This document shows positions 1 to 64,000 of a DNA stretch of 64,000 nucleotides, in pieces. The notes under the pieces were generated by a model, which was not told where the DNA came from, searched no databases, and saw nothing but the letters and a program-made list of their open reading frames with translations. The stretch lies in the NCBI GenBank assembly GCA_050944055.1, contig JBMNQI010000001.1, positions 14,328-78,327 on the forward strand, given 5' to 3'. How positions within the stretch are numbered: the first letter of the stretch is position 1; every line of letters starts with the position of its first letter. Position numbers and translations under genes: made by a program. The DNA comes from Oscillospiraceae bacterium (GTDB taxonomy: Bacteria; Bacillota; Clostridia; Oscillospirales; Oscillospiraceae).

Positions 1-2179
1 CTTCACAATGGACGAGGGCTGCTCCAGAGCCGTGCGCGAAGCATTTGTAAGGCTTTATGAAAAAGGGCTTATATATAAGGGAAGCAGGATAATAAACTGG
101 TGCCCCCACTGCACGACAGCATTGAGCGACACAGAGGTTGAATATAAGGACAAGCCTGGCAAGCTCTGGCATATACGTTATCCCGTGAAGGGCTCCGACG
201 AATATGTTGTAGTGGCGACAACCCGTCCGGAGACAATGCTGGGCGACACGGGAGTGGCCGTGCACCCGGAGGACGAGAGGTATACGCATCTTGTCGGCAA
301 GACCTGCATTCTGCCGCTCGTGGGCCGCGAGATGCCCATTGTCGCCGACGAATACGTCGACCGCGAATTCGGCACAGGCTGCGTCAAGATGACGCCGGCT
401 CACGACCCGAACGACTTTGAGGTCGGACTGCGCCACAATCTTGAAAGCATTCGCGTGCTTGACGACGAGGGGAAGGTCAACGAAAACGGCGGAAAATACG
501 AGGGGATGGACCGCTACGCCGCCAGAAAAGCGGTGCTTAAAGACCTGGAGGAGCAGAACTATCTCGTAAAAACAGAGGAGCATCAGCACAGCGTAGGCAC
601 GTGCTACCGCTGCAGCACGGACGTCGAGCCGATAATCTCCGCCCAGTGGTTTGTTAAGATGAAGCCGCTGGCAAAAGAGGCCATACGCGTCGTGGAGGAC
701 GGCGAAGTTAAATTCGTCCCCGACCGGTTTACAAAAATATACACCAACTGGATGGAGAACGTGCACGACTGGTGCATCTCCCGCCAGCTATGGTGGGGGC
801 ATCAGATACCCGCGTGGTACTGCGCCGACTGCGGGCATATTACGGTGTCGCGCGAGGATCCGTCACGGTGCGAAAAATGCGGCTCTGAAAACATCACGCG
901 CGATGAGGACGTGCTCGACACATGGTTTTCCTCCGCGCTCTGGCCGTTCTCGACGCTCGGCTGGCCGGATAATACTCCGGACCTTCAGTATTTCTATCCC
1001 ACCGACGTACTTGTTACGGCATACGACATAATCTTCTTCTGGGTCGCGCGCATGATATTTTCAGGCTGCGAGCATATGAAAAAATACCCGTTCCACACCG
1101 TGTTTATACACGGTCTCGTGCGTGACGAAAAGGGCCGCAAGATGTCCAAGTCCCTCGGAAACGGCATAGACCCGCTCGAGATGGCTGAAAAATACGGGGC
1201 GGACGCGCTGCGCCTGAACATGGTGACGGGGAACAGCCCCGGAAACGACATGCGTTTCTTTGTCGAGCGCTGCGAGGCTATGCGCAATTTCGCGAACAAG
1301 ATATGGAACGCTTCCCGCTTCGTTTTGATGAATCTTACGATAGACAAAAACGAGCTGCCCGAAATGGATGCTCTTGAAGCGGAGGACAAGTGGATACTCG
1401 GAAAGCTGAACGCTCTTATAGCTGAAGTGACCGAAAATATGGAAAAATTCGAGCTCGGCATAGCCGTCCAGAAGATATATGACTTCATCTGGAGCAGCTA
1501 CTGCGACTGGTACATTGAGCTTACAAAGCCGCGTATGACGGGAGGCGACCCGGCGCGAAAGAAGATTGCCGAGCAGGTGCTTGTCTATGTGCTTTCAGAC
1601 ACGTTAAAGCTGCTGCACCCGTTTATGCCTTTCATAACCGAGGAAATCTGGCAGTCGCTGCCCCACGAGGGCGAGAGCATAATGATTTCCCCGTGGCCCA
1701 AAGCAAAACCCGAGCTCAGCTTTGAAGACGAGGCCGCGTCGATGGAACGTGTCATGGAGATAATAGGGGCCATACGCGCGCGCCGCAGCGAGATGGGAGT
1801 GCCGCCCTCCAGAAAGAGCAAGCTGACGATTGTGACGGATATGCCGCAAGCCGTTGAGGCGGGAAGAGATTATATACTGAAGCTGGCATACGCCTCCGAG
1901 CTGACTGTTACGGACAAAGCGCCCGAAAACACGGAAGACATGGCGGTCGTAACCACGCCTATTGCGCGCTGCTTCATGCCGATGAGCGATCTTGTGGATA
2001 TGGAAAAAGAGCGCGAGCGCAAGGAAAGAGAGCTTCAAAAGGCCGAGGCGGAGCTTGCGCGCGTTCTCGAAAAGCTGGGCAACGAGAGATTTGTGTCGCG
2101 CGCGCCGGAAAACGTGGTCCAGGCCGAGCGCGAAAAGGAGATTAAGCTGCGCGCGCTTATCGAGAAGCTGAAGGCGTAA
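1..2179 (+). CDS. valS: valyl-tRNA synthetase (N-terminus cut off by window start)
   Basis: Class I aaRS KMSKS motif ([14 protein letters not shown]), valS-type editing and anticodon-binding regions, C-terminal coiled coil ([19 protein letters not shown]). The frame is open to base 1. Confidence 0.95.
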
Positions 2180-2271
2180 TCTGCCGTGCGCCGGGCAGTG
2201 GAGACCGCCGCGGCGTCAGGCTGGAAATTACGGTTTTTACCGGGCTTCCGGGAGGGACTACAGGTAACGAC

Positions 2272-3474
2272 ATGACATATTCTGAAGCTTTATCGTATTT
2301 GCACGGCGCGGGGCGGTTTTCGTCCCGCGCCACGCTGGAGCGCATAAAAAGTCTAATGTCCCGCCTCGGCGACCCGCAGAAGAACCTCCGCTTTATACAT
2401 GTGGCGGGCACCAACGGCAAGGGAAGCACCTGCGCGATGCTCGACAGTATACTCAGGGCCGCGGGATATCGCACGGGACTTTTTACCTCGCCCTATCTCA
2501 CCGACTTCTGCGAACGCATAAGGCTTAACGGAAATGATATTTCCCGTGGGGAGCTTGTTAAATGCGTGCAGGCGGTAAGAGACGCCGCGCAGGGCGACGA
2601 GAACGAGTTTGAGCTTGTAACAGCCGCGGCGCTCGTATACTATTCGCGCAGTATCTGCGACATCGTAGTCTGGGAGACAGGCCTCGGCGGCCGCCTGGAC
2701 GCGACGAACGTCATCGACCCGCCGGACTGCGCCGTCATTACGTCCATATCGTTTGACCACATGGCGCAGCTGGGCGATACGATAGCTCAGATAGCCTCCG
2801 AGAAATGCGGCATAATCAAGCCCGGGACAGGCGGGGTCGTCGCGTCCGAGCAGGAGAACGAGGCTATGGAGGTCATAGAGCGCGCGTGCGCGAATGCGGG
2901 AGTAAACCTATTAAAAACAAAGCCGGATCCCGATCTGCGCCTGCCTCTTAAGGGCGCGCACCAGCGCCAAAACGCCGCTGCCGCAGCGGGTGCTGTCGAG
3001 GTCCTGCGCTCGCGCGGCTTTGTTGTAAGCGAAGAAGATCTGCGCCGCGGCCTCGAGACTGTCAGCTGGCCGGGCAGGCTCGAGCTTGTGTCCGAAGCTC
3101 CGCCCGTTATCTTGGACGCCGCTCACAACAGAAGCGGCTTCGACGCGCTTATCGAAAGTATGGGGGAGCTGTTTCCCGGAAAGAGCGTAACCGCAGTTTG
3201 CGGCATGCTGGCTGATAAGGAATATGAGTACTGCATAAAGGCGCTGGCTAAAATCTGCCGCCGCTTTGTGGCGGTGGCGCCGCCCTCACCACGCGCTCTG
3301 GAACCGGGGAAGGCCGCCGGCATCGCCTCGGCTTATTGCGAAGCGGCGGCGGGCGGCGAGCTTAAGACTGCGATTGAGACGGAGGTCCGGAACCTGCCGC
3401 CCGACTCAGTTTTGCTGATTTGCGGCAGTATTTATCTAATAGGCGATGCGCGCCGCTATTTCCCGACGCAATAG
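2272..3474 (+). CDS. folC: folylpolyglutamate synthase / dihydrofolate synthase
   Basis: Mur-ligase-type P-loop HVAGTNGKGST. Length is 400 aa. The valS-folC neighbourhood is conserved in Firmicutes. Confidence 0.9.
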   Translation: MTYSEALSYLHGAGRFSSRATLERIKSLMSRLGDPQKNLRFIHVAGTNGKGSTCAMLDSILRAAGYRTGLFTSPYLTDFCERIRLNGNDISRGELVKCVQAVRDAAQGDENEFELVTAAALVYYSRSICDIVVWETGLGGRLDATNVIDPPDCAVITSISFDHMAQLGDTIAQIASEKCGIIKPGTGGVVASEQENEAMEVIERACANAGVNLLKTKPDPDLRLPLKGAHQRQNAAAAAGAVEVLRSRGFVVSEEDLRRGLETVSWPGRLELVSEAPPVILDAAHNRSGFDALIESMGELFPGKSVTAVCGMLADKEYEYCIKALAKICRRFVAVAPPSPRALEPGKAAGIASAYCEAAAGGELKTAIETEVRNLPPDSVLLICGSIYLIGDARRYFPTQ

Positions 3475-3494
3475 GACAGGCCATAGAGTGTAAA

Positions 3495-3530
3495 ATCACC
3501 GTATACATAAACACGGTGATTTTTATTTTT
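3495..3530 (+). terminator. intrinsic terminator after folC
   Basis: Stem ATCACCGT (3495-3502) pairs with ACGGTGAT (3513-3520), followed by TTTTATTTTT. Confidence 0.7.
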
Positions 3531-3548
3531 CCGGGAGGGCTGGTTATA

Positions 3549-3863
3549 ATGCGCGTGGATTTTAACCTGAGGGAAGGCGTAATAAGCCTGCACGGCGAGC
3601 TCGACCACCATGCGGCAAAGGCGGCGATGGACGACATAGACAGTATATACGACCGCTATCTGCCTCTGAGAGCCGCGATGGACATGGGCGGCGTAAGCTT
3701 TATGGACAGCTCCGGAATCGCTCTTATCCTGCGTGCGAAAAGGCGGTCTTTGGAGATTGGCGGCAGCCTGCGCGTAATTAACGTGCCGGAGCAGGCATTG
3801 CGCGTAATAAACGCGGCGGGGCTTAACCGCTTTGTGGACATAGAAAGGGCGAAAGCGCGCTGA
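3549..3863 (+). CDS. spoIIAA: anti-sigma F factor antagonist (STAS domain)
   Basis: STAS fold with the phosphorylatable serine motif MDSSGIALIL. ATG at 3549 follows a GGGAGGG RBS, so the ORF-track start at 3420 is an upstream extension running through the folC terminator. Confidence 0.9.
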   Translation: MRVDFNLREGVISLHGELDHHAAKAAMDDIDSIYDRYLPLRAAMDMGGVSFMDSSGIALILRAKRRSLEIGGSLRVINVPEQALRVINAAGLNRFVDIERAKAR

Positions 3864-3975
3864 GCCGTATCTGAGGCGCAACCTGCAGCCTGCGCGGGCG
3901 TTTTCGCCCTGCATGGCCCGACATCTGAACCGTAATAGGTCAAGCTTTGGCTACGAGAAAGGAGAGGCTACATAT

Positions 3976-4410
3976 ATGAAGAATGAGAACTACATTAAAC
4001 TGGAGTTTCCCAGCCGTTCGGCGAACGAGGGATTCGCACGAGCGGCGACCGCGGCTTTCGCGGCGCAGCTGGATCCGACGCTGGAGGTACTCGGCGACCT
4101 GCGCACTGCTGTGAGCGAGGCCGTTACGAACTGCATTATCCACGCCTATCCGGACACCATCGGGAAGATTCTGCTGCGACTGCGTATACTGCCGGGGGGC
4201 GTTCTGGAAATCATGGTGCGCGATTGGGGCGTGGGCATTGCGGACATAGAACGCGCCCGCGAACCGATGTTCACTACCGGTGGGCCGGAGCGCAGCGGCA
4301 TGGGCTTTACAATAATGGAGAGTTTTATGGACAAAGTGCGCGTAAGGTCTAAGGAGGGCGCCGGCACCACTGTCACGATGCGCCGCACAGTGACACGGCG
4401 CAAGGAATGA
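3976..4410 (+). CDS. spoIIAB: anti-sigma F factor, serine protein kinase
   Basis: HATPase_c boxes EAVTNCIIHAY, DWGVGI and GMGFTIM. ATG at 3976 is preceded by AAAGGAGAGG. The stop overlaps the sigF start. Confidence 0.9.
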   Translation: MKNENYIKLEFPSRSANEGFARAATAAFAAQLDPTLEVLGDLRTAVSEAVTNCIIHAYPDTIGKILLRLRILPGGVLEIMVRDWGVGIADIERAREPMFTTGGPERSGMGFTIMESFMDKVRVRSKEGAGTTVTMRRTVTRRKE

Positions 4411-5123
4411 CGGGGACGCCGGCCACAAATACGGCGGAGCTGCTCAGGCAGGCGCAAAGCGGCGACAAAGAGGCCGCGGAACGCCTTATAATCGAGAATA
4501 CCGGGCTTATCTGGAGCGTTGCGCGCCGTTTTTTCGGGCGGGGCATCGAGCCGGACGACCTGTTCCAGCTCGGCAGCCTTGGGTTTCTCAAGGCCGTACA
4601 GGGCTTTGAGCCGTCATTCGGCACGCAGTTTTCAACCTATGCCGTGCCGAAAATAGCGGGCGAAATACGCCGCTTTCTGAGAGACGACGGCAGCGTCAAG
4701 GTCAGCCGCAGCCTCAAAGAGCAGGCTCAGGCAATAAGGAACGCCCGCTCAAGGCTCATGCAGAAGCTGGGCACCGAGCCGACGCTTTCGGAAATCGCGG
4801 AAGAGACCGGCCTCAGCCCTGAGGAGATTGCCGTTGCGGAGACGGCGGCGGCGCCTACGCAGTCTTTGCAGTACGAGTCGGGCGAAGACGGGTTCACGCT
4901 GGAGTCGGTGCTTTCCGAGGGGAGTATAGAGGATAAAATCGTAGAGCGGGTCGCGCTCAGAGAGGCCATGGCGCGCCTGAGCGAACGCGAACGCCTTACA
5001 ATCGACCTGCGCTATTTCCGCGGGCTGACGCAGGAACAGTGCGCGCGCATCATCGGAGTGTCCCAGGTGCAGATATCCCGTCTGGAGAAACGCACTCTTG
5101 AAAAGCTGCGTGAAATAATATGA
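4407..5123 (+). CDS. sigF: sporulation sigma factor SigF
   Basis: Sigma-70 regions 2-4 (FSTYAVPKIAGEIRRFLRDD; GVSQVQISRLEKR). It is the third gene of a spoIIA-type operon. Confidence 0.9.
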   Translation: MTGTPATNTAELLRQAQSGDKEAAERLIIENTGLIWSVARRFFGRGIEPDDLFQLGSLGFLKAVQGFEPSFGTQFSTYAVPKIAGEIRRFLRDDGSVKVSRSLKEQAQAIRNARSRLMQKLGTEPTLSEIAEETGLSPEEIAVAETAAAPTQSLQYESGEDGFTLESVLSEGSIEDKIVERVALREAMARLSERERLTIDLRYFRGLTQEQCARIIGVSQVQISRLEKRTLEKLREII

Positions 5124-5234
5124 CGTATAGAAAAATTTGGGGACGCCTGCCGGGCGTTCTTATTAATTTATACGGAACATTTTAGGGCTTTGTACGTTCT
5201 AAATCTTACTAAGCGCCGAAAGGAGCCGTATAAT

Positions 5235-7256
5235 ATGAAAAAACCTGTCGTTATATTAATCATTCTCTGCGCGGTTGCAGTCCTGGCCTGGGCCGCGCTG
5301 ACCGCCATGAATTATATTAAGCCCGGCGAGGCGGACGAAGGCAAACCCAAATCGCAGGAAGTCAGCGTGGGCGACAAGGTTTATGACATTGAAAAGCTCG
5401 CTGGCACGGAAAAAGAAGCTTCCGATAAAGAACTGCCCAAAGTTGGCACAATGGAAAACCTGATGCGGATTTTCTCCGACATGGGCCTTTTCTATTCACC
5501 CAATGACGGCTACAAGTATAGCGGAATAACGGCCTTCGACAGAGCCGGCGAAGATGGAACCATGGCGGAAGCCCCGGCTCAGGCCGCCGAAGCGGAGGGG
5601 GCGTCCGATACGGGCAGCCATTCCTCAACCAACATCCAGGTGGAGAATGTCGACGAGGCCGACATCATCAAAACTGACGGCGAGCATATCTACTACGCGT
5701 GTAACGGCCAGATAGCGATACTCAGGGCGGACGGCAAAAACATATCCACGATGTCGGTCATCAGCGGCGAGCACTATGTCAACGATATATATATTGTCGG
5801 AGATAAGCTGATAGCCGTTACTACGCGCTACGAGAACGCGGAAAACGGGGACGGGATAGAGCCGTATTGCCGCATATGGCTGGGCAAGACCTATACCTGC
5901 TATATCGTATACGACATTGCGGATAAATCCAATCCCGCCGAATTCCGCCGGGTTGAGGTCGAAGGCAACCCTCTTCAGACACGGCTTATTGAAAACACGC
6001 TCTATTTTGTAAACAACAAGTTTATATTCTCCATAGCTTATGGAGAGAAGTATGACGAGAGCTATATTCTGCCGTGCTACCGCGACACGGCAAAGGGCGA
6101 GGAGGGCGTTTCCGTTCAGCCGGAGGAGATTTACTACTGCCCCGGAGAGCTCCAGAACACATACCTGATGGTCGGCGCGTTCGACGTCAATGCCATGGAG
6201 CCGTGCGAGCCGGAGGTCATACTCGGTTCCGGCAGCACGATATATATGAACCTTTCAAACCTCTACGTAGTGCGCCAGGACTGGAACTACGAAAACGGTA
6301 CAGGCGAATTCAAGGGCGTAACGACTGAAATCTACCGCTTTTCCGTGGACGGCGCTTCCTTGAAGTTCAGCGGAAGCGCCGAGGTGCCGGGATACGTTAT
6401 TAACCAGTATTCCATGGACGAGTATAACGGCTATTTCCGCATCGCCACAACGACGCAGGATAAAAACTGGAACGAGGAGAACAACGTCTATATACTCAAC
6501 AGCGGACTTGAAATAACGGGCAGCGTCACCGGGCTTGCCGAAGGCGAGACTATCCAGTCCGTCCGTTTTTCCGGCGACACAGGCTATGTTGTGACATACG
6601 AGCAGATGGACCCGCTTTTCGTGCTCGACCTCTCTAACCCCGCTTCGCCGAAGGTGCTGGGCGAATTAAAGATTCCGGGCTTCTCCTCATACCTTCACTA
6701 TCTGGGTGAGGGCATGCTGCTCGGTATAGGGCGGCATACTACGGAGCTTTACAGCAGGGATGACAACGGGGTGGAGACCGTCGAGGGCATGACCGACAAG
6801 GGGCTCAAGATAAGCATTTTCGACGTAACCGACCCGAGAAATCCGGTCGAAGTCGCTCATAAGGTTTTAGGCAGCAGCTGGAGCACCTGGTCCGAGGCCC
6901 AATACAACCCGCGCAGCCTGATGGTCGACATCGACAGGCAAATCGTCGGCATACCGGTAAGCAGCTACGGAGCGGACTATATAAAAACAATCAGCAGTGA
7001 TTGGAACGGATATGTCCTGGCCGGCGTCGGGGGCGGAGATATAGATATCCTCGCAAATCTAGGGGACGAAGGCTATTACTACGGCAACCAGCGCCTTGTA
7101 TATATAGGCGATACGCTGTATCTTGCGTCAAACAACACTCTGACCGCATACAGCTACAGAGATTTTACTAAACTCGGCGGCATCACCATTGGCTTTGAAG
7201 AGCCCCAGTACCCGGGCGGGCCGATTATCTTCTATGACACGGCTGCAGCCGAATAG
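5235..7256 (+). CDS. membrane-anchored secreted protein with C-terminal beta-propeller domain (COG4880 / Beta_propel-like), function unknown
   Basis: N-terminal TM/signal anchor MKKPVVILIILCAVAVLAWAAL, with ATG at 5235 after AAAGGAG. Repeated beta-strand-rich blocks and the DPLFVLDLSNPASPKVLGELKIPGFSSYLH motif are typical of this family. Confidence 0.7.
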   Translation: MKKPVVILIILCAVAVLAWAALTAMNYIKPGEADEGKPKSQEVSVGDKVYDIEKLAGTEKEASDKELPKVGTMENLMRIFSDMGLFYSPNDGYKYSGITAFDRAGEDGTMAEAPAQAAEAEGASDTGSHSSTNIQVENVDEADIIKTDGEHIYYACNGQIAILRADGKNISTMSVISGEHYVNDIYIVGDKLIAVTTRYENAENGDGIEPYCRIWLGKTYTCYIVYDIADKSNPAEFRRVEVEGNPLQTRLIENTLYFVNNKFIFSIAYGEKYDESYILPCYRDTAKGEEGVSVQPEEIYYCPGELQNTYLMVGAFDVNAMEPCEPEVILGSGSTIYMNLSNLYVVRQDWNYENGTGEFKGVTTEIYRFSVDGASLKFSGSAEVPGYVINQYSMDEYNGYFRIATTTQDKNWNEENNVYILNSGLEITGSVTGLAEGETIQSVRFSGDTGYVVTYEQMDPLFVLDLSNPASPKVLGELKIPGFSSYLHYLGEGMLLGIGRHTTELYSRDDNGVETVEGMTDKGLKISIFDVTDPRNPVEVAHKVLGSSWSTWSEAQYNPRSLMVDIDRQIVGIPVSSYGADYIKTISSDWNGYVLAGVGGGDIDILANLGDEGYYYGNQRLVYIGDTLYLASNNTLTAYSYRDFTKLGGITIGFEEPQYPGGPIIFYDTAAAE

Positions 7257-7281
7257 CTCGCGTTTACAGAAACGTAAAGCA

Positions 7282-7316
7282 GGCGCTCCGGACTTCAGTT
7301 CCGAAGCGCCTTTTAC
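7282..7316 (+). terminator. intrinsic terminator after the beta-propeller gene
   Basis: GGCGCTCCGG (7282-7291) pairs with CCGAAGCGCC (7301-7310) with one mismatch, followed by TTTT. Confidence 0.6.
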
Positions 7317-7408
7317 AATTATTGGTTTCCCGGTTTTTTATATAGACTTCTTTTTGCGCATATGTTAAACTTATAAAATTACTGCCAATAAATGTATCGG
7401 GAGAGAAT

Positions 7409-8833
7409 ATGAAGCTAAACCGTTCGGCGGGCATATGGGGAAGATTCCGCAGTACCTTCATAGGGGACCGCGCTTTTTACATAAAAGTATTGACACTCAT
7501 AGTGCCGATAATACTTCAGAATCTTATTACTAATTTTGTTAACCTGCTTGACAACGTGATGATAGGGCAGGTGGGCACGGCGCAGATGTCGGGCGTCGCC
7601 ATAGCCAACCAGCTCATTTTCGTGGCCAACCTGACTGTGTTCGGAGGGCTGTCCGGGCCGGGTATATACGGTGCGCAGTTTTTCGGGGCGGGGGATAACG
7701 ACGGGCTCCGCCATACGCTGCGGTTTAAGATATGGACTGCAGTCGTCATAATGGCGGGCGCCATCGCGGTCTTTTCCCTGGGCGGCTCAAGGCTTATATC
7801 CTTATATCTGACGGGTGAAGGCGATAAGTCGGAAGCGGCGGAAATGCTTTCGTACGGCCTCGATTATCTCAGAATAATGGTTTGGGGCCTGATACCGTTT
7901 GCGCTCTCGCAGGCGTACGGCGGCACGCTCCGCGAAACAGGCGAGGCGATGCTGCCTATGAAAGCAAGCATAGCAGCCGTGTTTACTAACCTGGTGCTGA
8001 ACTATATACTGATATTCGGAAAGCTCGGCTTCCCAGAGCTCGGAGTCGTTGGCGCGGCCATTGCCACAGTTATTTCCCGCTACGTGGAGCTGGCGATCAT
8101 GCTGATCTATACGCGCCGGCACATCGGGCGGTTTTCCTTCATCAGGGGATTATTCAGTTCAATGAGGGTCCCTCTGGAGCTTGTTAAGAACATATTAAAA
8201 AAAGGTATGCCCCTGCTCGTCAACGAGCTTCTGTGGTCGCTGGGCGTTACGACAACGACGCAGATATTCTCGACCTGCGGCCTGAACGTCGTCGCCGGGC
8301 TGAATATATCGAGTACAGTTACCAACCTGTTCAACGTAGTATTCATATCGATAGGCTCCGCCACGGCAGTTATGGTGGGTCAGGCCCTTGGCGCGAGCGA
8401 CATAGACCGTGCAAAGTCCTATGTATGGAAGCTCATATTCTTCAACTTCGGCGTCTGTTTAGTCATAGGGGCGGGGCTGGGAGCCGCGTCGCCTTTCATA
8501 CCTGACATCTATAAAACGACGGAAGATGTCCGCAAACTTGCGACACTGTTTATGCTCACAAGCGCTTTATACATGCCAATCAATTCAATAACTCACATAT
8601 GCTACTTCGCGATCCGGTCAGGCGGCAAAACAATCATAACGTTTTTGTTCGACAGCGCGTACACCTGGGCCGTCTGCATACCTCTTGTCTATGCGCTGGC
8701 ACATTTTTCGGGACTTGGCATCGCCGCCATTTACCCTCTGAGCTTTCTTGCCGATACGGTCAAGAGCGTAATCGGAATTATTATTGTCAGGACCGGTTAC
8801 TGGGCGCAGAACGTCGTATCGCCCGCGGCATAA
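7409..8833 (+). CDS. MATE family efflux transporter
   Basis: 474 aa, about 12 predicted TM helices, MATE N-terminal signature (ILQNLITNFVNLLDNVMIGQVG). RBS GGGAGAG lies upstream. Confidence 0.85.
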   Translation: MKLNRSAGIWGRFRSTFIGDRAFYIKVLTLIVPIILQNLITNFVNLLDNVMIGQVGTAQMSGVAIANQLIFVANLTVFGGLSGPGIYGAQFFGAGDNDGLRHTLRFKIWTAVVIMAGAIAVFSLGGSRLISLYLTGEGDKSEAAEMLSYGLDYLRIMVWGLIPFALSQAYGGTLRETGEAMLPMKASIAAVFTNLVLNYILIFGKLGFPELGVVGAAIATVISRYVELAIMLIYTRRHIGRFSFIRGLFSSMRVPLELVKNILKKGMPLLVNELLWSLGVTTTTQIFSTCGLNVVAGLNISSTVTNLFNVVFISIGSATAVMVGQALGASDIDRAKSYVWKLIFFNFGVCLVIGAGLGAASPFIPDIYKTTEDVRKLATLFMLTSALYMPINSITHICYFAIRSGGKTIITFLFDSAYTWAVCIPLVYALAHFSGLGIAAIYPLSFLADTVKSVIGIIIVRTGYWAQNVVSPAA

Positions 8834-8866
8834 AAAGGCAAGGCCGCAGGCGCTGCCTGCTGCCCT

Positions 8867-9130
8867 CTATTCCCAGGTTTTCCAGACGTCGGGGCAGTAG
8901 CCTACCGTGGCCTGTTTCCCGTTGCGCACAATCGGCGTCACATAGCCTCCGTTTTCGTCCATAATCTTGTCCATGCCGCCCACGGCCCTGGCGACCGAGT
9001 TGACTTCTCCGTCGCTCATGTCAAATCGGTCGAGGTCAATGCGCTGGAACTTGATGCGGCGTTCCTTGAACCAGCGCTCGGCCTTGCGCGTGTCGAAGCA
9101 TTTGTTCTTTCCGAAAATCTGTATATTCAT
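8867..9130 (-). CDS. ArsC/Spx-family (glutaredoxin-like) small protein
   Basis: MNIQIFGKNKCFDTRKAERWFKERRIKFQRIDL matches the N-terminus of ArsC/YffB-like proteins. The start was chosen at the internal Met (9130) preceded by a GGAGGGAA RBS on the minus strand. Confidence 0.7.
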   Translation of the reverse strand: MNIQIFGKNKCFDTRKAERWFKERRIKFQRIDLDRFDMSDGEVNSVARAVGGMDKIMDENGGYVTPIVRNGKQATVGYCPDVWKTWE

Positions 9131-9248
9131 TGTTCCCTCCTGAAGCGCCCGGGTTGAAATAGATTCGCAAATATGATAGATTTTCCCCTGTGATAAATGT
9201 ATCATAGGGGCAGCTCTGTTCTGACAGTAAAAGCATAGGGGTTTTTAT

Positions 9249-9887
9249 ATGAGAATGCGAAGGAAGAAAAACCTTGACAAAAGGCTTGAGAGAGTGGCGC
9301 ACATGCTGGTAAGCGAGCAGTCAGTTCCTGCCGGCGGCTGGCGCGCTCTGCTGCCCCAATGCACCGGGATCTATATCGAGCTCGGCTGCGGCAGGGGGCG
9401 GTTCACAGTGGAAACGGCGAAACAGTGTCCGGACGTTTTAATTGTAGCCGTCGAGCGCGAGGAAAACGCGCTCATTACAGCCGTCGAGCTGGCTGAAAGA
9501 GAAGCGTTGCCAAATACAAGGTTCATCTCCGGGGACGCTTCAAGCCTCGGCGGTTATTTCGCCGAGGGAGAGGTTGACCGGATATATATAAACTTCTGCG
9601 ACCCGTGGCCGTCAAGCCGGCATATAAAACGCAGGCTGACCTCGCCATCCTTCCTCGAAATATATTCGAGGATACTTTGCCCCGGCGGGGAGATACACTT
9701 TAAAACAGATAATCTGCCGCTTTTTGAATACTCCCTGCGCCGCTTCGAGGACGCAGGATACAGGCTTTCAGAGGTCACTCGGGACCTCCACGCCGAGGGG
9801 ATTAAGGGCGTGATGACAGATTACGAGCTTAAGTTCCACAGCGAGGGGAAAAAGATCTGCCGCTGCGTGGCGGCAAGACGGGCATAA
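9249..9887 (+). CDS. trmB: tRNA (guanine46-N7)-methyltransferase
   Basis: SAM-MTase motif ELGCGRGRF and the TrmB motif FCDPWP. Length is 212 aa. Confidence 0.9.
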   Translation: MRMRRKKNLDKRLERVAHMLVSEQSVPAGGWRALLPQCTGIYIELGCGRGRFTVETAKQCPDVLIVAVEREENALITAVELAEREALPNTRFISGDASSLGGYFAEGEVDRIYINFCDPWPSSRHIKRRLTSPSFLEIYSRILCPGGEIHFKTDNLPLFEYSLRRFEDAGYRLSEVTRDLHAEGIKGVMTDYELKFHSEGKKICRCVAARRA

Positions 9888-9895
9888 TCTGAGAA

Positions 9896-10474
9896 CTAGG
9901 GCAGGTCGAATTCCCTGTCAATTGCGTAATATACGGCCTGCATATTTTCCTCCGTGTATTCGAGCTCTCCGTTGTCGAACATAAGAGCGGCCCCGTATAT
10001 AAGCGAGCGGATTATATATGTCTTTAACCATCTCGTGAAGTCGGGCATGCCGACTTCGTCGCAGTATTTTTTTATAAGCTCCCTTGCCAGCTTGCTCAGC
10101 TGGCCGCGGAGCTTATTGCTTTCTTCGTCAAATTCCTCGTCCTTGAGCATAAGCACCGACCTGAAGTGAGGGTTCTCGACCAGAAATCGTATATAATCCA
10201 GGCTGATTTCAACAAGCTGCTTCCGCGTAGAATCCGGGTATTTACTGATTATAACCTGCTGCCTTTCCGCCCATAACGAATTGATGTGCCCGATTATGGC
10301 GGCAATAAAGCTGTGCTTGTCTTTAAAATGCTTATACGGCGCCGCGCACGATACGCCGCACTTGTTGGCTATCCTGCGTACGGAGAAGTTGTGATAGCCG
10401 TGTCTGCTCAGCTCCTCAAGGCCCGCCTCGATAAGCCTGCCGCGCACGCTGCCCTGTATAGCGGCTTCAGCCAT
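9896..10474 (-). CDS. TetR/AcrR family transcriptional regulator, divergent from the FAS II operon
   Basis: N-terminal TetR HTH (FSVRRIANKCGVSCAAPYKHFKDKHS). Length is 192 aa. Confidence 0.85.
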   Translation of the reverse strand: MAEAAIQGSVRGRLIEAGLEELSRHGYHNFSVRRIANKCGVSCAAPYKHFKDKHSFIAAIIGHINSLWAERQQVIISKYPDSTRKQLVEISLDYIRFLVENPHFRSVLMLKDEEFDEESNKLRGQLSKLARELIKKYCDEVGMPDFTRWLKTYIIRSLIYGAALMFDNGELEYTEENMQAVYYAIDREFDLP

Positions 10475-10609
10475 GTTTGCTTCCCCCTAACCGCTGAAAT
10501 TTTACGAATATTAATTACATTATACGGATTATACCCCGCCAGTCAACATATGGCGGTTTGATTCACGCAAAAAGTGCAAAATCTCCGATAAAATTCCAAA
10601 TAAGATATA

Positions 10610-10638
10610 TTGACACTCAAAAGGAAATATGCTACTAT
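10610..10638 (+). promoter_or_regulatory. candidate sigma-A promoter of the acpP/fab operon
   Basis: TTGACA (10610-10615), 17-nt spacer, TACTAT (10633-10638), located about 95 nt upstream of the acpP ATG. Confidence 0.55.
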
Positions 10639-10676
10639 TGCGCTCAAGGTTATCACTGATAACCTTGAGCGCAATA
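10636..10676. repeat. perfect 41-bp palindrome (20-bp arms, centre 10656), candidate operator
   Basis: The sequence is TATTGCGCTCAAGGTTATCA-C-TGATAACCTTGAGCGCAATA. Every arm position was checked as complementary. It overlaps the -10 hexamer and the predicted TSS of the acpP promoter. Confidence 0.85.
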
Positions 10677-10734
10677 ATCCGGGCATTATTCAGCGCCCGG
10701 ATAACAGTCAAAATCTAATTTTGGAGGAGCACAC

Positions 10735-10959
10735 ATGGTTTTCGAGGAAATTGCAAAACTGATTGCCGAACACAACGACTGCGACCCGGGCGAGATAACG
10801 ATGGAAAGCAGCTTTAAGGAGCTTTCCATCGACTCTCTGGATACCGTGGAAATGCTGATGAAGCTGGAAGACATAGTGGGTAAAGAGATAGAGCTTGACC
10901 GCAAGATGGAAACTGTCGGCGAGCTTGTAAGCTTCGTGGAAGAAAAGCTGCAGGAATGA
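10735..10959 (+). CDS. acpP: acyl carrier protein
   Basis: 74 aa with the phosphopantetheine attachment motif LSIDSLDTVE. Confidence 0.95.
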   Translation: MVFEEIAKLIAEHNDCDPGEITMESSFKELSIDSLDTVEMLMKLEDIVGKEIELDRKMETVGELVSFVEEKLQE

Positions 10960-11900
10960 TTAAGTCGGAAATCTGTGATCTGCTTAATATCCGCTATCCG
11001 GTGTTTCAGGGCGGCATGGCCTGGATTGCCGACGGAAGGCTGGCCTCGGCCGTGTCCGAAGCGGGCGGGCTCGGCGTAATCGCGGCCGGAAACGCGCCCG
11101 GCGAATATGTAAGAGAGCAGGTACGCATAGCGTCTTCTCTTACCGACAAGCCCTTCGGCGTCAATATAATGCTTATGAGCCCGTTTGCGGACGAGGTAGC
11201 GCAGGCTGTAATCGAGGAGAAGGTAAAAGTCGTGACAACCGGGGCCGGTAACCCGGCGAAGTATATGCAGGCGTGGCTCGGGGCGGGCATAAAGGTCATA
11301 CCGGTCGTCGCCTCCGTCGCGATGGCTAAGCTCGTGACGCGCCTTGGCGCCTCGGCGGTAATAGCCGAGGGAGGAGAGAGCGGTGGGCATGTGGGAGAGC
11401 TGTCTACGATGGTGATTGTTCCGCTCATCTGCGACGCGACGCATCTTCCGGTTATTGCGGCCGGCGGGATTGCCGACGGGAGAGGGGCCGCTGCGGCTTT
11501 TATCTTAGGCGCCCGCGGCATACAGATGGGCACGAGGTTCCTGTCGGCGCTAGAGTGCTCAATCCACCCCAATTACAAGGAAAAGATTCTGAAAGCGGGC
11601 GATCTGTGCACGGTTGTTACCGGAAAGCGGCTCGGTCATCCTGTGCGCTGCCTGCGCACTACATTTTCCAGGGAATATATGAAAAAGGAATACAGCGATA
11701 TTTCGGACGAAGAGCTTGAGCAGTTAGGCACGGGCGCCCTGCGCCTCGCGGTTCAGGAGGGAGACGTCAAAAACGGCTCTTTCCTCTCCGGGCAGTGCGC
11801 GGCTTTGGTGACAAGGGAACAGCCCGCGGCAGAAATAATTCAGGAAGTGATGGAAGAGGCCGAAGCCTTGCTTCGCGGGATGGGCAAATGGGTAAGATAG
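10956..11900 (+). CDS. fabK: enoyl-ACP reductase II (FMN-dependent, nitronate monooxygenase fold)
   Basis: Motifs YPVFQGGMAW and AAGGIADGRGAAAAFILGA. It lies between acpP and fabD, as in Clostridia and streptococci. Confidence 0.9.
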   Translation: MIKSEICDLLNIRYPVFQGGMAWIADGRLASAVSEAGGLGVIAAGNAPGEYVREQVRIASSLTDKPFGVNIMLMSPFADEVAQAVIEEKVKVVTTGAGNPAKYMQAWLGAGIKVIPVVASVAMAKLVTRLGASAVIAEGGESGGHVGELSTMVIVPLICDATHLPVIAAGGIADGRGAAAAFILGARGIQMGTRFLSALECSIHPNYKEKILKAGDLCTVVTGKRLGHPVRCLRTTFSREYMKKEYSDISDEELEQLGTGALRLAVQEGDVKNGSFLSGQCAALVTREQPAAEIIQEVMEEAEALLRGMGKWVR

Positions 11901-12805
11901 CGTTTGTTTTTTCCGGGCAGGGTGCTCAGTACGGCGGCATGGGCCAGGACCTGTACAGGAATAACGCTGCCGCCGCCGAGGTGTTTGAATCTGCCGAAAA
12001 GCTCCGGCCCGGCACGATTGAGCAGTGCTTTTCCGGCTCCGAGGAGGAGCTGGCCAGAACCGTGAACACACAGCCATGCTTGTTCGCGATGGAGATGGCG
12101 GCGGCCGCCGCTGTCTCGGAGGCGGGCGTTAAGCCGTGCATGGCGGCGGGCTTCTCGCTCGGGGAGCTGGCAGCGCTGACTTACTCCGGCGTTCTGGGCT
12201 TCGAGGAGGGGTTTAGGCTCGTATGCCTGCGGGCGGAGCTTATGCAGGCCGACGCCGAAAAGACGGACGGGGCGATGGCCGCGGTGCTGAGGCTGAGCAG
12301 CGAAGCCGTCGAGCGTCTGTGCAATCGTTATAAGCACGTTTACCCCGTGAATTACAACTGCCCCGGCCAGATAACCGTCTCGGGGCTTAAACCAGAGCTC
12401 GAGAGTTTCGCCAAAGACGTCAGGAACGAAGGCGGACGAACGATTATGCTTAAGGTAAAAGGCTGCTACCACACTCCGTTTATGGAAAACGCGTCGAAGA
12501 ATTTTCTCAGCGCGGCTGAAAAAACGGATATGGGAGAGCCCGGCATAACTCTTTACTCAAACTTTACCGGCCTGCCCTATGAAGGCAGTTGTGCAGAGCT
12601 TCTTTCAAAGCAGATATGCAGCCCCGTGAGATGGGAGAGCATCGTAGCCCATATGATAGGAAGCGGCGCCGATACTTTCATAGAGCTGGGCCCCGGAAGG
12701 ACACTGTGCGGCATGATAAACAAAACAGATCCGAACGTGCGAACGCTGAACGTCGAGGATATGGACTCTCTGCGCCGGGCGGTGAAGGAGGTAATTATGT
12801 GCTGA
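11888..12805 (+). CDS. fabD: malonyl-CoA:ACP transacylase
   Basis: Motifs FVFSGQGAQY and active-site GFSLGE. ATG at 11888 overlaps the fabK end; the ORF-track start at 11795 is an extension. Confidence 0.9.
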   Translation: MGKIAFVFSGQGAQYGGMGQDLYRNNAAAAEVFESAEKLRPGTIEQCFSGSEEELARTVNTQPCLFAMEMAAAAAVSEAGVKPCMAAGFSLGELAALTYSGVLGFEEGFRLVCLRAELMQADAEKTDGAMAAVLRLSSEAVERLCNRYKHVYPVNYNCPGQITVSGLKPELESFAKDVRNEGGRTIMLKVKGCYHTPFMENASKNFLSAAEKTDMGEPGITLYSNFTGLPYEGSCAELLSKQICSPVRWESIVAHMIGSGADTFIELGPGRTLCGMINKTDPNVRTLNVEDMDSLRRAVKEVIMC

Positions 12806-13536
12806 AAGGCAAGGTGGCCGTCATAACCGGCGGCGGCAGGGGCATCGGAGCCGCGATTACAGAGAAATTCGCGTCTCTCGGCGCCGATATAGCGGTAATC
12901 TACGCCGGCAACAGGGAAGCGGCGCTTTGTATATGCGAAACCTGCGAGCGCAAATACGGAATAAGGATTAAACCGTATCGCTGCGACGTATCCGATTTCG
13001 AGGCGTCAAAAAAGACGGTTGCGGAGATAAAAAAAGACATGGGAACAGTCGACATACTTGTCAACAACGCGGGAATCACGCGCGACGGGCTGATTGCCGT
13101 TATGAAGGAATCGGATTTTGACGCGGTAATCGGAGCCGACCTCAAGGGCGCGTTCAATATGATAAGGCACTGCAGCGGCATTTTTATTAAAAGCCGCGCC
13201 GGGAAGATTATAAACATCAGCTCCGTCGTCGGCCTGAGAGGCAACACCGGTCAGGCCAATTATTCGGCGGCAAAGGCGGGGCTGATCGGACTTACCAAGT
13301 CCGTGGCCAGGGAGCTCGCCGCAAAAAACATAACCTGCAACGCAATAGCGCCGGGCTTCATACAGACGGATATGACCGCCGGCATTGAAGACTCAGGCCT
13401 CCTGAAAGCGGGCATACCGCTGGGAAGGCTCGGCACGCCGAGTGATGTCGCGGAGCTTGCGGCGTTCCTTGCCGGTGGCGGCTCCGACTATATAACGGGG
13501 GAAGTCATAAGAGTCGACGGCGGGCTGGCCATATAG
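12799..13536 (+). CDS. fabG: 3-oxoacyl-ACP reductase
   Basis: SDR motifs TGGGRGIGAA and YSAAKAG. A GTG start at 12799 follows a GAAGGAGG RBS; the upstream part of the track ORF overlaps fabD. Confidence 0.9.
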   Translation: MLKGKVAVITGGGRGIGAAITEKFASLGADIAVIYAGNREAALCICETCERKYGIRIKPYRCDVSDFEASKKTVAEIKKDMGTVDILVNNAGITRDGLIAVMKESDFDAVIGADLKGAFNMIRHCSGIFIKSRAGKIINISSVVGLRGNTGQANYSAAKAGLIGLTKSVARELAAKNITCNAIAPGFIQTDMTAGIEDSGLLKAGIPLGRLGTPSDVAELAAFLAGGGSDYITGEVIRVDGGLAI

Positions 13537-13634
13537 CGCCGTGCGTGGCTGCGCCTTCACGAAAAGCAAAAACCGTATATGGCGCTCAATTTCCGAAAAC
13601 AAAAAATCCGCGCGCAGCGCGGCGGAGGTATCAG

Positions 13635-14867
13635 ATGAATAGAAGAGTGGCCGTAACCGGCATGGGAATCATAAGCCCTGTCGGCAACAGCGTTGCCCAA
13701 TTCTGGGAAAGCCTCATACAGGGCAGGCACGGAATCGGGCCGATAACAAGGTTCGACATTTCGAATTATAAAGCCAGACTGGCGGCGGAAATCAAGGATT
13801 TTAACGCCAGGGACTATATGGATAAGGCGGATATTGTACGCAGCGACGTATTCGCGCATTACGGAATTGCAGCCGCCTGCCAGGCAGTGGAGGACAGCGG
13901 GATTATAGGCACGCTCCCGCCCGAACGCCTGTCGGTTTATTTCGGCTCGGGAATCGGCGGCATACAGACGTTTACCAACGAGCTTGACAAGCTGCGCGCC
14001 CGAGGCCCCCACAGGGTATCGCCGTACTACATTCCGATGATGATAGCCAACATCGTCTCGGGTATGATTGCTATAAGGTTCAACTGCAGGGGTGCGGCCA
14101 TGCCGGCGGTCACAGCCTGCGCGACAGGCGCGAACGCGCTCGGCGAGGGCGTGCGCGCAATCCGCCACGGCTACGCGGACGCCGTTATCTCGGGCGGATC
14201 GGAAGCCCCGATAACCGAGATAGGCGTGGCCGGCTTCACAAATATGCAGGCTCTCAGCGTCGCGGAGGATCCGGACAGAGCGTCTCTCCCGTTCGACAGG
14301 CGCAGAAGCGGGTTCGTCATGGGCGAAGGCGGCGCGTGCGTCGTGCTTGAGGAGCTGAACCATGCGCTGAAAAGAGGCGCGCGCATCTACGGCGAGGTCT
14401 GCGGTTACGGCTCCACCTGCGACGCCTACCATATCACTTCGCCCAGGGAAGACGCCGAGGGCGGCGCTCAGGCTATCAAAGACGCGCTTCGCGAGGCGGG
14501 CTACAGAGGAGACGAGGTTATATACGTAAACGCCCATGGCACGGGGACACCGCTCAACGACATAACGGAGACGAGGTCTATAAAAAAAGCTTTCGGAGAG
14601 GCGAAGTCAAAGGAGCTGCTCATCAGCTCGACCAAGTCAATGACAGGCCACATGCTCGGGGCCGCGGGCGCCGCCGAGTCAATCGTGTGCCTGAAGGCTT
14701 TAAACGAGGGAATTGTCCCGCCGACACTGGGGCTGATTGAGCCGGACGAAGAATGTGATCTTAACTATGTTCCCCAAAAGGCGGCGGTCGCGAAAATCGA
14801 CCTGGCTGTCAACAACTCCTTCGGCTTCGGCGGCCACAACGCGTGCCTTGCTTTCAGAAGTGTATAA
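13635..14867 (+). CDS. fabF: 3-oxoacyl-ACP synthase II
   Basis: Active-site Cys (VTACATGANA), HGTGT and NSFGFGGHNA motifs. ATG at 13635 follows GGCGGAGG. Confidence 0.9.
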   Translation: MNRRVAVTGMGIISPVGNSVAQFWESLIQGRHGIGPITRFDISNYKARLAAEIKDFNARDYMDKADIVRSDVFAHYGIAAACQAVEDSGIIGTLPPERLSVYFGSGIGGIQTFTNELDKLRARGPHRVSPYYIPMMIANIVSGMIAIRFNCRGAAMPAVTACATGANALGEGVRAIRHGYADAVISGGSEAPITEIGVAGFTNMQALSVAEDPDRASLPFDRRRSGFVMGEGGACVVLEELNHALKRGARIYGEVCGYGSTCDAYHITSPREDAEGGAQAIKDALREAGYRGDEVIYVNAHGTGTPLNDITETRSIKKAFGEAKSKELLISSTKSMTGHMLGAAGAAESIVCLKALNEGIVPPTLGLIEPDEECDLNYVPQKAAVAKIDLAVNNSFGFGGHNACLAFRSV

Positions 14868-14897
14868 ATCGGCGGCTGCGAAAGGATTGACAGGTCT

Positions 14898-15314
14898 ATG
14901 GAAGAGACGAGAATACGCAGATATGCGCAGCTTATGCAGGAGCTGGATCTTACCGGGCTGGAGATAAGCGAGAACGGGAATGCGATCCGCCTTGAGAGAA
15001 ACTGCCGAAAAGAGCTTCCTCCGGAAACGGCGGCCCTGCCCGTTATGGCGCGGGAGAGAGCTTCTGATTTTATCGAAATATGCTCTCCGATGGTGGGGGT
15101 CTTCTACGCCTCGCCGACTGAAAACGCGCCTCCATACGTGCAGGTCGGAGACAGAGTAAAGAAGGGGGACGTGCTTTGCATAATTGAGGCGATGAAGCTT
15201 ATGAACGAGATAACGTCCGAGCAGGACGGCATAATCGCCGAAATCTGCGTCGGCAATTCCGAGGCGGTAGATTTCGGGCGCGTGCTGTTCAGGCTCAGAA
15301 AGGAGCAGGCATGA
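14898..15314 (+). CDS. accB: biotin carboxyl carrier protein of acetyl-CoA carboxylase
   Basis: Biotinylation motif EAMKLMN. Length is 138 aa. Confidence 0.9.
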   Translation: MEETRIRRYAQLMQELDLTGLEISENGNAIRLERNCRKELPPETAALPVMARERASDFIEICSPMVGVFYASPTENAPPYVQVGDRVKKGDVLCIIEAMKLMNEITSEQDGIIAEICVGNSEAVDFGRVLFRLRKEQA

Positions 15315-15721
15315 ACCGCGAGGAGATAATGCAGATACTTCCGCACCGCGACAGCATGCTGCTTATTGACGAGGTGAGCCTGGAAAACGACACAGCGCAC
15401 GGGAGATACCTGGTTCGCGGCGACGAATGGTTTCTTAAGGGCCATTTCCCGGGAGAGCCGATAGTTCCGGGCGTTATACTGTGCGAAATGCTCGCCCAGT
15501 CCGCCTGCGTCCTCGTCGGCGGACTCGGGGGAAAGCTTCCCCTGCTTACCGGCTTAAATAACGTCAGGTTCAAAACTCCTGTCAGACCCGGTGACGTATT
15601 CGAGTCCGAGTGCATTCTCGCTAAGGCAAGGCCGCCCTTCTATTTCGCGCAGGGGAAGGGCTACGTAAACGGGGAGCTGAGCCTCAAGGCGGATTTCTCC
15701 CTGGCCGTAACGGGGGACTAG
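15311..15721 (+). CDS. fabZ: 3-hydroxyacyl-ACP dehydratase
   Basis: Hotdog fold with the GHFPGEPIVPGVI motif. Length is 136 aa. Confidence 0.9.
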   Translation: MNREEIMQILPHRDSMLLIDEVSLENDTAHGRYLVRGDEWFLKGHFPGEPIVPGVILCEMLAQSACVLVGGLGGKLPLLTGLNNVRFKTPVRPGDVFESECILAKARPPFYFAQGKGYVNGELSLKADFSLAVTGD

Positions 15722-15725
15722 GATC

Positions 15726-17057
15726 ATGTTCTCCAAGATTTTAATAGCGAACCGGGGCGAAATCGCCGTAAGGATAATACGCGCCTGCAAGGAAATGGGC
15801 ATTTCCACGGTGGCGGTGTATTCCGAGGCCGACGCGGAGGCGCTGCACGTCGCCCTGGCGGACGAGAGCTACTGTATTGGAAGGGCGGAAGCGGCGGAAA
15901 GCTACCTCAAAGAGGACAGGATAATAAGCGCGGCCCTGGTGTCCGGAGCTCAGGCGATACATCCCGGCTGCGGCTTCCTGTCCGAAAACGCGCATTTTAT
16001 GGATCTGTGCAGGCGGAACAGCCTCGTATTTATCGGCCCTTCCGCCGGGAATATAAAGGAGCTGTCCGACAAGGAGAAAGTCAAGCGCCTGATGGAGGAT
16101 GCCGGGCTGACCGTAATCCCGGGCTCGCCTGTCGTCGATACGGCGGAGGACGCGATCATTGCCGCCGGAAAGCTCGGATACCCCGTAATGCTCAAGGCCC
16201 GCTCCGGGGGCGGCGGGCGCGGCATACGCTTAATACGCAGCGTGTCAGATATCAATGCCGGGTTTATGCACGCGTCCATGGAGGCAAAAAAAGCGTTCGG
16301 CGACGGGGGGCTGTACCTCGAAAAATACATTAGCCCCGCCCGCCATATAGAGGTGCAGGTCTTGGCGGATGAAAAGGGTAATGTAGTCTGCCTGGGCGAG
16401 CGCGACTGCTCCGTTCAGAGAAAAAACCAAAAGCTGATAGAGGAAAGCCCTTCTCCCGCGATTGACGAAAAGCAGAGAAGAAGCCTAATCAAGCTGGTTG
16501 CGGGCGCAATGGAGAAGCTTAAATATGTAGGCGCGGGCACGCTTGAATTCCTCCTCGACGGGGACGGCAGGCTGTATTTTATGGAGATGAACACACGCCT
16601 GCAGGTGGAGCACGCGGTAACCGAAGAGCTGACAGGCATTGATATAGTCAAGTGGCAGATACGCGTGGCGGCGGGCGTGGAGCTGGGATTTAAGCAAAAG
16701 GACGTCAAATTTGAAGGAGCCTCGATAGAATGCCGCATAAACGCGCTCAGGCCCGGAAAGGTTGAGTTTCTGCATATACCGGGAGGGCCGTCTGTCCGCT
16801 TCGACACATATCTTACGGCGGGTGCGGAAGTCACCCCGTTTTACGATCCCCTGCTCGGAAAGCTAATAACAAGCGCAGGGACGCGGGAGGAAGCGCTGCG
16901 CAAAATGAAGTCCGCGCTCTGCGAGCTGATTATTGAGGGCGTTGAAAACAATATCGAGCAGCAGATAGAGCTCATAGGCAGCGAATCAATGAAAAACGGA
17001 ACGTACAATCTGGACTTTTTCCAAGCATGCGCGCACGAACTGCTTCCGCGGAGGTGA
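15726..17057 (+). CDS. accC: acetyl-CoA carboxylase, biotin carboxylase subunit
   Basis: ATP-grasp motifs GGGGRGIR and EMNTRLQVEH. Length is 443 aa. Confidence 0.95.
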   Translation: MFSKILIANRGEIAVRIIRACKEMGISTVAVYSEADAEALHVALADESYCIGRAEAAESYLKEDRIISAALVSGAQAIHPGCGFLSENAHFMDLCRRNSLVFIGPSAGNIKELSDKEKVKRLMEDAGLTVIPGSPVVDTAEDAIIAAGKLGYPVMLKARSGGGGRGIRLIRSVSDINAGFMHASMEAKKAFGDGGLYLEKYISPARHIEVQVLADEKGNVVCLGERDCSVQRKNQKLIEESPSPAIDEKQRRSLIKLVAGAMEKLKYVGAGTLEFLLDGDGRLYFMEMNTRLQVEHAVTEELTGIDIVKWQIRVAAGVELGFKQKDVKFEGASIECRINALRPGKVEFLHIPGGPSVRFDTYLTAGAEVTPFYDPLLGKLITSAGTREEALRKMKSALCELIIEGVENNIEQQIELIGSESMKNGTYNLDFFQACAHELLPRR

Positions 17058-17062
17058 TTTAT

Positions 17063-17926
17063 ATGGCCTTTATTCACTTCAGGCATAAGCCGAAAAACGA
17101 GCTTGAAAAAGGCGGCAGGCAGGCGGCGCCGGTGCTCGCGGATGAGAACGAGCCGTCGAAGACCTGCCCGAACTGCCGCAGGCAGATTCCGCTCAGCCTC
17201 ATCTGGGGCAGATACCACACCTGTACCTGCGGCTATCATTTCCGCATGACCGCGCGGCAGAGGATAAACTTCATAGCGGACAGAAATAGCTTTTCGGAGA
17301 TGTACTCGGGCCTCGTCTCCGAGGACGCGCTCTCCTTCCCGGGTTATAGAAACAAGCTCAGGACGACGCGAAGCGCCTGCGGCGAAACCGAGGCGGTGAT
17401 CTGCGGGATGGCCACGATAGGCGGGAGTGTATGCTGCATGTTTGTAATGGAACCTTATTTTATGATGGGCAGCATGGGCGCGGCTGTCGGCGAGAAGGTA
17501 ACGAGAATCTTTGAATACGCCGCGCAGAACGCGCTTCCCGTCGTGGGATTCACGGTATCGGGCGGGGCGAGGATGCAGGAGGGAATTATATCGCTGATGC
17601 AGATGGCGAAGACCTCCGCGTCAGTCAGGCGGCACGGGGACAAGGGGCTTTTTTACCTCACGGTTCTGACGGACCCGACGACAGGAGGGGTTACGGCGAG
17701 CTTCGGAATGCAGGGGGACATCATACTGGCCGAGCCGGGTGCGACGATCGGATTTGCCGGGGCGCGCGTCGTGGAGCAGACGACGCGAAAAAAGCTGCCC
17801 GCCGGCTTTCAGACGGCCGAATTCATGCTGGAGCACGGGTTTATTGACGCGATTGTCCCGAGGGCGGAGCAAAAAAAAACCATATCATACCTGCTTAAAA
17901 TGCACGGCGGAGGCGGGAGCGCATGA
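17063..17926 (+). CDS. accD: acetyl-CoA carboxylase carboxyltransferase beta subunit
   Basis: N-terminal zinc ribbon CPNCRRQ...CTCGYHF and a crotonase-like CT domain. ATG at 17063. Confidence 0.9.
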
Positions 17927-18756
17927 GCAGAAAAGCATACGACAGGGTCAGGCTTGCAAGAGCGAACAGCCGGCCGACGGGCAGAAGCTATATAGAGCAT
18001 ATATTTTCGGATTTTTTTGAGCTGCACGGGGACAGGAGGTTTTCCGACGATCCGGCAATCATCGGGGGAATCGCATATCTTAACGGCATTCCGGTGACAG
18101 TCATTGCAGTTGAAAAGGGGCGCGGCGCCAGGGAGCGCGCCTTCCGGAACTTCGGCTCGCCAAATCCGGAGGGGTACAGAAAGGCACTGCGCCTTATGAA
18201 GCAGGCGGAAAAATTCTGCCGCCCGGTGATTTGCTTTGTGGATACGTCCGGCGCGTTCTGCGGCATAGGGGCCGAGGAGCGCGGGCAGGGACAGGCCATA
18301 GCCGAAAACCTGTTGGAGATGTCGGCGCTGAGGATCCCGATCATCTCAATCATAACGGGAGAAGGCGGGAGCGGCGGCGCGCTTGCGCTGGCCGTCGCGG
18401 ATGAGGTCTGGATGCTTGAAAACGCAATCTATTCCGTCATTTCACCCGAGGGCTGCGCGAGCATATTATGGAAGGACGCGTCGAAAGCCGCCGAAGCTGC
18501 AAACAGCCTGAAGCTTACGGCGAACGATGCGCTGTCCCTATCGGCCGCAGAGCGGATTATACCCGAAAAAGAGCTCGGGAAGGACGGTTTTTACGAGAAT
18601 ATTAAAGATATGCTGGTTCGGCAGCTAGAAATACTCAGGAAGATGCCCGCGCAGGAGCTGATTGACAAACGCTACGAAAGATTCAGAAAAATAGGCTGCG
18701 AATCGCTTCTTGGGGACGAAGCCGAGCAAGGCGAGGGAGGTCAGCATGCAGAATGA
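17923..18756 (+). CDS. accA: acetyl-CoA carboxylase carboxyltransferase alpha subunit
   Basis: Motifs [21 protein letters not shown] and [11 protein letters not shown]. The start overlaps the accD stop. Confidence 0.9.
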
Positions 18757-19189
18757 AGCCGTGCCCTATATAAGGCGTGCGTTCTTTTACGAGACGGATA
18801 TGATGGGCATAATACATCACGCCAATTACATCCTCTGGATGGAGGAAGCCCGCACGGATTTTATGGAAAAGGCCGGGCTGGGAAAGCTCGAGGGCATAGG
18901 GATACAACTGCCTGTCGTCAGCCTGAGCTGCAGATATGTCTCTTCAGTGCGCAGCGGCGACATAATTGAGGTCGGCACTCTCCTCGCGTTTTTTAACGGT
19001 ATCAGGGCGATATACAAATATGAAATGCGCGATGCGGGAAGCGGGCGGCTCGTCGCAGCCGGCGAGACCGTACACTGTTTTCTGGACGAAAGAACCGGGA
19101 TGCCTGTAAACCTGAAGAAGAGATGCCCGGAACTATATGAAAGAGCATTTAAAGCATGTAAGCTTAAGGACGCGTCCGAAATTACATAG
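18746..19189 (+). CDS. acyl-CoA thioesterase, 4HBT/YbgC-like hotdog fold
   Basis: The [14 protein letters not shown] motif is characteristic of YbgC/FadM-type thioesterases. ATG at 18746. Confidence 0.75.
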
Positions 19190-19265
19190 CGCGTGTAGCC
19201 TGAGGCAGGTAAACGGCACAAAACGGCCGCACAGCCTTTGTGCCTTACGAAAGGAGCGGTTATAA

Positions 19266-20894
19266 ATGAGCATTTACAGGCAGTTCTGCGACGAGGTTTT
19301 TGACGAAAAAGGCATTCTCACCGAATTTCAAATCAAGTACCCGCCCGATTTCAACTTCGGGTACGACGTAGTCGACGAGATTGCCCGGAGGGAGCCGGAT
19401 AGGAAGGCTCTTGTCTGGTGCGACGACAAGGGAGAGGAGCGCTGCTTTACGTTCGGCGACATCAGCCGCCTGAGCAATAAGGCCGGAAACGCGCTGCTCG
19501 CGCGGGGCGTAAAAAAGGGCGACAGAGTAATGACCATTCTGAAGCGGCGCTATGAGTACTGGTATATAACCGTAGCCCTGCATAAGCTTGGCGCCGTGCT
19601 TGTGCCCGTGACGCATATGCTTACGGCGGAGGATATCGAGTATAGGGTCAACAGCGCCGGGATCAAAGCAATAATCTGCGTGCCTGACGAAGAGGTTACG
19701 CAAAAACTCCTCAGGGTGAATTGCCCGTCTCTTGAAACGCTGTGGACCGTAAATACGCCGGCGAAGGGATTTTATAGTTTTACGGACGAGGTGGAAGCGG
19801 CGCCGGAAAAACTGAAAAGGCAGGCGACTTCGGCAGATGAGCCGATACTTTTGTACTTCACCTCCGGCACAACGGGCTATCCCAAGGGCGTCGTCCACGA
19901 CCATACCTATCCGCTTGCCCATATAGTAACCGCTAAATACTGGCAGCAGGTCGTCGACGGGGGGCTTCACTTCACAGTCTCGGAAACCGGCTGGGCGAAA
20001 ACCTCCTGGGGCAAGATTTACGGCCAGTGGCTCGCGGGAAGCGCGGTTATGGTGTTCGATTTCGACAGCTTTGACCCAAGGCAGCTGACTTCTGTTATAA
20101 ACCGGTACAAGGTGACTACCTTCTGCGCGCCGCCCACGGTTTACAGGTACCTCGTAAAAAAGGAGATACCGGAAATGCCGAGCCTTGTCCATGCCTCGAC
20201 TGCTGGAGAGCCGCTCAACCCGGAGGTATTCAGCCGGTTTAAGCAGCTGACGGGCCTGAGCTTAACCGAGGGCTTCGGGCAGACGGAAACCACAATGCTC
20301 ATAGGATACCTCAAAGGCGATATGCCGCAACCGGGCTCAATGGGAAAACCCTCGCCCCTGTATCATATAGAGCTTTTGAAGGAAGACGGGATGCCCGCCA
20401 AAAACGGCGAAACGGGAGAGATTGTCGTCGTCCCGCCGAAGACGGGGAAACAGCCCGGCATCTTTTCAGCTTACAACAACAACGAGGACCTGAGCGGCTA
20501 CGCGTGGCGCGGCGGAGTTTATCACACGGGCGACGCCGCATGGAGGGACGAGCAGGGATACTACAGGTTTGTCGGCCGCATTGACGACGTGATAAAAACA
20601 AGAGGCTTCCGCGTAGGCCCGTTTGAGATTGAAAACGTCCTGATGGAGCATCCGGCGGTTATGGAATGCTCGGTAGTCGGCATTCCGGACGAGAAAAGAG
20701 GGCAGGCCATAAAGGCCGTAGTAGTGCTCGCGCCCGGCTATAAGCCTTCAAAAAGCCTCGGCAAAGAAATCAGAGAGTTCTGCAATGCGCGTATGTCAGA
20801 GTATAAATGGATACGCGTTCTGGATTTTGTCGAGTCCCTGCCTAAGACCATAAGCGGAAAAATCAGAAAAACCGTTCTCAGGGAGACAAGATAG
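19266..20894 (+). CDS. AMP-forming acyl-CoA synthetase (medium-chain/ACS-like ligase)
   Basis: AMP-binding signature YFTSGTTGYPKGV, the YHTGD motif and C-terminal SGKIRK. Length is 542 aa. Confidence 0.85.
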   Translation: MSIYRQFCDEVFDEKGILTEFQIKYPPDFNFGYDVVDEIARREPDRKALVWCDDKGEERCFTFGDISRLSNKAGNALLARGVKKGDRVMTILKRRYEYWYITVALHKLGAVLVPVTHMLTAEDIEYRVNSAGIKAIICVPDEEVTQKLLRVNCPSLETLWTVNTPAKGFYSFTDEVEAAPEKLKRQATSADEPILLYFTSGTTGYPKGVVHDHTYPLAHIVTAKYWQQVVDGGLHFTVSETGWAKTSWGKIYGQWLAGSAVMVFDFDSFDPRQLTSVINRYKVTTFCAPPTVYRYLVKKEIPEMPSLVHASTAGEPLNPEVFSRFKQLTGLSLTEGFGQTETTMLIGYLKGDMPQPGSMGKPSPLYHIELLKEDGMPAKNGETGEIVVVPPKTGKQPGIFSAYNNNEDLSGYAWRGGVYHTGDAAWRDEQGYYRFVGRIDDVIKTRGFRVGPFEIENVLMEHPAVMECSVVGIPDEKRGQAIKAVVVLAPGYKPSKSLGKEIREFCNARMSEYKWIRVLDFVESLPKTISGKIRKTVLRETR

Positions 20895-20930
20895 GCCCGA
20901 AGGCAATTGCGTTTGCCGCCGGGCGGGAAA

Positions 20931-20961
20931 AGGGGCCGGCGCTGATTAACGCGCGGCCCCT
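20931..20961. terminator. hairpin between convergent genes (possible terminator)
   Basis: AGGGGCCG (20931-20938) pairs with CGGCCCCT (20954-20961). Flanking T/A runs are weak. Confidence 0.4.
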
Positions 20962-20976
20962 GCAGTTTATTCAGTC

Positions 20977-22095
20977 TTAAGAAAGCCTTTCCCTAAAGTC
21001 GCCATACCCGAATTCTTTTACTACGCGGTATTCGCCGTTTTTTGTTTTAAGCACAATATCGGGCAGCCTCATGCCGTTGAATGTATTGTTTTTAACCATC
21101 GTGTAAATCGCCATATCCCCGAAAACCAGCCTGTCCCCCGCGGAGAGAGGCTTGTCGAACGAATAGTCTCCTATAATATCGCCGGCGAGGCATGTAGGCC
21201 CGCCTATGCGGTACGTATGCGCTTTTTCTCCCGCCTCGCCCGAGCCAAACAGCGGCGGCCTGTAGGGCATTTCTATGACGTCCGGCATGTGGCAGGCGGC
21301 GGAGGCGTCCACTATCGCGATGTCCATGCCGTTATGGACAATGTCCAGAACGCTTGTTATCAGCACGCCGGCGTCGAGGGCTATGGCCTCTCCGGGCTCA
21401 AGATAGACTTCAGGCCCGTATTTTTCCTGCATACGCTCTATGCAGCGCTCCAGGAGCCCAATATCGTAATCGCTTCTCGTTATATGGTGCCCGCCGCCGA
21501 AATTAATCCACTCAATTCGTTCAAGGTACTGCCCGAATTTCTCCTCGACGGAATTAAGCGTCTTAAGCAGGGCGTAGGAGTTCTGCTCGCACAGACTGTG
21601 GAAATGCAGCCCTGTCACGCCGGTAAAATCGGCTTTTTCAAGCTGTTCTGCCGTTATGCCGAGCCTTGAGTACGGCGCGCAGGGGTCGTATATGGCCTTT
21701 GTCTGCGTCGAGCATCCCGGGTTTATCCTCAGGCCGAGCTTTTTACCCCGGGCCAGGCTTTTATACTTTTCAAGCTGCGCGGCGGAATTGAAGACAATAT
21801 GGTCGCAGATTTCCGCAATCTCGGGAAACTCGTCCTCGCGGTACGCGGCGGAATAGACATGCGTCTCGCCGCCCATTTCCTCCTTCCCCAGCCTTGCCTC
21901 ATACAGCCCGCTTGCCGAGGTGCCGTCGAGGTATTTGCCTATGAGCGGGTAGACGGAGAACATTGAGAACGCCTTCTGGGCAAGCAGGATTTTAGCTCCG
22001 GTCCTCTCCGAAACACCGCGCAGTATCTTCAGATTGTCCTCGAGCTTTTCTTCGTCTATAACATAGCACGGAGTCCGCAGTTCGCTCAGCCTCAT
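20977..22095 (-). CDS. nspC: carboxynorspermidine/carboxyspermidine decarboxylase
   Basis: Alanine-racemase-fold decarboxylase with an N-terminus (MRLSELRTPCYVIDEEKLEDNLKIL) and length (372 aa) typical of CANSDC/CASDC. It lies directly downstream of the CASDH gene. Start chosen at 22095. Confidence 0.85.
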   Translation of the reverse strand: MRLSELRTPCYVIDEEKLEDNLKILRGVSERTGAKILLAQKAFSMFSVYPLIGKYLDGTSASGLYEARLGKEEMGGETHVYSAAYREDEFPEIAEICDHIVFNSAAQLEKYKSLARGKKLGLRINPGCSTQTKAIYDPCAPYSRLGITAEQLEKADFTGVTGLHFHSLCEQNSYALLKTLNSVEEKFGQYLERIEWINFGGGHHITRSDYDIGLLERCIERMQEKYGPEVYLEPGEAIALDAGVLITSVLDIVHNGMDIAIVDASAACHMPDVIEMPYRPPLFGSGEAGEKAHTYRIGGPTCLAGDIIGDYSFDKPLSAGDRLVFGDMAIYTMVKNNTFNGMRLPDIVLKTKNGEYRVVKEFGYGDFRERLS

Positions 22096-22096
22096 C

Positions 22097-23356
22097 TTAA
22101 TCCACCAGGACAGGGCTGAAGTCCTCTTTCCACGGCAGCCCCTGAGTATTAAGCTCATGCATGAACGGGTCCGGGTCGAATTCCTCGACGTTGAATACAC
22201 CGGGCCCCTTCCATTTGCCCGTAAGCAGCATCTTCGCGCCGATCATAGCCGGCACTCCCGTCGTATAAGCGATTGCCTGGGAGCCCACCTCGCGGTAAGA
22301 CTGTTCATGGTCGCAGATGTTATAGAGGTAATATGTCTTATTCTTACCGTCCTTTTTCCCCTTGAAAATGCAGCCTATATTGGTTTTTCCTTTTGTCCTC
22401 GGCCCAAGCGAGGCGGGGTCGGGCAGCAGCTCTTTCAAAAACTGTATGGGCACGATCTCCCGTCCCTCGTACATTATAGGCGTTGTCGAGAGCATGCCCA
22501 CGTTCCCAAGACACTTCATGTGCGTCAGGTAGGACTGCCCGAAGGTCATAAAGAAGCGTATGCGCTTGACGCCCCGTATGTTCCGGGCAAGCGACTCAAT
22601 CTCCTCGTGGTGCAGGAGGTACATATCCTTCTTACCCACCCCGTCGAATACGTATTCCCGCTTTATCTCCATCGGCTCCGTCTCTATCCAGCGCCCGTTT
22701 TCCCAGTAGGAGCCGGGGGCCGAGACTTCGCGGAGGTTGATCTCCGGATTGAAGTTGGTGGCGAACGGGTACCCGTGGTCGCCGCCGTTGCAGTCGAGTA
22801 TGTCAATCTCGTCAATCTCGTCAAACTGATGCTTCAGCGCGTAGGCCGAGAAAACGCCCGTAACGCCGGGGTCGAAGCCGCATCCGAGCAGGGCCGTGAT
22901 GCCCGCGCTTTTATACCTGTCGCTGTAGGCCCACTGCCAGGAATAGTCGAAATAGGCCGAAAACCCAAGCTCCCGCCGCCTTTTCTCGTAGGCTGCGCGC
23001 CAGTTTGGGTCGTTTGTGTCCTCGGGCTCGTAGTTCGCCGTATCCAAATAGTTGACCCTGCATTCAAGGCAGGCGTCCATAATTGATAGATCCTGATACG
23101 GCAGGGCTAAATTCATCACAAGCTCGGGCTTTACGCAGTCAATAAGCTCGATTAGCTCCCGCGTGTCGTCCGCGTCGACCTGTGCTGTCGTAATTTTCGT
23201 GCCTGTCCTGCCCTCAAGCGCCTCCTTAAGCGCGTCGCATTTTGATTTGGTCCGGCTTGCTATAACCAAATCGGTAAATACGTCGCTGTTCATGCAGCAC
23301 TTCCGTATGGCGACTGAGGCCACGCCGCCGCAGCCGATAACAAGTACTTTTGACAT
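22097..23356 (-). CDS. carboxy(nor)spermidine dehydrogenase/synthase (saccharopine dehydrogenase family)
   Basis: Rossmann motif MSKVLVIGCGGVASV, length about 419 aa, paired with nspC. Start at 23356; the upstream part of the track ORF overlaps speB. Confidence 0.85.
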   Translation of the reverse strand: MSKVLVIGCGGVASVAIRKCCMNSDVFTDLVIASRTKSKCDALKEALEGRTGTKITTAQVDADDTRELIELIDCVKPELVMNLALPYQDLSIMDACLECRVNYLDTANYEPEDTNDPNWRAAYEKRRRELGFSAYFDYSWQWAYSDRYKSAGITALLGCGFDPGVTGVFSAYALKHQFDEIDEIDILDCNGGDHGYPFATNFNPEINLREVSAPGSYWENGRWIETEPMEIKREYVFDGVGKKDMYLLHHEEIESLARNIRGVKRIRFFMTFGQSYLTHMKCLGNVGMLSTTPIMYEGREIVPIQFLKELLPDPASLGPRTKGKTNIGCIFKGKKDGKNKTYYLYNICDHEQSYREVGSQAIAYTTGVPAMIGAKMLLTGKWKGPGVFNVEEFDPDPFMHELNTQGLPWKEDFSPVLVD

Positions 23357-23369
23357 TTTGACACTCCTT

Positions 23370-24227
23370 TCAGTGAGCCAGAGCCAGAAGCATTTCGCGC
23401 ACGATTTTCCCGCCCGTGAGCACCGATATATCGGCCGGGCTGTAACCCGGGCTGAGCTCGACAACGTCGCAGCCGACGACGCTGCAGTTAAGGCATATAT
23501 CCGTGACGGCTTTTCGAAGCTCCTCAAAAGATATACCGCCGGCCTCGGGAGTCCCGGTTCCGGGGAAGACGGACGGGTCGAGTATATCGAGGTCAACCGT
23601 AAGATACACCGGCCTTCCGGTAAGGCGGCTTATCACCTCGGGAAGGCTGTCCGTACTGAAGCGATGCATTTCCGTATGCCCCTGGCTGCTCCATTCAAAT
23701 TCGCTCCTGTCGCCGGAGCGGATGCCGAGCTGTATAATACGCCCGTCGCCTGCAAGCTCATGGCAGCGCCTAATTACGCAGGCGTGCGACAGCTCCTCTC
23801 CGAGGTACTTATCCCGCAGGTCGGCGTGCGCGTCCAGATGCAGAAGCATTATGCCCGGATATCTTTTAACCGCCGAACGGAAAGCCCCCAGCGTAATAAG
23901 ATGCTCGCCTCCGAGCAAAAACGGGAGCTTGCCGTCGGAGAATATAATATCCGTTTTTTCCTCGATTTCATCCAAAACCCTGGAAGGATTGCCGAAGCCG
24001 AGCTCAAGGTCGCCGCCGTCGAAAACGGATATGTCCGAAAGGTCCTTATTAAGATAGGGGCTGTAGGATTCAAGGCCGTAGGACTCATGGCGCATAGACG
24101 AAGGCCCGAACCTCGCGCCGGGCCTGAACGAAACTGTTCCGTCAAACGGCGCGCCGTAGAGGACTATTGAGGAGCGCTCATAGTCGCTGTTACAGCAGAG
24201 AAATGTCTCGACGTTCTTATTCCACAT
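23370..24227 (-). CDS. speB: agmatinase / ureohydrolase family
   Basis: Mn-binding motifs HLDAHADLRD, GGEHLITLG and DLDILDPSVFPGTGTPEAGG. The start is ambiguous (24227 or 24248); both overlap the speE end. Confidence 0.85.
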   Translation of the reverse strand: MWNKNVETFLCCNSDYERSSIVLYGAPFDGTVSFRPGARFGPSSMRHESYGLESYSPYLNKDLSDISVFDGGDLELGFGNPSRVLDEIEEKTDIIFSDGKLPFLLGGEHLITLGAFRSAVKRYPGIMLLHLDAHADLRDKYLGEELSHACVIRRCHELAGDGRIIQLGIRSGDRSEFEWSSQGHTEMHRFSTDSLPEVISRLTGRPVYLTVDLDILDPSVFPGTGTPEAGGISFEELRKAVTDICLNCSVVGCDVVELSPGYSPADISVLTGGKIVREMLLALAH

Positions 24228-25068
24228 CCCGCAGCATCCTCTCCACATATTTTGGTATATAGAAGCAGCCCATATGCAGGTTCGTAGTGTAATAATCCGT
24301 CTCGATGCCGAGGGCCTTCCACTCGTCGGCCCGCAGGGAGCTAATAGGATGGTATTTTTTCGAGGCGAAGCCGAACATCCAGTGCCCCGAGGGATAGGTC
24401 GGGATGTGAGCCTGATAGACCCTGCTGATCGGGAAACTCTGGACTATGCGCCTGTGGGCGCGCTGCATCGCGGCCCCGTCCTCGGGATAGAAGGGGCTCT
24501 CGTGCTGGTTTACAAGAATCCCGTCGTCGCGCAGCGCCTTATAGCAGCTGCCGTAAAACTCCTTTGTAAACAGGCCCTCGCCCGGCCCGAAGGGGTCTGT
24601 CGAGTCCACTATTATGACGTCATAGGCGTTGAACTGCCGCCTTATGAATTTGACGCCGTCCTCATAGTAAATGCGGACTCTCGGGTCGCCGAGTTTGCAG
24701 GCGGTGAATTGAAGGTATTTCCTGCTCACGTCTATGACCATAGGGTCGATATCCACAAGGTCGATTGACTCTACCGTACTGTAGCGAACAAGCTCCCGGA
24801 CGACTCCGCCGTCCCCGCCGCCTATGACGAGGATATTCTTTGCCGACGGGTGGACCGCCATCGGCACGTGCACCATCATTTCATGGTATATGAACTCGTC
24901 CTTCTCGGTGAGCATAAGATAGCCGTCGAGCGTGAGGATGCGGCCGAATTCATACGACTCATATATGTCTATACGCTGGAAATCGCTCTGCGCGCTGAAT
25001 ATCTGGCGGTCTACGCGTATCGAAAAGCGTACGTTTTTCGTGTGGTTTTCAGTGAACCAGAGCTCCAT
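24217..25068 (-). CDS. speE: spermidine synthase-type aminopropyltransferase
   Basis: Motifs MELWFTENH, VIGGGDGGVVRE and DSTDPFGPGE. Start at 25068. Confidence 0.9.
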   Translation of the reverse strand: MELWFTENHTKNVRFSIRVDRQIFSAQSDFQRIDIYESYEFGRILTLDGYLMLTEKDEFIYHEMMVHVPMAVHPSAKNILVIGGGDGGVVRELVRYSTVESIDLVDIDPMVIDVSRKYLQFTACKLGDPRVRIYYEDGVKFIRRQFNAYDVIIVDSTDPFGPGEGLFTKEFYGSCYKALRDDGILVNQHESPFYPEDGAAMQRAHRRIVQSFPISRVYQAHIPTYPSGHWMFGFASKKYHPISSLRADEWKALGIETDYYTTNLHMGCFYIPKYVERMLRDVE

Positions 25069-25142
25069 AAAAAACCTCCCTTGTACGGTAGCGATAATTT
25101 CTAAGGGCACTAGGCGCCCCGCTAATCTGCGGCGGGACAATA

Positions 25143-26591
25143 TTACTTCAGTACGTTCAGGCGTTCCACACTGAGATCCTCGGGGCCGGTCATCGAGCAG
25201 CCCTTTTCCTTTGCGTATTCGATGTGAGTTATAATCTCTTCCGTGATCAGCTCGCCGGGCGCGAGTATCGGAATCCCGGGCGGATAGCTCATAACAAATT
25301 CCGAGCATATCCTCCCCGCGGTTTCCCGGAGCGGCAGCGAGTATTTTTCGGAGTAAAACGCCTCTTTGGGCGAAATTACAACAACAGGCGCGATATACTC
25401 CTGCGTGAGCATGCCGGTCTTTTCGCGGCTGAATTTCCTGCGTATTTCGCTAAGCGCGCTCACCAGCCTCTCGACGTCTCGCGAACGGTCCCCGATGGTG
25501 AAATACGCGAGGATATTCCCGATATCCCCGAATTCGATCTGAATATCATACTCGTCGCGGAGAATATCGTATACCTCAATGCCGGCAAGCCCGATGTCCA
25601 GCGTGTGCACCGACAGCTTCATGCGGTCGAAATCATAAACACTGTCCCCGTTAATAAGCTCTTTGGAAAACGCGTAGTAGCCGCCGATATCGTTTATTTC
25701 GCTGCGCGCGTATTCGGCAAGCTTAAGCGAGGAGGCGATCATGTCAGCGCCATGAACGGCAAAGCTTCTTCTTGACACGTCAAGCCCCGCCATTAAAAGG
25801 TATGAGGCGCTGGTCGTCTGCGTCAGGTTGATGATCTGGCGGAGGTAGCCGGAGTTTACGGCATCCGAGGCCAGAAGCAGGGAGCTCTGCGTGAGGCTGC
25901 ATCCCGACTTGTGCATCCCGACGGACGAAATATCGGCGCCGGCGCGCATGGCGGGGGCGGGCAGCCCGTCCCCAAAATAAAAAGCGGTCCCGTGCGCCTC
26001 GTCGGCCAGCGCCAGCATATTGTGCTCGTGGGCCAGTTTGACTATCGACTCTAAGTCGGAGCAGATTCCATAATATGTCGGGTTGTTGACAAAAACGGCC
26101 TTTGCGTCGGGGTTATCAGCTATCGCCTTCTCAACTGCGGAAAGCGGCATCCCGAGGGAGATTCCGAGCCTGGGGTCTATATCCGGCATGACGTATACGG
26201 GCACGGCGCCGCAGAGAATCAGCGCGTTAATCACGCTTTTGTGCACGTTCCGCGGCAGAATGATCTTATCCCCCTGCTTGCAGGCGTAAAGTATCATGCT
26301 TTGAACGGCGCAGGTCGTGCCGTTGACCATGAAAAACGCGTGTTCGGCCCCGAAGGCCTCGGCGGCAAGCTCCTCGGCATCTTTTATGACGGAAACCGGG
26401 TGTACGAGGTTGTCCAGCGGCCTCATCGAGTTGACGTCGACTTCGACGCACTGAGAGCCGAGAAGCCTGACAAGGTCCGGGTTTCCGCGCCCCCTCTTAT
26501 GCCCCGGCACGTCGAAGGGAACTATACGCGTCCTCCTGAACCGCTCGAGAGCCTCCGCCAGGGGCGCTGAGCTCTGGGACATATCGCTCAT
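25143..26591 (-). CDS. speA: Orn/Lys/Arg decarboxylase (AAT-fold), probable arginine decarboxylase
   Basis: PLP-lysine motif SVGMHKSG. Length (482 aa) and family match Bacillus-type SpeA. The ATG overlaps the speD TGA (TGATG at 26589-26593). Substrate assignment comes from operon context only. Confidence 0.75.
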   Translation of the reverse strand: MSDMSQSSAPLAEALERFRRTRIVPFDVPGHKRGRGNPDLVRLLGSQCVEVDVNSMRPLDNLVHPVSVIKDAEELAAEAFGAEHAFFMVNGTTCAVQSMILYACKQGDKIILPRNVHKSVINALILCGAVPVYVMPDIDPRLGISLGMPLSAVEKAIADNPDAKAVFVNNPTYYGICSDLESIVKLAHEHNMLALADEAHGTAFYFGDGLPAPAMRAGADISSVGMHKSGCSLTQSSLLLASDAVNSGYLRQIINLTQTTSASYLLMAGLDVSRRSFAVHGADMIASSLKLAEYARSEINDIGGYYAFSKELINGDSVYDFDRMKLSVHTLDIGLAGIEVYDILRDEYDIQIEFGDIGNILAYFTIGDRSRDVERLVSALSEIRRKFSREKTGMLTQEYIAPVVVISPKEAFYSEKYSLPLRETAGRICSEFVMSYPPGIPILAPGELITEEIITHIEYAKEKGCSMTGPEDLSVERLNVLK

Positions 26592-27352
26592 CAGCCGATA
26601 CTCCTCCCGGTGAAGATTTCAGCCATTTCACGGCTCAGTGCGTAGATTATCTCCTGCTGCTGCTCCCTGGGCAGCTCGTCTGCGCTGGCGTTGAAAAGGT
26701 AGTCCTGAAGCTTCAGCTCTTTAATGAGCATTTTTGTGTGAAACAGATTTGCCTTGCGGAGATTTTCGTCCACCGCGTCGTATTTTTCGAGTATTGAAGG
26801 GTCTATATATTCCTGGATGGAGTTAATATCGTGATCTATAAAAAGCTTTTCGCCCCGGATATTCCTCGTGAAGCCTCTGACGCGGTAGTCCATCGTAATT
26901 ATGTCCGAATCGAAGCTGCCGATGAGATAGTCCAGTGTCGACAGCGGCGTAATCTCCCCGCAGGTGGACACGTCGATATCCACGCGGAAGGTCGCTATTG
27001 AAGTGTCGGGATGGTATTCCGGGTACGTGTGGACTGTCACATGGCTTTTATCCAGATGCGCCACAACCGCTTCACCGTTCATGGGTATAAGCGAATTCTC
27101 GGCAATGAGGAAGGTTACGGAGGCGCCCTGGGGGTCGTAGTCCTGCTTTGAGACGCTCAGCACGTTCGCTCCTATCATCTCCGTAAGATTAGTCATGATT
27201 TTCGTCAGCCGTTCGGAATTATATTGTTCGTCGATATATGCTATATAGTCCTTCTGCTCGCCGGGAGTTTTAGCGTAGCACACATCGTAGATATTGAAGC
27301 TAAGCGATTTGGTGAGGTTATTGAAACCGTACAGTTTGATCTTGCTCTCCAT
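26591..27352 (-). CDS. speD: S-adenosylmethionine decarboxylase proenzyme (long, E. coli SpeD-like form)
   Basis: Motifs YGFNNLTKSLSFNIYD and AHLDKSHVTVHTYPE (self-processing region). ATG at 27352 is preceded by AGCAGGAGGT. Confidence 0.85.
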   Translation of the reverse strand: MESKIKLYGFNNLTKSLSFNIYDVCYAKTPGEQKDYIAYIDEQYNSERLTKIMTNLTEMIGANVLSVSKQDYDPQGASVTFLIAENSLIPMNGEAVVAHLDKSHVTVHTYPEYHPDTSIATFRVDIDVSTCGEITPLSTLDYLIGSFDSDIITMDYRVRGFTRNIRGEKLFIDHDINSIQEYIDPSILEKYDAVDENLRKANLFHTKMLIKELKLQDYLFNASADELPREQQQEIIYALSREMAEIFTGRSIG

Positions 27353-27385
27353 GCTGCACCTCCTGCTTGAGAATATTAGCCGGGA

Positions 27386-27428
27386 ATAAAAAATAAAAAA
27401 GCAAGCGACGGCAGGGCGCGTCACTTGC
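27386..27428 (-). terminator. intrinsic terminator inside the speD leader (putative attenuator)
   Basis: On the minus strand, GCAAGUGAC (27428-27420) pairs with GUCGCUUGC (27409-27401) as 9 bp including one G-U, with a 10-nt loop. UUUUUUAUUUUUUAUU follows, and the element lies about 35 nt upstream of the speD RBS. Confidence 0.75.
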
Positions 27429-27745
27429 TGAATTATCGAAAACTACGGACAGCAGAAATCAACTGTTCCGGAGTAAATCATGGCGTTAGAGTCTATATAG
27501 CAAAAATTACTTTTACTACTCTTATTGACCATTTCACAAGTTGCAGCGCGCTGGCGCCCGGTTATGAAGTAACCAACTTATAAAACTTGAGCGTTTCGCT
27601 CAATCAATAAGGCAACGAAGTTGCCCCTGCCTCTTCGACAGGTCTTCGGCATTTGACCCGGCCGTCCGTGTAGCCTTGACCTTAAGTTTGCGCCTTAAGG
27701 TGGTCAATAATTTTGCTTGAAAAGACTCTATGTGCCTTCTCTCAG
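27429..27745 (-). ncRNA. structured 5' leader of the polyamine operon, candidate riboswitch or attenuator aptamer (unclassified)
   Basis: Three co-linear long-range helices close a roughly 240-nt domain (+ coordinates): 27723-27728 with 27489-27494, 27711-27717 with 27499-27505, and 27701-27710 with 27522-27531. At least four local hairpins lie inside: 27680-27700, 27611-27625, 27587-27603 and 27538-27579. No convincing ORF is present. Confidence 0.5.
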
Positions 27746-27752
27746 TCTTGTC

Positions 27753-27781
27753 ATCATAACGTATATTCTATGCATAGTCAA
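27753..27781 (-). promoter_or_regulatory. candidate sigma-A promoter of the speD operon leader
   Basis: On the minus strand: TTGACT (27781-27776), 17-nt spacer, TATGAT (27758-27753). Confidence 0.55.
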
Positions 27782-27950
27782 GGATTTTTTACAGTAACTT
27801 CAGGACCGGGAATCCGTCGTATCGCGGCCGCCTGCCCGTGCAGCCGTCGGCTTTGTATAATGGCAATACTATGCATGGCGGCGAAAAACTGAAAAAACTC
27901 ATAGTGTTTTCAGTACAAATGGGTACAATAACAATAAAAATAAAAAATAC

Positions 27951-27979
27951 TTGCATAATGTCCCAAGCTGTGCTATATT
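27951..27979 (+). promoter_or_regulatory. candidate extended -10 sigma-A promoter of the rimP-nusA-infB operon
   Basis: TTGCAT (27951-27956), 17-nt spacer ending in TGC, then TATATT (27974-27979). Confidence 0.55.
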
Positions 27980-28005
27980 AGCCTTATCAGAGAGTAAGTG
28001 TTGGC

Positions 28006-28031
28006 AGAGTGGGGTCTCCCCGCTCTTTTTT
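28006..28031 (+). terminator. leader terminator/attenuator upstream of rimP
   Basis: AGAGTGGGG (28006-28014) pairs with CCCCGCTCT (18-26 of 280xx) around a 3-nt loop, followed by TTTTTT. It sits between the predicted promoter and the rimP ATG. Confidence 0.6.
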
Positions 28032-28079
28032 CTGGCCCGGGGCATTCTGTCAGAAATTGGAAACGGAGGCGCGCTTATT

Positions 28080-28535
28080 ATGAAAAAAGTGACGGAGCTT
28101 GTAGCCGGGCTGGCGCAGCCTGTGGCGGAGCGTCTGGGCTGCGAAGTCTGGGATGTGGAGTTCGTGCGCGAAGGCGGCCAGTGGTATCTGCGCGTCTATA
28201 TCGACAGGCCCGAAGGAGTGGATATTTCGCTTTGCGAGGACTTCAGCCGCGAAATGGACAAAATTCTTGACGAGGCCGACCCTGTGGAGCAGAGCTATAT
28301 TTTCGAGGTCAGCTCGCCGGGAATCGACCGGGTTCTGAAAAGGCCTTCCGACTTCATGCGTTTTATAGGCTATAAGGTTGATGTAAAGCTGTACAGGGCG
28401 CAGGACGGAAAAAAGGTTCACACGGGCACGCTTAAGTCTTATTCTGAAGCCGCCGTCACGATTGAGGCGGCGGGGAAGGACCTGTCGTTCGGCAGGGACG
28501 AGATCGCGCTCGTCAGGCTGGCGGTCGAGTTTTAG
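28080..28535 (+). CDS. rimP: ribosome maturation factor RimP
   Basis: MKKVTELVAGLAQPVAERLGCEVWDVEF...WYLRVYIDRPEG is typical of RimP. ATG at 28080 follows GGAAACGGAGG, and the gene lies upstream of nusA. Confidence 0.9.
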   Translation: MKKVTELVAGLAQPVAERLGCEVWDVEFVREGGQWYLRVYIDRPEGVDISLCEDFSREMDKILDEADPVEQSYIFEVSSPGIDRVLKRPSDFMRFIGYKVDVKLYRAQDGKKVHTGTLKSYSEAAVTIEAAGKDLSFGRDEIALVRLAVEF

Positions 28536-28611
28536 AGCGCTCAGAAGGATAAACAGCAGAATAATCTATAGAGGCGAGTCCAATAAGCGCCGCCTTAAAG
28601 GAGAGACATAA

Positions 28612-29670
28612 ATGAACGCCGAATTTTTCAGCGCGCTTGATCAGATCGAAAAGGAAAAGAACATACCGAAGACATATATGCTTGAAAAGATCACGCAGGC
28701 GCTGGTAACGGCATTTCGCCGTGACAACGCCGGCATAACCGACAATGTTGTTGTCGAGGCCGATGAAAAAAAGCAGGAGATACGCATGTACGTCTCAAAG
28801 CGGGTCGTGGAGCAGGTGGAAAACCCGGCCATGGAGATCCTGCTTGACGCCGCGCGGGAGGTAGAACCGAAGGCCGAGCTTGGGGACATTGTAAACGTAC
28901 CTGTCCACACGAAAAACTTCGGCAGAATTGCGGCCCAGACGGCAAAGCAGGTAATTATACAGGGCATACGCGAGGCGGAGCGCGGGATGATTTTTGAGGA
29001 ATTCAACTCGCGCGAGCACGAGATACTGACAGGCGTCGTATCCAGGGTGGACCGCCGCACAGGTGCCGTCTCGATACGCATAGGCAGCGGGACCGAGGTC
29101 ACAGAGGCTTTGCTCGGCGTAAGCGAGCAGGTAAAGGGCGAGACGATGCGCGAGGGGGACCGTGTCAAGGTCTACGTCGTTGAGGTCAGGAGGTCTACAA
29201 AAGGTCCCCAGGTTCTGATTTCGCGCACGCATCCCGGCCTTGTAAAGCGCCTTTTTGAGCTGGAGGTCCCCGAAATCTACGACGGGACGGTAGAGATACG
29301 CAGCATAGCGCGCGAGGCGGGCAGCCGCACGAAAATAGCCGTATGGTCAAACGACGAGAGCGTCGACCCAATAGGCGCCTGCGTCGGTCCCAGGGGCGGC
29401 CGCGTTTCGGCGGTTGTCGACGAACTGCACGGAGAGAAGATCGACATCATAAAATACAGCGAGGACCCGGCGGAATATGTGGCTTCGGCGCTGGCTCCGG
29501 CCGACGTGACGGGCGTCTGGATGCTTGACGACGGCAAGAGCTGCCGCGTAGCCGTGCCCGACGATCAGCTCTCTCTCGCCATTGGCAAGGAGGGGCAGAA
29601 CGCGCGCCTTGCCGCCCGGCTGACAGGGTTTAAGATAGATATCAAGCCTGAATCCGCCATTAAAGAATAA
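28612..29670 (+). CDS. nusA: transcription termination/antitermination factor NusA
   Basis: N-terminal domain, S1 domain and two KH domains (LAIGKEGQNARLAARLTG). Length is 352 aa. Confidence 0.95.
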   Translation: MNAEFFSALDQIEKEKNIPKTYMLEKITQALVTAFRRDNAGITDNVVVEADEKKQEIRMYVSKRVVEQVENPAMEILLDAAREVEPKAELGDIVNVPVHTKNFGRIAAQTAKQVIIQGIREAERGMIFEEFNSREHEILTGVVSRVDRRTGAVSIRIGSGTEVTEALLGVSEQVKGETMREGDRVKVYVVEVRRSTKGPQVLISRTHPGLVKRLFELEVPEIYDGTVEIRSIAREAGSRTKIAVWSNDESVDPIGACVGPRGGRVSAVVDELHGEKIDIIKYSEDPAEYVASALAPADVTGVWMLDDGKSCRVAVPDDQLSLAIGKEGQNARLAARLTGFKIDIKPESAIKE

Positions 29671-29698
29671 GAGGCGGGTAAAAGGCGCGTGAAAGACG

Positions 29699-29983
29699 GT
29701 GAACAGGATGACGCCTAAAAAAACGCCTATGCGTCAGTGTTCGGGCTGCCGCGAGATGCGCCCCAAAAAGGAGCTTATCAGGGTCGTGCGTTCGCCCGCG
29801 GGCGAGGTTTCGCTGGACTTTAAGGGGAAGAGCTCCGGGCGCGGCGCATACGTCTGCCCCAGGGCGGAATGTCTGAAAAAGGCCCGCAAATCAAAAGCGC
29901 TGGAGCGCTCGCTCAACACTCAGATTCCGCCGGAGGTTTACGACGCTCTGGAGGCGCAGATGGAGACGGGAAATGAAGGATGA
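29699..29983 (+). CDS. ylxR: YlxR/RnpM family RNA-binding protein (DUF448)
   Basis: The RQCSGCREMRPKKELIRVV motif, positioned between nusA and infB. The start may be GTG 29699 or ATG 29708. Confidence 0.85.
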   Translation: MNRMTPKKTPMRQCSGCREMRPKKELIRVVRSPAGEVSLDFKGKSSGRGAYVCPRAECLKKARKSKALERSLNTQIPPEVYDALEAQMETGNEG

Positions 29984-30377
29984 CGCGCTGTCGCTCATTG
30001 GCCTTATTAAGAAATCGGGTTTTCTTGAAGCGGGCGAGGAGAACTGCGGGGCGGCATGCAGGGCAGGAAAAGCAAGAGCGCTGCTGCTTGCCGGCGACGC
30101 CGCCGGAAATACGGCAAGGCGCGCCGAACACTTCGCCGGGGCAGGCAGGGTGAAGCTTATCGTAACTCCGTTTTCCAAAGACGAGTTGGGTACGATGGTC
30201 GGCTTGCCGGGCTGCGCTTTGATGGCAATATGCGATAGTGGTTTGGCCAGCCTTTTTCTGTCGAAGCTGGCTTTGAAGGACGAGAAATACAGGCAGGATG
30301 CCGAGGAGTTTAAAATAAAGGCAGAAAAGGCGGCGCAGCGGAAAAAAGAAATGAAGAAACATCGCACAGGACGGTAG
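29973..30377 (+). CDS. ylxQ: L7Ae-family RNA-binding protein (YlxQ-like) with a Lys-rich C-terminal extension
   Basis: The L7Ae-like core (LIGLIKKSGFLEAGEE...LLLAGDAAGNTARR) occupies the conserved ylxR-ylxQ-infB position. Confidence 0.75.
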   Translation: MKDDALSLIGLIKKSGFLEAGEENCGAACRAGKARALLLAGDAAGNTARRAEHFAGAGRVKLIVTPFSKDELGTMVGLPGCALMAICDSGLASLFLSKLALKDEKYRQDAEEFKIKAEKAAQRKKEMKKHRTGR

Positions 30378-30451
30378 CAGCCGTCGAAAGGACCGGGAAG
30401 CGTGCCGCAGGGCCGTAAACCCGGAAAGAACGCGCAGCAGGAGGCTGGTTT

Positions 30452-32812
30452 ATGAGTATGCTTATAAAATACCGGGTACATGAGGTGGCCAAGGATTTTG
30501 GACTTGCCACTAAGGATATTACCAAAATACTGACTGAATACGCAACGGCTCCGAAGAATCATATGCAGATTCTTGAGGAGGCGGAGCTTGACCTGATTTT
30601 TGAGTACCTGACGCAGAAAAACCAGGTATCGGGAATCGATGTGATTTTTGCCGAAGGCGACAAAAGGGAAGCGGAAAAGACGCAGGCGCCTCCCGCGGCC
30701 GACACAAAGCCGAAGAAGGAGAGCGAAAAGCCGGCGCCCGAAAAACACGCCCACCAGCCGAAAGCCCAGGCCCAGCCGGCGGCCAAACCGGAAGCGCCCG
30801 CGCAGCCTAAGCCTCCTGTAGACCGCTCCGCCCGTACAAAGGTTGTTGACACCAGAAAGGCGACGGTGAACCTCGGCCGCTTTGACGAACGCATAGAAAG
30901 CCTTGTACCCGAGCGCGCGCAAAACCTTCAGCAGCGGAGCAAGGAGAAGTTCGGGAGCAGGAAATCAGCCCAGCGCGGCGGCCAGTCCTACGGCAATAAG
31001 CGCCGTCAGGAAGAGCGCGAAAAGATGAAAAAGCTTATGGAGGAGATTGCAAAGAAGCATCCTCTGAAAGTCATGATACCGGACGAGATAAGCGTCGGCG
31101 AGCTTGCCTCTCGCCTTAAGAAGACGGGGGCCGAGGTGGTTAAGCAGCTGATGAAGATGGGCGTAATGGCTTCTCTTTCGGAGATAATCGACTATGATAC
31201 CGCGGCGCTGGCAGCAATGGAGCTTGGCGCCAAGGTTGAGAAGGAAGTAGTCGTTACAATTGAGGAAAGGCTGATTGACGACCGCGAGGATAAGGAAGAG
31301 GAGCTCGTACCGCGCGCGCCTGTCGTCGTCGTCATGGGCCACGTCGACCACGGCAAGACGTCTCTGCTCGACAGGATACGCAATTCTGACGTCGCCGCAG
31401 GCGAAGCCGGAGGCATCACACAGCATATAGGCGCATATAGGGTCAAGCTGGGCGACAACATGATTACCTTCCTCGACACGCCGGGACACGAGGCGTTCAC
31501 CTCGATGAGGGCGCGCGGGGCTATGGTCACGGATATCGCGATCCTCGTGGTGGCGGCGGACGACGGCATTATGCCCCAAACGGTTGAGGCTATCAACCAC
31601 GCCAAGGCCGCGGAGATACCGATCATAGTCGCCATCAATAAAATGGATAAGCCCGGAGCCAATCCGGAGCGTATCAAGCAGCAGCTTACGGAGTATAACC
31701 TTGTGACCGAGGAATGGGGCGGCGATACGATTGTCGTTCCGGTATCCGCTGTGACGGGCCAGGGCATAGATACCCTGCTCGAAATGGTCGTACTGACGGC
31801 CGAGATGCGCGAGCTGCGCGCAAACCCCAACCGCGCCGCGAGAGGCACGGTCATAGAGGCGCGTCTCGACAAGGGCCGCGGCCCTGTGGCAACCATGCTT
31901 GTCCAGAACGGGACGCTGCGAAAGGGCGACGTAATTATCGCGGGCACGGCTGTAGGCCGTGTGCGCGCCATGACGGACGACAAGGGGAAGACGCTTGTCG
32001 AAGCCGGCCCGTCAACACCGGTTGAGGTAATAGGCATGGACGACGTACCTTCGGCAGGCGACATATTCAACGCCGTAGACGACGAGCGCATGGCCCGCAC
32101 GCTGGTCGAGCAGCGCAAATTCGAGGAAAAAGAGGCCGCAAGCCGCGCTCCCATGAAAGGCGTTTCGCTCGAGGACCTTTTCGCTCATATTCAGGAGGGC
32201 AAGATAAAGGAACTCAACATCATCGTAAAGGCGGACGTGCAGGGCAGCGCCGAGGCTGTAAAATCCAGCTTGGAGAAGCTCTCAAACGACGAAGTCCGCG
32301 TGCGTGTCATACATTCCGGCGTCGGCGCCATAAGCGAATCCGATATAATGCTGGCCTCGACATCCGGAGCCATAGTGGTGGGCTTTAACGTTCGCCCCGA
32401 TACCGCCGCGCGCGATTCCGCCGCCCGAAGCGGCGTCGACGTGCGCCTGTACCGCATCATATACGACTGCATAAACGAGATGGAGGCCGCGATGAAGGGC
32501 ATGCTCGCGCCCAAGTACCAGGAGGCCGTACTTGGCCACGCCGAGGTACGCAAGACGTATAAGGCCAGCGGCATAGGCACTATCGCCGGCTGCTATGTGC
32601 AGGACGGCAAGATACAGCGCAACGCCCAGGTGCGCATAGTGCGCGACGGCGTCGTCATACACGAGGGGCAGCTCGCGTCCCTGCGCAGGTTCAAGGACGA
32701 CGTTAGAGAGGTCGCCTCCGGCTACGAGTGCGGCATGAGCATCGAAAAGTACAACGACATAAAGGAAGGCGACATAATAGAAGCCTTCGTGATGCAGGAA
32801 ATCGAGCAGTAG
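30452..32812 (+). CDS. infB: translation initiation factor IF-2
   Basis: GTPase motifs [20 protein letters not shown] and NKMD. The N-terminal linker is Pro/Ala/Lys-rich. Confidence 0.95.
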
Positions 32813-32878
32813 GAACAGCCCGCCGAAAGACGAGTATACATTAAACAGAGACTTCTGACTGCCGAAAGAGGTATAGCA

Positions 32879-33247
32879 ATGCCAAAGAAGCGAATAGGCC
32901 GAATAAACGAAGAGATACAACGCGAGCTTTCAGCGCTTCTGCGCACGGTTAAAGACCCCCGTATAAGCAGGGGGCTGATAAGCATTACCGGAGTTAACAC
33001 AACGGAAGACCTGCGATATGCCAGGGTCTATGTTTCGGCTTTAAACAAGGATGACGAAAAAGAGCTTATGAAGGGACTGCGCTCGGCCTCCGGATATTTG
33101 CGCCGGGAACTCGGCGCGCGCCTGCGGCTCAGGTATACTCCGGAGCTTGTTTTCTGCGCGGACGATTCTATAAGGCACGGGGCTCATATATCCGAAATAC
33201 TCAAGACACTTGGAACCGGGGAGGCAGAAGAAGATGGATTACAGTGA
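32879..33247 (+). CDS. rbfA: ribosome-binding factor A
   Basis: 122 aa with an RbfA KH-like signature (RINEEIQRELSALL...RYTPELVF). Confidence 0.9.
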   Translation: MPKKRIGRINEEIQRELSALLRTVKDPRISRGLISITGVNTTEDLRYARVYVSALNKDDEKELMKGLRSASGYLRRELGARLRLRYTPELVFCADDSIRHGAHISEILKTLGTGEAEEDGLQ

Positions 33248-34208
33248 AACCGCCCGGTGGCTCGGCGAGCGCGATCATTTTCTGATAATCACGCATTTAA
33301 GGCCGGACGGGGATACGCTGGGCTCCGCCGCGGGACTCTGCCAGGGGCTCAGGGACAAGGGGAAAACGGCTTATATCCTGCCCAATCCCGAGGCCACGGA
33401 GAGATATTTGGAATATGTGAAGCCCTATTACGCGCCGGAGGGCTTTGAGCCCGAAACGGTCATTACGGTCGACACGGCGGGGAGGAACCTCTTTCCGCTC
33501 AATATTGGCGATTACGGCGACCGTGTGGAGCTGGCTATAGACCACCATGCCTCCCACGCGCCTTACGCTCCGAATACCTGTGTTTACGGGAAGCACGCCG
33601 CCTGCGGAGAGATCATATACCTGATACTTTGCGAAATGGACGTCAAAATGACCGAGCGCATAGCGACCGCGCTCTATATAGCGATTGTAACGGACACAGG
33701 CTGTTTCCGGTACAGCAACACAAATTCCACGACGCTCAGAATCTGCGCGGACCTTATGGAATACGACGTGCCGGCCTCTTATTTAAACAAGAAGTTTTTC
33801 CGCACTAAATCACGGGCGCGAATTATGATAGAAAGCATGATGCTCGCAAATATGCAGCTTTTCGACTCCGGCACGATAGGCATAGTCACGCTCACGAACG
33901 AGATGATGAAAAAGGCCGACGCGACGGAGGACGATACGGACGATATTGCCTCGCTTGTCGGCCAGGTAGAGGGAGTGCGCGCGAGCGTGACCATACGCGA
34001 GCTCGAGGACGGAACCTGCAAGATCTCGCTGCGAACCGGGCCGGACCTCAACGCCTCTGACGTATGCGCGCAGCTCGGAGGCGGGGGCCACAAGGCGGCG
34101 GCGGGCTGCACGCTGGATGCGGGCGTGGAGGAATCTAAACGCCTCATACTGGACGCCATACAGAAGATCCGGCAAAAGAGCAGGGTCGTTGAGGAACCGG
34201 TATATTGA
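33234..34208 (+). CDS. nrnA: DHH/DHHA1 phosphoesterase (bifunctional oligoribonuclease/pAp phosphatase NrnA-like)
   Basis: Motifs HLRPDGDTLGS, AIDHH and GGGGHKAAAG (DHHA1). ATG at 33234. Confidence 0.8.
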   Translation: MDYSETARWLGERDHFLIITHLRPDGDTLGSAAGLCQGLRDKGKTAYILPNPEATERYLEYVKPYYAPEGFEPETVITVDTAGRNLFPLNIGDYGDRVELAIDHHASHAPYAPNTCVYGKHAACGEIIYLILCEMDVKMTERIATALYIAIVTDTGCFRYSNTNSTTLRICADLMEYDVPASYLNKKFFRTKSRARIMIESMMLANMQLFDSGTIGIVTLTNEMMKKADATEDDTDDIASLVGQVEGVRASVTIRELEDGTCKISLRTGPDLNASDVCAQLGGGGHKAAAGCTLDAGVEESKRLILDAIQKIRQKSRVVEEPVY

Positions 34209-35086
34209 AAAGCGGCGTCATTATTCTGGACAAGCCCAAGGGCTGGACATCGCACGACGCGGTCGCAAAACTGCGCCGCCTGCTGGGTGAACGCCGCGTT
34301 GGGCACGGCGGCACGCTCGACCCCCTGGCTACCGGCGTGCTGCCTGTATTTATAGGGCGGGCGACGCGCGCCGCCGATTACATCACCTTTGCAGACAAGG
34401 AATATGTTGCGAAAATGCGGCTTGGCATAATTACGGATACGCAGGATATAACGGGGAAAGTCCTCTCCGTTTGCGACGATAAGCCGTCCTTAGAGGCTAT
34501 AAAATCGGTACTTAAAGAATTTACGGGTGAAATTCTCCAGGTGCCTCCGATGTATTCGGCCATAAAAAAAGGCGGGGAAAAGCTATATGAGCTGGCCCGA
34601 AAGGGGATCGAGGTCCCGAGGGAAGGCCGTCCCGTAAAAATATACAGGCTCGAGCTTACAGGTTGCGACGGCGACGAGTATGAGCTGCATATTTGCTGTT
34701 CCAAAGGCACCTATGTGCGCACGCTATGCGACGATATCGGCCGAAGGCTCGGCTGCGGCGCCTGCATGACCGCGCTCAGGCGCACGAGGAACGGCCCTTT
34801 TACTTTGGAGCAGGCGGTCACGATAAGCGAAGTGTCGGAATGGGCCGAGAAAGGTAGAGCAGAACCCGATTTTATAAAGAGCATTGACTGCCTTTGGCCG
34901 GAGCTGCCCAAAACTCTCGGAGACGAGCGGAAAATACGCAACGGCGCAGCCTACCGCGTCAGCCTCCCCGACGGGCGGTACCGCGTCTATGGGGAAAACG
35001 GCGATTTCCTTATGCTGGGGGAGGTAAGGCAAGGCATGATGAAAACTATCAAAAGCTTTTTCGAGGTGGACAATGACGGGAAGTAA
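34205..35086 (+). CDS. truB: tRNA pseudouridine55 synthase
   Basis: Catalytic motif GHGGTLDPLATG. A TTG start overlaps the nrnA stop. Confidence 0.9.
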   Translation: MKSGVIILDKPKGWTSHDAVAKLRRLLGERRVGHGGTLDPLATGVLPVFIGRATRAADYITFADKEYVAKMRLGIITDTQDITGKVLSVCDDKPSLEAIKSVLKEFTGEILQVPPMYSAIKKGGEKLYELARKGIEVPREGRPVKIYRLELTGCDGDEYELHICCSKGTYVRTLCDDIGRRLGCGACMTALRRTRNGPFTLEQAVTISEVSEWAEKGRAEPDFIKSIDCLWPELPKTLGDERKIRNGAAYRVSLPDGRYRVYGENGDFLMLGEVRQGMMKTIKSFFEVDNDGK

Positions 35087-35969
35087 AAAAGTGCTGGCCC
35101 TGGGTTTTTTTGATGGACTGCACCTGGGCCACGCCGCCCTTCTTAAACGCACAAACGAGGTTGCAAAGGAGCTCGGGGCCACACCCGCCATACTTACCTT
35201 CGATAAGCATCCCGGCGACCTCATATTCGGATACACAATACCGCTTATTAACTCTAAGTCGGACAGGGCGTATCTCGCGGAAAAGTATTTCGGCATACGC
35301 GACATCATATTTATGAGGTTCGACGAAAAGTTTATGCATACTCCCTGGGAGGCCTTCATATATAACACGCTGCAAAAGGACAACGGCGCCGTCCATGTGG
35401 TCTGCGGTCACGATTTTCATTTCGGGTATAAGGGAGAGGGAAATCCGCAGCGCCTGAAAAGAAAATGCGCCGAGCTGGGTATAGGCTGCGACGTTATAAC
35501 TAAGGTCGAGTACGACGGCATAACCATAAGCTCAACCTACATCAGGAAGCTGATAGCCCAAGGCGAGATAGAGCGCGCAAACGCGTTTCTCGGCCACCCG
35601 CACACGCTTTCAGCCCGGGTCGTCCGCGGCTTCCGCCTCGGGCGTTCCATAGGCTTCCCCACCGTAAATATGCGCTTTGAGGACGGGGTGCTGACGCCTT
35701 TCCACGGCGTCTACGCGACAAAAGTGCATCTGCCGGGCGGGGAGGTGCGCATGGGAGTCACAAACGTCGGCACAAGGCCGACCGTAAGCGACGGTATGCA
35801 GGTATCGGTAGAGACGAACATACTGGATTTTGACGGCGACCTGTACGGGGCGACGCTCCGCGTCGATTTTTATAAGCTTCTCCGGCCCGAGATAAAGTTT
35901 TCTGATATCGGCTCCCTGAGCGGCCAGATAGCGAGGGACAGTGCGGCGGTCCGGGATTATTTCGGCTGA
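35073..35969 (+). CDS. ribF: bifunctional riboflavin kinase / FMN adenylyltransferase
   Basis: Motifs GFFDGLHLGH and GFPTVN. Length is 298 aa. Confidence 0.9.
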   Translation: MTGSKKVLALGFFDGLHLGHAALLKRTNEVAKELGATPAILTFDKHPGDLIFGYTIPLINSKSDRAYLAEKYFGIRDIIFMRFDEKFMHTPWEAFIYNTLQKDNGAVHVVCGHDFHFGYKGEGNPQRLKRKCAELGIGCDVITKVEYDGITISSTYIRKLIAQGEIERANAFLGHPHTLSARVVRGFRLGRSIGFPTVNMRFEDGVLTPFHGVYATKVHLPGGEVRMGVTNVGTRPTVSDGMQVSVETNILDFDGDLYGATLRVDFYKLLRPEIKFSDIGSLSGQIARDSAAVRDYFG

Positions 35970-35977
35970 TATCGGAA

Positions 35978-36006
35978 TAGACAAACGTAAAGCACCGTGA
36001 TAAAAT
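35978..36006 (+). promoter_or_regulatory. candidate extended -10 promoter for the tagA-like/tmk genes
   Basis: TAGACA (35978-35983), 17-nt spacer ending in TGA, then TAAAAT (36001-36006). Confidence 0.4.
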
Positions 36007-36023
36007 ACTAAAAAACTCAGGCG

Positions 36024-36758
36024 GTGGAACACTTGAGGACCGACGTTTTAGGCGTGGGCTTTGACCCTGTTACAATGAATATGGCCGTTGAAAAAGGGAT
36101 AAGCCTGTGCCAGAGCGGCAAAGCCGCCTATGTGGTGACGCCTAACCCGGAGATTGTCTGGGAGTCGCGCAAAAACGCGCAGCTCCGGGACGTTCTTAAC
36201 TCGGCTGATTTAGTGCTTGCCGACGGGGTGGGAATAACGTTTGCAGCCGGCATATTGAAAACGCCTCTGCCTGAAAAGGTCGCCGGAATAGACTTCGCGG
36301 AGAATCTTATATCGCGCATGGAAGCTCTCGGCCTTAGGCTCTACCTTTTCGGCGGGCGTCCGGGCATAGCTGAAAAAGCGGCCTATAATCTTAGAGCCAA
36401 ATACCCGAAGCTTATTATATGCGGCACGCACGACGGGTACTTTGAGGACAGCGCGCCCATAGTCTCGGATATAAACGCCTCGGGAGCCGACGCTGTTTTT
36501 GTCTGCCTCGGCGCCCCTAAGCAGGAATTATGGATCGCCGAACACCGCTGTGAACTCAACGTTCACCTGCTCGCGGGTCTGGGCGGCAGTCTTGACGTTT
36601 TTGCCGGTGAAGTAAAAAGAGCCCCGGAAAAATGGCGGAAAATGAAGCTGGAATGGCTTTACCGATTAATGAAGCAACCGAGAAGGATTAAGCGCATGGC
36701 AAAGCTCCCGCTGTATGCTTTCGCGGTTATCGGGAGGAGATTTGGATGCCGCTTATAG
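36024..36758 (+). CDS. WecB/TagA/CpsF family glycosyltransferase
   Basis: Family features include VVTPNPEIVWESRKN and CLGAPKQELW. The start is a non-ATG codon (GTG 36024), so it is uncertain. Confidence 0.8.
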   Translation: MEHLRTDVLGVGFDPVTMNMAVEKGISLCQSGKAAYVVTPNPEIVWESRKNAQLRDVLNSADLVLADGVGITFAAGILKTPLPEKVAGIDFAENLISRMEALGLRLYLFGGRPGIAEKAAYNLRAKYPKLIICGTHDGYFEDSAPIVSDINASGADAVFVCLGAPKQELWIAEHRCELNVHLLAGLGGSLDVFAGEVKRAPEKWRKMKLEWLYRLMKQPRRIKRMAKLPLYAFAVIGRRFGCRL

Positions 36759-37420
36759 TTTTGGAAGGTATAGACGGTGCGGGCAAGTCCACGCAGTTTG
36801 AGCTGCTGACTCAGCGCCTGAGCCGCGAGGGCTGCGATTTTCAGAAAATTGTCTTCCCGCAGTACTCGGAGCCGTCCTCGGCGCTTATACGCATGTATCT
36901 CGGCGGGGAATTCGGCGGCGGGCCTGACGCCGTCAACGCCTACGCCGCGTCAGCGTTTTTCGCCGTCGACCGTGTCGCGTCATATATAAAGGTTTGGGGC
37001 GAATACTACAGATCGGGCGGCCTTTTGGTTGCGGACAGGTATACCACCTCAAACGCCATACACCAGGGCGCGAAGCTGCCCGATAGCGAAAAGAGCGGCT
37101 TTTTCCGCTGGCTGTTCGACTTTGAGTATAATCTGCTCGGGCTGCCGAAGCCGGAGCTTGTACTATATCTTGATATGCCCGCCGAGCTGAGCGTAAAACT
37201 GCTCAGGACGCGGGGCGGCGAGCGCGATATACACGAGCTTGACGAGGAATACCTCATTTCCTGCCGCAAGACTGCCCTGCGGGCCGCCCGGGAGGACGGG
37301 TGGAAGGTGATTTCGTGCGCGCCGGGCGGCATACTGCGTTCGGTCGACGAGATACACGAGGAGATATTCGGCGAGGTCGCCGCGGCAGCGCGGGCAGGCC
37401 GCGATAAAAGCCGTTTTTAG
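36746..37420 (+). CDS. tmk: thymidylate kinase
   Basis: P-loop LEGIDGAGKST and the DRY motif (ADRYTTS). Confidence 0.9.
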   Translation: MPLIVLEGIDGAGKSTQFELLTQRLSREGCDFQKIVFPQYSEPSSALIRMYLGGEFGGGPDAVNAYAASAFFAVDRVASYIKVWGEYYRSGGLLVADRYTTSNAIHQGAKLPDSEKSGFFRWLFDFEYNLLGLPKPELVLYLDMPAELSVKLLRTRGGERDIHELDEEYLISCRKTALRAAREDGWKVISCAPGGILRSVDEIHEEIFGEVAAAARAGRDKSRF

Positions 37421-37476
37421 CGTATTATTCGAAACATTTTTAATAAAAAGTCTGCATGACGCGAAAGGAGGCCAGT

Positions 37477-38019
37477 ATGATTTATTTACTGTTGGGAAAA
37501 GGATTTGAGGAGATGGAGGCCGTCGCTTCAATCGACATTCTCCGCCGCGCGGATATTGACGTTAAGACCGCGGGTATAGGCGGAAGGCAGGTAGCAGGCG
37601 CCCACGGAATTACCATAACGGCCGACATAACCGTGGAAGAGGCGGGAGAGGCCGAATTGGTCATACTTCCGGGAGGAATGGGCGGCGTCCAGAGCATCCT
37701 GGAAAGTTCTGCGGCAATGGAGCTTATCAAGAAAACCTATGAAAAAGGCGGTTCTTTGGCCGCGGTTTGCGCGGCGCCCATGATTCTTGGAAAGCTCGGC
37801 TTCCTGAAAGGGAAAAAAGCCGTTATCTACCCCGGCATGGAAAAAGAGATAGACGGCGCCGATGTCCAAAATGGAGCCAAGGCGGTCGTCGATGGCCGCG
37901 TCATAACCGGCCAGGCGCCGGGAGCTGCTATAGACTTTGCCCTGGAGCTTGTTTCCTATCTGAAGGGAGAGGCATCCAGGGAAAAAGTGCGTTCAGTGCT
38001 GCATTACGGGCAGGAATAG
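37477..38019 (+). CDS. DJ-1/PfpI/ThiJ family protein
   Basis: Nucleophile-elbow Cys in LAAVCAAPMILG. ATG at 37477 follows GAAAGGAGG. Confidence 0.85.
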   Translation: MIYLLLGKGFEEMEAVASIDILRRADIDVKTAGIGGRQVAGAHGITITADITVEEAGEAELVILPGGMGGVQSILESSAAMELIKKTYEKGGSLAAVCAAPMILGKLGFLKGKKAVIYPGMEKEIDGADVQNGAKAVVDGRVITGQAPGAAIDFALELVSYLKGEASREKVRSVLHYGQE

Positions 38020-38160
38020 GTATTGACTGCCATTATAGGGAGAGAGCTGCCCTGTGTATAGGGCAGCCCCGGTCCTGCTGGCAAAATCGAGGATTTAAGC
38101 TTGCGCCTGCTAACGGCGCAGGCCTGCTATGGACGGATTCGGACAGTGCGTAAGTAAGAT

Positions 38161-38274
38161 TTAGCAGCGGTTTCCGGTGCCCGCGAAACCATTTCCGCAG
38201 CAGCAGCACAGGAGCAGTATGATAAGTATTATGCACAAGCACCCGTTTCCGTCGAAGAAATCACTATTAAACAT
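38161..38274 (-). CDS. small Cys/Gly-rich hydrophobic peptide (37 aa), absent from the ORF track
   Basis: My own translation is MFNSDFFDGNGCLCIILIILLLCCCCGNGFAGTGNRC*. ATG at 38274 is preceded by a GAGGTGA RBS with 5-nt spacing. A single central TM-like segment is flanked by G/N/C-rich tails, resembling the tiny YjcZ-like or Cys-rich peptides of spore formers. Confidence 0.5.
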   Translation of the reverse strand: MFNSDFFDGNGCLCIILIILLLCCCCGNGFAGTGNRC

Positions 38275-38334
38275 TTTTTCACCTCGCTATACTTTTCTGA
38301 GCCATTCTATGCAGGTTCCATCCGCCCTGTTACG

Positions 38335-39708
38335 ATGAAAGGATTATTGATTATGTCCCCAAGTTTTGACGACCGCGATTTTGATATCAACCGGCCCGCC
38401 GACGATCTTGACCTTGACGAATTCAGGCGTTTGGCCGAGTCTAATGAGCCAGTCGAAAAAAGTGAGGCGGAGAATTTCGACTTTACGCGGCTGACGCAAA
38501 AGAAGCCCGCCGTGGAAAATGCAAGTGAACGGAGGCAGACTGTGCCCAGGCCTGTTAAAAAGCCTGAGGGCAGTAAGAAGGAAGTAAGCCGGCCCGCGAA
38601 AATGCCTAAGCCCCGGGAAGATAAAAAACCGGAGCGGGACATAAGGACCGAAAAGACTGTCGAACTGGGTTCCCGCAGGCGCACGGGCTGCCTCGGCGCG
38701 CTTTTGTTTTTTGCTTTCATTGTAGGGATTTCGACTTTGCTGGCAGTGGTCGGCTGGATGGCGGCGACGGACGTGCTGGCGCTTGGCAAGGACTACGAGA
38801 CGGCCGTTATTGAGATAGAGGAGACGGACGGGCTGCCCGACGTGGCCCGGAAGCTTTCAGAGAAGGGTATAATCGAATATCCGTGGCTTTTCCGCCTTTT
38901 CGGCAGAATCGCCGACGCCGAGGAGAAAATCCAACCGGGCTCCTTCGAGCTCAACACAACTATGGACTACCGCGCGATAATAACTTCCATGGGGTCTCAT
39001 TCCCCGACACGGCTTACGGTCAAGATAACCATCCCCGAAGGCTTTACGCTCAAGGAGACGCTTAAAAAGCTTGCCGACAACGGCGTTGCCTCTTACGACA
39101 AGCTGCTGGACACCGCGGCGAATTACGATTTTGAATACAGCTTCCTCAGCGAGCTGCCGCTGGGCGACGAAAACAGGCTCGAGGGCTATTTGTTCCCGGA
39201 CACCTATGAATTCTATATAGAAGAGAATACGGTTACGGCGATAAACAAGCTGCTTTCCAACTTCAATTCAAAATTCGGCACGGAAATGAGGGAGCGCGCC
39301 GAGGAGATGGGATATTCGATACACGATATCGTTACTATCGCCTCGCTTATTGAGGAGGAGGCCGCAAACGACTCGGAGCGCGCTACCGTCGCTTCCGTCA
39401 TATATAACCGTTTGAGCAGCGATTCCTTCCCCTACCTGCAGATCGACGCGACAGTGCAGTATGCCCTGCCTGAGCGCAAGGAGGAGCTGAGCCTCGACGA
39501 CCTCCAGATAGACAGCCCCTATAACACCTATAAATACCCCGGCCTGCCGGCAGGCCCGATAGCAAATCCGGGTTGGGCGTCTCTCAACGCCGCGCTTTAC
39601 CCGGCATCTACAGATTACTATTTCTACGCCCTTGGAGCGGACGGGACGCACCATTTCTCAAGGACGAAGGACGAGCACGACGCGTTCGTCGCACAGATGA
39701 ACGGCTAA
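38335..39708 (+). CDS. mltG: endolytic murein transglycosylase MltG (YceG-like) with a long disordered N-terminus
   Basis: YceG domain motifs (LEGYLFPDTYEF, IASLIEEEA, PYNTYKYPGLPAGPI). The start may be 38335 or 38353. Confidence 0.85.
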   Translation: MKGLLIMSPSFDDRDFDINRPADDLDLDEFRRLAESNEPVEKSEAENFDFTRLTQKKPAVENASERRQTVPRPVKKPEGSKKEVSRPAKMPKPREDKKPERDIRTEKTVELGSRRRTGCLGALLFFAFIVGISTLLAVVGWMAATDVLALGKDYETAVIEIEETDGLPDVARKLSEKGIIEYPWLFRLFGRIADAEEKIQPGSFELNTTMDYRAIITSMGSHSPTRLTVKITIPEGFTLKETLKKLADNGVASYDKLLDTAANYDFEYSFLSELPLGDENRLEGYLFPDTYEFYIEENTVTAINKLLSNFNSKFGTEMRERAEEMGYSIHDIVTIASLIEEEAANDSERATVASVIYNRLSSDSFPYLQIDATVQYALPERKEELSLDDLQIDSPYNTYKYPGLPAGPIANPGWASLNAALYPASTDYYFYALGADGTHHFSRTKDEHDAFVAQMNG

Positions 39709-39732
39709 TCTATACAATGGGAGCATAATCGC

Positions 39733-42372
39733 ATGGAACCGATGGGACTGAACACAATACGCGAAAAATTCCTTTCATTCTTCGAGAGCAAGGGGCATTT
39801 GAGGCACGCGAGCTTTCCCCTCGTGCCTCAGGGGGACAACAGCCTGCTGCTTATCAACTCAGGGATGGCGCCTTTAAAGCCTTATTTTTCAGGCGAGGTC
39901 ACGCCGCCGTCCAAACGCATGACCACCTGCCAGAAATGCATCAGGACGCCGGATATAGAGCGTGTGGGCAAAACCAGCCGCCACGGCACCTTCTTTGAAA
40001 TGCTGGGGAACTTCTCCTTCGGGGACTATTTCAAACGCGAGGCGGCGGCCTGGGCGTGGGAGTTTGTGACGGAAGTAATGCAGATACCAAAGGACAGGCT
40101 GTATGTGACAGTCTATCTTGACGACGACGAGGCCTACGATATCTGGACTAAGGAGGTCGGCGTCGACCCGTCGCATGTTTCCCGCCTCGGCAAGGCGGAT
40201 AATTTCTGGGAGATCGGCTCCGGCCCCTGCGGCCCCTGCTCCGAGATTTATTTTGACCGCGGCGAGAAGTATTCCTGCGGCAGCCCGGACTGCAAGGTCG
40301 GCTGCGACTGCGACCGCTATGTCGAATTCTGGAACCTTGTGTTCACCCAGTTCCATAACGACGGCAACGGCAATTACACTGAGCTTAAGCAGAAGAATAT
40401 CGACACCGGCATGGGTCTGGAGCGCCTTGCCTGCATAATGCAGGGCGTCGAGAGCCTGTTCGACGTCGATACGGTCATGAATATAACAAAGCATGTCTCG
40501 CAAATCACAGGCGCTGTCTACGGGCAGAGCGAGAGCACGGACGTTTCCCTGCGCGTCATAACGGACCATATACGCTCGACGACAATGATGGTATGCGACG
40601 GGATACTCCCGTCCAACGAGGGCCGCGGCTATGTGCTGCGCCGGCTCCTGCGCCGCGCCGCGCGCCACGGTCGCCTGCTCGGCGTCGACCGCCCCTTCCT
40701 TTACGAGGTCTGCGGCACGGTCATAAACGAAAGCAGGAAAGCCTATCCCGAGCTTGAGGAAAAACGCGATTATATACGCCGAATAATAAAGCTGGAGGAG
40801 GAAAACTTCAGCCGCACAATCGACTCCGGCATGCGCATACTTGAAGGACTTATGGCGGAGCTTGAATCAAAGAACCAAAAGATTCTCTCGGGTGAAGACA
40901 GCTTCAAGCTCTACGATACCTACGGGTTCCCCGTCGACCTCACAATAGAGATACTGGCCGAGAAGGGCCTGACTCTGGACCGCGAAGGCTTCGATAATCT
41001 GATGAACGAGCAGCGGACGCGCGCCCGGGCGGCGAGGGCGGCCCTCGGGGACTTTGCCTGGGAGGGCATTGACCTGGGGCTCGACCGGGATATTGTAACG
41101 GAGTTTACGGGCTACGAGAGATTTGAGGAAGAAGACGCGACTGTGCTCGCAATAGTGGTCGGGGATGAACAGCGCTCGGCGGCCTATGAGGGCGAAAAAG
41201 CCGTTGTCGTACTCGATAAGACCCCGTTTTACGCGGAGCAGGGCGGCCAGGTCACGGATACGGGCAAGCTGACAGCCGACGGTATTCTGTTTGAAGTCAC
41301 CGACGTAAGGAAGTCCAAAGACGGCAAATACATGCATAACGGCGTTGTTAAAAAGGGCCGGGTAAACGTATCCGCAAAGCTCAGGGCATCCATCGACGCT
41401 GAACGCCGCCGCGCTATTATGCGCGCGCACAGCGCGACGCATTTACTGCAAAAGGCCCTGCGTAGCGTATTGGGAACGCACGTGGAGCAGGCCGGCTCCC
41501 TCGTTACGCCGGACAGGCTGCGCTTCGACTTCACGCATTTTTCGGCCGTAACGCCGCAGGAGCTGGAGGCGGTAGAGCGCGAGGTGAACGAGGCCATTCT
41601 GGCCGACCTGCCTGTCTCGGCAACTGAGATGCCGATTGCCGAGGCGCGCGCTTTGGGCGCGATGGCGCTCTTCGGCGAAAAATACGGCGATATAGTCCGC
41701 GTAATTAAAATGGGCGATTATTCCGCCGAGCTTTGCGGCGGAACGCATCTGAGCAACACCGCGAAAGCCGGTTCCTTCCGCATACTGAGCGAGGCCTCCA
41801 TCGCCTCCGGCGTGCGGCGCATCGAGGCTGTCGTCGGCAAGGAGGCGCTTAGGTCGGCGGACGAAAACGCGGTGCTTATACACGCTGTAGCCGAAAGGCT
41901 CAAAACAAATCCCTCCGACCTGAAGCACAGGGCCGATCAGCTCATGAACGAAGTGTCCGAGCTGCGCCGCTCTAATGATAACCTCCGGGAAAAGCTGATG
42001 CGCGGCGAGGCTCTGGAGTATTTAGGCTCCGCCCGCGACGTAAAAGGGCTGAAGCTTATTACAGCCGAGCTTGAAGGCCGGAGCGCGGAAGAAATGCGCT
42101 CCATGGGCGACTTTTTCCGCGACAAGAGCGACGCCGTTGTCGCCGTGCTGGCTTCAGTCAACAGCGGCCGGATAAGCTTCCTATGCGTCTGCGGCAGGGA
42201 GGCAATATCCAAAGGCCTCAAGGCCGGCGACATTATAAAGCACGTCTGCGCAACCACAGGCGGCTCGGGCGGCGGCAAGCCGGACAGCGCCATGGGCGGA
42301 GGAAAGGACATAAGCAAACTGGGCGAGGCCCTGGCTTCCGTGGAAGGCTTTATCGCTTCCAAGCTAGGTTAA
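39733..42372 (+). CDS. alaS: alanyl-tRNA synthetase
   Basis: Class II core FEMLGNFSFGDYFK, editing-domain HSATHLL and CGGTH, and a C-terminal DHHA1 domain. Length is 879 aa. Confidence 0.95.
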   Translation: MEPMGLNTIREKFLSFFESKGHLRHASFPLVPQGDNSLLLINSGMAPLKPYFSGEVTPPSKRMTTCQKCIRTPDIERVGKTSRHGTFFEMLGNFSFGDYFKREAAAWAWEFVTEVMQIPKDRLYVTVYLDDDEAYDIWTKEVGVDPSHVSRLGKADNFWEIGSGPCGPCSEIYFDRGEKYSCGSPDCKVGCDCDRYVEFWNLVFTQFHNDGNGNYTELKQKNIDTGMGLERLACIMQGVESLFDVDTVMNITKHVSQITGAVYGQSESTDVSLRVITDHIRSTTMMVCDGILPSNEGRGYVLRRLLRRAARHGRLLGVDRPFLYEVCGTVINESRKAYPELEEKRDYIRRIIKLEEENFSRTIDSGMRILEGLMAELESKNQKILSGEDSFKLYDTYGFPVDLTIEILAEKGLTLDREGFDNLMNEQRTRARAARAALGDFAWEGIDLGLDRDIVTEFTGYERFEEEDATVLAIVVGDEQRSAAYEGEKAVVVLDKTPFYAEQGGQVTDTGKLTADGILFEVTDVRKSKDGKYMHNGVVKKGRVNVSAKLRASIDAERRRAIMRAHSATHLLQKALRSVLGTHVEQAGSLVTPDRLRFDFTHFSAVTPQELEAVEREVNEAILADLPVSATEMPIAEARALGAMALFGEKYGDIVRVIKMGDYSAELCGGTHLSNTAKAGSFRILSEASIASGVRRIEAVVGKEALRSADENAVLIHAVAERLKTNPSDLKHRADQLMNEVSELRRSNDNLREKLMRGEALEYLGSARDVKGLKLITAELEGRSAEEMRSMGDFFRDKSDAVVAVLASVNSGRISFLCVCGREAISKGLKAGDIIKHVCATTGGSGGGKPDSAMGGGKDISKLGEALASVEGFIASKLG

Positions 42373-42402
42373 CATAACATTATTCCGAACGGAGGAAACA
42401 AT

Positions 42403-42741
42403 ATGTCTGACTGCCTATTTTGCAAAATCGCGGCGGGGGAAATACCGTCTGCGCGCGTCTATGAGGACGATACCGTTTTAGCCTTCCGAGACATTGACCC
42501 GAAAGCGCCAATCCACTTCCTCGTCATTCCAAAGGCCCATATCGACTCCGCGGCGAGCATCGACAGTTCAAATTCCAAAGTCGTGGCTCATATATTCGAG
42601 GTAATAGCCGAGACTGCGAAAAAGGAAGGTGCAGGCAGCTTCCGCGTGGTCACGAACTGCGGCGAGCAGGCCGGTCAGAGCGTCGGGCACCTGCACTTCC
42701 ATGTGCTTGCCGGCCGCGATTTGACATGGCCTCCGGGCTAA
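42403..42741 (+). CDS. HIT family (histidine triad) nucleotide hydrolase
   Basis: Histidine triad HLHFHVL. Length is 112 aa. Confidence 0.9.
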   Translation: MSDCLFCKIAAGEIPSARVYEDDTVLAFRDIDPKAPIHFLVIPKAHIDSAASIDSSNSKVVAHIFEVIAETAKKEGAGSFRVVTNCGEQAGQSVGHLHFHVLAGRDLTWPPG

Positions 42742-42802
42742 TTGCGGCACTATTATTCATTCACCGCCATGCGCGGCCGGAACTCTGCTGGGCTTAGCCT
42801 TA

Positions 42803-42832
42803 AGCGGGCGGTATGAGCCGTCCGCTTTTTTG
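42803..42832 (+). terminator. intrinsic terminator after the HIT gene
   Basis: AGCGGGCGG pairs with CCGTCCGCT (including G-U pairs), followed by TTTTTT. Confidence 0.6.
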
Positions 42833-42970
42833 CTTTGGAGAGCTTCAAACCGGCGCGCCACGCCAATTTTCGTCGCGCAGATTGACGTGCGTTATACGAA
42901 TACTTTCAGCGCGTCTGCGCAATGGAGGTCAACATGTGCTTTCCGCGGCTGAACATAGCAACTGAAAGAC

Positions 42971-45190
42971 ATGCGTAAGCTGGGAATATTCTCGCTCGGC
43001 TTTGCCGCCGCCTGCTTTGCATCGCAGTATCTGCTTCCCGCAAACATTCTCTTATGGTTTGTGGGCGGCGCGCTGATTCTGTCTATTGCGTCCGCGCTGC
43101 TGCTTCGCGGAGACTGGCGCATACGCGCCGCTGTCTTTCTTTCGGGAGCCGCCGTATCCTTTGGGCTAAGCTATGCGCATTACCTTACGCATGACGTAAA
43201 GGCAGCGGCGCAGGACGGGCGTGAGGAAATAATAACCGCCCGTGCTGAAGCCTATACGGAGGCGACGGACTGGGGCTGCCGTGTGCTCGTGCGCACAGAC
43301 GGGCTGAAAGCCTATCTCTATCTGCAGGACGATGTGGACATAGCGCCCGGAGATGAAATAACTCTGCGCGCAAAGCTCAGCCTGCCGCGAAAGGAAATAA
43401 GAGATTATTATAATTCAAAAGGCGTTTATCTTACGGCGGTGCAAAAAAGCGAGCCCGTTTATTCCCGCCCGGCAAAAGTCCCCATGCGATACTGGCCGGC
43501 AGTAGTTTTCAATTCGCTGAAGCGCAGCATAGCTTCAGGCTTTTCGCCCGATGTATCCGGCCTTGTAAACGCGGTCGTCACAGGAGACGACTCCGGGTTG
43601 GAGGAGAGCCTTGTTTCGGCGATAAGCAGCACGGGGCTTACGCACGTTGTCGTCGTCTCGGGCATGCACTTTTCATATCTTCTGGCTTTTCTCTATTTAC
43701 TGACAGGCAAAAACCCGCGCAGGCGCTTAATCGCTCTTCCAATCCTGCTTTTCTTCATGGCCGTCACCGGATTTACGCCGTCGGTCATGCGCGCCGGGAT
43801 AATCGCGATTATTCTGCTTCCGGCTCCGGTATTAAAAAGGGAGTACGACCCTCTGACGGGTTTGGGGCTCTCGCTTATAATTATGCTGGGCATAAACCCC
43901 AAGGCCGCGCTGAGCATAAGCCTGCAGCTGAGCTACGCGTCGTTCCTGGGTCTTCTGCTGTTTTCGCCGCGGATTTATTCCGCTTTCAGGCAAAGGCTTC
44001 ATAGCAAACTGCGCATTTTAGACCGTATCCTCAAATACGTATGCTCGTCCGCAGCGGCGACGCTTGGGGCGATGGCGCTGACCGTACCGCTTACAGCCGT
44101 ATACTTCGGGCGGGTCTCGGTACTTGCCCCGCTTGCCAATCTTGTGACCCTGCCGGTTGTAGTCTTTATTTTCATAGGCGGCGTTATTGTCGGCGCTTTG
44201 GGCATATTTCTTCCTCTTGCCGCTTCGGCTCTGTCGTTTATCGTATGGCCGTTCGCCAGGTATTTCGATTGGATGGCGACGCTTCTCAGCCGCACTCAGG
44301 CCATATCGTTTTCGACCGGCAACCCGTTCCTCTTATACTGGCTCGTGTTCGCTTACGCGATAATACTGCTGATGCTGCTTGCTCCCAGGCCCGGAAAGAA
44401 GTTCTATATCCCGCTTGCCTGTCTTGCGGTCTCCTTCTGCGCCGCCTGCTGCGCGGGCCTTATGCTCTATTCAGATACGCTGAGCCTGGTTATATCGGAC
44501 GTGGGGCAGGGCAGCTGCGCCGTACTCTCGTCCGGGAGCTGCAGCGCCGTATTTGACTGCGGAGGCAGCAAAGCGGCGGACAAAGCGCAAAACGCGCTGT
44601 CCGCGCTGGGAAAGACGTCTCTCGACGCGCTGGTTCTGACGCATCTGCATGCTGACCATGCAGGCGGCGCCGCGTCTCTTATTTCCTGCATGAAGGTCGA
44701 TGCGCTCTACCTTCCCATGACGGCGGACAGGGACGGGCTTTTAGGCGGCATACTCCAAAAAGCGCGGGAGTACGGAACCAGGGTAATATACGTCACGGAG
44801 GATATGACTCTCGAGCTTGGCAATACAAGAGTAAGGCTGGTAGCGCCTCTGGGGCGGGAGGACAACGAGGCGGGGCTTGCCGCCATAATAACCAGGGACG
44901 ATTTCGATGCGCTGATTACAGGCGACATGGGCTCGGAAACGGAGATCAGGCTGGCATCGCGGTATGAGCTGCCGAAGACTGAGGTGTTCATAGTCAGCCA
45001 TCACGGCTCAAAAAACGGCTCATGCAAAATGCTGCTAGATGAAATAAAACCCGACATTGCCGTTATTTCTGTAGGAGAAGGCAATACATACGGGCATCCG
45101 TCCGGCGAGGCGGTTTCGCGGCTTAAATCAGCGGGCGCCGAAATATACAGGACGGACTTAAACGGAAGCATAAGCATAACTCTTAATTGA
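42971..45190 (+). CDS. comEC: DNA internalization competence protein ComEC/Rec2
   Basis: Polytopic competence domain plus a C-terminal metallo-beta-lactamase domain (THLHADHAGG). Length is 739 aa. Confidence 0.85.
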   Translation: MRKLGIFSLGFAAACFASQYLLPANILLWFVGGALILSIASALLLRGDWRIRAAVFLSGAAVSFGLSYAHYLTHDVKAAAQDGREEIITARAEAYTEATDWGCRVLVRTDGLKAYLYLQDDVDIAPGDEITLRAKLSLPRKEIRDYYNSKGVYLTAVQKSEPVYSRPAKVPMRYWPAVVFNSLKRSIASGFSPDVSGLVNAVVTGDDSGLEESLVSAISSTGLTHVVVVSGMHFSYLLAFLYLLTGKNPRRRLIALPILLFFMAVTGFTPSVMRAGIIAIILLPAPVLKREYDPLTGLGLSLIIMLGINPKAALSISLQLSYASFLGLLLFSPRIYSAFRQRLHSKLRILDRILKYVCSSAAATLGAMALTVPLTAVYFGRVSVLAPLANLVTLPVVVFIFIGGVIVGALGIFLPLAASALSFIVWPFARYFDWMATLLSRTQAISFSTGNPFLLYWLVFAYAIILLMLLAPRPGKKFYIPLACLAVSFCAACCAGLMLYSDTLSLVISDVGQGSCAVLSSGSCSAVFDCGGSKAADKAQNALSALGKTSLDALVLTHLHADHAGGAASLISCMKVDALYLPMTADRDGLLGGILQKAREYGTRVIYVTEDMTLELGNTRVRLVAPLGREDNEAGLAAIITRDDFDALITGDMGSETEIRLASRYELPKTEVFIVSHHGSKNGSCKMLLDEIKPDIAVISVGEGNTYGHPSGEAVSRLKSAGAEIYRTDLNGSISITLN

Positions 45191-45221
45191 CTTTCGGGCG
45201 CGTTATGAAGGGGGGCGGCGT

Positions 45222-46271
45222 ATGTCCGGCGCGAAAAAGGGAAGCCCGGAGAGCCCGGGCTATAGGAAGCTAAAAGAAGATATAAAGAACGGCCGGCCCG
45301 CCCGGGGCTACGTATTTTACGGCGAGGAGACCTATCTCCGCGACTACTACGCGTCGTACCTTCGTAAAATGATGACGGATAAGGCGACGGAGTGTTTTAA
45401 CTACCGTGTGCTGGACGGCGGGAATCTTAACATGGATAAGCTGGAGTCAGCAGTCGAGACCCCGCCTATGTTCTCCGAGCGCGTCTATATACCCGTATGG
45501 GATTATAATTTCTGGGCCCTGCCTGAAAACGAGCGCGAGCGTTTTACGGAGCTCATTTCAGACCTGCCGGAATACTGCTGCCTTGTTTTTTTGTTCGATA
45601 CCTTGGAGTATAAACCGGACCACCGAAAGAAAAAGCTAAGCGAGGCCGTGGATAAAAACCTCCGCGTCGTGGAGTTTAAGCGCAGGGAGGCCGGCGATCT
45701 CTACAGCTGGGTAAGGCAGAAATTCGTTCAGGCCGGCAGCGACATAGATAAAGAGCGGACGGACTACCTGATATTCCTGTGCGGCGGGCTTATGACCCTG
45801 CTTGAAAAAGAAATCGAGAAAATTGCGGCAAGGGCGGGACATCGCCTTGTAACAAAAGAGGATATAGACGCGGTCGCCGTACCCGTCGTCGAGGCCGTTG
45901 TGTTCGATTTGACAGACGCGCTGTCCAAAAACGACGCCGCGCAGGCCTTGACTGTGCTTGAGAAGCTCTTCGCCCTGCGCGAGGAGCCCATATCCCTGCT
46001 CGCCGTAATCGGGGGGCAGATGAGGAACGTCGCTCTGGCGAGGGTTGCGCTTGAAGAGGGGAAAAAGCCCTCCGAGCTTGCCGCCGCGCTGGGCTACCGT
46101 TCGGACTACCCGGCAAAAAGGCTTCTGGATACGGCGCGTCCGCTGTCGCTCAGAACCTGCCTTGAGCGCGTAAAACTGTGCGCGCAGTACGATTTACGCT
46201 TAAAAACCGCCGCCGGCAAGGAAGAAGTAATGCGGGAGCTGATTATGAAACTATGCCTCTTGTCCAAGTAG
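45222..46271 (+). CDS. holA: DNA polymerase III delta subunit
   Basis: Length, position after comEC and HolA-like N-terminal region (YVFYGEETYL) support the call. Confidence 0.8.
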   Translation: MSGAKKGSPESPGYRKLKEDIKNGRPARGYVFYGEETYLRDYYASYLRKMMTDKATECFNYRVLDGGNLNMDKLESAVETPPMFSERVYIPVWDYNFWALPENERERFTELISDLPEYCCLVFLFDTLEYKPDHRKKKLSEAVDKNLRVVEFKRREAGDLYSWVRQKFVQAGSDIDKERTDYLIFLCGGLMTLLEKEIEKIAARAGHRLVTKEDIDAVAVPVVEAVVFDLTDALSKNDAAQALTVLEKLFALREEPISLLAVIGGQMRNVALARVALEEGKKPSELAAALGYRSDYPAKRLLDTARPLSLRTCLERVKLCAQYDLRLKTAAGKEEVMRELIMKLCLLSK

Positions 46272-46843
46272 CCGAGACCGTCATCGTCGAGGGCCGGTAT
46301 GATAAAAACAAACTCTCGCAGATTATCGACGCCGTCATACTTGACACCTCAGGCTTCGGCATATTCAACGACGAAGAAAAGATAGAGCTATTCCGCCGCA
46401 TGGCGGAAAAGCGCGGCATAGTAATCCTCACGGACAGCGACGGGGCGGGCTTCCAGATCCGGAACTTCATCAAGTCGCGCGTGACGAAGGGCCGCGTGCT
46501 CCACGCCTATATACCCGACGTTTACGGCAGGGAGAGGCGTAAAAAAAAGGCGTCGAGCGAAGGAAAGCTCGGCGTCGAGGGTATGGATAGCGAGGTCATA
46601 CTAAAGGCGCTGCGAATTGCGGGAGTAACGATGGACGGGGAGGCAAAACAGCAGGCAAACGGCAGGATCACCAAATCGGACCTTTATACGCTAGGCCTTT
46701 CCGGAACCTCGGGAAGCGCCGAAAGAAGGAAGCAGCTGCTTGATAAACTTGGGCTGCCGGAGCGCATGACCGCCAATACGCTGCTCACCGTCCTCAACGC
46801 GCTCTATACCAGAGAGGAATTTATAAGTATTTCAGATAAATAA
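46253..46843 (+). CDS. rnmV: ribonuclease M5 (Toprim domain, 5S rRNA maturase)
   Basis: Toprim motifs VIVEGRYD and ILTDSDGAGFQIR. ATG at 46253 overlaps the holA end. Confidence 0.8.
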   Translation: MPLVQVAETVIVEGRYDKNKLSQIIDAVILDTSGFGIFNDEEKIELFRRMAEKRGIVILTDSDGAGFQIRNFIKSRVTKGRVLHAYIPDVYGRERRKKKASSEGKLGVEGMDSEVILKALRIAGVTMDGEAKQQANGRITKSDLYTLGLSGTSGSAERRKQLLDKLGLPERMTANTLLTVLNALYTREEFISISDK

Positions 46844-46855
46844 GGAGACACGCAG

Positions 46856-49165
46856 ATGACGGAAGCCACATACAAAAGAATACAGGCTCTGCGCGATTCG
46901 ATGCTCGGGGAGAGGGAGATAAGCCTTTGCCGGCCCAGGCTTATAATGGAGTCCTATAGCGAAACCGAGGGCGAACCCGTACCGATCCGCAGGGCGAAGG
47001 CCCTGAGGAAAATTCTCAACGGCCTGCCGCTGTATATCGGACGGGACGAGCTGCTCGTCGGGCGCCTGACGGATAAAACACGCGGCTGCGTTCTAACTCC
47101 GGAGCTGAGCGAGGGCAAGTTTTCGGAAGCGACCGCCGCGCTTTCGGGGACGATGCTGCCGATACCGGAGGAGGCAAAAAAAGAGCTGCGCGAGATAGAC
47201 AAGTATTGGAGCGTGCACCCGATGAGCGGCGGAGTGAAGACCGTACTGCCGGAGGAATACGCGGCGCTGCCCGGGATAGTAGCGGGATTCGGCCCCGGAA
47301 CCGGCCACCACAGCATAGGATATGAAAAAATCCTCGGAAAAGGCGCGGCTGGACTAATCAGCGAAATAGACGCGGAGCTGTCCAAAACCGGAAATTCAGA
47401 GGAAAAAATCATAAGCCTTCAAGCTTCGAAGATTGCGCTCACCGCGCTTATAGAGCTTGCCGGACGCTATGCTAAGTACGCCGGGGAGCTGGCCGAAAAA
47501 GAGAGCGACGCTCGCCGCCGCGCGGAGCTTGAGGAGATAAAAGACATATGCTCGCGTGTCCCGGCGCACCCGGCCCGGTCTTTCCATGAGGCGATGCAGA
47601 GCATATGGTTCACCAATATGGCGCTGCTGAACGAAGAGTGGTCTGTCGGTATAGGCTTCATGCGTTTTGACCAGTATATGCTGCCTTTCTACAGGGCCGA
47701 CGTTGAAAAGGGGAAAATCGACCGGGATAAGGCCACGCTGCTTATCGCCATGCTGCTTGTCAAGACCAACGAAGAGATACCGATAATGTTCAATAACTCC
47801 ATGTCTATTAATCTCACGATAGGCGGCTGCACTCCCGCGGGCGAGTGCGCCGTGAACGAACTGAGCTATATGGTGCTTGACGCGGAGGACGCCGTTCGCC
47901 TTAACGATGAGGATATAATCGTGAGGGTCGGGCCCGAAACCCCGGAGGATTTCCTTGTCCGGGCCGCAAAAAGCGCGTATCTTCTTCACGGCAAGCTGAA
48001 ATTTGTCGGCGACCCCCTGATTATCCGCCAGTTGACGGCCGACGGCAAGCCACTTGAAATTGCGCGCAACTACTGCATAACCGGCTGCAATTCGCCTACC
48101 ATACCCGGCTGCTCGCACGATATGCCGGGCACGCTTATTAACCTTCCGTTGCTGCTGGACCTTGCGCTGCATGACGGCTATTCGCCCATGCTCGGAAAGC
48201 AGCTCGGGCCGCATACCGGAGAAGCCCGCAGATTTACGAAGTACGGCGAAGTCTGGGAGGCCTTTACAGCCCAGTGCAGGCATTTTATACCGATAATCCG
48301 CGCGGGCGACAACGCCCTGCGGGTAGTGGAGTACGAGACGCGGCCGCGCCCGCTTCACTCGGTTCTCCTCGACGGTTATATTGAACACGGCGTCGACGTG
48401 ATGAGGGGCGGCACAAAGCCTTACTTGGTTTTCGCCATGTCGCTTTCCGGCGCCCCAAACGTGGGCGATTCGCTGGCGGTTATCAAGAAGCTTGTATTTG
48501 AAGAAAAGTCGGTTACGATGAAGGAGCTTATCGACTCGCTTGACAGGGATTTTCACGGCGACGACGAGCTTCTGCATAAGATAAGAGGCGTCGCGAAATT
48601 CGGCAACAACGAGCCGTATGTCGACGGTATTGTCAACGATGTGCTGTCTCTCGGAAGCGACATAATTGCTTCGTGCCCGTGCTACCTTGACGCAAAGCCG
48701 AACGCGGCCGCCGGTGTAGTGGCCTTCAACGTGGAGTTCGGGAAACATGTCGGCACCCTGCCGGACGGCAGAGGGGCGGGCATGCCCATATCCGAAGGCG
48801 GGCTTTCGCCTTATCAGGGCCGCAACATTTCAGGTGCGACCGCGACGCTTTTATCCGTAGCCGGCATCGACCACATGAAGCTGCGCCACGGTTCAGTTCT
48901 CAACCTGCGCCTGGACCCGAAGTCTCTTGAGGGAGAGGATAAGCTGCGGAAATTCTCCGCCCTGCTCAGGACGTACTTTGACCTCGGCGGCTACCTTATC
49001 CAGTTTAACATAGTGGATACGGAGACTCTGCGCGACGCGCAGAAGCATCCGGAGAGGCACAAGGACCTTATCGTCCGCGTCGCGACATACGCGGCCTATT
49101 TCGTGGAGCTTGAAAAAAGCCTCCAGGACGATATTATAAACCGCGCGCAGGTAGGAGAGATTTAG
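46856..49165 (+). CDS. glycyl-radical-enzyme (PFL2/dehydratase-like) homolog lacking the radical glycine
   Basis: Full-length PFL-like fold (769 aa). The C-terminal fingerprint reads DLIVRVATYAAYFVEL, with Thr744 (ACA, 49085-49087) where RVxGY has Gly. The Cys loop reads ITGCNSP (Cys411, 48086-48088) rather than GCVE. Confidence 0.8.
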   Translation: MTEATYKRIQALRDSMLGEREISLCRPRLIMESYSETEGEPVPIRRAKALRKILNGLPLYIGRDELLVGRLTDKTRGCVLTPELSEGKFSEATAALSGTMLPIPEEAKKELREIDKYWSVHPMSGGVKTVLPEEYAALPGIVAGFGPGTGHHSIGYEKILGKGAAGLISEIDAELSKTGNSEEKIISLQASKIALTALIELAGRYAKYAGELAEKESDARRRAELEEIKDICSRVPAHPARSFHEAMQSIWFTNMALLNEEWSVGIGFMRFDQYMLPFYRADVEKGKIDRDKATLLIAMLLVKTNEEIPIMFNNSMSINLTIGGCTPAGECAVNELSYMVLDAEDAVRLNDEDIIVRVGPETPEDFLVRAAKSAYLLHGKLKFVGDPLIIRQLTADGKPLEIARNYCITGCNSPTIPGCSHDMPGTLINLPLLLDLALHDGYSPMLGKQLGPHTGEARRFTKYGEVWEAFTAQCRHFIPIIRAGDNALRVVEYETRPRPLHSVLLDGYIEHGVDVMRGGTKPYLVFAMSLSGAPNVGDSLAVIKKLVFEEKSVTMKELIDSLDRDFHGDDELLHKIRGVAKFGNNEPYVDGIVNDVLSLGSDIIASCPCYLDAKPNAAAGVVAFNVEFGKHVGTLPDGRGAGMPISEGGLSPYQGRNISGATATLLSVAGIDHMKLRHGSVLNLRLDPKSLEGEDKLRKFSALLRTYFDLGGYLIQFNIVDTETLRDAQKHPERHKDLIVRVATYAAYFVELEKSLQDDIINRAQVGEI

Positions 49166-49192
49166 CCTAAGCCCCGGTATCAATAGAATATA

Positions 49193-49226
49193 CTGCGCTG
49201 GCTGTTTTTGGCCGGCGCAGTTTTTT
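49193..49226 (+). terminator. intrinsic terminator after the GRE homolog
   Basis: CTGCGCTGGC (49193-49202) pairs with GCCGGCGCAG (49211-49220), followed by TTTTTT. Confidence 0.7.
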
Positions 49227-49269
49227 GTATTCTTCGTCGCCCGGATTCGCCTTTATTTTCGGAGAAAAT

Positions 49270-50535
49270 ATGCCATTATTTTCCAAAAGGAGGCGTGTCC
49301 ATATGATAAGGACAGCGGCGACCGTCCTATGCTTCATGCTTTTCCTTGTAATTATCGGAACAGTTATCGACTCCCAGCTTGATGCCGCCGCAAAGTACGG
49401 GGACGCGGGGTTTTCCGCCAATGCCGCCGCAGCGTCCTATAACCCGTATTCGGAAGATTCAGACGCCATGTTCAGGAGGCTTTTAAACCTGGATGAGGAC
49501 GACGTGCTGCTTGTCGTGGCGGGCGAAAATGTTACCGTAGGCTATTTTTGTTATTGGATTATCTATATCATAGAAAACTATTATAACGGCAGCGTCGACT
49601 GGACAAAAGACGTGGGCGGCATTTCCATATCCGAATATTTAAAAGCCATGGCACGGGACGTGGCTGCAGCAAGGTGCAATATGGAGAGGACTGCCCGTGA
49701 GAAGGGAATTGTCCTGACGGAAGATGATATCAGATCGATTGACGCTCAGATAAGCCAATTCAAAAACTATTACGGCGCAAAAGCCTGGGAGGAGGGCGTG
49801 AAATCCGGAATTATAACCGAGGGCGATTACACGGAAGACCAGAAGAAAGCGTGGATCGAAAACTGCGGCTCAATCAAATTCAGCAATCTGCTCACCTCAA
49901 TGGCAGTATCAATGGACGGCTACATATCTCTGTGCAGAGGGGATCTCTACTCAAAATACCTTGTCGATTACCTTTTTGGAGAAGGCGGCGCTTTTAAACC
50001 GTCGGAAGAGGATTTAAAAAAGTTCATTGAGGATAATCAGATTTTCTGCGCCAAACAGATATTCATTTCTGCGCAAAAAGAGGACGGCAGCCCTATTAGC
50101 GCTGAGGAAAGCGCCAGGGCGCTCAGACGGGCTCAGGAAATCCGTGCGCAGCTCAGAGCGGGCGGGGACAAAGAGGAGGATTTTACGCGCTTGATGCACG
50201 AATGCAGCGAGGACCCGGGCCTGCCCGAATACCCGAACGGTTATACATACAGGAAAGGGAGCATGATTGGCGAATTCGAAAGCGCTGTCGAGCGCCTTGA
50301 GGTCGGCGCAGTCAGCGATATTGTCGAGTCCGACCTCGGGTACCATATAATAATGCGCCTGACGGCGGTTAATGAAGACACGAAGCTAAGCTATATACAT
50401 GGCAGTTACCAGAAGCTGCTGGACAGCTGGCTGTCCTCAGTCGGCGTTGAGGAAACCGAGGCTTTTATCTCGCTCGACATTCAGGATTTCTGCGAAAAGC
50501 TGGAAGAGCTGAGAAACGAATTGAATGCGGGATAA
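49270..50535 (+). CDS. membrane-anchored peptidyl-prolyl isomerase (PrsA/SurA-like, parvulin domain)
   Basis: TM anchor IRTAATVLCFMLFLVIIG and a C-terminal parvulin motif (FESAVERLEVGAVSDIVESDLGYHIIMRL). The start at 49270 lies after the terminator T-run and a GGAGA RBS. Confidence 0.8.
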   Translation: MPLFSKRRRVHMIRTAATVLCFMLFLVIIGTVIDSQLDAAAKYGDAGFSANAAAASYNPYSEDSDAMFRRLLNLDEDDVLLVVAGENVTVGYFCYWIIYIIENYYNGSVDWTKDVGGISISEYLKAMARDVAAARCNMERTAREKGIVLTEDDIRSIDAQISQFKNYYGAKAWEEGVKSGIITEGDYTEDQKKAWIENCGSIKFSNLLTSMAVSMDGYISLCRGDLYSKYLVDYLFGEGGAFKPSEEDLKKFIEDNQIFCAKQIFISAQKEDGSPISAEESARALRRAQEIRAQLRAGGDKEEDFTRLMHECSEDPGLPEYPNGYTYRKGSMIGEFESAVERLEVGAVSDIVESDLGYHIIMRLTAVNEDTKLSYIHGSYQKLLDSWLSSVGVEETEAFISLDIQDFCEKLEELRNELNAG

Positions 50536-50682
50536 AACAAAAGCGGGGCTTTTACTCTCCGCTCTTATTGTTTGTTTTTTTAATTATTCATTGCTACAAT
50601 TCGATAATTTTCGCATAGCTTGTCTCCTATAATAAATTTGTTCAAATAACACTAAAAAAATACAAAAGGGGGACACTAATTT

Positions 50683-53600
50683 ATGCGATTCAGAAAAAAG
50701 AAGATTCTTTGTTTTCTACTCTCGTTCGCCTTGCTGTTTTCCCTGCTTTCAAACAGCTTGGTAGCCCTCGCGGCACTCTACGATTACGACGAAACGCTGT
50801 TGCCTGTAAAATACAGCTTTGAGGGAAGACTTGTAATCGACCAGGTCAATTACGTGGACGCGTCGAAGACTGACAGCGAGCTGGCATCGACAATCACTGA
50901 AATAATTATTGAAAACGGGGCAGACATTGAGGTTGACAGCGAGAAATACAACGCGACTCTCACGGTGGACGGTGTCGAGTGCGATATTAAACCGGGAACA
51001 TATATCGGCAGCGATATCGTGATTACGCTCACCGGCAAGGCCGAAGTAATGAGCGGCTTCCCCAAGTTTGACAGGCCGCCCGGCTCGGAGCCGGAATTCA
51101 TCTACTACTACACAAGAGCGGCGGCTGTCGTAGCCGACGGCGCCCTGCAGGAGGGCTACTCGGTTCTTGAAGCGCTGATTGGCGGCGAGACTGACGGCCA
51201 ATCGTCTTCCGAAGTGACTATTAACTCACAGGGAAGCTTTTTCAACGGGTATTGGATTGACAACTCTACATACGAGATCAATAACCTGAACATGACGCTC
51301 AATGGCTACGGCGGGGACGACTTCCAGGGCTGGGGCGCCGGCATAGTCGCCACGAACGGAGCCGACGTCACGCTGAGCGATTCGTACATAGATACGACAG
51401 GGGTGATACGAACCGCAATCTGGGCCGGCGGCGAAGGCTCTAAGCTTACGGCGGAAAACGTTGTCGTGTACGCCCACCCCGACAAAAGCGCGACGCCTTA
51501 CTCGAACATGGACAACTTCGCGGCTCCCATGCTCGAGCGCGTTCCGTTCGTACTTGGCCTTGAGGGAAACATACGCGCGACAAACGTCCTCGGCAGCGCG
51601 GAGGCGGCCTACAATAACTCCCTGATCGTATCCGAGTGCTGGGGCGCGCTGTCTACAGACAGCGGCAGGCGCGGAACCAACGCGCTGACGGTTACCGACA
51701 CGCTCGCTGGGATAGGAACCATAGAGGTTGCGCAAAGCGGCGTCGAATACACGGCGACAAAGGAGATTAACGGCGTCACATACGGCTTCAACGTCTATAA
51801 AGTCGGCGAGGGAAGCGGCTATGTGACCTACTCAGACCAGGGCGTGATAGATACGTTTGACAATGTTGAATTCTATTCGCCCGACTACATAGGCATTTTG
51901 GCAGCCGGCCCCTCCACAATGATTTTCAACGACAGCTACGGTTTCTCAGACAGAATCGGATTCATGTCTCACCAGAGCGAAAACGGTGTGCTCACTATTA
52001 ACGGCGGAAGCTTCGACGTTGCCGACACATTCGTAATGGTCAAAAGCGGCACGCCGAATAAAGCCATCATAGACGTAAGCATAAACGGCGCGGATATAAA
52101 TATCTTCGGAGACAATCCTCAAAGCGGCGTCATATTGCAGCTTATGGAGACGGACGACGCGGGCGGCCCCGGCGTCACCTCATACATAATAGACGACAAG
52201 ACGCTCGACGAGATAAAGGAAATGACATCCGGCGGCGACATTGCCGCTGCAACGGCCAGTTTCACCGATGTGGAGCTGGAAGGCGATATATATAACTCCA
52301 TCTATACATTCGACCAGCCTCTTGACGTCACGCTTGAAAACTCCGCGATTACGGGCGTAATCTCCTCATCGGTAGCCACGCACGTGGATGAAAACGGGGA
52401 ACCGATGGACGGGCAAACCGTTACGGCGGGCGGCGACGACTATCTTGCCATAGGGCGCATTGTCAACGAGGCATGCGAGACGGTAAGAAACCCCGTTAAC
52501 CTGAAGCTTACGAACAGCACATGGAAGGTAACCGGAACTTCATATCTTGCCTCACTTGAGCTTGACGCCGATTCCGAGGTAGTGGGCGCAGGTTACGATA
52601 TGGTAATTATGACAGTCGACGGCGTGGAAACGCCCATCGAAGCGGGCGAAAAATATATAGGCGAAATAGTCATAACAACTTTAAGCGACTATGTCGTGGA
52701 CCACGAGGGCGGCTCTATTCATGAAACGGTACCGACATATACGGGCTACGCGACTTCGTTTAAAGGCCGAGGTGAGGAAGACTACAGCGTCGGCTACTAT
52801 ATTAGCGGCGGCAGCATAGTCGCGGATAAGTCGCTTATACCCGAAGCAGACGAGCAAGTTTCCAGGCTTGACATTGACCTCTTTGTTTACGGTGACGAAC
52901 CGTTCAACACCGTGCTCGCAAAAGGTGAGGGAACCGACATAACGCTCACAGGCAAAATTGAGGTTCGCGACGACGGCGACGGCTCGAAGGCCTCCGATTT
53001 CTCGGCCAGAGGCGCCGCGATAACAGCCACTGACTACGCGACGGTAAGAGTCGAAGACATGGAAATATATACGGAGGGCTTCGTCAGGGCCGCTTTGATA
53101 TCGGACGAAGAAGCGGACCTGTTCGTCAAAAACTCGAAGATTACGGCGATGGGCGCCAACCCTCTAACAGAGGCGTATCCTGGCTATAAAAACAGCGCCA
53201 TTATGCAGCTTATGATCTCGCCTCCGTGGGTTTTGGGCATTCAGGGCGGAGCGCGCACGGCCAATATGCTCGGCAAAAACTCCTCGCTCTCGGTAATAGG
53301 CTCCGATATATCGTCGGGCGGCTGGGGCGTGCTATCCACGGACTCCGGCAGTAATTTCAGAATGAACGTCGTTGATTCGACGCTGTCCATTCTGCCCGAA
53401 TCCGAAGGCGGGATGTCCGCCGGGCCCTTCATCTACGGTGACAAATACGGCTCCGGCTACGGCACCTACATCATAGGCAATGCCCAGGAATACTTCTACG
53501 GAGTAAACTTCGAGGGCATGACGTACGCTTCGATTCTGACGGGCGGCGACGCCTATTACCAGTCGTCCAGCGGAAATATTCTTCTTGAGGACCCGTACGG

Positions 53601-55236
53601 ACTTGACCTTGAAACGGTCGAAGGCAAAGGCAATGTCACTGCCATAAACACAGTTTTCGGCTTCATGGCGCATAACAACGGCTCAATAAACGTGCTTGAC
53701 GGTACGATTGTAAATACGGAAGAGGCCACGTTCCTCTATAAAGCCGGAAATGTTGACTTCGTAGCGGATGAAGCATTGCTCAAACCCGGCTCCGGCATCA
53801 TCCTGCAGATGATCGACAACGACGATAGTACGGTCGGCGCGTCGATGGGCGCGGGCGGGCCGGTATTCAACACGGTTTTCCATGAAGACGAGGGCTGGCC
53901 GTCCGAAAACGGCAACGTAACCGATCCTTCAAACGTGCCTCCCGGGCCTGGCGGCGGGAAAAACGAGGTTACGCTGACACTGACTAACGGCGATTACGAA
54001 GGCGACGTGTACAACGGCACCGGCTACTATAACCAGCCGGGCGACTCGCTCAGCGTCACTGTCGGCGAGAATGCAAAGCTGAAAGGCGTCATATCCCTGA
54101 CCGAAACGCGCCATATTGACGAGAACGGCGAGCAGAACACATACTTTACAATCAACGAGTATTATTACCTCGGCCATGTCGAGAACAAACTCTATAATAA
54201 CGGGAACAGCACGCTGTCCGTCACGCTGGAGGACGGTGCTGTCTGGACTGTAACAGGTACGAATTATCTGACAAAACTGTATGTCGAAAGCGGCAGCTCG
54301 ATAAATGCCCCGTCGGGCTACAGTGTGGCCATGACTGTTGACGGTGTCTCGACGAAGCTTGAGGCTGGAAAGACGTATGAGGGCAATATCGTGCTCTCAC
54401 TGGTCAAATCTTCTTTCGGCGGCTATACCGACGGAACGACCGTTCAGTCCTATAAAATCACGGCTGCCGCGGGAACGGGCGGCACGATTACGCCTTCAAG
54501 CGCTGTGGTGACAAGAGGCGGCAGCGCGACGTTTACAATCAAAGCGAACGAAGGCTATCGCATATCCGACGTCCTGGTGGACGGCGCGAGCGTCGGCGCG
54601 GTCGCGAGCTATACATTCAGCAACGTGACGGGCGCCCATACGATAGAAGCGAGGTTCAGTACGGAGGAAGAAGAGGAGCCCGTTTGGATTAATCCTTTCG
54701 TAGACGTTGATGAGGACGACTGGTTCTATGAAAGCGTTGCCTTCGTCGTGCAGAGAGGCCTGTTCAAAGGCATATCGGCTGATGAGTTTAACCCGAAAGG
54801 TGAAATGACAAGAGCGATGCTTGTAACCGTGCTGTACAGGCTTTCCGGGGAAATTGGCGGGGGAGAGAGCTCATTCGACGACGTGCCGAGCGGCGTTTGG
54901 TATTCCGACGCTGTCGCCTGGGCGGCGGACAGCGGCATAGTCAGCGGCGTCGGAAACAATAAATTCGACCCGAACGGCAGCATAACCAGGGAGCAGGCCG
55001 CGGTGATGCTTTACAATATGGCAGTATATCTGGGACTGGACGTCAGCGAATCCGGCAGCCTTGCGGGCTTCAGCGACAGTTTGGATCTCTCCGGCTGGGC
55101 GGAAGAAGCCATGAAATGGGCAGTCGGAGCGGGCCTGTTTGAAGGCAGCGACGGAAAGCTCAACCCGGGCGGGAACGCCACGCGCGCAGAGCTTGCAAAG
55201 CTGCTTATGTATTTCATTTCAGAAGTTATTGAATAA
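50683..55236 (+). CDS. large secreted cell-surface protein with tandemly duplicated core, InlB-B-repeat-like domain and three C-terminal SLH domains
   Basis: Signal peptide MRFRKKKILCFLLSFALLFSLLSNSLVALAA. The C-terminus carries three SLH repeats (FVDVDEDDWFYESVAFVV..., FDDVPSGVWYSDAVAWAA..., FSDSLDLSGWAEEAMKWAV...). Confidence 0.85.
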   Translation: MRFRKKKILCFLLSFALLFSLLSNSLVALAALYDYDETLLPVKYSFEGRLVIDQVNYVDASKTDSELASTITEIIIENGADIEVDSEKYNATLTVDGVECDIKPGTYIGSDIVITLTGKAEVMSGFPKFDRPPGSEPEFIYYYTRAAAVVADGALQEGYSVLEALIGGETDGQSSSEVTINSQGSFFNGYWIDNSTYEINNLNMTLNGYGGDDFQGWGAGIVATNGADVTLSDSYIDTTGVIRTAIWAGGEGSKLTAENVVVYAHPDKSATPYSNMDNFAAPMLERVPFVLGLEGNIRATNVLGSAEAAYNNSLIVSECWGALSTDSGRRGTNALTVTDTLAGIGTIEVAQSGVEYTATKEINGVTYGFNVYKVGEGSGYVTYSDQGVIDTFDNVEFYSPDYIGILAAGPSTMIFNDSYGFSDRIGFMSHQSENGVLTINGGSFDVADTFVMVKSGTPNKAIIDVSINGADINIFGDNPQSGVILQLMETDDAGGPGVTSYIIDDKTLDEIKEMTSGGDIAAATASFTDVELEGDIYNSIYTFDQPLDVTLENSAITGVISSSVATHVDENGEPMDGQTVTAGGDDYLAIGRIVNEACETVRNPVNLKLTNSTWKVTGTSYLASLELDADSEVVGAGYDMVIMTVDGVETPIEAGEKYIGEIVITTLSDYVVDHEGGSIHETVPTYTGYATSFKGRGEEDYSVGYYISGGSIVADKSLIPEADEQVSRLDIDLFVYGDEPFNTVLAKGEGTDITLTGKIEVRDDGDGSKASDFSARGAAITATDYATVRVEDMEIYTEGFVRAALISDEEADLFVKNSKITAMGANPLTEAYPGYKNSAIMQLMISPPWVLGIQGGARTANMLGKNSSLSVIGSDISSGGWGVLSTDSGSNFRMNVVDSTLSILPESEGGMSAGPFIYGDKYGSGYGTYIIGNAQEYFYGVNFEGMTYASILTGGDAYYQSSSGNILLEDPYGLDLETVEGKGNVTAINTVFGFMAHNNGSINVLDGTIVNTEEATFLYKAGNVDFVADEALLKPGSGIILQMIDNDDSTVGASMGAGGPVFNTVFHEDEGWPSENGNVTDPSNVPPGPGGGKNEVTLTLTNGDYEGDVYNGTGYYNQPGDSLSVTVGENAKLKGVISLTETRHIDENGEQNTYFTINEYYYLGHVENKLYNNGNSTLSVTLEDGAVWTVTGTNYLTKLYVESGSSINAPSGYSVAMTVDGVSTKLEAGKTYEGNIVLSLVKSSFGGYTDGTTVQSYKITAAAGTGGTITPSSAVVTRGGSATFTIKANEGYRISDVLVDGASVGAVASYTFSNVTGAHTIEARFSTEEEEEPVWINPFVDVDEDDWFYESVAFVVQRGLFKGISADEFNPKGEMTRAMLVTVLYRLSGEIGGGESSFDDVPSGVWYSDAVAWAADSGIVSGVGNNKFDPNGSITREQAAVMLYNMAVYLGLDVSESGSLAGFSDSLDLSGWAEEAMKWAVGAGLFEGSDGKLNPGGNATRAELAKLLMYFISEVIE

Positions 55237-55270
55237 GTATCTGCCCGAAAAGCTTCTGATTAAAAGCAGT

Positions 55271-55304
55271 AAAAATCGGCGCTCCGGTCGGAGCGCCGAT
55301 TTTT
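55271..55304. terminator. bidirectional intrinsic terminator between convergent genes
   Basis: ATCGGCGCTCC (55275-55285) pairs with GGAGCGCCGAT (55290-55300) as a perfect 11 bp stem around a GGTC loop. It is flanked by AAAAA and TTTT. Confidence 0.8.
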
Positions 55305-55313
55305 AGGCATATA

Positions 55314-56327
55314 TTAGTTCCACTTTCTGGGGGGGCCGAGGTGCAGCATCTTGCGGGCCTCTTCGACTGTGGCTCTCTTGCGGTCGAGCAGGTCGCAGAT
55401 CTTGACGATCTTCTCAACGAGCTGTGCGTTGGACTGGGCGAGCTGTCCCTTGGCATAGTATACGTTATCCTCCATACCGACGCGGACATGGCAGCCGTGG
55501 CAGAGGGCCTGGGCAAGTACCGGCCACTGCTGGGCGCCTGTTGCTATAATGCCGAGAATGGTGTTGCGCGGTGTGTTCTGGACAACAGTGTTTATAAAGT
55601 TCGGCGTGGGCCAGTTGGATCCGCCGGTAAACACGAAGTTAAGCCAGCTGGGGCCGCCGGTGTAATCCTGGAAGCCGCCCGGCTCACGCTGCAGGCGGGT
55701 GAGATACCACAGGTCTGCTATTGCGAAGCACTCAAATTCGGGCTTGATTTTGCGCTTTGCCATTTCCTTTAAGGCGGCAATCGCTTCGTTATGCGTCATC
55801 GTGTAAATAAGCTCGCGGAAAACGGCCTCGTCGCGGACGCCTTCACGCGGGGGGAGCTTAACGTAAGAGCAGTATGTGGAGGTGTCTATTGTGGCGACTT
55901 CGGGGTCGGCGTAAACGGAGGGCATGATCTGCTGGCTGCGCATCCTTGTATTGGCGTCGACAACGCAGCCGCAGCCTGCTGTATTGTTGATGATTATATC
56001 CGGGCACTTTTCACGGATTTTAATGTTGACCTCGCGGTACATCTCAGGGTCTTGTGACATGGCGTGGGGCGCGTTAGGATCACGGCGGTGAATATGTACC
56101 ATTACCGCGCCGGCCTTATAAGCCTCGTATGTGGACTGAACCTGTTCGTCAACGGTTTCGGGGAGGTTTGGATTGGCTTCCTTGCCCTGATTGGAGCCGG
56201 TTATGGCGCAGGCGATAATAGCAGGGGGAAAGGAATTAAGACCGGAACGATGAACCCGCTCGGTGTAATCCCAGCATGAACTAAAATTTTCTGTCGCGAC
56301 GTTGTCAAGCGTGAATTCTTTCGGCAT
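55314..56327 (-). CDS. beta-keto acid cleavage enzyme family protein (BKACE/DUF849, 3-keto-5-aminohexanoate cleavage-like)
   Basis: TIM-barrel BKACE features include PPAIIACAITGS, MVHIHRRD and HVRVGMEDN. The start at 56327 is preceded by GGAGGT. Confidence 0.75.
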   Translation of the reverse strand: MPKEFTLDNVATENFSSCWDYTERVHRSGLNSFPPAIIACAITGSNQGKEANPNLPETVDEQVQSTYEAYKAGAVMVHIHRRDPNAPHAMSQDPEMYREVNIKIREKCPDIIINNTAGCGCVVDANTRMRSQQIMPSVYADPEVATIDTSTYCSYVKLPPREGVRDEAVFRELIYTMTHNEAIAALKEMAKRKIKPEFECFAIADLWYLTRLQREPGGFQDYTGGPSWLNFVFTGGSNWPTPNFINTVVQNTPRNTILGIIATGAQQWPVLAQALCHGCHVRVGMEDNVYYAKGQLAQSNAQLVEKIVKICDLLDRKRATVEEARKMLHLGPPRKWN

Positions 56328-56575
56328 TAGCGTGTACCTCCAAATATAAATTACATCTGACTGCTTGGCCAGTTTGTCTGTATTAATTATAAACAGTTGT
56401 TGATGTAAAGTCAAGGAGCGCATTGTTATTACAGGTATAATGTGTTATTATTGTAAACGTGTCGGAGAGGAATAAATTATTATTATAACTTCTTTTATCG
56501 GACGCTTCTATGGGCCGGAGCAGAGAGCTGCTGAACCGGATTTTGGAAAAATGCGACAGGTTGCTGGAGGCTAAA

Positions 56576-57634
56576 ATGAATGAAAGAATGATAAAACGCT
56601 CGTCGGCGATTGACATCCTGAAAACCATATCCTGCGCGGCGGTCGTATTCATACACTCGGCGTCTACGCCGATGGATACGCTCCCGGTCCTAAGCTTAAA
56701 ATGGTTTTCCAGCACAGTCTGGGGCTGCCTTGTAAGGTTTGCAGTGCCGGTGTTTTTGATGTGCTCCGGCGCCCTGCTCTATGATCCTTCGCGCGAAATA
56801 CCAATAAAAAAGATTTATACCAAGTATTTTCTCCGGACACTTGCCGCGCTGTTTGTCTGGGCGCTCGTATACGACTGGTTTATGACGCTTGGCGCCGCCG
56901 CTCTCGGCGGCGGCTTCGACCCAAACGAGATTTGGCGCGCAGTCGTCCGCGTGCTTAAATTCCGGCACCATTTCCATCTTTATTACCTGCAGATACTTCT
57001 GGTTTTCTACGCATGCCTGCCGATAATCCGCGTATATGTAAAAAACGCGGACAGGAAGACAAGGCTGTATGTGCTGGCCGTGTGGTTCTTACTGGGCGTC
57101 TGCCTTCCTTTTTTCAAGCAGTTTTACCCGCTGAACCAGGTTTACGGCATACCGGCGCAGTACGCCCTGCCCCAAACCTGGGCCGCTATGGGCTACGGGC
57201 TTCTCGGCTGGGAAATGCGCGAAGCGGGCTTTAAAAGGGACAAGCTGCCTCTTTTTATCGCTATGTACTTTCTCGGCTTTGCCGTGGTCTTCGGCGGCAC
57301 GGTCTTGTTTTCCGCGCGTATCGGCAGTCTCGACCAGAGGTTCCTCGAAGGCCTGTCCCCGGGAGTCATGCTTATGGCCGCCGGGCTGTTCGGCTCCGTG
57401 TCGGCCGCTGCGAAAAATGAGTCGCAGCTTGCCGCAAGGCTGGTTGAGCCGACCTTCTGTATATACATCGTTCATCATTTCTTTATTATGATTCTCAGGA
57501 CATTGGGCTTTCCGCCGGCAGGTATGCCGTATGTTTTTTCAATCCCCCTGCTTGTTATTGGCACAGTTCTTTGCAGCCTTGTCGTATGGAAAATTCTTTC
57601 CAGGATACCGATTGTTAAAGACTGGCTTATATAA
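56576..57634 (+). CDS. acyltransferase family 3 integral membrane protein
   Basis: About 10 TM helices with the N-terminal AIDILKTISCAAVVFIH motif typical of Acyl_transf_3. ATG at 56576 follows GGAGG. Confidence 0.75.
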   Translation: MNERMIKRSSAIDILKTISCAAVVFIHSASTPMDTLPVLSLKWFSSTVWGCLVRFAVPVFLMCSGALLYDPSREIPIKKIYTKYFLRTLAALFVWALVYDWFMTLGAAALGGGFDPNEIWRAVVRVLKFRHHFHLYYLQILLVFYACLPIIRVYVKNADRKTRLYVLAVWFLLGVCLPFFKQFYPLNQVYGIPAQYALPQTWAAMGYGLLGWEMREAGFKRDKLPLFIAMYFLGFAVVFGGTVLFSARIGSLDQRFLEGLSPGVMLMAAGLFGSVSAAAKNESQLAARLVEPTFCIYIVHHFFIMILRTLGFPPAGMPYVFSIPLLVIGTVLCSLVVWKILSRIPIVKDWLI

Positions 57635-57640
57635 GCGCAG

Positions 57641-57668
57641 GCGCCGTCTGCTTGGCAGGCGGCGCTTT
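57641..57668 (+). terminator. intrinsic terminator after the acyltransferase gene
   Basis: GCGCCGTCTGC (57641-57651) pairs with GCAGGCGGCGC (57655-57665), followed by TTT. Confidence 0.55.
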
Positions 57669-57728
57669 GGATTTATAACGGGCGCGGCATGTACCGAAAA
57701 CAGGCATATCGATTTAACGGCCGCGGAA

Positions 57729-60326
57729 CTATTTTTTGTGATTTATCAATCCTATGACCTTTGATATCTCAATTACGACCAGCGGGATGAGAATAAGCCC
57801 CAGGACTTCAAGATAACGCTCTCCCGGCAGGATTACTAGCCCGAAAAGTACGCGAAGAGGAGTCAGGCAGACAAGGGCCATTAGCCCAAGCGAGATGAGA
57901 GCCGCTATATTGAGCCTTAAGTTGCTGAAAAAACCGATTTTAAAAAGCGAGCGCTCGGAGCGCATGTTATAGCTCTGGACTATCTGCGAAAGCGCGAGGA
58001 CTATAAAAGCCATTGTCTGGCCCTCGGCTATTACGCCGTCGACTCTCGCCCCGAGCCAGTAGGCGGCAAGCGTGATAGCGGCGAACATGCAGCCCTGAAG
58101 CACTATCCTCAGGCCGAGCCCGTTGGCGAACAGCCCCTCGTCCTTCTTCTTAGGGGCGCGCTTCATAACTGTCGGCTCCACGGCCTCCATGCCGAGGGCC
58201 ACGGCCGGAAGGCTGTCGGTCACAAGGTTTATCCACAAAAGCTGCATTGAAAGCAGCGGCGTAACGTGCCAGATCAGCATGGCTATGAAAACTGTCAGTA
58301 TCTCTCCGGTATTGGTGCTCAGGAGATACGCCACGACCTTTTTAATATTGTCGTAAATGCCGCGGCCCTCGCGCACAGCCTCTACTATCGTTGCGAAGTT
58401 ATCGTCCGTCAAAGTCATGTCGGCGGCTCCCTTGGCTACGTCCGTGCCGGCTATTCCCATAGCGCAGCCTATATCCGCCGCCTTTAGCGCCGGCGCGTCA
58501 TTGACGCCGTCTCCGGTCATGGCTACGATCTCGCCCTGGCGCTGCCAGGCGTGCACGATGCGTATCTTGTCCTCGGGAGAAACACGGGCGTAAACCGAGA
58601 TGCTCCGCACCCTGTCGTTAAGCTCGTCGTCCGTCATGGCGTCGAGCTCACGCCCTGTTACGGCCGCGTCGCCTTCGGATAAAATGCCCAGCTCCCGGGC
58701 GATCGCCGAAGCCGTCGCCACATGGTCGCCTGTTATCATTACGGGCTTGATTCCCGCCTCGCGGCAGAGCGATACGGCCTCACGCGCCTCCCGCCTCGGC
58801 GGGTCTATCATGCCGACAAGGCCAATGAGCGTAAGACCGTTTTCTATTTCATCGCTAATAAGTTCGGAGGGGATTTCGTCGATGCTTTTTATTCCGACGG
58901 CCAGAACGCGAAGGGCCTGAGAGGAGAATTCATCGTTTATCCTGCCCGCATCGGAAAGGGTCCCGGTTTCGGAACAGCGCTCCGAGAGCACGTCAAAAGC
59001 GCCTTTCACAATTACGAGCCTGCGGCCGTTTACGGGACAGATTACCGACATCAGCTTGCGGTCGGAATCGAACGGGATTTCACAGAGCCGGTTTTTGCGG
59101 CCGTCGCCGTCATAGACGCCGGCTCTCTGCGCCGCATATACGATAGCGGTTTCAGTGGGGTCTCCAATGTGCTTTATCTCGCCGTTTTCATTGACTACTG
59201 TCGCATCGCAGCAGAGCGAGGCAAGATACAGAAGCTCCCTCGCGCGTTCCGATAATTCGCCCCCGGCGTCTTCGGCATGGCCGGCAACTGTCCAGAGCTT
59301 AGTAAGCGTCATGCGGTTCTGCGTCAGCGTGCCTGTCTTGTCTGAGCATATCACAGAGGCCGAACCGAGAGTCTCGACAGCTGTCAGCCTCCTGATTATC
59401 GCGTTTTGCTTTACCATGCGCTGAACGCCTATCGAAAGCACTATGGTTATAATCGCGGGCAGACCCTCGGGGATAGCGGAGACGGCCAGCGCCACCGCGG
59501 TCATGAATATTTCTATTACGGGTATGCCGTTTAACAGGCCGATTACGAAAATGACGGCGCAGGCGGCGAGGGCTATTATGCCGAGGAACTTCCCGAGCCT
59601 GGAGAGCTTATGCTGCAGCGGCGTCTGCGTATCCTGGGCCGTTTCGAGCATATCCGCTATCCTGCCCATTTCGGTATTCATTCCGGTATTTGTGACAATT
59701 GCGGTTCCGCGCCCGTATGTGACTGAGCAGCCTGAATAGACCATATTAAGGCGGTCTCCCAGAGGCGCGTCCTCCGGCACTTCGGCCCTTGCGTCCTTTT
59801 CCACGGGGACTGATTCGCCGGTAAGCGCGCTTTCCTCGCAGCGCAGCGAGCCGGAGAAGATAAGCCGCCCGTCGGCGGGTATGAAGTCTCCGGCCTCCAG
59901 CTTAATAATATCGCCGGGAACCAGAAGCCTTGCCTCGATAACCTGCTCCCTGCCGCCCCTGATAACGCGGGCATAGGGCGCGGCCAGCTTTTTAAGAGCT
60001 GACAGGGCTTTTTCGGCCCGGTTTTCCTGAATTACACCCATAAACGCGTTTAGCAGGACGATGGCTACTATGAGCAGCGGCTCAAAAAACTCGCTCGGCT
60101 CATTACCGGTCAGGGCGATGAAAAAGGAAATTGCCGCCGCCGCCAGCAGTATGAGTATCATCACATCCTTAAACTGATCGAAAAACTTGCTGAGAAAGGA
60201 TTTCGATTTGGGTTCCCTCAGCTTGTTCTCCCCGTGCTTATTAAGCCTTTCGGCGGCCTGCGCGTCCGTCAGACCGTTTGTAAGGCTGCTGCCGAGTTTT
60301 TCGGCGAGGCCTGTTAGCTCCTGCAT
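57729..60326 (-). CDS. P-type (P2) calcium-translocating ATPase
   Basis: Motifs CSDKTGTLT, TGDGVNDAPALK, PEGLPAIITIVL and an N-terminal cation-ATPase domain. The start is preferred at the second Met (60326, GGAG RBS) over 60362. Confidence 0.9.
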   Translation of the reverse strand: MQELTGLAEKLGSSLTNGLTDAQAAERLNKHGENKLREPKSKSFLSKFFDQFKDVMILILLAAAAISFFIALTGNEPSEFFEPLLIVAIVLLNAFMGVIQENRAEKALSALKKLAAPYARVIRGGREQVIEARLLVPGDIIKLEAGDFIPADGRLIFSGSLRCEESALTGESVPVEKDARAEVPEDAPLGDRLNMVYSGCSVTYGRGTAIVTNTGMNTEMGRIADMLETAQDTQTPLQHKLSRLGKFLGIIALAACAVIFVIGLLNGIPVIEIFMTAVALAVSAIPEGLPAIITIVLSIGVQRMVKQNAIIRRLTAVETLGSASVICSDKTGTLTQNRMTLTKLWTVAGHAEDAGGELSERARELLYLASLCCDATVVNENGEIKHIGDPTETAIVYAAQRAGVYDGDGRKNRLCEIPFDSDRKLMSVICPVNGRRLVIVKGAFDVLSERCSETGTLSDAGRINDEFSSQALRVLAVGIKSIDEIPSELISDEIENGLTLIGLVGMIDPPRREAREAVSLCREAGIKPVMITGDHVATASAIARELGILSEGDAAVTGRELDAMTDDELNDRVRSISVYARVSPEDKIRIVHAWQRQGEIVAMTGDGVNDAPALKAADIGCAMGIAGTDVAKGAADMTLTDDNFATIVEAVREGRGIYDNIKKVVAYLLSTNTGEILTVFIAMLIWHVTPLLSMQLLWINLVTDSLPAVALGMEAVEPTVMKRAPKKKDEGLFANGLGLRIVLQGCMFAAITLAAYWLGARVDGVIAEGQTMAFIVLALSQIVQSYNMRSERSLFKIGFFSNLRLNIAALISLGLMALVCLTPLRVLFGLVILPGERYLEVLGLILIPLVVIEISKVIGLINHKK

Positions 60327-60739
60327 CTGTTCAGCTCCATTCGTAGAATATCGTTCCCGCATTGTCAGAAAAGAGGGCCAAACTCCCGCGGGATTTTTAA
60401 CTGCGTCTGCAAAACCGCTATGGCATACTTGATTTTTCCCTTTTTTCGCGGTTTAAACTGCTTATGCGCCAATGTACGTCTCCTGAACGCTGTTGCTGTC
60501 ATATGGCGAAATATAAAAGACTCATATACAAAGGACGGGTTATCCCTGTATACGAGTCTCATTCTTTACAGATAAGCCGGGCAAACGCCGTACTGACGAC
60601 TTACCACGCACATGGTGCGGAATTACTCCCTCAGCTACTGGTAATATTAATACATCTTCCCAATAATTGCAAGTGTGGAATTGAGAATTATTATAAAACA
60701 GCCGTAATTTTGATTTTGCAGGATTTACAGGATTCTTTC

Positions 60740-60768
60740 TTTACATCCATTTTATTTTATTCTATAAT
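60740..60768 (+). promoter_or_regulatory. candidate sigma-A promoter of cdaA-cdaR
   Basis: TTTACA (60740-60745), 17-nt spacer, TATAAT (60763-60768), about 45 nt upstream of the cdaA ATG. Confidence 0.5.
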
Positions 60769-60814
60769 TATTATAATGTATGTTTTTTTGCGGTACGGGA
60801 GAGGAACAGGCCGG

Positions 60815-61705
60815 ATGGATATCATCGCCAGCTATTTGAAAAATATATTTGAGACGATTTCAAAGTACTCTCAGACTATCAGAGTGACGGATGTTATTGA
60901 CGTTGCTGTCGTCGCGTTTTTATGCTATAAGCTGCTCAGGCTTATACGGCGCACAAACACCGGCAGGGTAATCAGGGCTGTTCTTTTATTCCTCGCCATA
61001 ATCATTCTCTCAAGCTTCTTTAAGCTTAACGTCGTCAGTTTTCTTATGGGGCGCATACTGGAGGTAGGCCTTCTCGCACTCGTAATAGTATTCCAGCCCG
61101 AGCTTCGCCGCCTTCTTGAGCAGGTCGGAAGCAGCAGTATTTCGGGTATTTTTCGGCTGGATAATTCCCCGCAGGCTCTGGACGCCGCGATCACGCAGGC
61201 TGTAATTGCGGCGGCGGAGCTCTCCAAGGCCAGGGAGGGCGCGCTTCTTGTCTTTGAGCGCAGGATAAAGCTCGACGACATTATAAAAACGGGCACGGTG
61301 ATTGAATCGGAAGTCAGCAGCGAGCTGCTGAGGAATATTTTTTATCCGAAGGCGCCTTTGCACGACGGAGCCGCCATAATTCGAAACGCCCGCATCGCCG
61401 CCGCAGGCTGCGTGCTGCCTTTGTCGGGCAACGCCAACCTCAGCCGCGACCTTGGCATGCGGCACAGGGCGGGCATAGGCATATCCGAGCATTCAGACGC
61501 CGTCGCGGTAATTGTCTCGGAGGAGACGGGCGCCATTTCAGTCGCCGTCGGCGGGATGCTGAAACGCCGCCTGACCCCGGATACGCTGGAGCGGCTTTTG
61601 TACAATGAGCTCCATACGGAGAATACGGACGAAGCCGCAAAAAAAGGATTAGGGCTTGCGAATATTTTTAGGGTGAAAAAGAATGATAAAAAAGAAGGCA
61701 AATAA
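60815..61705 (+). CDS. cdaA: diadenylate cyclase CdaA (membrane-anchored DAC domain)
   Basis: Three N-terminal TM helices and DAC motifs DGAAIIRN and RHRAGIGISE. ATG at 60815 follows GGGAGAGGA; the upstream 117 codons of the track ORF are AT-rich promoter region. Confidence 0.9.
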   Translation: MDIIASYLKNIFETISKYSQTIRVTDVIDVAVVAFLCYKLLRLIRRTNTGRVIRAVLLFLAIIILSSFFKLNVVSFLMGRILEVGLLALVIVFQPELRRLLEQVGSSSISGIFRLDNSPQALDAAITQAVIAAAELSKAREGALLVFERRIKLDDIIKTGTVIESEVSSELLRNIFYPKAPLHDGAAIIRNARIAAAGCVLPLSGNANLSRDLGMRHRAGIGISEHSDAVAVIVSEETGAISVAVGGMLKRRLTPDTLERLLYNELHTENTDEAAKKGLGLANIFRVKKNDKKEGK

Positions 61706-62960
61706 AATATTCGGCAGCAGGGTGGCGTATATCGTTCTGTCCGTTGTAATAGCGATCAGCCTTTGGTTTTACGTCGTAGGCACGGTTAACCCCGAAATTG
61801 ACCAGACAATTTCCAGCATACCGGTCACTTTTGTCGGCGAGGACGAAATACTGGCCGACCGCGGCCTGATGCTGACCCAGGGGAAGGACACGACCGTGAG
61901 CCTGCGAGTACGCTGCACGCGCAGCGTTCTCGCGAAGCTTGACAGAAAGTCGATTTTGCTTTCCATCGACCTTACAGGCTTCAATTCAGTCGGAGAATAC
62001 ACGCGCACATATACAATTACCTACCCGACCGGGATCTCGGCCAGCGACGTCAAGGTGCTGTCGAAAACCCCGGCCCAGGTGAAATTTACAATCGCGAAGC
62101 AGGATTCAAAGAGCGTCCGCCTGGTCGGCAAACTAGACGGTACCGTGGCTGAGGGCTACCTTGCTAAAGACTTTGAGTTTTCCCAGCCCGAAATCACTAT
62201 AAGAGGGCCCGAGGAAGTAATAAGCAAGGTCGACCATGCGGTTGTCACGATCACGCGCGAGAATGTAGACAAAACTATTGAAACGACGTCGGGCTATACG
62301 CTTGTGGATAACAAAGGCAATGAAATAGATACGGACGGCATCATACTCGAAACTGAGGAAGTCGAAGTCAGGCTGCCGATACTCCAGCAGAAGGAGATAT
62401 ACCTCACCGTCGAGCTCAGGGACGGCGGAGGGGCGACGGCCGCCGACGCGGACGTTGCCATTTCGCCCCGCTCAATAATAATAGCGGGCGATCCGGAGAC
62501 GCTGAAAACCTATAATAACGTGACTCTTGGAGCGTTTGACCTCGCGGAGATAACCGGCGCTGTGACGGAGACAATGCCCATAGTTCTGATGAACGGGGTG
62601 GAGAACATAAGCGGCGAGACGGAGGCGACGGTAACCGTTTCGCTTGAGAGCCTTGAGACAAGGACATTCAACGTGACACAGTTCGCTTTCAAGAACGTGC
62701 CTCAGGGCTTCTCGGCTACAGCGGTGAACGACGTTCTGAAGGTCAGGGTCCGGGGAAAGAGAGATACTGTGGGGCTTCTTCTCGATTCGAACTTTACCGG
62801 CGTTATAGACCTCGCCGGAAATAACACAATCGGCATGGTGGAGGTGCCGGTAACGGTCGAGATACAGACAATGACGGACGCCGGAATTGTCGGAAAATAC
62901 AGCATGTTCGTCAATATTCAGAAAGCGGAGGAGACGACGCAGGTAGTTTTTGCGCCTTAG
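61683..62960 (+). CDS. cdaR: CdaA regulatory protein CdaR (YbbR-domain repeats)
   Basis: N-terminal TM helix plus repeated YbbR-like beta domains. The start overlaps the cdaA end, as in other Firmicutes. Confidence 0.85.
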   Translation: MIKKKANKIFGSRVAYIVLSVVIAISLWFYVVGTVNPEIDQTISSIPVTFVGEDEILADRGLMLTQGKDTTVSLRVRCTRSVLAKLDRKSILLSIDLTGFNSVGEYTRTYTITYPTGISASDVKVLSKTPAQVKFTIAKQDSKSVRLVGKLDGTVAEGYLAKDFEFSQPEITIRGPEEVISKVDHAVVTITRENVDKTIETTSGYTLVDNKGNEIDTDGIILETEEVEVRLPILQQKEIYLTVELRDGGGATAADADVAISPRSIIIAGDPETLKTYNNVTLGAFDLAEITGAVTETMPIVLMNGVENISGETEATVTVSLESLETRTFNVTQFAFKNVPQGFSATAVNDVLKVRVRGKRDTVGLLLDSNFTGVIDLAGNNTIGMVEVPVTVEIQTMTDAGIVGKYSMFVNIQKAEETTQVVFAP

Positions 62961-62968
62961 GAGGGAGC

Positions 62969-63385
62969 ATGACTCAGATAGCAACCGTAACTGAAGTACT
63001 GGATAACGGCAGGGCGCTGCTTGCCGTTCGCCGCGAGGGCGCGTGCGGCCATAAATGCGCTTCATGCTCGGTAGACTGCGGCGCTGTCGGCGGCGTTATA
63101 TCCGTCGAAGCGAAAAACACGGTCAACGCCCGCAAGGGCGAAAGGGTGGTGGTCTACAGCAGCACTAAGAAGCTGCTCGGCGCCGCCCTTTTGGTATATC
63201 TTGTGCCTGTGGTTCTTTTTATTGCCGCCGCAGCTCTATGCACAGGATACGGGCTGAGCGCGGGCGTTTCGTCGCTTATTTCTGTCGCCGCTTTCCTTTT
63301 GGGGGTAATAATTGCGGTGATTTACGGGAAAAGGGAGAGGAATTCGAGGAAAATCACTTACGAGATAATAGAAATCCTGGATTGA
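62969..63385 (+). CDS. RseC/MucC (SoxR-reducing system) family protein
   Basis: N-terminal Cys cluster (ACGHKCASCSVDCG) followed by two TM helices. Length is 138 aa. Confidence 0.7.
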   Translation: MTQIATVTEVLDNGRALLAVRREGACGHKCASCSVDCGAVGGVISVEAKNTVNARKGERVVVYSSTKKLLGAALLVYLVPVVLFIAAAALCTGYGLSAGVSSLISVAAFLLGVIIAVIYGKRERNSRKITYEIIEILD

Positions 63386-63436
63386 ACTTGAAATGTTCAT
63401 AATTTTTATAGTAATATATAAAGATAGGTTTAATAA

Positions 63437-64000
63437 ATGTTTGGCTATGTCCGACCGCTAAAGTGCGAATTAAAGCTTCGCCAGTTTGAGGAATTCAAGG
63501 CCGAATACTGCGGGCTGTGCCATGAGCTGCGCCGCAGGTACGGCCATATCGCCGCGTTTTTCCTCAACTATGATCTTACGGTGCTCAGCATGCTGCTGGC
63601 GACCGGGCCGACGCGGACAGAGGAATGCCGCTGTTACGCCTCGCCTTTTCACAGAAAAAAAGTGTGCGCCGCATCCGGCAATCTCAGCGAAGCGGCGGCG
63701 CTCGGCGTAATTCTGTCTTACAGGAAGCTTCGGGACAGCGCACAGGACGAGGGCTTTTTTAAATCGCTGTTTGCCCGTATTCTGTCGCTTCTTCTCCGCC
63801 GCGCGTATAAAAAAGCCGCGCGTGAACGCCCGGAGTTTGACAAGGAGGTCAGCGAAAGGCTCGGGGAGCTGGACTGCCTTGAAAAAAGCGGCTGCGAAAG
63901 CCTCGACATGGCGGCCGACTGTTTTGCCGGCATACTTAAAGCGGCCGCCGCGGGGCATGCGCAGGAAAGAACGCTCGGGGAGCTTTTATATCACCTCGGC
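63437..64000 (+). CDS. DUF5685-like hypothetical protein, 3' end beyond the window (not in the ORF track)
   Basis: My own translation from ATG 63437 gives MFGYVRPLKCELKLRQFEEFKAEYCGLCHELRRRYGHIAAFFLNYDLTVLSMLL... and stays open to base 64000. The track's minus-strand ORF 63470..63958 is its shadow. Confidence 0.6.
   Translation, partial: MFGYVRPLKCELKLRQFEEFKAEYCGLCHELRRRYGHIAAFFLNYDLTVLSMLLATGPTRTEECRCYASPFHRKKVCAASGNLSEAAALGVILSYRKLRDSAQDEGFFKSLFARILSLLLRRAYKKAARERPEFDKEVSERLGELDCLEKSGCESLDMAADCFAGILKAAAAGHAQERTLGELLYHLG

Follow-up and report, generated by a model that had tools for sequence, protein, structure and literature searches.

Natural polyamine-sensing RNAs have long been disputed, and to our knowledge the only validated class is a rare variant of the SAM-I riboswitch. 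This spermidine riboswitch was validated in a Firmicute in 2023 by Salvail et al. (PMC10853860); it fronts ldcC, speE and speB, acts as a genetic OFF switch by termination and is rare, with 13 representatives in the consensus alignment. Weinberg et al. described the ldcC motif in 2017 as a candidate riboswitch of the orphan type; it precedes polyamine genes, in the 5' UTRs of arginine, ornithine and SAM decarboxylase genes, of potA and of C39 peptidase genes (PMC5737381). Its published model has 54 positions and consists of a bulged hairpin; a pseudoknot is regarded as possible and would join invariant nucleotides (PMC5737381). The literature that we searched contained neither binding nor expression data for the ldcC family or for the leader RNA described here, and nothing relevant in the way of later ldcC work or of a named speD, speE or speA leader motif. 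Two apparent precedents were rejected: the "speD leader" of B. subtilis is only an Hfq coimmunoprecipitation peak, and the ldcC motif is not the subject of a paper on termination in Borrelia.

Here, we analyse the leader of a polyamine operon in an Oscillospiraceae bacterium, within a window of 64,000 nt (the whole stretch of DNA under study). The operon (20977-27352, minus strand, as are all features below) encodes SpeD, a SpeA/LdcC-type PLP decarboxylase, SpeE, SpeB (agmatinase), a carboxynorspermidine synthase homolog and NspC, as assigned with Pfam and NCBIfam; the matches to SAM_DCase_Eco, speE, agmatinase and nspC exceed the curated cut-offs. A sequence-only reading of this locus had put forward RNA sensing at the polyamine genes of Firmicutes as something new, but the ldcC proposal of 2017 (PMC5737381) and the spermidine riboswitch validated in 2023 (PMC10853860) both came earlier.

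The speD leader and its ldcC hairpin

Transcription of the leader is predicted to start near 27747, downstream of a sigma-70-type promoter at 27781-27753 (-35 TTGACT at 27781-27776, 17-nt spacer, -10 TATGAT at 27758-27753). With 10 of 12 consensus matches, this is the top site of a 2.2-kb scan, in agreement with the near-consensus minus-strand promoter noted before; both the promoter and the start are placed by consensus only. A promoter-like site also lies upstream of the conserved domain in 123 of 152 homologous instances, at a median distance of 26 nt. At the other end of the leader, an AGGAGG RBS (27364-27359) precedes the speD start codon (27352-27350). The ORFs between the promoter and the speD ATG at 27352 are short (24-35 codons) and none is conserved, as expected from the earlier view that the leader holds no credible ORF. 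The leader is well structured, as had been claimed from the sequence: its predicted fold has an energy of -132.9 kcal/mol, compared to -106.1 +/- 5.5 for shuffled sequences (z = -4.84), and a z-score of -5.47 is obtained for the 240-nt domain within it.

The sequence-only reading regarded the leader as unclassified and without a known family, suggested a comparison with Rfam and named a significant match as evidence against novelty. A cmscan run does return such a match, so that outright novelty is gone: RF02440 (SpF59 / ldcC RNA) aligns at 27706-27646 over model positions 1-54 of 54, with 63.8 bits (gathering score, 37.2) and an E-value of 3.8e-9 over the 64-kb window (3.9e-11 over the leader). 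The matched segment, which we call P3, comprises the ldcC hairpin, including the conserved bulge, and the 3' tail. No non-canonical pair is flagged by cmscan in the outer stem (UGACC/GGUCA) or in the variable inner stem (CACCUUAAGG/ACUUAAGGU(C)), and the asymmetric bulge, conserved as AAGGCCAUACGGACAGCCGGGUCAAAUGCCGA, reads AAGGCUACACGGACGGCCGGGUCAAAUGCCGA in the window. P3 thus belongs to RF02440. It shares with the described motif the full-length match, the bulge and tail sequence and the gene context, here the 5' UTR of an operon with speD and a SpeA/LdcC-type decarboxylase gene.

Other Rfam families give no match in the leader (27300-27950) at E <= 10. This includes the T-box model and the SAM-family models, the latter also giving no match above the gathering threshold when 20 related loci are scanned. 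The leader resembles the spermidine riboswitch in occurring in Firmicutes upstream of polyamine genes, but its fold is unrelated, with no SAM-I or SAM-clan match at E <= 10. The 2 also differ in abundance: the spermidine riboswitch is rare, while gut Clostridia carry the present domain in abundance, with near-invariant blocks on more than 120 metagenome contigs among the matches listed.

A large conserved domain with the ldcC hairpin as an optional branch

The RF02440 model spans only 61 of approximately 242 conserved nt. The whole conserved domain (27729-27488, 242 nt) contains helices P1 to P9 and an invariant junction strand, and is the proposed aptamer; the approximately 180 conserved nt outside the RF02440 model have no match in Rfam 15 and are absent from the main text of PMC5737381. 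The ldcC motif is, in other words, part of a much larger conserved RNA, the remainder of which is absent from Rfam. The near-invariant blocks, including the 3' block, are present in 72 of 80 speD loci. R1, a covariance model built from the 3' core, finds one match per locus in 75 of the 80 loci and 98 matches in 100 metagenome and viral loci searched, and it matches the window with 129.7 bits (E = 1e-22). Loci were collected via SpeD or via an invariant 20-mer and many of the sequences are related, so that frequencies across loci are biased. An initial reading of 2 copies per contig was rejected, the extra copies being loose pattern matches.

Across approximately 190 Clostridial loci, the near-invariant domain precedes genes for SpeD, a SpeA/LdcC-type decarboxylase, PotA or a C39-like peptidase; among related instances, the downstream genes encode a decarboxylase (62), SpeD (22), a PotA-type ABC ATPase (19) or a C39-like peptidase (5). 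Synthesis genes (speD, speA/ldcC-type decarboxylase, speE, speB and nspC) as well as uptake genes (potABCD) are found downstream of the element, which is common in human-gut and rumen Clostridia.

The minimum free energy (MFE) fold of the leader includes the 3 distal helices and the 16-nt bulge that had been described from the sequence, and comparison among loci upholds the outer 2 helices. P1 pairs AGAGUCU (27729-27723) with AGACUCU (27494-27488); since its sequence is largely conserved (AGACTCT is invariant in 46/46 and 60/60 aligned sequences), it shows little covariation. P2 pairs AGCAAAAUUA (27717-27708) with UAAUUUUUGCU (27509-27499), with one bulged U, and occurs in several distinct complementary variants; strands from the same locus pair better than strands from different loci, a result equalled in none of 5,000 permutations. 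The third, 10-bp helix (UUAUUGACCA/UGGUCAAUAA) was mis-assigned. It is specific to the window, where its duplex energy (-11.3 kcal/mol) is indeed lower than that of P5 (-8.3 kcal/mol), but the upstream UUAUUGACC copy on which it depends is not conserved, and UCAAUAAG has its conserved pairing with the internal CUUAUUGAUU. The resulting helix P5 joins CUUAUUGAUU (27611-27602) to GGUCAAUAAG (27530-27521), for which 27711-27702 is the alternative partner in the window. P5 is paired in 95.5% of cells, and its changes are compatible ones only (U-G to U-A or C-G).

The hairpins and the three-way junction noted earlier are real, comprising P3, P3a, P4, P6, P8 and P9, with P7 closing the junction. P4 (27625-27611, GGCAAC-UUC-GUUGCC) is present as a hairpin in 152 of 158 unique instances, and its many covarying variants include GGCGGC/GCCGCC, GGUAAC/GUUACC, GGUGAC/GUCGCC and UGUGAAG/CUUCACA. 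P6 (27601-27589, GAGCG-AAA-CGCUC) has both-sided changes at all 4 counted pairs, and P8 (27574-27560, GGUUA-CUUCA-UAACC) has covarying variants that include GGCUAC/UAGCC. P9 (27559-27545) is a G+C-rich hairpin, and most loci have a hairpin of varying sequence and length at this position. P7 pairs UUUUAUAAGUU (27585-27575) with AACUUGUGAAA (27542-27532) and is weak, with a duplex energy of -7.6 kcal/mol for 11 bp that include one G-C and 2 G-U pairs. It is paired in 97.4% of cells, with compatible one-sided changes and, in the wider alignment, 2 pairs with both-sided changes; in Ruminococcus-type loci, it closes a simple short loop. Outside these shared elements, P3a (27642-27626, CCUGUC-GAAGA-GGCAGG) is lineage specific, being found in the window and in one other locus, and a spacer hairpin between domain and terminator (27470-27446, CGGAACAG-UUGAUUUCUG-CUGUCCG) is not conserved, the spacer differing in length and sequence among loci. 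Ruminococcus loci carry a different hairpin at the P3a position.

The 16-nt bulge, present as such in the MFE fold, is from a comparative viewpoint an invariant junction strand. Its core, the purine-rich AGUAGUAAAAGU (27520-27509), forms together with the 3' strand of P5 the 20-mer TCAATAAGAGTAGTAAAAGT (27528-27509). The junction-strand columns are invariant or nearly so across 60 diverse sequences; there is 1 exact match in the window, with 0 expected by chance, and the exact 20-mer is found on more than 120 metagenome contigs among the matches listed.

For the structure as a whole, 95.5% of cells are paired, compared to 35-46% for slid partners, and the measures obtained are reached by 0-1 of 500 shuffles. 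Both-sided changes occur at 9 pairs (36 cells) in the wider alignment. The covariation expected of a structured aptamer is strong for P2, P4, P6 and P8; P5 and P7, which are almost invariant, show mainly compatible changes, and for this reason draw their support from those changes and from architectural variants instead of rich covariation. RNAalifold, applied to a MAFFT alignment that spanned the full domain, returned no more than P5 and a doubtful GAGU/ACUC pairing, since the columns are disrupted where P3 and P9 differ in length; helix-by-helix tests and the covariance model of the 3' core were used in its place. Sequence and structure are hence both conserved in homologous loci, the outcome on which the earlier reading had staked its proposal. 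In the window, the conserved helix model with the terminator has an energy of -128.7 kcal/mol, while that of the MFE fold is -133.0 kcal/mol.

P3 is a dispensable, optional branch of this domain. It is missing from 13 speD loci, in which RF02440 has no match, and 14 of the 108 metagenome instances that extend far enough upstream lack it as well; all 13 speD loci keep the core, and all but one (L025) keep the terminator. The ldcC core pattern is present in 57 of 73 loci, a count that was checked against Rfam. Many Ruminococcus loci have a 1-nt indel in the ldcC core. A match to the ldcC core on a viral contig turned out to be a chance match in G+C-rich coding sequence, and since it was the sole one, the scan yields no unbiased example of a stand-alone hairpin. 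These observations bear on the published model, according to which the 61-nt hairpin alone would be the sensor and the other 180 nt a long expression platform or spacer. The hairpin is the sole part curated by Rfam, and it has highly conserved bulge nucleotides and the possible pseudoknot (PMC5737381). However, besides being absent from the instances above, it is matched or exceeded in conservation by the core, which is untypical of expression platforms, and the helix that competes with the terminator, P7, sits in the core. We therefore consider it quite improbable that the hairpin is the sensor by itself. The difference from the described motif is that the hairpin here is one dispensable branch of a nine-helix domain of 165 to approximately 250 nt (242 nt in the window).

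The same data argue against attenuation by a leader peptide, in which a short uORF (27652-27578 or 27532-27443) would sense polyamines or an amino acid and control the terminator. Leader peptides that sense polyamines or ornithine are known in other organisms, and 2 uORFs, of 24 and 29 codons, do exist in the window. Neither has a good RBS, and both start codons are at variable positions and are absent from most homologs: the AUGG of the window is ACGG in 89 and AUGG in 39 of approximately 190 instances, and its AAAUGCC takes the form CUGCC in 83 of 147 ldcC cores among the matches listed. Conservation is instead at the RNA level, with paired covariation. The leader peptide, already ranked as a weaker alternative in the sequence-only reading, now seems to us hardly credible.

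Predicted coupling between the terminator and helix P7

Downstream of the domain lies an intrinsic terminator (27429-27385) with a hairpin energy of -18.5 kcal/mol. Its stem (27429-27419/27410-27400) is followed by U6AU6AUU, so that the textbook terminator with U6AU6 recognised earlier stands, but the stem measures 11 bp, 2 bp longer than the 9 bp given then. Of 193 instances of the domain, 187 have a terminator downstream. The best pairing site for its 5' half is the 3' strand of P7 in 104 of 167 instances; the corresponding duplexes have a median energy of -9.0 kcal/mol, compared to -5.4 kcal/mol for 643 background terminators (p = 9e-43), and 83% of the cognate terminator 5' halves contain CA(A/G)G, compared to 19% of background ones. 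A compensatory change between G-C and A-U links the P7 3' strand to the terminator flank (Fisher p = 5e-5), in a test anchored on the CA(A/G)G motif in which the A-type lineages are few (8 instances). Judged from these sequence comparisons, the complementarity between terminator and P7 is specific and covarying.

In the window, the terminator side of the proposed antiterminator is UUCAGCAAGU (27432-27423), which overlaps the 5' strand of the terminator. Its predicted duplex with the P7 3' strand (27542-27533) has an energy of -9.4 kcal/mol and would be stronger than P7 itself (-7.6 kcal/mol). At equilibrium, the terminator state (-128.7 kcal/mol) is favoured over the antiterminator alternative (-117.6 kcal/mol), so that the switch would have to be kinetic. 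Computation alone thus points to a mutually exclusive expression platform coupled to the aptamer, as expected for a riboswitch, and supports the layout for transcription attenuation, a cis-acting structured leader ahead of a terminator, that was proposed earlier. The platform of P7, antiterminator and terminator is now defined, a further difference from the ldcC motif as described.

The M-box Mg2+ riboswitch and the T-box are likewise long multi-helix 5' leaders of Firmicutes in which the folded state decides on a downstream intrinsic terminator, and in both, the antiterminator is usually formed with the 3' end of the sensing domain. The present leader, for which a fold-dependent choice of this kind is proposed, does not match either family in sequence or structure (E <= 10), and the terminator appears to compete with the internal aptamer helix P7 rather than with an outer closing helix. 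Since the antiterminator would use an internal strand, it is, in our model, a pseudoknot relative to the closing helices P1, P2 and P5, or else requires the domain to open; as a pseudoknot, the combination of an intact domain with the antiterminator is impossible in nested folding.

A strong terminator would also release a stable structured RNA, and the Rfam family carries the name of an sRNA, SpF59, that was first seen in Streptococcus. The prematurely terminated leader, of approximately 350 nt, could then be mainly a trans-acting small RNA, with control of speD in cis being secondary. This we hold to be very improbable as the main role: the element is always on the same strand as, and directly ahead of, polyamine genes with a single copy per locus, and the coupling between terminator and P7 has a cis design. 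A role as sRNA would be compatible with attenuation as the main explanation and does not exclude it.

A candidate switch for polyamine synthesis and uptake

Taken together, we think it probable that the leader is a cis-acting, riboswitch-type transcription-attenuation switch that operates through P7 and responds to a product at the end of the pathway. After initiation near 27747, the first approximately 260 nt would fold into the multi-helix domain, closed by P1 and P2 and with P3, P3a and P4 as branches. P5 would close a sub-domain that contains P6 and the three-way junction P7/P8/P9, and the invariant purine-rich strand AAGAGUAGUAAAAGU would line the central junction. The switch would be P7 (UUUUAUAAGUU/AACUUGUGAAA), a helix that is both weak and invariant. 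With the domain folded, the P7 3' strand would be sequestered, the terminator (27429-27400 plus U-tract) would form and the polyamine operon would be off; with the domain not stabilised, the P7 3' strand could pair with UUCAGCAAGU to give the antiterminator, allowing polymerase to read into speD. The most probable effector is an end product of the pathway, likeliest spermidine or a close polyamine, causing feedback repression of synthesis and uptake. We infer direct binding of a small molecule, the identity of the ligand and the OFF direction, and an OFF switch that is stabilised by a polyamine ligand appears most likely. In these proposed features, namely OFF control via competition between an intrinsic terminator and an antiterminator, and end-product feedback, the leader would resemble the spermidine riboswitch.

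Alternatively, a macromolecule acting in trans (a regulatory protein that binds RNA, or an effector resembling a tRNA) could bind the domain, stabilise P7 and so select between terminator and antiterminator. The domain is large (165-250 nt) and has many helices and long invariant single-stranded purine tracts, as in T-box and protein-binding leaders, and the literature searched names no ligand for the ldcC family in the years since 2017. On the other hand, neither the T-box nor any other family of leaders that bind protein or tRNA gives a match at E <= 10, and no candidate regulator gene was noticed beside the element in an unsystematic look at the conserved flanks. Moreover, near-invariance over several Clostridial orders, combined with 4 unrelated types of polyamine gene, is the usual signature of a metabolite sensor. 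We thus regard a macromolecular effector as rather unlikely.

Within the attenuation model, we tentatively suggest, with somewhat less than even confidence, that the core of approximately 165 nt (P1, P2, P4-P9 and the AAGAGUAGUAAAAGU junction) is the real sensor and represents a new riboswitch class, abundant in gut Clostridia, with the ldcC motif being peripheral. The core would bind spermidine or a related polyamine and free the terminator from the P7-based antiterminator, stopping both synthesis and uptake. If true, this would account for the orphan status that the 54-nt motif has kept. Should the functional unit be the domain of 165-250 nt, any experiment with the 54-nt hairpin would have been without the greater part of the aptamer and the whole switching helix. 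For ligand tests, the present analysis supplies the boundaries of the domain (27729-27488), a helix model, a covariance model, natural variants without the hairpin and the terminator/antiterminator pair. Because the element fronts both synthesis and uptake genes and is common in gut and rumen Clostridia, it would be a control point, and probably a main one, for polyamine production by the gut microbiota.

A structured leader with a known RNA family inside it

Upstream of speD, the minus strand carries a promoter-like site (TTGACT-17-TATGAT, 27781-27753) with a score of 10/12 in a consensus scan, the best of its neighbourhood, and only short ORFs separate it from the speD start codon at 27352, which is preceded by AGGAGG at 27364-27359. 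An intrinsic terminator, with an 11-bp stem (27429-27419/27410-27400) followed by U6AU6, lies just 5' of speD (-18.5 kcal/mol). Folding of the 395-nt leader gives -132.9 kcal/mol compared to -106.1 +/- 5.5 kcal/mol for dinucleotide shuffles (z = -4.84), and the 240-nt domain delimited by the sequence-only reading has a z of -5.47 by the same comparison. The structured leader with promoter and terminator proposed in that reading is therefore real rather than an effect of chance.

The downstream genes encode SpeD, a short PLP decarboxylase (Orn/Lys/Arg family), SpeE, agmatinase, a carboxynorspermidine synthase homolog and NspC, and jointly span both spermidine routes. Of note at 20977-23596 (minus strand), the operon combines the SpeD/SpeE aminopropyl route with the synthase homolog (score 396.8, below the NCBIfam equivalog cut-off of 800) and NspC, so that two alternative spermidine/norspermidine routes are placed under one leader. 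Upstream of the leader, rimP and nusA are divergent. In this divergent intergenic region, a hairpin rich in G+C, AGAGTGGGGTCTCCCCGCTCT, with TTTTTC after it (28006-28026, plus strand), sits just 5' of the RimP_N-matching part of the rimP ORF (domain from residue 55 of the called ORF) and is a possible attenuator in the leader of rimP-nusA.

Scanning the whole 64-kb window with Rfam 15 at gathering threshold gave a sole match, RF02440 (SpF59 sRNA/ldcC RNA), at 27706-27646 (minus strand), which spans the complete model and has 63.8 bits (gathering score, 37.2). When the leader was rescanned permissively (E <= 10), nothing but three meaningless snoRNA matches was added. In the main text of Weinberg et al. 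(2017; PMC5737381), the ldcC motif is a bulged hairpin, possibly with an invariant pseudoknot, that is widespread in Firmicutes, occurs in the 5' UTRs of potA and of genes for Arg/Orn/SAM decarboxylases and a C39A endopeptidase, and possibly has a role in polyamine homeostasis; no later work on it was found in the literature searched. Only one polyamine riboswitch has been validated, a spermidine-sensing SAM-I variant that acts by transcription termination (PMC10853860); its fold differs from that of the leader, which has no match to it at E <= 10. Given the RF02440 match, the published motif and the validated spermidine riboswitch, the earlier statements that the leader matches no known family and that an RNA sensor for polyamine genes would be new are wrong. 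Since the P3 branch belongs to a known orphan family, the finding is not categorically new; the larger unit, the dispensable hairpin and the terminator/antiterminator mechanism were found neither in Rfam 15 nor in the searched literature, which took in the 2017 paper up to its supplement, where a residual novelty risk lies.

A conserved RNA larger than the ldcC hairpin

Across 80 speD loci taken from species-representative genomes (Ruminococcus and other Oscillospiraceae, Lachnospiraceae, Christensenellaceae, Acetobacterium, Sporobacter and others), speD follows the ldcC core at a distance of 230-470 nt, and 3' of this core come approximately 180 nt of near-invariant blocks: GGCAAC..GUUGCC, CUUAUUGAUUGAG..CUCAA, AUUUUAUAAGUUGGUUACUU.AUAACC, a variable hairpin, ACUUGUGAAACGGUCAAUAAGAGUAGUAAAAGUA and ..UUUGCUAUAUAGACUCUG. 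What had been read as a 16-nt bulge is the invariant strand AGUAGUAAAAGU. The 3' block was found at 72 of the 80 loci. R1, a covariance model of the 3' core (128 positions, 30 pairs), has one match per locus at 75/80, upstream of speD every time, and one in the window (27611-27487, 129.7 bits, E ~1e-22); no Rfam family covers this core in the window or in 20 related loci. These data show that the conserved unit of the ldcC family exceeds its described size three- to fourfold.

The domain is closed by P1 (AGAGUCU/AGACUCU) and P2 (AGCAAAAUUA/UAAUUUUUGCU). P2 occurs in several distinct complementary versions across loci, and own-locus strands beat other-locus strands in a duplex test (0/5,000 permutations as good). 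P4, with many covarying variants, forms in 152 of 158 unique instances. For P5-P8, a MAFFT alignment of 60 sequences (A2) has standard pairs in 95.5% of cells versus 35-46% with the 3' partners slid, and both-sided changes at five pairs (0-1 of 500 shuffles do as well on these measures); a 76-sequence alignment (A3), which leans towards the covariance model because it was made with and fitted to it, gives 94.5% versus 35-47%, with 36 cells at 9 pairs changed on both sides. All four pairs of P6 covary. P5 and P7 hardly vary and show compatible changes (U-G to U-A or C-G), and Ruminococcus-type members, in which P7 closes a plain short loop instead of P8 and P9, add support for P7. Enforced on the leader, the conserved model has -128.7 kcal/mol versus an MFE of -133.0 kcal/mol. 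A third long-range helix assigned to the domain by the sequence-only reading, UUAUUGACCA/UGGUCAAUAA (-11.3 kcal/mol versus -8.3 for the conserved P5), drops out: it exists only in the window, owing to a second UUAUUGA copy upstream of P3, and competes with P5 and the outer stem of P3. At 27587-27603 (minus strand) and in the U-rich run after it, the consensus scan flags P6 plus GUUUUAUAAG as terminator-like; the stretch is a conserved part of the proposed aptamer, reads GCUCAAAUUUUAUAAG in most homologs, and could with P6 be a programmed pause site in co-transcriptional folding.

The ldcC core is present in 57 of 73 sequences having the core domain, while 13 loci with complete upstream sequence keep that domain with neither an ldcC core nor an RF02440 match. 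P2 joins P4 directly at three hairpin-less loci (L025, L054 and L070), three others (L024, L047 and L080) carry an unrelated insert at the P3 position, and L002 has neither P3 nor P4. Evidently, the P2-P5 junction is a tolerated insertion site for accessory hairpins, and the published ldcC hairpin is shown to be dispensable. That the hairpin alone is the sensor is contradicted by these natural variants and thus very unlikely. On fetched contigs, the core domain follows 155 of 158 ldcC-core matches, a figure biased by fetching via speD or an invariant 20-mer and silent on stand-alone hairpins elsewhere; the other three are two with a diverged core domain and one chance match in coding sequence, and every genuine ldcC core on these contigs has the core domain 3' of it.

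The 20-mer, TCAATAAGAGTAGTAAAAGT, occurs once in the window (0 expected by chance) and, among the matches listed, on >120 metagenome contigs, mostly from the human gut. Of the 108 listed contigs with enough upstream sequence, 94 carry the ldcC core. These listed matches give a gene context that does not depend on speD: the first downstream gene encodes a SpeA/LdcC-type decarboxylase (62 instances), SpeD (22), a PotA-type ABC ATPase followed by permeases (19), a secreted Peptidase_C39_2-like protein (5) or oddities (2). This matches the list in the main text of the ldcC publication (PMC5737381), an agreement suggesting that the larger RNA takes in many of the published representatives. The C39-type instances (L087, L111, L119, L187, L195) have no obvious polyamine link; the same text gives this association ("endopeptidase C39A"; PMC5737381). 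A full-length core domain (126.8 bits) also lies near the end of the stored stretch of an IMG/VR contig classed viral (L201:13821-13946). At L147:2960-3040, a 45-nt element fragment (GAAACGGTCAATAAGAGTAGTAAAAGTGTAGTTGCTATATAAGAC), which R1 does not match, brings a stop codon into a dapF-like CDS (read by eye) upstream of pyrG and is probably a metagenome assembly chimera.

With respect to the effector, a protein or other macromolecule is unlikely, as no known leader family matches in Rfam (leader, E <= 10), and near-invariance across orders, before four unrelated polyamine gene types, is the typical pattern of a metabolite sensor. Direct binding of a ligand by the leader RNA is inferred, as is the identity of that ligand. 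Attenuation by a leader peptide via two uORFs, already ranked as the weaker alternative, is very unlikely, since both uORF start codons are at positions that vary and most homologs lack them.

Terminator and proposed antiterminator

A terminator lies downstream of the domain in 187 of 193 instances. In an unbiased scan for the best pairing place of each terminator 5' half along a 180-nt stretch of the domain, 104 of 167 non-redundant instances had this place within 15 nt that cover the P7 3' strand (ACUUGUGAAAC). The median duplex energy with this strand is -9.0 kcal/mol for terminators after the domain (n = 162), compared to -5.4 kcal/mol for other terminators on the same contigs (n = 643; Mann-Whitney p = 9e-43) and -5.1 kcal/mol for shuffled 5' halves, and a CA(A/G)G motif is present in 83% of cognate versus 19% of background 5' halves. 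The base of the terminator flank that faces the P7 3' strand changes with it: opposite G it is C in 82 instances and U in 16, and opposite A it is U in 6 and C in none. This compensatory change (Fisher p = 5e-5) is read without a pairing algorithm and with few A-type lineages. For the window, AACUUGUGAA (27542-27533) pairing with UUCAGCAAGU (27432-27423) has -9.4 kcal/mol versus -7.6 for P7. The complementarity, the compensatory change and these energies together lead us to propose P7 (27585-27575/27542-27532) as the switching helix.

With the domain folded, the terminator would be free to form (OFF), and unfolding of P7 would give its 3' strand to the antiterminator (ON), a pseudoknot relative to P1/P2/P5. 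Equilibrium energies favour the terminator state, so that control must be kinetic. The leader is a genuine, strongly conserved attenuator, and sequence comparison and modelled energies show a defined, predicted terminator/antiterminator mechanism for it.

What the first reader, a model, noticed from the sequence alone, without database searches (positions are those of the whole stretch)
46856..49165. Glycyl-radical-enzyme homolog with Thr in place of the radical glycine, an altered Cys loop and no neighbouring activase
The 769-aa protein aligns end to end with PFL2-type glycyl radical enzymes (dehydratase/lyase class). Its C-terminal fingerprint reads VRVATYAAYFVEL, where all active GREs have RVxG[YF]. 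The Thr codon ACA (49085-49087) differs from any Gly codon (GGN) at two positions, so a single sequencing error is unlikely. The catalytic loop keeps the Cys (ITGCNSP, Cys411) but lacks the Glu found two residues later in GCVE-type enzymes. No radical-SAM activating enzyme gene is adjacent; the neighbours are rnmV and a PrsA-like foldase. The gene has its own RBS and terminator and an intact frame, so it does not look like a decaying pseudogene. It could be a catalytically dead GRE co-opted for another role, or an enzyme using different chemistry.
Basis: partly seen in the sequence, partly recalled or inferred. Interest (0 to 1): 0.6.

Follow-up and report, generated by a model that had tools for sequence, protein, structure and literature searches.

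The report
Orphan threonyl radical enzyme gene
This gene encodes a relative of the oxygen-sensitive glycyl radical enzymes with a conserved threonine in place of the radical glycine. It belongs to the "threonyl radical enzyme" class first described in 2024, so it is probably a working radical enzyme switched on by an activase encoded elsewhere in the genome, not a dead enzyme or a new kind of protein.

Summary
ORF 46856-49165 encodes a 769-aa PFL2-type protein with RVATY (Thr744, ACA 49085-49087) in place of RVAGY. Its Cys loop reads GCNSP (Cys411, no Glu), and no activase lies on its contig.

The interpretation as a dead or co-opted enzyme is not supported. The 47 closest homologs all carry Thr and the Cys, and they form one clade (SH-aLRT 99). 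That clade includes proteins from organisms listed as threonyl radical enzymes (TREs) by Fu et al., JACS 2024. That paper showed by EPR that a dedicated activase (TRE-AE) installs a stable threonyl C-alpha radical.

The same genome carries four more TREs in tandem, followed by one TRE-AE-type activase, on contig C52. This gene is therefore most likely an unlinked fifth TRE activated in trans.

Orphan TREs are a minority elsewhere: 4 of 23 loci with full flanks, and all three of their genomes that were searched have a TRE-AE.

The protein is intact, keeps 11 of 12 TRE-specific signature residues, has native codon usage and shows no rate acceleration. It does have four small loop deletions.

Its substrate is unknown, as for all TREs. 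Verdict: a new member of a known kind. An earlier finding of this scan reached the same class assignment on another genome.

The parts
46856..49165 (+). Threonyl radical enzyme (TRE) gene, 769 aa (P0001)
   Evidence: ORF and translation. PF02901 plus PF01228. Lies inside the monophyletic Thr clade. AF2 model has pLDDT 90.8 and TM 0.95 to 1r8w.
49073..49102 (+). Radical-site fingerprint VRVATYAAYF (residues 740-749). Thr744 codon ACA is at 49085-49087.
   Evidence: Aligned with RVAGYSAQF of 1r8w. Thr is present in 47 of 47 clade members. DNA read directly. Thr744 sits at the turn between model strands 739-742 and 745-748.
48077..48097 (+). Cys loop ITGCNSP (residues 408-414). Catalytic Cys411 codon is at 48086-48088. 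Ser413 replaces the Glu of GCVE eliminases.
   Evidence: Cys is invariant in the TRE alignment. Position 413 is S/T in 35 of 47 TREs and E in 81% of the Gly clade.
46842..46848 (+). Ribosome-binding site AAGGAGA, 7 nt before the ATG, overlapping the rnmV stop codon
49192..49231 (+). Intrinsic terminator (13-bp stem, 8 G-C pairs, T run) after the TRE gene
46280..46843 (+). rnmV (RNase M5-like, DUF4093), 12 nt upstream. Probably co-transcribed with the TRE gene.
   Evidence: Pfam. No terminator-like site on the + strand between rnmV and the TRE gene. holA-rnmV synteny is kept in 18 of 19 relatives' loci, without a TRE within about 1.5 kb downstream.
45222..46271 (+). holA (DNA polymerase III delta), start of the conserved holA-rnmV pair
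   Evidence: Pfam; synteny
49303..50535 (+). PrsA-like PPIC-type foldase, downstream neighbour, not part of the TRE system
   Evidence: Pfam PF00639

Best explanation
[quoted passage not shown] By analogy with the characterised Flavonifractor plautii enzymes, a radical-SAM activase abstracts the C-alpha hydrogen of Thr744. The resulting stable backbone radical is relayed to Cys411, and the thiyl radical starts catalysis on a small-molecule substrate. The fold points to an elimination-type reaction, but without the usual Glu base. This copy has been separated from its activase. It sits behind holA-rnmV with its own RBS and terminator. It is most likely activated in trans by the single TRE-type activase on contig C52 (12578-13495), which already follows four tandem TRE paralogs. 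Shown here: class membership, an intact gene, and a TRE-type activase in the genome. Taken from the literature: the radical chemistry. Inferred: trans-activation and the reaction type. The substrate is unknown.
For: The Thr/Cys alignment is unambiguous. All 43 database homologs at 38-52% identity and the four own paralogs carry RV[AS]T[YFW] plus the Cys. The Thr group is one clade (SH-aLRT 99), with P0001 nested inside. The clade holds loci from Neomoorella (Moorella) sp. SLA38, Lawsonibacter hominis NSJ-51 and Firmicutes CTSoil_081, organisms listed as TRE sources in Table S3 of Fu et al. 2024. Fu et al. show threonyl radical formation by EPR and evidence for a thiyl radical. The Cys-to-Thr spacing is 333 residues, as in FpTRE1 (C437/T770). 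P0001 keeps K380, K382, N657, V333 and the other TRE-specific columns, 11 of 12, and 130 of 142 TRE-conserved columns. Its terminal branch (0.50) equals that of its activase-linked sister lineage (0.47). GC3 is 0.695, like its neighbours. The C52 activase is 51-63% identical to TRE-adjacent activases and 34-45% identical to GRE-adjacent ones, and it falls in the TRE-AE clade (SH-aLRT 99). Other orphan TREs exist: 4 of 23 loci with full flanks. All three of their genomes that were searched carry a TRE-AE elsewhere. The radical domain of P0001 is 71% identical to that of paralog C52_T2, more than to its own sister proteins (66%).
Against: No activase lies within 10 kb on either side of the gene, and none of the 20 listed activase-model matches lies on its 81-kb contig, whereas Fu et al. 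report that all AAREs lie near one. Fu et al. also found activases to be selective, so trans-activation of a 41-49% identical paralog is unproven. P0001 is the shortest TRE. It has four small deletions (after residues 97, 147, 178 and 310) in the least confident parts of the model. It also has substitutions at otherwise conserved positions (G313N, D488L, C508Y). No ortholog above 52% identity was found in any database or in 40 relatives, so purifying selection could not be measured.
Confidence: 0.8

Rival explanations
1. It is a relict paralog. After being moved away from its activase and pathway genes, the gene is no longer activated and is drifting toward loss, although the frame is still open.
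For: It is in an orphan position with unrelated housekeeping neighbours. Relatives keep holA-rnmV without a TRE. It has four lineage-specific deletions and 12 of 142 conserved columns changed, the 5th lowest retention of 47. No close orthologs were found.
Against: The 769-codon frame is intact, with a strong RBS and a terminator. Branch length is not accelerated relative to the activase-linked sister. The radical loop, Cys loop and 11 of 12 TRE signature residues are kept. Composition is fully ameliorated. The AF2 model is confident. A TRE that really is decaying looks different: the second copy in L094 is broken into four frames.
Confidence: 0.12
2. It is a non-radical, co-opted protein. It keeps the GRE fold but works without any radical, for example as a binding or scaffold protein or as a partner subunit of the other TREs.
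For: It has no local activase and lacks the Glu base of the eliminases. Fu et al. saw only a weak TRE1-TRE2 interaction, so hetero-oligomers are conceivable.
Against: The features taken as signs of inactivity (Thr, missing Glu) are shared by the whole TRE clade, which is experimentally radical-competent. Thr744 and Cys411 are invariant in the clade. A TRE-type activase is present in the genome.
Confidence: 0.06
3. It is a sequencing or assembly artefact, or the true glycine loop has been mis-assigned.
For: None found.
Against: ACA differs from GGN at two positions. The same Thr is present in 46 other homologs, including four paralogs in this genome. The alignment to solved GREs is continuous through the loop. 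No other RVxG motif exists in the protein.
Confidence: 0.01

Closest known systems
Threonyl radical enzymes FpTRE1/FpTRE2 with FpTRE-AE of Flavonifractor plautii (aminoacyl radical enzymes; Fu et al., J Am Chem Soc 2024, PMC11528403)
   Same: Same PFL-like plus Gly_radical architecture, with Thr in the RVxG[FWY] fingerprint and a conserved catalytic Cys 333 residues upstream. It belongs to the same monophyletic Thr clade as proteins from organisms in the paper's Table S3. The genome encodes a ferredoxin-domain radical-SAM activase of the TRE-AE clade. Several TREs share one activase.
   Different: This copy is not encoded near any activase, whereas the paper reports all AAREs near one. The genome has five TREs for one activase (four in tandem plus this orphan), against the usual two. 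The protein is about 20 residues shorter because of four loop deletions. No biochemical data exist for this protein.
B12-independent glycerol dehydratase (PDB 1r8w) and 1,2-propanediol dehydratase (5i2g, 9rcp): GRE 1,2-eliminases
   Same: These are the best sequence and fold matches (phmmer E 4e-126; Foldseek TM 0.95, rmsd 2.0 A, 34% identity). They share the ten-stranded barrel with the Cys and radical loops at hairpin tips.
   Different: The radical Gly is replaced by Thr. GCVEP is replaced by GCNSP, so the Glu base is absent. The segment aligned to Asp447 of 1r8w is gapped. TRE-specific residues K380, K382 and N657 replace L/M, A and D.
Alanyl and serinyl radical enzymes (AREs, SREs) of the same 2024 study
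   Same: They are non-glycine backbone-radical GRE homologs with dedicated activases.
   Different: They carry a different radical residue and form separate clades. Four Ala-type homologs among my hits (P0044, P0062, P0065, P0076) fall outside the Thr clade.

Membership tests
Threonyl radical enzymes (TRE, AARE class; Fu et al. 2024) | GRE superfamily architecture and fold (PFL-like barrel plus C-terminal radical domain) | tested here: met
   PF02901 and PF01228. AF2 pLDDT 90.8 and TM 0.95 to 1r8w.
Threonyl radical enzymes (TRE, AARE class; Fu et al. 2024) | Thr at the radical position of the RVxG[FWY] fingerprint | tested here: met
   RVATY, Thr744
Threonyl radical enzymes (TRE, AARE class; Fu et al. 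2024) | Conserved catalytic Cys in the Cys loop | tested here: met
   Cys411 aligns with Cys433 of 1r8w and is invariant in 43 TREs.
Threonyl radical enzymes (TRE, AARE class; Fu et al. 2024) | Placement inside the monophyletic TRE clade | tested here: met
   47 Thr-type rows lie on one side of a branch (SH-aLRT 99), with P0001 nested inside. The clade includes loci from organisms in Table S3 of the paper.
Threonyl radical enzymes (TRE, AARE class; Fu et al. 2024) | Encoded next to a dedicated radical-SAM activase (TRE-AE) | tested here: not met
   No activase within 10 kb on either side of the gene, and none of the 20 listed activase-model matches lies on contig C1. A TRE-AE-type gene exists on contig C52 of the same genome. 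This is a genomic habit of the class, not a property of the protein. In my survey, 4 of 23 other TRE loci with full flanks also lack one.
Threonyl radical enzymes (TRE, AARE class; Fu et al. 2024) | Formation of a stable Thr C-alpha radical on activation | not testable with these tools
   Requires anaerobic reconstitution and EPR.
Canonical glycyl radical enzymes (PFL2/eliminase type, TIGR01774) | Radical glycine in RVxG[FWY] | tested here: not met
   Thr744 occupies this position. The TIGR01774 score of 501.6 bits is below the 678.2 cut-off.
Canonical glycyl radical enzymes (PFL2/eliminase type, TIGR01774) | GCVE Cys loop with the Glu general base of 1,2-eliminases | tested here: not met
   The loop is GCNSP. 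Glu is present in 81% of the Gly clade and in only 2 of 47 of the Thr clade at this column.

The most novel reading that the evidence does not exclude
The orphan copy, stripped of its activase, regulator and transporter and placed in a housekeeping holA-rnmV transcription unit, may have left the radical-enzyme lifestyle. It could work without activation, for example as a constitutive non-radical enzyme or as a hetero-oligomer partner that modulates the four clustered TREs. That would be the first case of a backbone-radical enzyme scaffold reused without a radical.
Probability: 0.08. Interest if true: 0.6.

Novelty: new member of a known kind. Interest (0 to 1): 0.3.

Why it matters
Threonyl radical enzymes were recognised only in 2024, and as of a June 2026 review none has an assigned reaction (PMC13450708). 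This genome is a compact 2.2-Mb example with five TREs and a single activase, one of them unlinked. It is a natural test of whether one TRE-AE can serve several diverged TREs in trans. It also shows that adjacency to an activase is not a safe criterion when mining for such enzymes. For annotation, it is a reminder that a missing radical glycine in a GRE homolog should not be read as inactivity.

Tried and rejected

2. dN/dS: not possible. The closest homolog in 5.8 billion proteins is 52% identical, and none of 40 relatives has an ortholog above 49%. I used relative branch length and retention of conserved columns instead.

3. My first neighbourhood survey used greedy ORF calling and missed several activases, for example in L095 and L079. 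I replaced it with tblastn. Orphan counts come only.

4. Thr744-Cys411 distance in the AF2 model: coordinates are not exposed to the Python box. Only secondary-structure placement at the two hairpin tips could be read.

5. Direct comparison with FpTRE1/2 sequences: they are not retrievable by accession in these tools. I linked through organisms in Table S3 instead.

6. Function from context: the window's neighbours (holA, rnmV, PrsA-like foldase, SLH protein) are uninformative.

7. Sequencing error and a mis-assigned glycine loop were both rejected.

Full report
**Observation.** The ORF at 46856-49165 (+) is intact and encodes 769 residues. Pfam finds PFL-like (PF02901, residues 7-629, E 7e-149) and Gly_radical (PF01228, residues 648-750, E 1e-26). 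NCBIfam places it nearest the PFL2/glycerol dehydratase subfamily, but below every curated cut-off (TIGR01774: 501.6 bits against 678.2).

Against solved structures the best match is B12-independent glycerol dehydratase 1r8w (E 4e-126). The alignment is continuous: LIVRVATYAAYFVEL lies on LIVRVAGYSAQFISL, and CITGCNSP lies on GIIGCVEP. The Thr codon ACA is at 49085-49087, and the Cys411 codon is at 48086-48088. An AAGGAGA RBS overlaps the stop codon of the upstream gene. A 13-bp-stem terminator follows at 49192-49221. The neighbours are holA, an RNase M5-like gene (DUF4093), a PPIC-type foldase and a large SLH-domain protein. Every factual element of the finding is confirmed.

**The Thr is a family trait, not a lesion.** A search of 5.8 billion proteins returned no close ortholog; the best hit is 52% identical. 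Every one of the 43 hits at 38-52% identity carries RV[AS]T[YFW] at this position and keeps the Cys. Canonical RVAG appears only below about 39% identity.

In a maximum-likelihood tree of 125 sequences, the 47 Thr-type proteins form one side of a branch (SH-aLRT 99), with the window's protein nested well inside. Columns that separate this clade from the Gly clade include:
- K380 and K382 (a GKLKF motif, 100% in the Thr clade against 5% and 1%)
- N657 (100% in the Thr clade; Asp in 86% of the Gly clade)
- V333
- Ser/Thr instead of Glu two residues after the Cys

The window's protein has 11 of these 12 signature residues.

**The family is already described.** Fu et al. (J Am Chem Soc 2024, PMC11528403) reported 'aminoacyl radical enzymes', GRE homologs with Ala, Ser or Thr at the radical position. 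For the two Flavonifractor plautii threonyl radical enzymes (TREs), they showed by X- and Q-band EPR that a dedicated radical-SAM activase (TRE-AE) installs a stable carbon-centred radical. They assigned it to the Thr C-alpha, in 20-28% of monomers. The Cys-to-Ser variant still forms the radical. [quoted passage not shown]

Their Table S3 lists TREs from Moorella sp. SLA38, Lawsonibacter hominis NSJ-51 and Firmicutes CTSoil_081. Loci from these organisms are in my Thr clade set (L052, L051, L050/L066). FpTRE1 has Cys437 and Thr770. Here the residues are Cys411 and Thr744, the same spacing of 333. A June 2026 review states that no AARE function has yet been elucidated (PMC13450708). An earlier finding of this scan on another genome reached the same class assignment.

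**The 'missing' activase.** The window's genome (2.23 Mb, 116 contigs) has six PFL-like genes:
- a canonical PFL (RVSGY) with PflA on contig C7
- this gene on C1
- four tandem paralogs on C52 (2104-4458, 5402-7801, 7813-10176, 10199-12565), all with RVAT[YF]

The C52 paralogs are followed directly by a 305-aa radical-SAM activase with a ferredoxin insert (C52:12578-13495; TIGR02494 322 bits).

I surveyed 78 loci from GTDB species genomes. Activases next to Thr-type enzymes are 51-63% identical to the C52 activase. Activases next to Gly-type enzymes are 34-45% identical. The two groups separate on a tree by one branch with SH-aLRT 99, and the C52 protein lies in the TRE-AE group. So the genome has exactly one TRE-type activase and five TREs.

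The radical domain of the window's protein (residues 700-769) is 71% identical to that of paralog C52_T2. That is more than to its own phylogenetic sisters (66%). This fits recognition by the same activase but does not prove it.

**Is orphan status unusual?** Fu et al. state that all AAREs they found lie near an activase. In my survey, 23 TRE loci had about 9-10 kb on both sides, and four of them (L049, L050, L063, L065) have no activase in the locus. L065 lies about 15 kb from the TRE-AE of L053 on the same chromosome. The genomes holding L049, L050 and L063 each encode one or more TRE-AE-type proteins elsewhere (54-61% identical to the C52 protein). Orphan TREs are therefore a real minority pattern, and they occur with a TRE-AE in the genome.

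The closest relatives of the window's protein are activase-linked. P0003 is followed by a 305-aa radical-SAM gene. L047 (51% identity) sits in a module of LysR, solute-binding protein, TRE, TRE-AE and fumarate-reductase-like flavoprotein. P0002 has the same LysR and binding protein upstream. The orphan state here is therefore derived.

In 19 relatives' loci around rnmV, holA lies next to rnmV in 18, and none has a TRE within about 1.5 kb downstream. None of 40 relatives has an ortholog above 49% identity. So the placement is specific to this lineage.

**Is it still functional?**

Evidence for:
- The frame is intact, with an RBS and a terminator.
- GC3 is 0.695, the same as its neighbours and the C52 paralogs.
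- The terminal branch length of 0.50 equals that of the activase-linked sister lineage at 0.47.
- It keeps 130 of 142 columns that are at least 90% conserved among TREs.
- The AF2 model is confident (pLDDT 90.8, pTM 0.92). Thr744 and Cys411 sit at the tips of two beta-hairpins, as in GREs. The model has TM 0.95 to 1r8w.

Evidence against:
- That retention is the fifth lowest of 47.
- The protein is the shortest TRE. It has four deletions (4, 6, 4 and 8 residues after positions 97, 147, 178 and 310) that fall in the least confident parts of the model.
- G313, D488 and C508 are substituted.

A TRE that really is decaying looks different: the second copy in L094 is split over four frames. I judge the gene functional but remodelled around the active-site periphery, possibly for a different substrate.

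**Mechanism.** Shown here:
- membership of the class
- conservation of the radical and thiyl residues
- a TRE-type activase in the genome

Taken from the literature: C-alpha hydrogen abstraction from Thr by the activase, and storage of a backbone radical.

Inferred:
- The C52 activase acts in trans on this protein.
- The radical is passed to Cys411.
- The reaction is an elimination-like transformation. The fold and nearest characterised relatives are 1,2-eliminases, but the Glu base is absent from almost the whole clade, so the acid-base chemistry must differ.

The substrate is unknown, and the window's context gives no hint.

**Verdict.** The interpretation as a dead or co-opted enzyme is not supported; 'different chemistry' is closer. 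The gene is a new member of a known, recently described class. It has one modest peculiarity: an unlinked fifth TRE in a genome with one activase.

Noticed in passing
Own genome contig C52:74-15642 (outside the window): The cluster contains two LysR regulators, TRE1, a RidA/L-PSP gene on the opposite strand, TRE2, TRE3, TRE4 and one TRE-AE, followed by what look like indolepyruvate-ferredoxin-oxidoreductase (iorB/iorA) genes by my reading of their N-termini, which I did not test. Four TREs per activase exceeds the 'two TREs per AE' reported in 2024. RidA hints at an imine or enamine product.
   Followed up: partly
Loci L047-L098 and L101 (53 TRE loci including the own genome's): Several protein families recur within 6 kb of TREs: LysR (12 loci), an Oxidored_FMN plus Pyr_redox_2 enoate-reductase-like protein of about 700 aa (11), a UGSC-family 564-aa protein (8), TRAP DctP (7) and DctQM (5), an FMN_red plus LVIVD protein (7), an apparent short-chain dehydrogenase (6), an apparent aldo/keto reductase (6), and HpcH/HpaI aldolase (4). 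The LysR, dehydrogenase and aldo/keto reductase labels are from reading the sequences, not from a family search. This may point to carboxylate substrates and reducible products for the class.
   Followed up: partly
Own genome C45:10409-14208 and C28:8610-9755: The genome encodes a 59%-identical homolog of the fumarate-reductase-like flavoprotein that follows the TRE-AE in the sister module L047. It sits next to a 695-aa gene that looks enoate-reductase-like by its N-terminus. A 49%-identical homolog of that module's solute-binding protein is on another contig. The pathway partners of this TRE's subclade may be present but dispersed.
   Followed up: partly
L085, L049, L054, L055/L056, L059, L067, L094: Thr-type enzymes occur well outside Bacillota. 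They were found in MAGs labelled Bathyarchaeia, Chloroflexia, Dehalococcoidales, Acidobacteriota, Desulfobacteraceae and Actinomycetes.
   Followed up: no
L094:16349-18707: A second Thr-type gene in an Actinomycetes MAG is broken into four reading frames. It is an apparent TRE pseudogene next to an intact TRE and a short activase match.
   Followed up: no
P0044, P0062, P0065, P0076: Four homologs carry Ala at the radical position (RVAAY), so they are alanyl-radical-enzyme candidates. In my quick tree they need two changes of state (one Gly-type row sits among them), but a single origin is not excluded.
   Followed up: no
window 50683-55236 (+): A 1517-aa secreted protein with three C-terminal SLH domains and a long repetitive N-terminal region without Pfam matches lies two genes downstream of the TRE.
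   Followed up: no
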